Assembly (NCBI GenBank): GCA_041489255.1
Contig: JBGPQV010000032.1
Location: 1 to 17,469 of the forward strand
DNA length: 17,469 nt
Direction of reading: 5' to 3'
Source: Thermoplasmata archaeon
GTDB taxonomy: Archaea > Thermoplasmatota > Thermoplasmata > RBG-16-68-12 > JAFNFQ01
A model generated the notes under the pieces. That model was given only the letters and a program-made list of their open reading frames with translations. It did not search any database and was not told the DNA's origin. Positions within the stretch are counted from its first letter, which is position 1, and the number at the start of each line of letters is the position of its first letter. Below are positions 1-17,469 of this stretch, piece after piece. The translations under genes were made by a program, and so were the position numbers.

Positions 1-42
1 ATCGTCTCGCCGTAGAAGCCTCACTGGTTTCCGGGGCTGCAT
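1..42 (-). CDS. possible 5' end of a gene running off the left edge (MQPRKPVRLLRRDD...), perhaps a GNAT N-terminus
   Basis: ATG at 42-40 with an open frame to position 1; 'VRLLRRDD' resembles the GNAT beta1 'IRPLRxDD' pattern; AT-rich CTTAATA upstream on the minus strand. Only 14 codons are visible. Confidence 0.25.
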   Translation of the reverse strand, partial: MQPRKPVRLLRRDD

Positions 43-318
43 AATCTGAATCCCATCCCTTAGCTGCCAAGACAAAGAGACAAATTGCTATTAAGAAGTA
101 TCTGTCGCAGAAAAGCCGATTACGTTGCATGAAACACTACAAGGTCGGACATCCGACGGTCCCCGGAAGCCATCAGCCGTCCAGGTGGACTTATACTGGC
201 ATCCGCGGCATTTCCTGAATGGCGACGCAGCATGGCGCTTGCCGTTGTCGTCCTCTCGCCAGCCGCCTTCCACTCGACCGAGAGCGGGGAGTCCTCCTTC
301 TCGGTAGAACGGAACGCA

Positions 319-1215
319 TCACGGCGTCGGGCCCTGCGGCCCAGGCGGTTGCAGGAACGGTGACGAGGGCGCAGTCCCCGGGACGACGGGCGCCGGAATC
401 CGAGGGACGAAGACCGCCGGGAGGACCGAGGGAATGAGCTCCTTCTTGCGGAGACGCTCGCCGACTCCGCGATAGACGAGCACGTAGAGGGCACAGGGCG
501 CGAGGCCGAGGACGCTGCCGAGGAGCGTCGAGAGCCCACTGTTCGTGCTGAACGACCCCGAGCCACCACTCTCGAAGGCAGCCGCGGCGGCGTAGACCTG
601 CCACAAGGAGACGAGCCCCGCGATTCCGGCGGTCACGACAGTCAGAACGGCCGCGACAAGCAGCACGCGCTGCTGCGCCGGCTTGGCGAGGTTGCGGACG
701 GAGAGGACGAGGACGATTGCGACGAGGGCGGCCGTGACGACGCCGGAGATGGCCGCGACGAGGAGCTCCTGAGAGATGAACGCGATGAAGTTGGCGGCAC
801 CGCCTGCGCCCACGGTGCCGAACCCGGAGAAGACGCCAATGAACATGATCACCATCTCCAGCACGTACCCAGTGAGCATGGTGACGAACGCGCCAATCAT
901 CGCGTAAAGGGCGACGCGCATATTGCGCGCGTGCGCCGGCCCGAACTCGTCTCGGCCTGCGTACTGGAACGCGAATCCCACGAGGTAGAGCACCAACGCG
1001 ACTAACGAGAGGAGGGACGCGAGCATTCCCAGCGCAAACATTCCGAGGTTCTCCGCGAGCCCCCCGCTAGTCCCGCCACCCGTCTGCAGGCTCTCCAGGA
1101 GAATCACACCGAGGACCGATTGGACTCCGAGCACAAGCAGATATACGACAAGGCCGACCATGGACCACTGCAGACCGCGGGCAGTCTTCGGCGGCCCCTG
1201 CACATAGCTGTACAC
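319..1215 (-). CDS. multi-pass membrane protein (about 6 TM helices) with Pro-rich C-terminal tail
   Basis: 298-aa ORF with repeated hydrophobic segments, a 'GRDEFGPAHARN' loop and a PAPVVPG...PPGPQGPTP tail; GGGGGTG SD-like motif just before the GTG start. Confidence 0.85.
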   Translation of the reverse strand: MYSYVQGPPKTARGLQWSMVGLVVYLLVLGVQSVLGVILLESLQTGGGTSGGLAENLGMFALGMLASLLSLVALVLYLVGFAFQYAGRDEFGPAHARNMRVALYAMIGAFVTMLTGYVLEMVIMFIGVFSGFGTVGAGGAANFIAFISQELLVAAISGVVTAALVAIVLVLSVRNLAKPAQQRVLLVAAVLTVVTAGIAGLVSLWQVYAAAAAFESGGSGSFSTNSGLSTLLGSVLGLAPCALYVLVYRGVGERLRKKELIPSVLPAVFVPRIPAPVVPGTAPSSPFLQPPGPQGPTP

Positions 1216-1248
1216 GAAACACCCCCGCTAGCGGAATGGGGTCGACCA

Positions 1249-1256
1249 TACATAAA
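1249..1256 (-). promoter_or_regulatory. putative archaeal TATA box for the 319..1215 gene
   Basis: TTTATGTA on the minus strand, about 35 nt upstream of the GTG start, in an otherwise GC-rich context. Confidence 0.4.
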
Positions 1257-1484
1257 CTAACGGATTCCCCCTGATGTGCCCTTGCCGAGAGTGCACCCGT
1301 ACCAAGTTGCGCATCGCCTCGCTTGAGTCAGCTCGATTCTGTCGCTTGGGGACAGTCGCGGTACCGTCCTTCATCAGTCACGAATCCATCACATCGCGCA
1401 CGTCAATGCGCAGGCTCCCGATTCTTGAGACAAGGAATCATAAGCAAAAAGGATATCTCGCTGCCGTGACATATCTAGGGATTG

Positions 1485-1805
1485 ATGAAACCCTATGAAT
1501 GGCCTGTGAAAGTGCTTGGGGCACTTGATCAAACAGGCGGTCATCCCGTGCACTCAGAGTATGGCTCATACAGCAAGGGTTGGATTGAATGGTGGGCCGC
1601 GGTGCCCGGACGGGGACAAGCAGTCTGGCTAGGCCCGAGGACCAGGACCTTCGACGATCCCAGGCGCCTGGAGGAGTTCCGCGAGCGTCTCGATGGACTT
1701 CGCAGGGCAATGTCACTGAACGCTGTTCATGTGGCGATCTCGAAACAGCTATTTGACAAGGCTAGGAAGCTCTTGGGCGATAACATCGACATCTGGGAAA
1801 TCTGA
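1485..1805 (+). CDS. small hypothetical protein (about 106 aa)
   Basis: ATG at 1485 (TTG at 1482 is an alternative); AAAAAGGATAT BRE/TATA-like motif about 30 nt upstream; protein-like composition; closely followed by the next + strand gene. Confidence 0.6.
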   Translation: MKPYEWPVKVLGALDQTGGHPVHSEYGSYSKGWIEWWAAVPGRGQAVWLGPRTRTFDDPRRLEEFRERLDGLRRAMSLNAVHVAISKQLFDKARKLLGDNIDIWEI

Positions 1806-1828
1806 GCGCCGTGGGACTGTGTTCGCTG

Positions 1829-2629
1829 ATGACCAAGACAACCAAGGAGGAAGATGTTTACGGCTTGCTGCATTTCGCAGAAGCCTGTCGCCGTATGCCC
1901 CCACTGGAGCGAACAGCAACAACCGCTGAAGAACTCCACAAAAGTCTAGCGAATCAAAGCATTAGCTACAGTAGCGCCGCCGACTTGTTGCTCGAAACCT
2001 TTCAGGGCCAACTGGGGGGAGCAGCAGTCCAAGTATCCGCAGGCTATTGGCAATTGAAACGGCTCTTCGAAGATTTACGCGACAAGCTGAGAACAACAAG
2101 AAGGCAGGAAATCAAGCTGTTTGAATACCGAGACTTCGAGCGAGTCCGGAGTCTGGACGAGAACTTGGGTATAATCTACGACGAACTCACGTCAAGCCAA
2201 GGGACGCCCAACCAGCGATACCTCCTTCTCTGCCTTGGTCATGTAATTCGATGGGAGGTCAGGGCCAGAGAGGTTGAACAACAGCTCGAACGTCTCGCTC
2301 ATCGCGCCTATATGAATCAAGAGGAAAAAGTGTCCCTTGTTGCCAAAGACTACCTCACAATCCGGAAGAAGGGTTCAGACGGAGAACCTGACACGAAGCA
2401 TCTACGGAATTCAATTGCTCACGGGAGATTCAGGTTTATGGTCAGAGGAGCTATCGAATTCGAAGATCGAGACATGCTGGGCAAGACCGTTACCTTCTCG
2501 CAGCGTTTTTCGTTTGAGGAATTCGGACGGTTTTGCGACCTATTCGAAGTGAGACTACGGTTATTACCGTTGTACGTTGAGTTTCACAATGTGATGGTGA
2601 CAATTGCCAGACACCATTTTGGTGGCTAA
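1829..2629 (+). CDS. putative HEPN-domain protein (RxxxxH RNase motif)
   Basis: Largely helical-looking ORF with LRNSIAHG (RNSIAH at 2405-2422) near the C-terminus. Start is ATG 1829 or GTG 1811. Confidence 0.65.
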   Translation: MTKTTKEEDVYGLLHFAEACRRMPPLERTATTAEELHKSLANQSISYSSAADLLLETFQGQLGGAAVQVSAGYWQLKRLFEDLRDKLRTTRRQEIKLFEYRDFERVRSLDENLGIIYDELTSSQGTPNQRYLLLCLGHVIRWEVRAREVEQQLERLAHRAYMNQEEKVSLVAKDYLTIRKKGSDGEPDTKHLRNSIAHGRFRFMVRGAIEFEDRDMLGKTVTFSQRFSFEEFGRFCDLFEVRLRLLPLYVEFHNVMVTIARHHFGG

Positions 2630-2686
2630 TTAATCGCTCAGTTGACGAGCGCCGAATCGAGAATCTGCGGCAATCCTGTCACACGC

Positions 2687-3658
2687 TTAGTGGATCGTCT
2701 TGCGCCACACCTCGGCCGGATTCACTGCCTTAAAGCCGGCTTCCTGGAACAGCGCGCCCTCTTTCCTGTATTCGGGATGGACACGATCCCTGATTTCCAA
2801 TGCTCCCTTGCCCCTGAGCCAGTGGCACGCCTGGAGCAATAGCCTCTCCCGCAGCCTCGTCCTCACAAGCCTCTCCGCGACATCGACATAGTCGACAAGA
2901 CCCCATGGCTTCTCTCCAGGGAAAAAGAAGGAGTCGACAAAGCCCAGCAGCTCACCTGTGCTCTTGTCTTCCGCGATTAGGAAACCTTCAGGATCGAAGG
3001 CGCTGGCCAGCGGTTCCACCTCCCACCACGCCGGCTGTCCCGGCACGACGGCGCACTCGGTCGGGAGGTCCTTCCCCCTCTCCCGGTTGAACAGCTCGAT
3101 GATCCTCGCCCTGTCCTCGGGCAGGCGTATCGGTCTGATTCGCTCTTCGACCTCGTGTAGAAGGGCCGTGATCGGCATGTCCGATGCGAGCACGACGTCG
3201 TAGAACCGCTCATGCGGCGCAAAACCAGTCTTGGTGAGGAACCTCTTCCAGTCTGTCCAAGAATCCATGAGCGCAGTCTCGAGCCCCTTCACACCCTGGG
3301 CCTTCAGCTCATCGCACAGAAGGTCCGTGAGGCGCGTTCCTATCCCCTTCCCCCTGTGGGTCTTGGCGACCTGCAACACCAATGTCGCTATGCCTGATGC
3401 GCCCCCGCCGCATGTGGGGCGGAGGATTCCTCTGGCGCTTCCCACCACTTTCCCTCTGTCGATCGCAAGCAGATGTACCTTGGTGCTGCCCGCCGAGATC
3501 TGCAATAGAATCCTCTGCCGAATGCTGTCTCGCGTCTCATGCGTCGAATACAAAGGGTCCTTTGTGTCATCCTCCGCGCGCAGGTCGATGTACCCATCCA
3601 TCCACTTCTCCGAAAAAGGAACGATCTCCACGCCGCCAACTCGTGCATTCTTCTCCAT
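2687..3658 (-). CDS. tandem (two-domain) GNAT N-acetyltransferase
   Basis: Acetyl-CoA-binding motif A 'VAKTHRGKGIGTRL' plus 'FLTKTGF'; a second degenerate GNAT domain (RIRPIRLPED..., VAERLVRTRLRERL, FQEAGF). Confidence 0.9.
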   Translation of the reverse strand: MEKNARVGGVEIVPFSEKWMDGYIDLRAEDDTKDPLYSTHETRDSIRQRILLQISAGSTKVHLLAIDRGKVVGSARGILRPTCGGGASGIATLVLQVAKTHRGKGIGTRLTDLLCDELKAQGVKGLETALMDSWTDWKRFLTKTGFAPHERFYDVVLASDMPITALLHEVEERIRPIRLPEDRARIIELFNRERGKDLPTECAVVPGQPAWWEVEPLASAFDPEGFLIAEDKSTGELLGFVDSFFFPGEKPWGLVDYVDVAERLVRTRLRERLLLQACHWLRGKGALEIRDRVHPEYRKEGALFQEAGFKAVNPAEVWRKTIH

Positions 3659-3719
3659 GCCTTGCCGTATCGTGGGCCTTTGTCAAATAGCTTCCGCTCG
3701 ACAGTCGAATAGATTGGTT

Positions 3720-4160
3720 TCATAGATCACGTGATGCTCTGCGACGAGTGTGGGCACTCTTCTGGCGGAACTCGAAGTAAGCGTTGAGGATCCTCTCTGC
3801 GTCAAATGCAAAGCTCAGATTCGCGAGCTCCCCCCGACTAAACCATTTTGCGCAGTCGGTCTCAAGCGGATTGATCCGTATCCGCGTGTTCGGCGGCATT
3901 TCCGCAGTGAAGGCGTACTCCAAGACTCCGTCTGGCGCCTTGAAGCATCGCCAGAAGGTAATGCTGAGATTGATCCCCAGTTCCTCAAACAGTTCCCTCT
4001 TGGCGGTTTCTGACGGAGTCTCTCCTTTTTCGACCCCACCGCCAAAGGACCCCCATTTTCCTGCGAAGGGAACGCCACGACGTCTCGCCCTTTTCTGAAG
4101 GAGCACCTTTCCGTCAGAACGAGACACGATGATGCTGGCGGCCCGTTGTGCTTGGGTCAT
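3720..4160 (-). CDS. Nudix hydrolase
   Basis: Nudix box GGGVEKGETPSETAKRELFEELG preceded by 'GKVLLQKR...FAGKW'. The probable start is ATG 4160 (MTQAQR); the ORF track extends to 4271. Confidence 0.92.
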   Translation of the reverse strand: MTQAQRAASIIVSRSDGKVLLQKRARRRGVPFAGKWGSFGGGVEKGETPSETAKRELFEELGINLSITFWRCFKAPDGVLEYAFTAEMPPNTRIRINPLETDCAKWFSRGELANLSFAFDAERILNAYFEFRQKSAHTRRRASRDL

Positions 4161-4283
4161 GAATGCCAATCGTATACCCTTGCTCTTTATCAACACTCTA
4201 CTCGGGGTAGTTCGGAAGAAGGCTAAGCGCTCGCGGAAACCAATCGTCGCGCTCGCAGACTTCCTCCGCATCGTCCGTCGCGG

Positions 4284-5105
4284 TCAGTGTTTTGAAGCCC
4301 TGACTGACATCATGAGCGGTATGTACCCGTGGCCCTTCGTCAAGCGCCACCATCCGTCCCTCCCCCGCCGCATGAACGGGAACATCTTCCACGCGGCGTA
4401 AGGGAATTCGCGCACGAACTCGATCCGCAGGCCCGCCCCGATGAGTGCGTTGAGGATGTCGCTGACGCTGTGCTGCCAGTTGTACTGGACCCGCTCCCGG
4501 AGAGGGGCGCGGCTCCATCCAGGGACAAATCGCTCCGGTGTCTCCCGGCGGAAGTAGGGCGCCTCGAATTCGAATCCTCCCGTCTTGGGTTCGTCAGCGT
4601 AGATGTGCGCGACCGGGTGGCTATCGAGGAGGTAGAAGACGCCCCCTCGCTTTAGGAAGCGCGCGATGACGCGCCCCCAGCGGCGAAGGTCAGGCAGCCA
4701 GCACAGCACGCCAATCGATGTGTAGACAACGTCGAAGCGCCCTCTCAGCACACGCGGGAGGTTGTACACGTCCGACAACACAAAGCGCGCGTCGATGCCG
4801 AGCTCTCTGGCAAGGTCGCGGGCCAGACAAATGGCCACGGGGGAGAAGTCCACGCCTGTCGCACGCGCCCCGAGGCGCGCCCAGCACATCGTGTCGATCC
4901 CGAAGTGGCACTGAAGGTGGAGGAGGGACTTCCCACGCACGCTACCGAGCTCCCTTCGCTCCAGCGGCGGGATGCGGACGCGCCCTCGCTTGAAACCCTC
5001 GAGGTCGTACTCGCGCGAGGCCGCGTTTAGAAGGACCAGTTCGTCCCAGCGGCGTCGGTTCGCCTCGAGGAACCGGTCCCATTGCCTCGGCACACGAGGA
5101 CGCAC
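4284..5105 (-). CDS. class I SAM-dependent methyltransferase
   Basis: Motif I variant 'GKSLLHLQCHFGIDT', 'GVDFS', 'FDVVYTSIGVLCWLPDL' and 'LKRGGVFYLLDSHP'. Confidence 0.93.
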   Translation of the reverse strand: MRPRVPRQWDRFLEANRRRWDELVLLNAASREYDLEGFKRGRVRIPPLERRELGSVRGKSLLHLQCHFGIDTMCWARLGARATGVDFSPVAICLARDLARELGIDARFVLSDVYNLPRVLRGRFDVVYTSIGVLCWLPDLRRWGRVIARFLKRGGVFYLLDSHPVAHIYADEPKTGGFEFEAPYFRRETPERFVPGWSRAPLRERVQYNWQHSVSDILNALIGAGLRIEFVREFPYAAWKMFPFMRRGRDGWWRLTKGHGYIPLMMSVRASKH

Positions 5106-5290
5106 GGATACACGTCACTTAAGTCTTCGCATGGGTGACGGACTTCGGTCACAGAAAACGGAAAGAACTGCCGGCCGTCGTGGCGGCTTGGTTGTACAAA
5201 CAAGCGGATAGGCGACCCTCCCAGACTATTTTGCTGCCAGCACTTCTCGGTTGATAAAGTTGTTAAGACTGCAGGCGATCCCATTGCTTG

Positions 5291-6040
5291 ATGCGTATGT
5301 ACTCCAAACATCGCGAAAGGAAACACCCGGCATGGCAATTCTGGAAAGCGCCTGCCCACTGGACCAAGCGCAGCAAGAAAGCCTGGAGGACCTTTCAGGG
5401 GATGGCTCTTATGATTGTTGTGTTGATCGCAGCAGTGGGTTTCGCGAACTACCATTTGCCCGGCATCTGGATTCTCTCTGCCATTGTTATTGGTTCCCTG
5501 TTCTTCGTGTTCGTCATAGGACTGTTGCTCCGTGACGATTCTGTCTACCGTCAAGACATGGCGGGCAGTCTCAAGCGATTCCTGACGGGGACTGCCATAA
5601 GCATCCTGCTCGCAATCCCATATCGCCTAACTTGGGAAAACATCCTCTTGGGCATCATCGTGTTCCTTCTGGTGAACCTAATCTCGATTCCGTTGTTTAC
5701 GTACACCTCGTGGTTGAATGAGGATGACGCGCAGGAGAGGCTGATTCCGCGCGATCGCGACTCATCATACGGTAGCGACTACTTCCACCCATCGGACAAC
5801 AGTCCCAAGAGAGCCGTTAACGCGTCGGGCTTAGTGATTACGAGCAGCCAATCCGGGTGGCTTACGATCTGCAACAACTGCATGTCTCTTGTCGGAGACG
5901 AGGAAGAGTATTGCTGGCGATGCAGGGAGGATCTCAAGCCGGGGGACAAGCTCTATGTGGCCCTTCCAGTACAGAAGCCCCCGCGGAGGCCTGAGCTGAC
6001 CTTTGAGGAGATGTTGCAGCTCTACGATGTGGAATCGTAG
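5291..6040 (+). CDS. membrane protein (about 4 TM) with C-terminal zinc ribbon
   Basis: Four hydrophobic segments followed by CNNC-x9-CWRC; AAAGTTGTTAAG BRE/TATA-like motif near 5255-5267. Start is ATG 5291 or 5297. Confidence 0.75.
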   Translation: MRMYSKHRERKHPAWQFWKAPAHWTKRSKKAWRTFQGMALMIVVLIAAVGFANYHLPGIWILSAIVIGSLFFVFVIGLLLRDDSVYRQDMAGSLKRFLTGTAISILLAIPYRLTWENILLGIIVFLLVNLISIPLFTYTSWLNEDDAQERLIPRDRDSSYGSDYFHPSDNSPKRAVNASGLVITSSQSGWLTICNNCMSLVGDEEEYCWRCREDLKPGDKLYVALPVQKPPRRPELTFEEMLQLYDVES

Positions 6041-6101
6041 GTGCAGTGTAGCAGGATCTGTGACCGCCTAAGTTGTCAGGACATGTTTCCGTCATCGAAG
6101 C

Positions 6102-6206
6102 TTGATTGCGACCTTCCTCATGGCGAGCACATTCAGACTGAATCTCGAAGAGTTGGTGGAGAAAAAGTGCGCGCGATTCAGGGCGAGGGAAGGTCCGCGT
6201 TCATGA
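6102..6206 (+). pseudogene. possible C-terminal remnant of a MazG-like nucleotide pyrophosphohydrolase
   Basis: A frame not in the ORF track reads LIATFLMASTFRLNLEELVEKKCARFRAREGPRS*, resembling the last helices of MazG-like proteins; no N-terminal part or catalytic EE motif is seen. Confidence 0.25.
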
Positions 6207-6214
6207 GATTGGAT

Positions 6215-6841
6215 TCAGCTCTTCCCCCCTACTCCGTTTGAAACTGCAAAGAACTTCGCCCGCCTGAGAACCAGGTCGTAGCATGTCTTGGCTTTGCCGC
6301 CAAGCGGCTGAGGGTGAGAGGCATTGATCTCAAAGCCGCAATTCCGAAACATGTCGAGAGACGCGACATTGTAGTCCGCGACATCGCAAGCGAAAACCAT
6401 GTCCGCCTTCTCGCGCTCAAACCCGAACTCTGCCAACAGGCGCACCGTCTTGGTTCCGATACCACGGTGCCAATACGTCTTCTCCCCAATCATCAGATCA
6501 ATACGACGACAGTCAAACCCTGCGTGTCGGGCGAGAATCCTTGGGAGATTCATCTTCTGAAGCCAACACTCCCCCACAGGTTTCCCATCGAACTCAATGA
6601 TGAAGCAGTAGGCCTCCTGAGACACGGTGCAATAGATGCTCTTGACTTCCTCCAAGGTCCACGAAGAAACGTCGGTACCTTCCGAGAAATAGAGAACCTC
6701 AGGATCGCTATTCCATCTCAGAAGGATGTCCCAATCGCGCTCAATCAGTGGTCGCAGCATGATGCGCCCGATGCGAAGGGTGATGTCGTGGGTCTTCAGG
6801 GTTCCTGCACGTTCTCGGCGACTTGGAACATCGGTTCTCAT
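6215..6841 (-). CDS. GNAT family N-acetyltransferase (RimJ/RimL-like)
   Basis: 'IMLRPLIERDWDILLRWNSDPEV', 'IGEKTYWHRGIGT' (motif A) and 'NVASLDMFRNCGF'. Confidence 0.92.
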   Translation of the reverse strand: MRTDVPSRRERAGTLKTHDITLRIGRIMLRPLIERDWDILLRWNSDPEVLYFSEGTDVSSWTLEEVKSIYCTVSQEAYCFIIEFDGKPVGECWLQKMNLPRILARHAGFDCRRIDLMIGEKTYWHRGIGTKTVRLLAEFGFEREKADMVFACDVADYNVASLDMFRNCGFEINASHPQPLGGKAKTCYDLVLRRAKFFAVSNGVGGKS

Positions 6842-7032
6842 AATTGGTTGATGGACGAAGCACTAGAAGAATCCAAATGCTCAGATCGTCCTGAATTTCT
6901 GAACTCGTGGTTGGGCATATCTACTGATGTCTCTCCTGATGTGAACCATCTTGGCTCGGTTGGTAGCTTCGGAGCCTGGCGGTGAGCCGAGTGTGTCAAC
7001 GGATTTCGGTCCCTGCGACCCCATACCATGCT

Positions 7033-7695
7033 TTAACGCCCAATGAGGTGCAGGAGGTCGGTCAACAGTGAGTGTTCGGTCACCTCAGTGTCTGCCAGGA
7101 GATTCGGACCAGCGATGAAATACCTTCGGTCGTGGGCCCTGACGATGTCGAACGCTGCCCCCCGCCAAGGGTAACAGGTCATGAGAGCGAAGTATTGGCC
7201 TGAGCCTCCGAGCTCAATTGCCAACCCCAAGAACGCTCGGCCTATCCCCACACCAAGCTCGTCGTCGTAGCATTTACACTCAACGACGGCCCAGACACCT
7301 TTCTTTGGCAAGGGTTTTCCACTTTGGCGACAAGACTCCGCAACGTCGCCGTCAACGACCCCCACGTCCATCTCGTGAGCGTGGGAGGACGAACCGATCG
7401 CATATGTGTTGGCGTGGAGTTCCAAGGAGGGCTGGCTGGGCGTGCCCTGCGCGAACCGAATGAACGAACACGACTGGTCTGTGATATGTCTCCGCCCCTT
7501 TGGGAACACAAACGTGGCGCCCTCTAACTGTGCTCCACGCGGACGGTATCCGAGCTGTTTCACGACGCTGAAAGTCACTGAGAAGCAGTAGGCCTCATAG
7601 GCCCTGGAAACATCAGTTGGAAGTTGGAACGCGGTGGCAATACCTCGAAGAGCTGAGCGAATCGCGTTCACAAGCTGACCGAGTGCTGGTTGCAT
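7033..7695 (-). CDS. PD-(D/E)xK superfamily nuclease (restriction endonuclease/Mrr-like)
   Basis: N-terminal helix 'RAYEAY', 'GSSSHAHEMDVGVV' (catalytic D) and 'AVVECKCY' (E-x-K), followed by helix 'LGVGIGRAFLGL'. Confidence 0.75.
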   Translation of the reverse strand: MQPALGQLVNAIRSALRGIATAFQLPTDVSRAYEAYCFSVTFSVVKQLGYRPRGAQLEGATFVFPKGRRHITDQSCSFIRFAQGTPSQPSLELHANTYAIGSSSHAHEMDVGVVDGDVAESCRQSGKPLPKKGVWAVVECKCYDDELGVGIGRAFLGLAIELGGSGQYFALMTCYPWRGAAFDIVRAHDRRYFIAGPNLLADTEVTEHSLLTDLLHLIGR

Positions 7696-7699
7696 TGCC

Positions 7700-8380
7700 T
7701 CACGTGGCCGAAGGAATCCACTTCTGGAGGATGGAACGAACTGTTGGATCTCGCGTTTCGCGCTCTAGATATCGAGAAAGGGCCACCACTGCTTGTTCCA
7801 TCACCTGGACCTCCGTGGACCGAATCCCGTCCGGTATCATGCTCCGTAGGGTTGTCTGTGCGATGCCACTGTCCGAGTCGGATGTGAGCGTCCTCTCCGC
7901 GTGCTCGACCCAGGAGAACGGCAGCACACGGAAAGTGTATAACCCTAGGAGCAGAAGCGTGAGTTGGCGTTCAAGGTCGGATTCTATTTGGTCAATCGAC
8001 TCGACCAAGTGGGGAGGAGGCCTATTCTTATCCTTCGGCGGAGTTCTATCCTCGGAAGCAGGCTCTCGGAGGGCTTTCAGGGCTTCCGCCTCTTCCACCT
8101 GAATATCAACGAAAGTGAGCAACCACTGATAACCACCCTCCCGCAACTCCGTCTTAAGCGCTTCAAGCGCTTCCTGCAGATCCTCGGCGGGGATCACGAC
8201 GAAGAGATAGAGGCGCCCGTCAAATAGGTTCCCCCTCGAGCCTCGGTCGTCGACCACCAACTCTCGACGCCAAGGACCTAAGTTCAAGCTCAAACCAGTA
8301 GCACCACCGTTCGTCACTTTGGCGATGGGCGCCGGCCGTCGCCCTTTCTCGCCGGTGATGGCGGGAGGTGGGGCTACCAA
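7700..8380 (-). CDS. hypothetical protein, probably co-transcribed with the downstream nuclease
   Basis: 226-aa ORF ending 4 nt before the nuclease ATG; the true start may be downstream of 8380. No recognisable motif. Confidence 0.6.
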   Translation of the reverse strand: MVAPPPAITGEKGRRPAPIAKVTNGGATGLSLNLGPWRRELVVDDRGSRGNLFDGRLYLFVVIPAEDLQEALEALKTELREGGYQWLLTFVDIQVEEAEALKALREPASEDRTPPKDKNRPPPHLVESIDQIESDLERQLTLLLLGLYTFRVLPFSWVEHAERTLTSDSDSGIAQTTLRSMIPDGIRSTEVQVMEQAVVALSRYLERETRDPTVRSILQKWIPSAT

Positions 8381-8478
8381 GGACGTTCCACACTGATCGT
8401 CGACAATCCCTCAGTCACCATTCACCGCAACTCTTATGGCCGCGACACGGGTACCAATCAGCTATCGTCGCTGCTCCC

Positions 8479-9243
8479 TTGGTTACTGTGCTGCGAAGCC
8501 GGTGCACTTCCGAAACCATAATGACCCCGCTTGACGACCTCTTCAGGGTCGGCGCGACGACCGACTTCGTAGAGGCACTCGCCATCATGAAGCGTCGAGG
8601 TTACGACGTCGCTCCGTGGGAAGAAAGCAATGAAGTCAAGGGCTTCGTCTTCAGAGAGAACCTTGAGATCTCTGAAAACCGGAGTCCCCTCGTAAGACCC
8701 TTGAGCTCCCTCCCATCCGTTTCTGTTGGAACGGAGCTCAAAGACCTCCTCTACAGACTTCAAGAGAAGTCCCTCTTGGGAGTCATGGACGGAGGTGACT
8801 TCAGGGGCCTCGTGCATTTCGCCGACCTCAACAGACCTCCGATTCGCCTCCTCCTCTTCGCCCTCATCGGTCAGTTCGAGTACGACATTGCGAAGCGTTG
8901 GGCAAGCAAGGAGGTACGTGAAGTCGAAGCGATCCACGGTCTCGACCCGGAAAGCCTCAAGAGAGCGAAGACCAGGTACGAAAAAGACAGGAAGAAGGAC
9001 CGCCACCTTGCCTTCTGTTACTATCTGGACACACCCAGCCTCCTCCGACTCGCGGCCTCAGACGATGGTTTGCTTCAGGCTCTCGATATGTCAGGAGCGG
9101 CCTTCGGAGAACGGTACATGCGGCTTCCGCAGACCCGGAATAGCCTGGTGCATCCGAAACGCTTTGTTCAGTCAGTGGACGATGTGAATCATCTCTCGAA
9201 CCTTATCGATGTCCTCGAAAGCGATGTCAATGCCCTTTTATAG
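8479..9243 (+). CDS. CBS-domain pair fused to a C-terminal HEPN-like (RxxxxH) domain
   Basis: CBS-like 'TSETIMTP...ALAIMKRRGYDVAP...KGFV' and 'LPSVSVGTELKDLL...GVMDGGDFRGLVHFADL'; RNSLVH at 9136-9153. The start is uncertain (TTG 8479, GTG 8488 or ATG 8521; ORF open from 8368). Confidence 0.75.
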   Translation: MVTVLRSRCTSETIMTPLDDLFRVGATTDFVEALAIMKRRGYDVAPWEESNEVKGFVFRENLEISENRSPLVRPLSSLPSVSVGTELKDLLYRLQEKSLLGVMDGGDFRGLVHFADLNRPPIRLLLFALIGQFEYDIAKRWASKEVREVEAIHGLDPESLKRAKTRYEKDRKKDRHLAFCYYLDTPSLLRLAASDDGLLQALDMSGAAFGERYMRLPQTRNSLVHPKRFVQSVDDVNHLSNLIDVLESDVNALL

Positions 9244-9581
9244 CGGCGCCCTCAGGCGGACACATGAAGATGACGTAGTCAGACATGCGGCCTTCGCGAC
9301 GGAAATACTGGCGCCGAATCGCGGAGCTGTTGACGGTCGGCAGACCGACTTGTTCCAACTAGTTCCCATCTAGATTTTCTTGCGATTAGACAATGAACGC
9401 GACGATGAATGCTTCGCTTGCACCGGCGTTGTCAAATTCTTAGGGATGAAATGCCCGGGAAAGAAAGCTAACGGCACCTGGCTTATGGAGAAGACAAGAC
9501 ACGACAGGTCCGCTCCGCAGCCAGATATCCCTAATTTCCTGACAACCTCGAAGATAGCGCTATCCTTATCACCCCATGATG

Positions 9582-9613
9582 ATTTCCACTGGAAATATCG
9601 GTGGAATTTTTAA
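9582..9613 (+). promoter_or_regulatory. inverted-repeat operator-like site plus TATA-like box upstream of the Rhs gene
   Basis: Perfect IR ATTTCCA-C-TGGAAAT (9582-9596), followed by TGGAATTTTTAAG (9602-9614). Confidence 0.45.
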
Positions 9614-9679
9614 GTAGTTGAAGACTATCTCTGCATTGACGTCATATCAGCGCGTGGCGCTTGCTGACTTGACGCAAGA

Positions 9680-9685
9680 GGAGGT
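9680..9685 (+). promoter_or_regulatory. Shine-Dalgarno site of the Rhs gene
   Basis: GGAGGT 8 nt before ATG 9694. Confidence 0.7.
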
Positions 9686-9693
9686 CGAGGAGA

Positions 9694-12600
9694 ATGGTGC
9701 GAATGCGGGTGCGTGTCCTTGCGGCTGCGATTTCAGTGATTATGATTCTGATGACCTGGCAGGTCGTCGTAGAGCTCTGGAAGCCGGGTCCATCTGAACC
9801 GCCAAAAGAGCTGGGGCCATTGACTGCTCAAGGTCCATCTTCCCATTATTACGTTCCGTCTTCACAGACGCTCGAGAATGGGACCCAGACTGGAGGAGAC
9901 TGCGGTTCGACGTGGTCCGCCCTTAACGAATCCGATGACTCGCGGTGCTCATACATGGAAGCCAATAAAGATCCGGCGAACCAGACAGGGGTCGTGATCA
10001 TCCCAGACGCAACGGATGTGAACGGCTGGTCAGCCGGAAAGACCTGTTCGGCGGATGCGACGCCTTGGGATGAACTCGACGACGGGGCAGACACCAACGA
10101 CGGGGATACGACGTGCCGTGATGGAAATACAAACGGCAATAGAGTGGGCGTAACGCTCTCTAATCCATCGTGGACTAAGGTTGCGGATATCGACGACTTC
10201 ACCGTTGTCAGCTCCTCGGTCGTCAAGAAGACAAACAGTCAGTCCGCCTCGATCTCTGTCGATGTCAAGGTGGACGCCTCGTCTTACAACAGCGGCTCAA
10301 CCCAGACCACGACGACCTCATACGTCAGATACAGTCGTACAGACACGGTAAATCCGATCTCGGGGACGGAATGGACGGCGAGCGACATCAACGGCCTGGC
10401 CATCGCGACCACGTGCGTAGACTGCAACCCGGACAACAGGGCGACGCAGATGCAGTCGAAGATAGACGCCGTCTACAATCCAGACTACGCTCTTGAGATT
10501 CGATTCGGCTGGACGGGGGTGCCGCTTGTGGGAGACAGCTGGACGCTCGTCGTCGAGTGCACACGCCTCGTTCCAGGCGCAGAGGATGTCCTGGTAGATA
10601 TCGGACAGGGTGGCAATCCGCCTACGAGCTGGAAGACAGCATACACGTGCACCTCCGACGGGGACGAGACCCACAGCACTTACAAGCTGAGTGCGGCGGA
10701 GCTCAACAACGGCGCGCCGATCGTCCGCTTCTGGGACGCTTACGCGGATGAGCCTGATGACACGGTTCGAGGGATCATATCGCTGGACGTTCTCAGAATT
10801 GAGCGGGTTGAATACAGAACCGGCCAATCCCCCTGGTTCTATTACGTTGGCGGGTCTGTGAATGCTGACAACGGGAACCTGTTCCTCCCGTTCCGTGACT
10901 TCACGGTGAAGGCACTGGGCTGGCCTCTCGAGATAGTCCGAGCATACAACAGCGGACTCGCCGCCAACGACGGACTCATGGGCTACGGGTGGACATTCAC
11001 CTACGACACGCGGATCGTCGAGGCGACGACGGGGATCGCGAACTGGTACGCTCCGGACGGGGGTGTGCACACCTACCGGCAGTCGGGTGGCACATGGACT
11101 GCCCCGCCCGGAATCGACGCGAAGCTCACGAAGTCCACTACCTTCACCCTGTGGTTCAAAGACGGTTCCAAGTTCAATTTCAATTCGGTCGGCAGACTCT
11201 CGACGATGGTCGACAAGAACGGCAATACAATCACCCTGACATGGTCTCAGTTCGCCCCAATCGAACTCACGTCTGTTGCAGACGATTCGGGCCTGCAGCT
11301 GAGTTTCTCGTACCAGGTCTCGGGGATGACGGCGAGAATCACCATGATCCAATATCCTGTCGGACGGCAGGTCCGATACTGGTACGACTTGAATGGGAAC
11401 ATGTATGCATTCAAGGACGCGATGGGCAGCTCCTCCTATTACACATACGATGGCTCTCATCGCATCCTGACGTGGCGGGACCCGGTCGAGAGCCCCATGC
11501 CCCTGCCGATACCTCAGGTGAGGAAGACGACTTTCCGTTATGACCCGTGGGGCCGCGTTGACCAGATCAAGCTGGCGTCGGTGAACGCGATGACGAACGC
11601 GACGCAATACGAATATGTCTCGTATGGGCTCGACTATGTGGCGGCAACCTTCCAAGGTGCGGACCACGCCATGAACGCAACAAACGCCAGGAACGTCGTC
11701 GCCACGATAGACATGGACACATCCGGCGTCCCGTTACACGTGAAAGGGCCGCAAAGTGGAAGCTGTTACCAACCCAGCGGGACATCTGGGTGTAGCGGGG
11801 GCGGAGGATGCAGATGCAACAAAGGAGGAAACGGCTGCTCTTCTGGCGGCGGTTGCGCCGGGAGCGGCGAGATCACGGAGGAAATGACACTCACATGGGA
11901 TTCGAATCGAGATTTGCTAACAATGAATGACGTGGGGAACCATCAATACGTTTACACTTATGACGCTCGCCGCAACCTGTTGAACACGACAGACCCACTA
12001 GGAAACGTGACGAGGACCTTGTGGTCGAACGTGGACAACGGGACTGCGTTCATCTCCACGTTGAATAGGACCACGAATGCCCGCTTGTTCACGTGGTACA
12101 ACGAGTACGACTGGAAGGGTAACCTGAAGCAAATGAAAGACCCGACGAACAACGTGACGAAGATGGAGTACAATGCCCAAGGCTATATGACGAAATCGAC
12201 GGACTGGCGGGGCAATGACACCACCTTCGAATACGACTCCCATGGCTATCTGGTGAACAGGACGGATGCGACGCTCAACAGGACCCAGTACACCGTGGAT
12301 GGGGTAGGGCGGACGACCTACATCAAGATGCCCGATGGGCACACCTGGCACGCGGAATACGATAACAACGATAGGGTGACTAAGGTCACGGATCCTCTCG
12401 GGAACTACACGGCGTACACATATAATGCCAGGAACAGCGTTCTTACCTTGAGGGATCCCCTGGTCCGTATGACCCTCTACTCATGGAATGTGACCAACCT
12501 CAAGATTGGAGCGGTGACGGACGCCCTCGGTAACACAACCTGCTACAGTTACGATCTTGTCGGGAACCTCGTGAAATTCACTAACCCGAGGGGATACTCC

Positions 12601-15018
12601 ACCGTTCTCGTCTACGACAACTTCAACAGACGAACGGTTCAGAGGGACGCCCGAGGGAACGAGACCGCATACACGTACAACGGCGATGGCCTCGTGACGG
12701 CTGTGAGGAACAGGAGAGGGTTCTACACCAACTATACGTACGATTCGCTGCACAAGCTGACGACCGTCACCGATGCTTTGGGCAACATTACGAGGCTCTA
12801 TTATGACCAGGTTGGCAATCTGGCCGAGGTGAAGAACGCAAGGGGCTTCGAGACAACCTACACGTACGACAGACTGAACCGGGGAACCAAGATGACAGAT
12901 GCGCTCGGCAACTATACGAGCTCCGATTACGATGCGAACGGCAACGTCATCGTCGTTCGCAATCCTGAGAATTCTCAAACGACTACGTACGATATTATAA
13001 ACCGCCCGACAACGGTGGAGAATGCACTCGGGCACATGACGAATTACTCCTACGATTCAGAGGGCAATTTGCTGCTGGTCAAGGATGCGGAGGACCACAG
13101 CACCTCTTATATTTACGACGCACTCAATAGACCCACTGAGCTCACGGATGGCTCTGGCGATTCGACACTCTTCTCATATGACGCGGTGGGGAATCTCCTC
13201 AACGTGACGGATGGCAATGGAAACGTCACCCGCAGGCAGTTCGATGCGCTCAACAGGATGACCCGCGATACGAGTCCGCTGGGCAAGACCACGGTTCTGA
13301 CCTATGACGCCAACGGGAACGATGCCAGCTGGACTGATCCGTTGGGCCAAGTGACAAACTACACATACGACGAGCTGGACAGGCTCACCAAGGTGGCATA
13401 CCCGAACGACCAAGTCCTGACCTCGACCTACGACGCCGAGGGGAACAGGCTCACAGCGACGGGGTCCGGGTTCACCAGGACGAAGGTCTACGACGCGCTG
13501 AACCGCGTCGCCTCCGTGACGATGGACTACGGCTCGTTCTCCAAGCAGGTTCAATACACTTACGATGAAGTCTCGAACAGGAAGACCATGACATACCCGG
13601 AGGATCAGACGGTAACGTACACCTACGATGCCCTTGATCGCCTCACCAAGTTGCAGGATTCCATTACAGGAGCGTGGAACTTCACGTATGACGCGGACTC
13701 CCGCAGAATTGGTCTTGCCTATCCAAGCAGCCTCGAAACTGAGTGCGCGTACAACGCCGCAGACTGGTTGATGGGAGTTTACACCAATACCTCCGGAGGG
13801 ACCGCGGTTCAATCATTCGTTTACACATATGATGAGACTGGGAACCGGAAGACGATGACGGAAAATGGCGGGAATGTTTCGACCTACACCTACGACGACG
13901 CTTACCGCCTCGTCAACGAGTCATACACTGGCGGACTGACGATCAACTACACTTACGACGATGCCGGCAACCGCCTCACCGAGACTAGGAACGGAGTCCT
14001 CACCGACTACGAGTACGACGCGGACAACCGCCTTACTGCGCGCGGCACGGTGACATACGCCTACGACGACAACGGCAACTTGATCAGCATGGCCGACGGC
14101 GGGCAGACCACCAATTACACCTGGGACTACGAGAACCGTCTCACGAAAGTGGCGCTGCCCGGCGGCACGAACGTCAGCTACGAGTACACGACAGACGGGA
14201 AGATGCTGTCCCGCACCCAGTCCGGCGTCAAGACTTGGTACGCCTACGACTTCGTCGAGGTGAACGGGTATGACGACATGATCGCGGAGTACAACGCGAC
14301 AGGCTCGCTCCAAGCGAGATACATCCACGGACCTGGAATCGACGAACCTCTCGCGGTCATCCAGGGAGGGACGACGGAATATTACCTGCGGGACGCGCTG
14401 GGCTCGGTCACCGGCTTGGCATCAGGCCAAACACTCAGCGCTGTCTATCACTACGAGGCGTTCGGGGATTTGCGGGCGGGGTCGGGGACCATCGATGAAT
14501 ATGGCTTCACATCGCGCGTTCTCGACTTTTCATCAGATTTGTATTTCTACCGAGCGAGATGGTACGATTCGCAGGCAGGCCGATTCCTGAGCAAGGACCC
14601 TGCGGGTTTTGTTGACGGCGCCAATCTATTCGCCTATGCTCTCAACAACCCCACGACAAAGAACGATCCTTCAGGAATGCACTGCTGCGAATGGTGGGAA
14701 TGGTTGCTTTACCAGAACTATTGCTGCTATCACGTAGCGGGCGAGTGCGCGAATCGGAATTGGGATTCTTTCCTTGGATGTCTTGCAGCTGCCGGGATTA
14801 TCATAACAGCGAATCTCATTGTTGTGATTTTAGCCGCCCTTTTAACCGGCGGACTTGCTGGTATAGCCGCACTCATCGGCGCCATTGTGTACGGATGCAA
14901 GTGCTTTTATGATTGCTGCAAGGGCCCAGTAGGGAATCCCCCGCCTTGGAATCCCTCCCCTCCTCCTCCACCACCCGGAGGAGGGGGAGGAGGCGGCGGA
15001 CGCCACGTAATATGCTGA
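9694..15018 (+). CDS. rhs: secreted Rhs/YD-repeat protein (polymorphic-toxin architecture) with Cys-rich hydrophobic C-terminal tip
   Basis: N-terminal basic plus hydrophobic signal/anchor; DUF6531-like 'VNADNGNL...RAYNS...GYGW'; dozens of YD repeats; Rhs-associated core 'LYFYRARWYDSQAGRFLSKDPAG...NLFAYALNNPTTKNDPSG' ending at 14676; 113-aa tip. Confidence 0.95.
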   Translation: MVRMRVRVLAAAISVIMILMTWQVVVELWKPGPSEPPKELGPLTAQGPSSHYYVPSSQTLENGTQTGGDCGSTWSALNESDDSRCSYMEANKDPANQTGVVIIPDATDVNGWSAGKTCSADATPWDELDDGADTNDGDTTCRDGNTNGNRVGVTLSNPSWTKVADIDDFTVVSSSVVKKTNSQSASISVDVKVDASSYNSGSTQTTTTSYVRYSRTDTVNPISGTEWTASDINGLAIATTCVDCNPDNRATQMQSKIDAVYNPDYALEIRFGWTGVPLVGDSWTLVVECTRLVPGAEDVLVDIGQGGNPPTSWKTAYTCTSDGDETHSTYKLSAAELNNGAPIVRFWDAYADEPDDTVRGIISLDVLRIERVEYRTGQSPWFYYVGGSVNADNGNLFLPFRDFTVKALGWPLEIVRAYNSGLAANDGLMGYGWTFTYDTRIVEATTGIANWYAPDGGVHTYRQSGGTWTAPPGIDAKLTKSTTFTLWFKDGSKFNFNSVGRLSTMVDKNGNTITLTWSQFAPIELTSVADDSGLQLSFSYQVSGMTARITMIQYPVGRQVRYWYDLNGNMYAFKDAMGSSSYYTYDGSHRILTWRDPVESPMPLPIPQVRKTTFRYDPWGRVDQIKLASVNAMTNATQYEYVSYGLDYVAATFQGADHAMNATNARNVVATIDMDTSGVPLHVKGPQSGSCYQPSGTSGCSGGGGCRCNKGGNGCSSGGGCAGSGEITEEMTLTWDSNRDLLTMNDVGNHQYVYTYDARRNLLNTTDPLGNVTRTLWSNVDNGTAFISTLNRTTNARLFTWYNEYDWKGNLKQMKDPTNNVTKMEYNAQGYMTKSTDWRGNDTTFEYDSHGYLVNRTDATLNRTQYTVDGVGRTTYIKMPDGHTWHAEYDNNDRVTKVTDPLGNYTAYTYNARNSVLTLRDPLVRMTLYSWNVTNLKIGAVTDALGNTTCYSYDLVGNLVKFTNPRGYSTVLVYDNFNRRTVQRDARGNETAYTYNGDGLVTAVRNRRGFYTNYTYDSLHKLTTVTDALGNITRLYYDQVGNLAEVKNARGFETTYTYDRLNRGTKMTDALGNYTSSDYDANGNVIVVRNPENSQTTTYDIINRPTTVENALGHMTNYSYDSEGNLLLVKDAEDHSTSYIYDALNRPTELTDGSGDSTLFSYDAVGNLLNVTDGNGNVTRRQFDALNRMTRDTSPLGKTTVLTYDANGNDASWTDPLGQVTNYTYDELDRLTKVAYPNDQVLTSTYDAEGNRLTATGSGFTRTKVYDALNRVASVTMDYGSFSKQVQYTYDEVSNRKTMTYPEDQTVTYTYDALDRLTKLQDSITGAWNFTYDADSRRIGLAYPSSLETECAYNAADWLMGVYTNTSGGTAVQSFVYTYDETGNRKTMTENGGNVSTYTYDDAYRLVNESYTGGLTINYTYDDAGNRLTETRNGVLTDYEYDADNRLTARGTVTYAYDDNGNLISMADGGQTTNYTWDYENRLTKVALPGGTNVSYEYTTDGKMLSRTQSGVKTWYAYDFVEVNGYDDMIAEYNATGSLQARYIHGPGIDEPLAVIQGGTTEYYLRDALGSVTGLASGQTLSAVYHYEAFGDLRAGSGTIDEYGFTSRVLDFSSDLYFYRARWYDSQAGRFLSKDPAGFVDGANLFAYALNNPTTKNDPSGMHCCEWWEWLLYQNYCCYHVAGECANRNWDSFLGCLAAAGIIITANLIVVILAALLTGGLAGIAALIGAIVYGCKCFYDCCKGPVGNPPPWNPSPPPPPPGGGGGGGGRHVIC

Positions 15019-15172
15019 ACGGCTGCGTTTCAGGTCGTCAAAGATGCAGCCCTTGGTTCGACTTGCGCAAAAGTCGATACAAGAATAAGCCTGACGATGA
15101 AATCGGGATTCATGGCTGGCCGCGTATTGTGAGAGACGGCAATGGTTGCAGTCCCTACGAGAGACCTCCGTT

Positions 15173-15463
15173 TCATTTAGGCTTCGATTGGATGTCGACG
15201 AATTGCTTAAGCCATTCAATGAGTTTGAGGTAAGCGACCTTCCCCTTATCAGTAATCGTCACCCTCGCGTGCCCGCTCAAAGGATTCTCAATAGCGACCA
15301 GGTCCCGCATGGACAGCCACGATAGGTATCGGCCTAATTGGTCGTAGTTCATATTCGCCGCGACCGATAGCCGCGTCTTCATCACCGGTGCCCCTTCGCG
15401 CCACAGACGGTCGAGTAGTCGCGCAACAATGAAAAGGTCCGGTCGGTTGGGCGGTATGGCCAT
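15173..15463 (-). CDS. winged helix-turn-helix transcriptional regulator (COG3432/HTH_45-like)
   Basis: 'RPDLFIVARLL...KTRLSVAANMNYDQLGRYLSWL...VTITDKGK' matches the archaeal HTH_45 pattern (KT.L...N.NY..., ITxKG wing). Confidence 0.85.
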   Translation of the reverse strand: MAIPPNRPDLFIVARLLDRLWREGAPVMKTRLSVAANMNYDQLGRYLSWLSMRDLVAIENPLSGHARVTITDKGKVAYLKLIEWLKQFVDIQSKPK

Positions 15464-15467
15464 CAGG

Positions 15468-16205
15468 TCACAAACCTTCTATGCAGGCCTCTATCTGGGA
15501 GCGCGAAGCCTCGAACCGCTGGGTCCATTCTCGACAAACCGCCGCCAATTCCTCATCTTGTTGTCGGCGCTTCTGACGCCATTCTACCCAGGCTACAACA
15601 CTCATGATGCATATGAACACAGCATAAATGATGAGATCCGTAGGACCGAAGATGAGGAGCGAGATTGGCACCATTAATATGTTGACTGCGATTGCGAATA
15701 ACGCGAACCATGTGACCCATCTGGTACCTATCCCCTTTCCGCCTGCGAGAATCTGCCATGTTGGCACCTCACTTATTGCCCGCAAAAGCATGTCGAAGGT
15801 TGTCCCGCGATGGGCTTTGGGAACCGACAAATCGGTTTCTTGCGCAAGCGTCGCTCTGAATTGCTCGTACCAAATCTGGAGGTCATGGAGTCGGGGCTTG
15901 TCATGAATGCGAATGTACCACACAGACACCACCCCCAAGATGACACCGCCCGGCAATGAAAGCATGGCCACATACATCAAACCCTCAACTGTATCCAGAT
16001 TGGCCACATGTGCTCTTACGAGGATCAGGAAGGTCATTTCGCACACAATAAAACTCACGAGAACTGCTAAAGAGAGGGATATAAGATAGGCCTTCCGCGC
16101 GGTCATGTATGCTTGAGTCGACAGATAGCTCCCCTGCCTCGCTATGTCGAGAAGGAGAGCGCTGATGCGGTCATCGGCAGTCGCGTCGAATGCTTTCTCT
16201 GTCAT
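15468..16205 (-). CDS. membrane protein (about 4 TM, two hairpins), operonic with the wHTH gene
   Basis: 245-aa ORF with two pairs of hydrophobic helices; it ends 4 nt before the wHTH ATG. Confidence 0.75.
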   Translation of the reverse strand: MTEKAFDATADDRISALLLDIARQGSYLSTQAYMTARKAYLISLSLAVLVSFIVCEMTFLILVRAHVANLDTVEGLMYVAMLSLPGGVILGVVSVWYIRIHDKPRLHDLQIWYEQFRATLAQETDLSVPKAHRGTTFDMLLRAISEVPTWQILAGGKGIGTRWVTWFALFAIAVNILMVPISLLIFGPTDLIIYAVFICIMSVVAWVEWRQKRRQQDEELAAVCREWTQRFEASRSQIEACIEGL

Positions 16206-16314
16206 GCGAATTCCCTATAGAGCATGCGCGTCCAGCAACATAAGCATGACTCCAACTGATTGCATTGCTTTCAATTGAGGAACTAAGGGACAGACTCAAA
16301 CCTTTGCATCCATC

Positions 16315-17151
16315 ATGATAGTCTCTGGCGCTGTGTCCCTGAGCGGTTTTAATCGTGACTTCCCAGTCATCCCTTGTCACGCTGTATTTCCGTTTCAGGT
16401 TCCGAGGCAGTACGATGTCGTCGAAAGGCTCTAGGCGAAGGAAAAGACGATGGTCACGGTTAGCAACCATTCCTATGACTCCTTCCATCTGAGCGTGAAG
16501 ATCAATATGACGACGGGAAGCGGTTCGGTGTCCGTTGGAGAGGATGCCTGGGTGAGGGTTTCGGATTGCGCAAGCATCAAGATGGAAATGGGCTTCATGA
16601 TGATACAGATGAACACGACCTTCGATCCTCCGCAGCAGGGTCTTAATTTCCCGCTCGGCGACGGCAAGACACGGTCCGAATAGAAAGAACTCGATGACAT
16701 TCCCATCTCGGTCCCTGTGACGTTGAACTAATAGAACGTGCCCGCCGGCACCGTCACGCTCTGAGGGCCTGATGCCACATAGTCCATCGTGACTGTCGCA
16801 TTCATGGGGGGCATGCCCATCCCCGATATCGTCATGATGCTCGTCGACGACCAAGTCGGGTATTTGGTGAAGACCGGTTCCGCTTCTACCCCGGGCCTCA
16901 CGGGCTTCAGCATGTCTCCTCTCGAGCTCAAGTCCTACAACTACCAGAAGGCTGGCGGCCTCATCTGGATTGTCCTGATAGTGATCATCGTCGTGGCGGT
17001 CGTCCTCACTGTGGTGGTCGCGATGATTGTCAGTTCGCGACGGAAGAGGCGCATGGCCGCGCAGATGCCGCCACAGGGCCCTGTCTTCGGACAGCCTCCG
17101 CTGCAGCAACCGCCTCCATATCAGCCGCCCATACAACCGCCACGGACGTAA
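16315..17151 (+). pseudogene. disrupted gene for a C-terminally membrane-anchored surface protein, interrupted by an internal inversion and stops
   Basis: ORFs 16450..16683(+) and 16789..17151(+) are in the same frame; the missing middle is on the minus strand. Restored: ...NFPLGDGKTWSSTS...VTVPAGTFY*FNVT...SFYSDRVGYLVK...LELKSYNY, then TM, SRRKRR and a Pro/Gln tail. Confidence 0.8.
16668..16857. other. inverted segment (16671-16854) bounded by GACACGGTC (16668-16676) and GACCAAGTC (16849-16857)
   Basis: Reverse-complementing 16671-16854 (184 bp) gives in-frame fusion at both junctions; the boundaries are a 7/9 imperfect inverted repeat, and each is a GACNNNGTC palindrome. Confidence 0.8.
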
Positions 17152-17346
17152 GGCGCATTGATACTCATGCCGTCAGTGTGCTAGCGTGGGCGAGGTCGTT
17201 CCTTGTCGGTCTGCCGCTTGTCATCGTATACGGACCATGAAGATTGCGGTCGTGTCGAGTCCCAAAGGTGGGGATTCATGTTTTTCAGAGAGCGGTTTTG
17301 TCTAAGACAATCCGCGAATGACTTCACCACGTAGACAGTGCGCCTA

Positions 17347-17469
17347 GTGTAGCGTATCATAATTCGATACGCTTATAATCCGGGGATTCTTTCCGGTCGT
17401 CATGCGAGTGGCACCGACCGTCACTATTCCCGAGACCGACCGCGAAACGCTGCAGAAGTGGAGCCGGGG
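17347..17469 (+). mobile_element. left end of an IS630-family insertion sequence (truncated by the window edge)
   Basis: CTAG at 17344-17347 (TA target) followed by GTGTAGCGTATC..., with a transposase-like ORF starting 55 nt later. Confidence 0.65.
17402..17469 (+). CDS. IS630-family transposase, N-terminal fragment
   Basis: MRVAPTVTIPETDRETLQKWSR(G) resembles the typical IS630 N-terminus (xLSxEERxxLExWxR); CTTATAAT TATA-like motif at about 17372-17379. Confidence 0.7.
   Translation, partial: MRVAPTVTIPETDRETLQKWSR

Follow-up and report, generated by a model that had tools for sequence, protein, structure and literature searches.

The window analysed here is the whole of contig C32 (17,469 bp) in the genome of a Thermoplasmata archaeon (G000), and it is bounded by repeated ends of the IS type. 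An RpoB of the archaeal type scored above the cut-off in this genome. The left end of an IS630 element (17344..17469, + strand), inserted at CTAG and truncated by the end of the contig, lies 190 bp downstream of the gene remnant with which we are mainly concerned. Its 126 bp are identical to positions 1981-2106 of contig C40, its transposase begins with the ATG at 17402, and the first 22 codons of that gene end the window; the full transposase protein from C40 matched NF033545 with 281 bits (cut-off 100). The complete element on C40 (1981-3115) has CTAG at both ends, and right ends were also found on C2 and C28. At the other side of the window, positions 2-141 are the end of a second repeated element, common to the ends of C17 and C18, which is probably another IS. 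Positions 9424-9550 hold a MITE-like element of 127 bp that has inverted repeats at its termini and several copies in the congeneric genome G001; the copies on C1 and C7 are flanked by 9-bp target duplications, while the one in the window is not, which hints at an element-mediated rearrangement. Little of C32 was matched in G001, and we infer that the contig is a variable region in which decay of the kind described below is expected.

Three other genes of the window are of note. The 1774-aa RHS-repeat protein encoded at 9694-15018 (+) carries a DUF6531 domain, a membrane segment at its N-terminus and a tip rich in Cys at its C-terminus, and DNA related to it was found on contig C20 and in genome G011. 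An ORF of 220 aa (7033-7695, -) carries a D...E-C-K-C-Y motif reminiscent of the PD-(D/E)xK restriction-type nucleases; the ORF had no match in Pfam, PADLOC or NCBIfam. The divergent neighbour of the remnant (15468-16205, -) encodes a 245-aa membrane protein. Its distant homologues are ~330-440 aa long, and it is similar to no more than their C-terminal ~240 residues; this gene and the surface-protein gene may have been deprived of their 5' ends together, or the protein may be a natural short form.

The remnant itself (16408..17151, +) was recognized by tblastn and blastp, and by a DUF3108-like Pfam similarity below the cut-off, as what is left of a gene for a membrane-anchored beta-sheet surface protein of ~290-300 aa. 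In intact members of the family, which measure 275-330 aa, a signal peptide and a W-x-x-G-D-Y-W-E-Y motif precede a beta-rich ectodomain, which is followed by a single transmembrane helix and a Pro/Gln tail. In the window, homology to these relatives begins only at about 16408-16414, and the place of the signal peptide and the W-x-x-G-D-Y-W-E-Y motif (~50 codons) is taken by non-homologous DNA (16206..16407) with a GC content of 49%, compared with 57% for the gene. When a profile covering ~58 N-terminal residues was built from 22 of the 25 homologues and used in a six-frame search of the genome, it matched the four other paralogues (27.5-90.8 bits) and had no match on either strand of C32. A displaced copy of the 5' end, or a second inversion that had carried it away, is thereby ruled out on C32, and a faint resemblance to GDYWEY near 16350-16370 on the minus strand did not score. 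The 3' part (16855..17151, +) was shown by alignment and structural model to hold the last strands, the transmembrane helix (at about 16960-17031), a basic stop-transfer sequence and the Pro/Gln tail, and 80 of its 98 residues are identical to those of P0006, the closest homologue in the protein database.

Two in-frame TAG codons were found, so that the statement of the initial annotation that one TAG remains missed both a second stop and the absence of the 5' end. The TAG at 16432-16434 (+) stands where four of the five closest full-length homologues have Glu and the fifth has Asp, and the TAG at 16728-16730, read on the minus strand of the inverted segment described below, stands where all five have Ser. 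Both adjoin further changes (16426-16437 and 16723-16737), with Asp changed to Tyr at one and Val to Ala at the other, and these form small mutation clusters relative to the closest homologues. Read-through as pyrrolysine was ruled out, since the genome has no PylS above the cut-off, none of the 31 tRNAs found in it has a CTA anticodon, and TAG commonly ends genes (300 of 795 long frames); TAG is evidently a true stop in this archaeon. From the first ATG (16450) the present sequence would give a product of 77 aa, and re-inversion by any of the three crossovers tried would give 115 aa, in both cases without signal peptide and anchor. As the 5' end is lost and two TAG stops stand in either orientation, neither orientation is predicted to yield an exported, anchored protein, and the gene appears dead both ways.

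Compared with intact homologues, the gene thus carries several independent lesions, namely the 5' loss, the two TAGs and the inversion. Its conserved columns are little changed: 3 of 38 are altered, as against 3-6 of 40-42 in intact homologues. If nonsense changes make up 3% of substitutions, two neutral ones would by our estimate predict ~7 altered columns, and for this reason the loss looks recent, perhaps selected, rather than the outcome of long neutral decay, or the figures reflect small-number chance. With four other family members kept in the genome, losing this one was probably cheap.

Evidence for the inversion comes from intact relatives. A DNA search of 41 genomes gave matches in six, and the informative ones were a paralogue on contig C5 of the same genome and a gene on contig C64 of the congeneric G001, against both of which the middle of the query aligned on the strand opposite to its flanks. 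When the segment 16671..16854 was re-inverted, the restored frame aligned as one HSP with the C5 paralogue (52% over 219 aa) and with the G001 gene (54% over 215 aa), and DNA alignment with these two homologues showed no gap at either junction and no bases gained or lost. Identity to P0006 was 70% over 227 aa (295 bits) after re-inversion, whereas the present frame gave 57% over 237 aa (220 bits). The re-inverted form matched 24 of the 25 database homologues and the present frame 22, and all 22 matched by both scored higher with the former. Since intact homologues are collinear only with the re-inverted order, the inversion is real and derived, and the restored order proposed in the initial annotation is borne out by the three alignments. 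The C5 paralogue was ruled out as a source from which the segment could have been copied, as the two are only 78% identical and the segment does not have the 4-codon insertion of the C5 gene. DNA of the orthologue P0006 was not found in metagenome contigs, genome contigs or the 79 genomes of the order, where the best other match was 51%; the metagenome contigs gave two weak loci (L013 and L014), neither of which matched P0006 by tblastn. The P0006 cluster has five members, all intact proteins, in a protein database in which flipped alleles would not appear.

The inverted segment, placed by tblastn and blastp to paralogues and P0006 and by AlphaFold2 strands, lies wholly inside the one gene and measures 184 bp if the outer crossover is assumed; it encodes four central beta-strands of the ectodomain (P0006 residues 139-201). 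It is bounded by an imperfect 9-bp inverted repeat, with the left arm GACACGGTC at 16668-16676 (+) and the right arm GACCAAGTC at 16849-16857 (+), the latter reading D-Q-V forward and T-W-S reversed; 7 of the 9 positions match, and the crossover can be placed only within these arms. A direct check of the sequence reproduced the coordinates, 9-mers, 7/9 repeat, 10-bp palindrome, minus-strand reading and TAG at 16728-16730 given in the initial annotation. The palindrome (TCGTCGACGA, 16841-16850) does exist beside the right arm, but as a special feature it did not stand, for DNA alignment showed it to be ordinary S-S-T-S codons that are unchanged in the intact C5 paralogue. Preservation of the frame on flipping, with the inner crossover included, was likewise confirmed, as every symmetric flip from 16668-16857 through 16678-16847 remains in frame. 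Only 1.0% of 20,000 random position pairs reached a 7/9 match, so the homology at the breakpoints is above chance and seems to have guided the inversion event. Short inverted repeats of this kind are plentiful (in the C5 paralogue alone, 501 pairs match at 7 or more of the 9 positions and 28 at 8 or more), yet enriched at these breakpoints.

The arms can be accounted for by the amino acids they encode. K-T-W-S written in common codons gives GACNTGGTC, and D-Q-V corresponds to the reverse complement of GACNTGGTC; because the genetic code makes T-W-S on one strand the reverse complement of D-Q/H-x on the other, the inverted repeat would be accidental and the 9-bp arms a by-product of K-T-W-S and D-Q-V codons. 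The P0006 protein carries exactly K-T-W-S and D-Q-V, and with the commonest codons of the genome for Lys (AAG, 84%), Asp (GAC, 72%) and Val (GTC, 52%) its arms, as derived from the protein, can match at 7-9 of 9 positions. Across the family the arms do not appear to be conserved, those of P0006, the closest homologue, being known through its protein only: in 33 homologous site pairs from 30 loci (L011, L012 and L017-L044, with L015, a repeat of G001, and L016, a repeat of the window, left out) 2-7 of the 9 positions matched, with 7 reached in one pair and 8 in none. A nested piece on the opposite strand was seen at none of the 30 homologous loci.

Within the arms the position of the crossover bears on what the ancestor encoded. 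An outer crossover at GAC requires no later change, but it gives the ancestor an Arg codon (CGT) where only 1 of 25 homologues has Arg. The inner crossover fits the Gln of P0006, but it requires a later T>C at 16672 and puts Arg in the arm column where Trp is invariant (25 of 25 homologues). With a crossover between arm positions 4 and 5 (flip 16672-16853) the Trp is restored and the left arm becomes the same as in the C5 paralogue. The D-Q-V now read in the right arm is not independent evidence, as it is dictated by the reversed Thr-Trp codons.

The orientation of the segment was followed in sediment metagenomes. The stretch was found in seven DNA runs, all from sediment, and no RNA run was among the runs matched. 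In each of the four runs examined, one contig crosses both junctions, in the inverted form only, with 0 differing letters, 0 gaps and no joint, at depths of 14.6, 4.5, 6.0 and 7.6. The assembly may derive from run X1, X3, X4 and X5 are not marked as possible sources, and the studies behind the four runs may be one campaign. At contig level the inverted allele is fixed or nearly fixed in the population sampled, contigs at depths of 4.5-14.6 being such that rare variants are lost and a minor re-inverted fraction could escape. The initial annotation had held that the inverted orientation alone, with fixed stops, would indicate a one-off lesion and not a switch, and this is the pattern that the contigs display.

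Taken together, these results make it very probable that a single accidental inversion, now fixed, took place in what is a young pseudogene. The intact ancestor would have had the signal peptide, 12-strand beta-sheet ectodomain and C-terminal membrane anchor of its homologues, and its K-T-W-S codons and a D-x-V ~60 codons further on would have formed an accidental inverted repeat of 7-9/9. At one arm, during replication or repair, the nascent strand may have changed over to the opposite template and at the other arm returned, inverting the spacer without an indel; such template switching, which is independent of recombinases, and microhomology-mediated repair would be two indistinguishable routes to the same product. 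The same gene also lost its 5' end and gained its two TAG stops, lesions that are visible in the alignments. Because the gene is also broken at three other places, the flip amounts to an ordinary scar left in a dead gene and not to an on/off switch; these further lesions and the single orientation support the template-switch-type microinversion in a decaying gene that had been offered as an alternative to a switch.

Inversion of a spacer between short inverted repeats was reportedly described in E. coli by Schofield, Agbunag and Miller in 1992. The available text of one study attributes such events in yeast coding DNA to template switching (PMC8604942), and a four-point template-switching model is outlined in the accessible part of another (PMC5453318). 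The archaeal locus resembles template-switch inversions in the flip of a spacer between short imperfect repeats, without an indel or a linked recombinase, in coding DNA. It differs in its host, in arms that have not been homogenised (7/9 now) and in a spacer of about 170 bp, compared with the 2-5 bp that the available text gives for yeast (PMC8604942). A literature search returned no paper on microinversions in archaeal pseudogenes. The locus gives a clean case from nature of an archaeal pseudogene that carries a ~180-bp inversion bounded by microhomology.

It is unlikely that the segment instead preserves, as a fossil, a flip made by an enzyme at GAC-N3-GTC sites, be it that of an inverton still live in the lineage of P0006 but locked OFF in this genome, or that of a Tth111I-type enzyme that cut and religated the DNA. 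In the first case, an intragenic ON/OFF inverton formerly driven by a recombinase would have been locked (for instance through a T>C in the left arm at 16672) before it decayed, and this we regard as improbable. The clean flip without an indel in a surface protein, and the arms of 7-9/9 that P0006 could have, are what it would predict, and according to the part of Chanin et al. available (PMC10028968) invertons seen 100% reversed may be locked. The genome also has 4 matches to the tyrosine recombinase family PF00589 and at least 10 to the resolvase domain PF00239; none of either is on C32, so that the absence of a recombinase from the window, as first reported, holds for site-specific recombinases there. 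No match to the IS110 bridge recombinase (PF02371) was found in the genome. Against a locked inverton stand the codon origin of the arms and their poor conservation in the 33 pairs, the lack of flipped alleles at the 30 loci, and the five intact members of the P0006 cluster, as far as a database of proteins can reveal flipped alleles. Furthermore, a self-comparison of the 1853 called genes, of which 924 had non-self matches, gave five cases of neighbouring matches on opposite strands, and only the pseudogene locus was nested, the other four being side-by-side genes or partial copies. With this one nested case and no sister inversion, there is no apparent sign of a genome-wide inversion system in a scan that detects multi-copy families only. 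If the locus did turn out to be an inverton, a surface-protein inverton with unusually short sites would be added to the very few archaeal ones reported.

Separately, the genome contains two similar three-gene clusters of the resolvase-domain (serine recombinase) type, at C25:26748-29659 and C28:14922-17872.

The second kind of enzyme-made flip, in which both sites are cut and the fragment is religated backwards, seems more improbable still. Tth111I and AspI recognize GACN^NNGTC. Both breakpoints have the form GAC-N3-GTC, and the crossover 16672-16853, one of three possible, coincides with the cut position, restores the Trp and gives the left arm identical to that of C5. Nevertheless, a palindrome repeated in inverted form reads as itself, which makes the pair of sites a single coincidence, and GAC-N3-GTC is not avoided in this genome, occurring once per 1340 bp with an observed/expected ratio of 1.61. 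Comparable ratios at spacers of 6 and 9 (1.48 and 1.47) suggest a codon effect of Asp-x-Val periodicity. No such enzyme was identified, and PADLOC gave no match among the 8 window proteins. If the idea were true, it would mean that restriction enzymes can flip small gene segments.

An active phase-variable inverton, the reading under which the flip would switch the gene off and on, can be given hardly any credence. Re-inversion does preserve the frame, and rare alleles are beyond what contigs can show; even so, the re-inverted form retains both TAGs in a genome lacking pyrrolysine decoding and has no signal peptide, which makes either orientation null, the inner crossover would put Arg where 25 of 25 homologues have Trp, the arms are not conserved, and the contigs of all four runs hold a single orientation. 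Intragenic invertons as defined by Chanin et al. with PhaVa rest, in the portions of the two reports available, on reads in both orientations from one sample (PMC10028968; PMC11892184), and an archaeal case is given there in the adenylosuccinate synthase of Salarchaeum (PMC10028968). Our locus is like those in the available text in that a flip inside one gene brings premature stops and leaves two ORFs where there was one, and it differs in that only one orientation is seen in contigs and the forward form is still a null allele (PMC10028968). A flip between short repeats that restores a frame should not be read as an inverton before both orientations have been observed and one of them is functional. 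An assembly error or amplification (MDA) chimera, which had been named as a real alternative on first inspection, deserves just as little weight, because although the locus is 0.5 kb from the contig end and a 52-bp stretch of the C5 paralogue, 90% identical, overlaps the right junction, contigs of X3, X4 and X5 run through the two junctions and the two TAGs without any difference, and the short contig pieces at 16810-16861 are the C5 paralogue, their loose ends at 16810 and 16861 matching its own flanks.

As to the family from which the dead gene derives, members were found in 46 of the 79 genomes of the order. The AlphaFold2 model of P0006 has 12 strands with a mean pLDDT of 83.6, and its best structural match was the Parabacteroides lipoprotein BDI_3050 (PDB 4fvs; VIA Z 11.5, with an rmsd of 4.5 A for 175 aligned residues), followed at Z 9.9-9.0 by LolA-type proteins and unrelated beta-barrels. 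The DUF3108-like family PF21347 matched four of six homologues with 15.8-24.7 bits, below the Pfam gathering cut-off of 27 bits; the inverted piece scored 17.5 bits, and the E-value of 2.4e-5 on P0001 was likewise below the cut-off. That these proteins bind a lipid or other ligand at the surface is only a guess from the modelled fold. The predicted 12-strand beta-sheet of P0006 may resemble the open antiparallel beta-sheet of DUF3108-like (PF21347) and LolA-like proteins, from which the archaeal members differ in having a signal peptide and, at the C-terminus, a membrane anchor as well.
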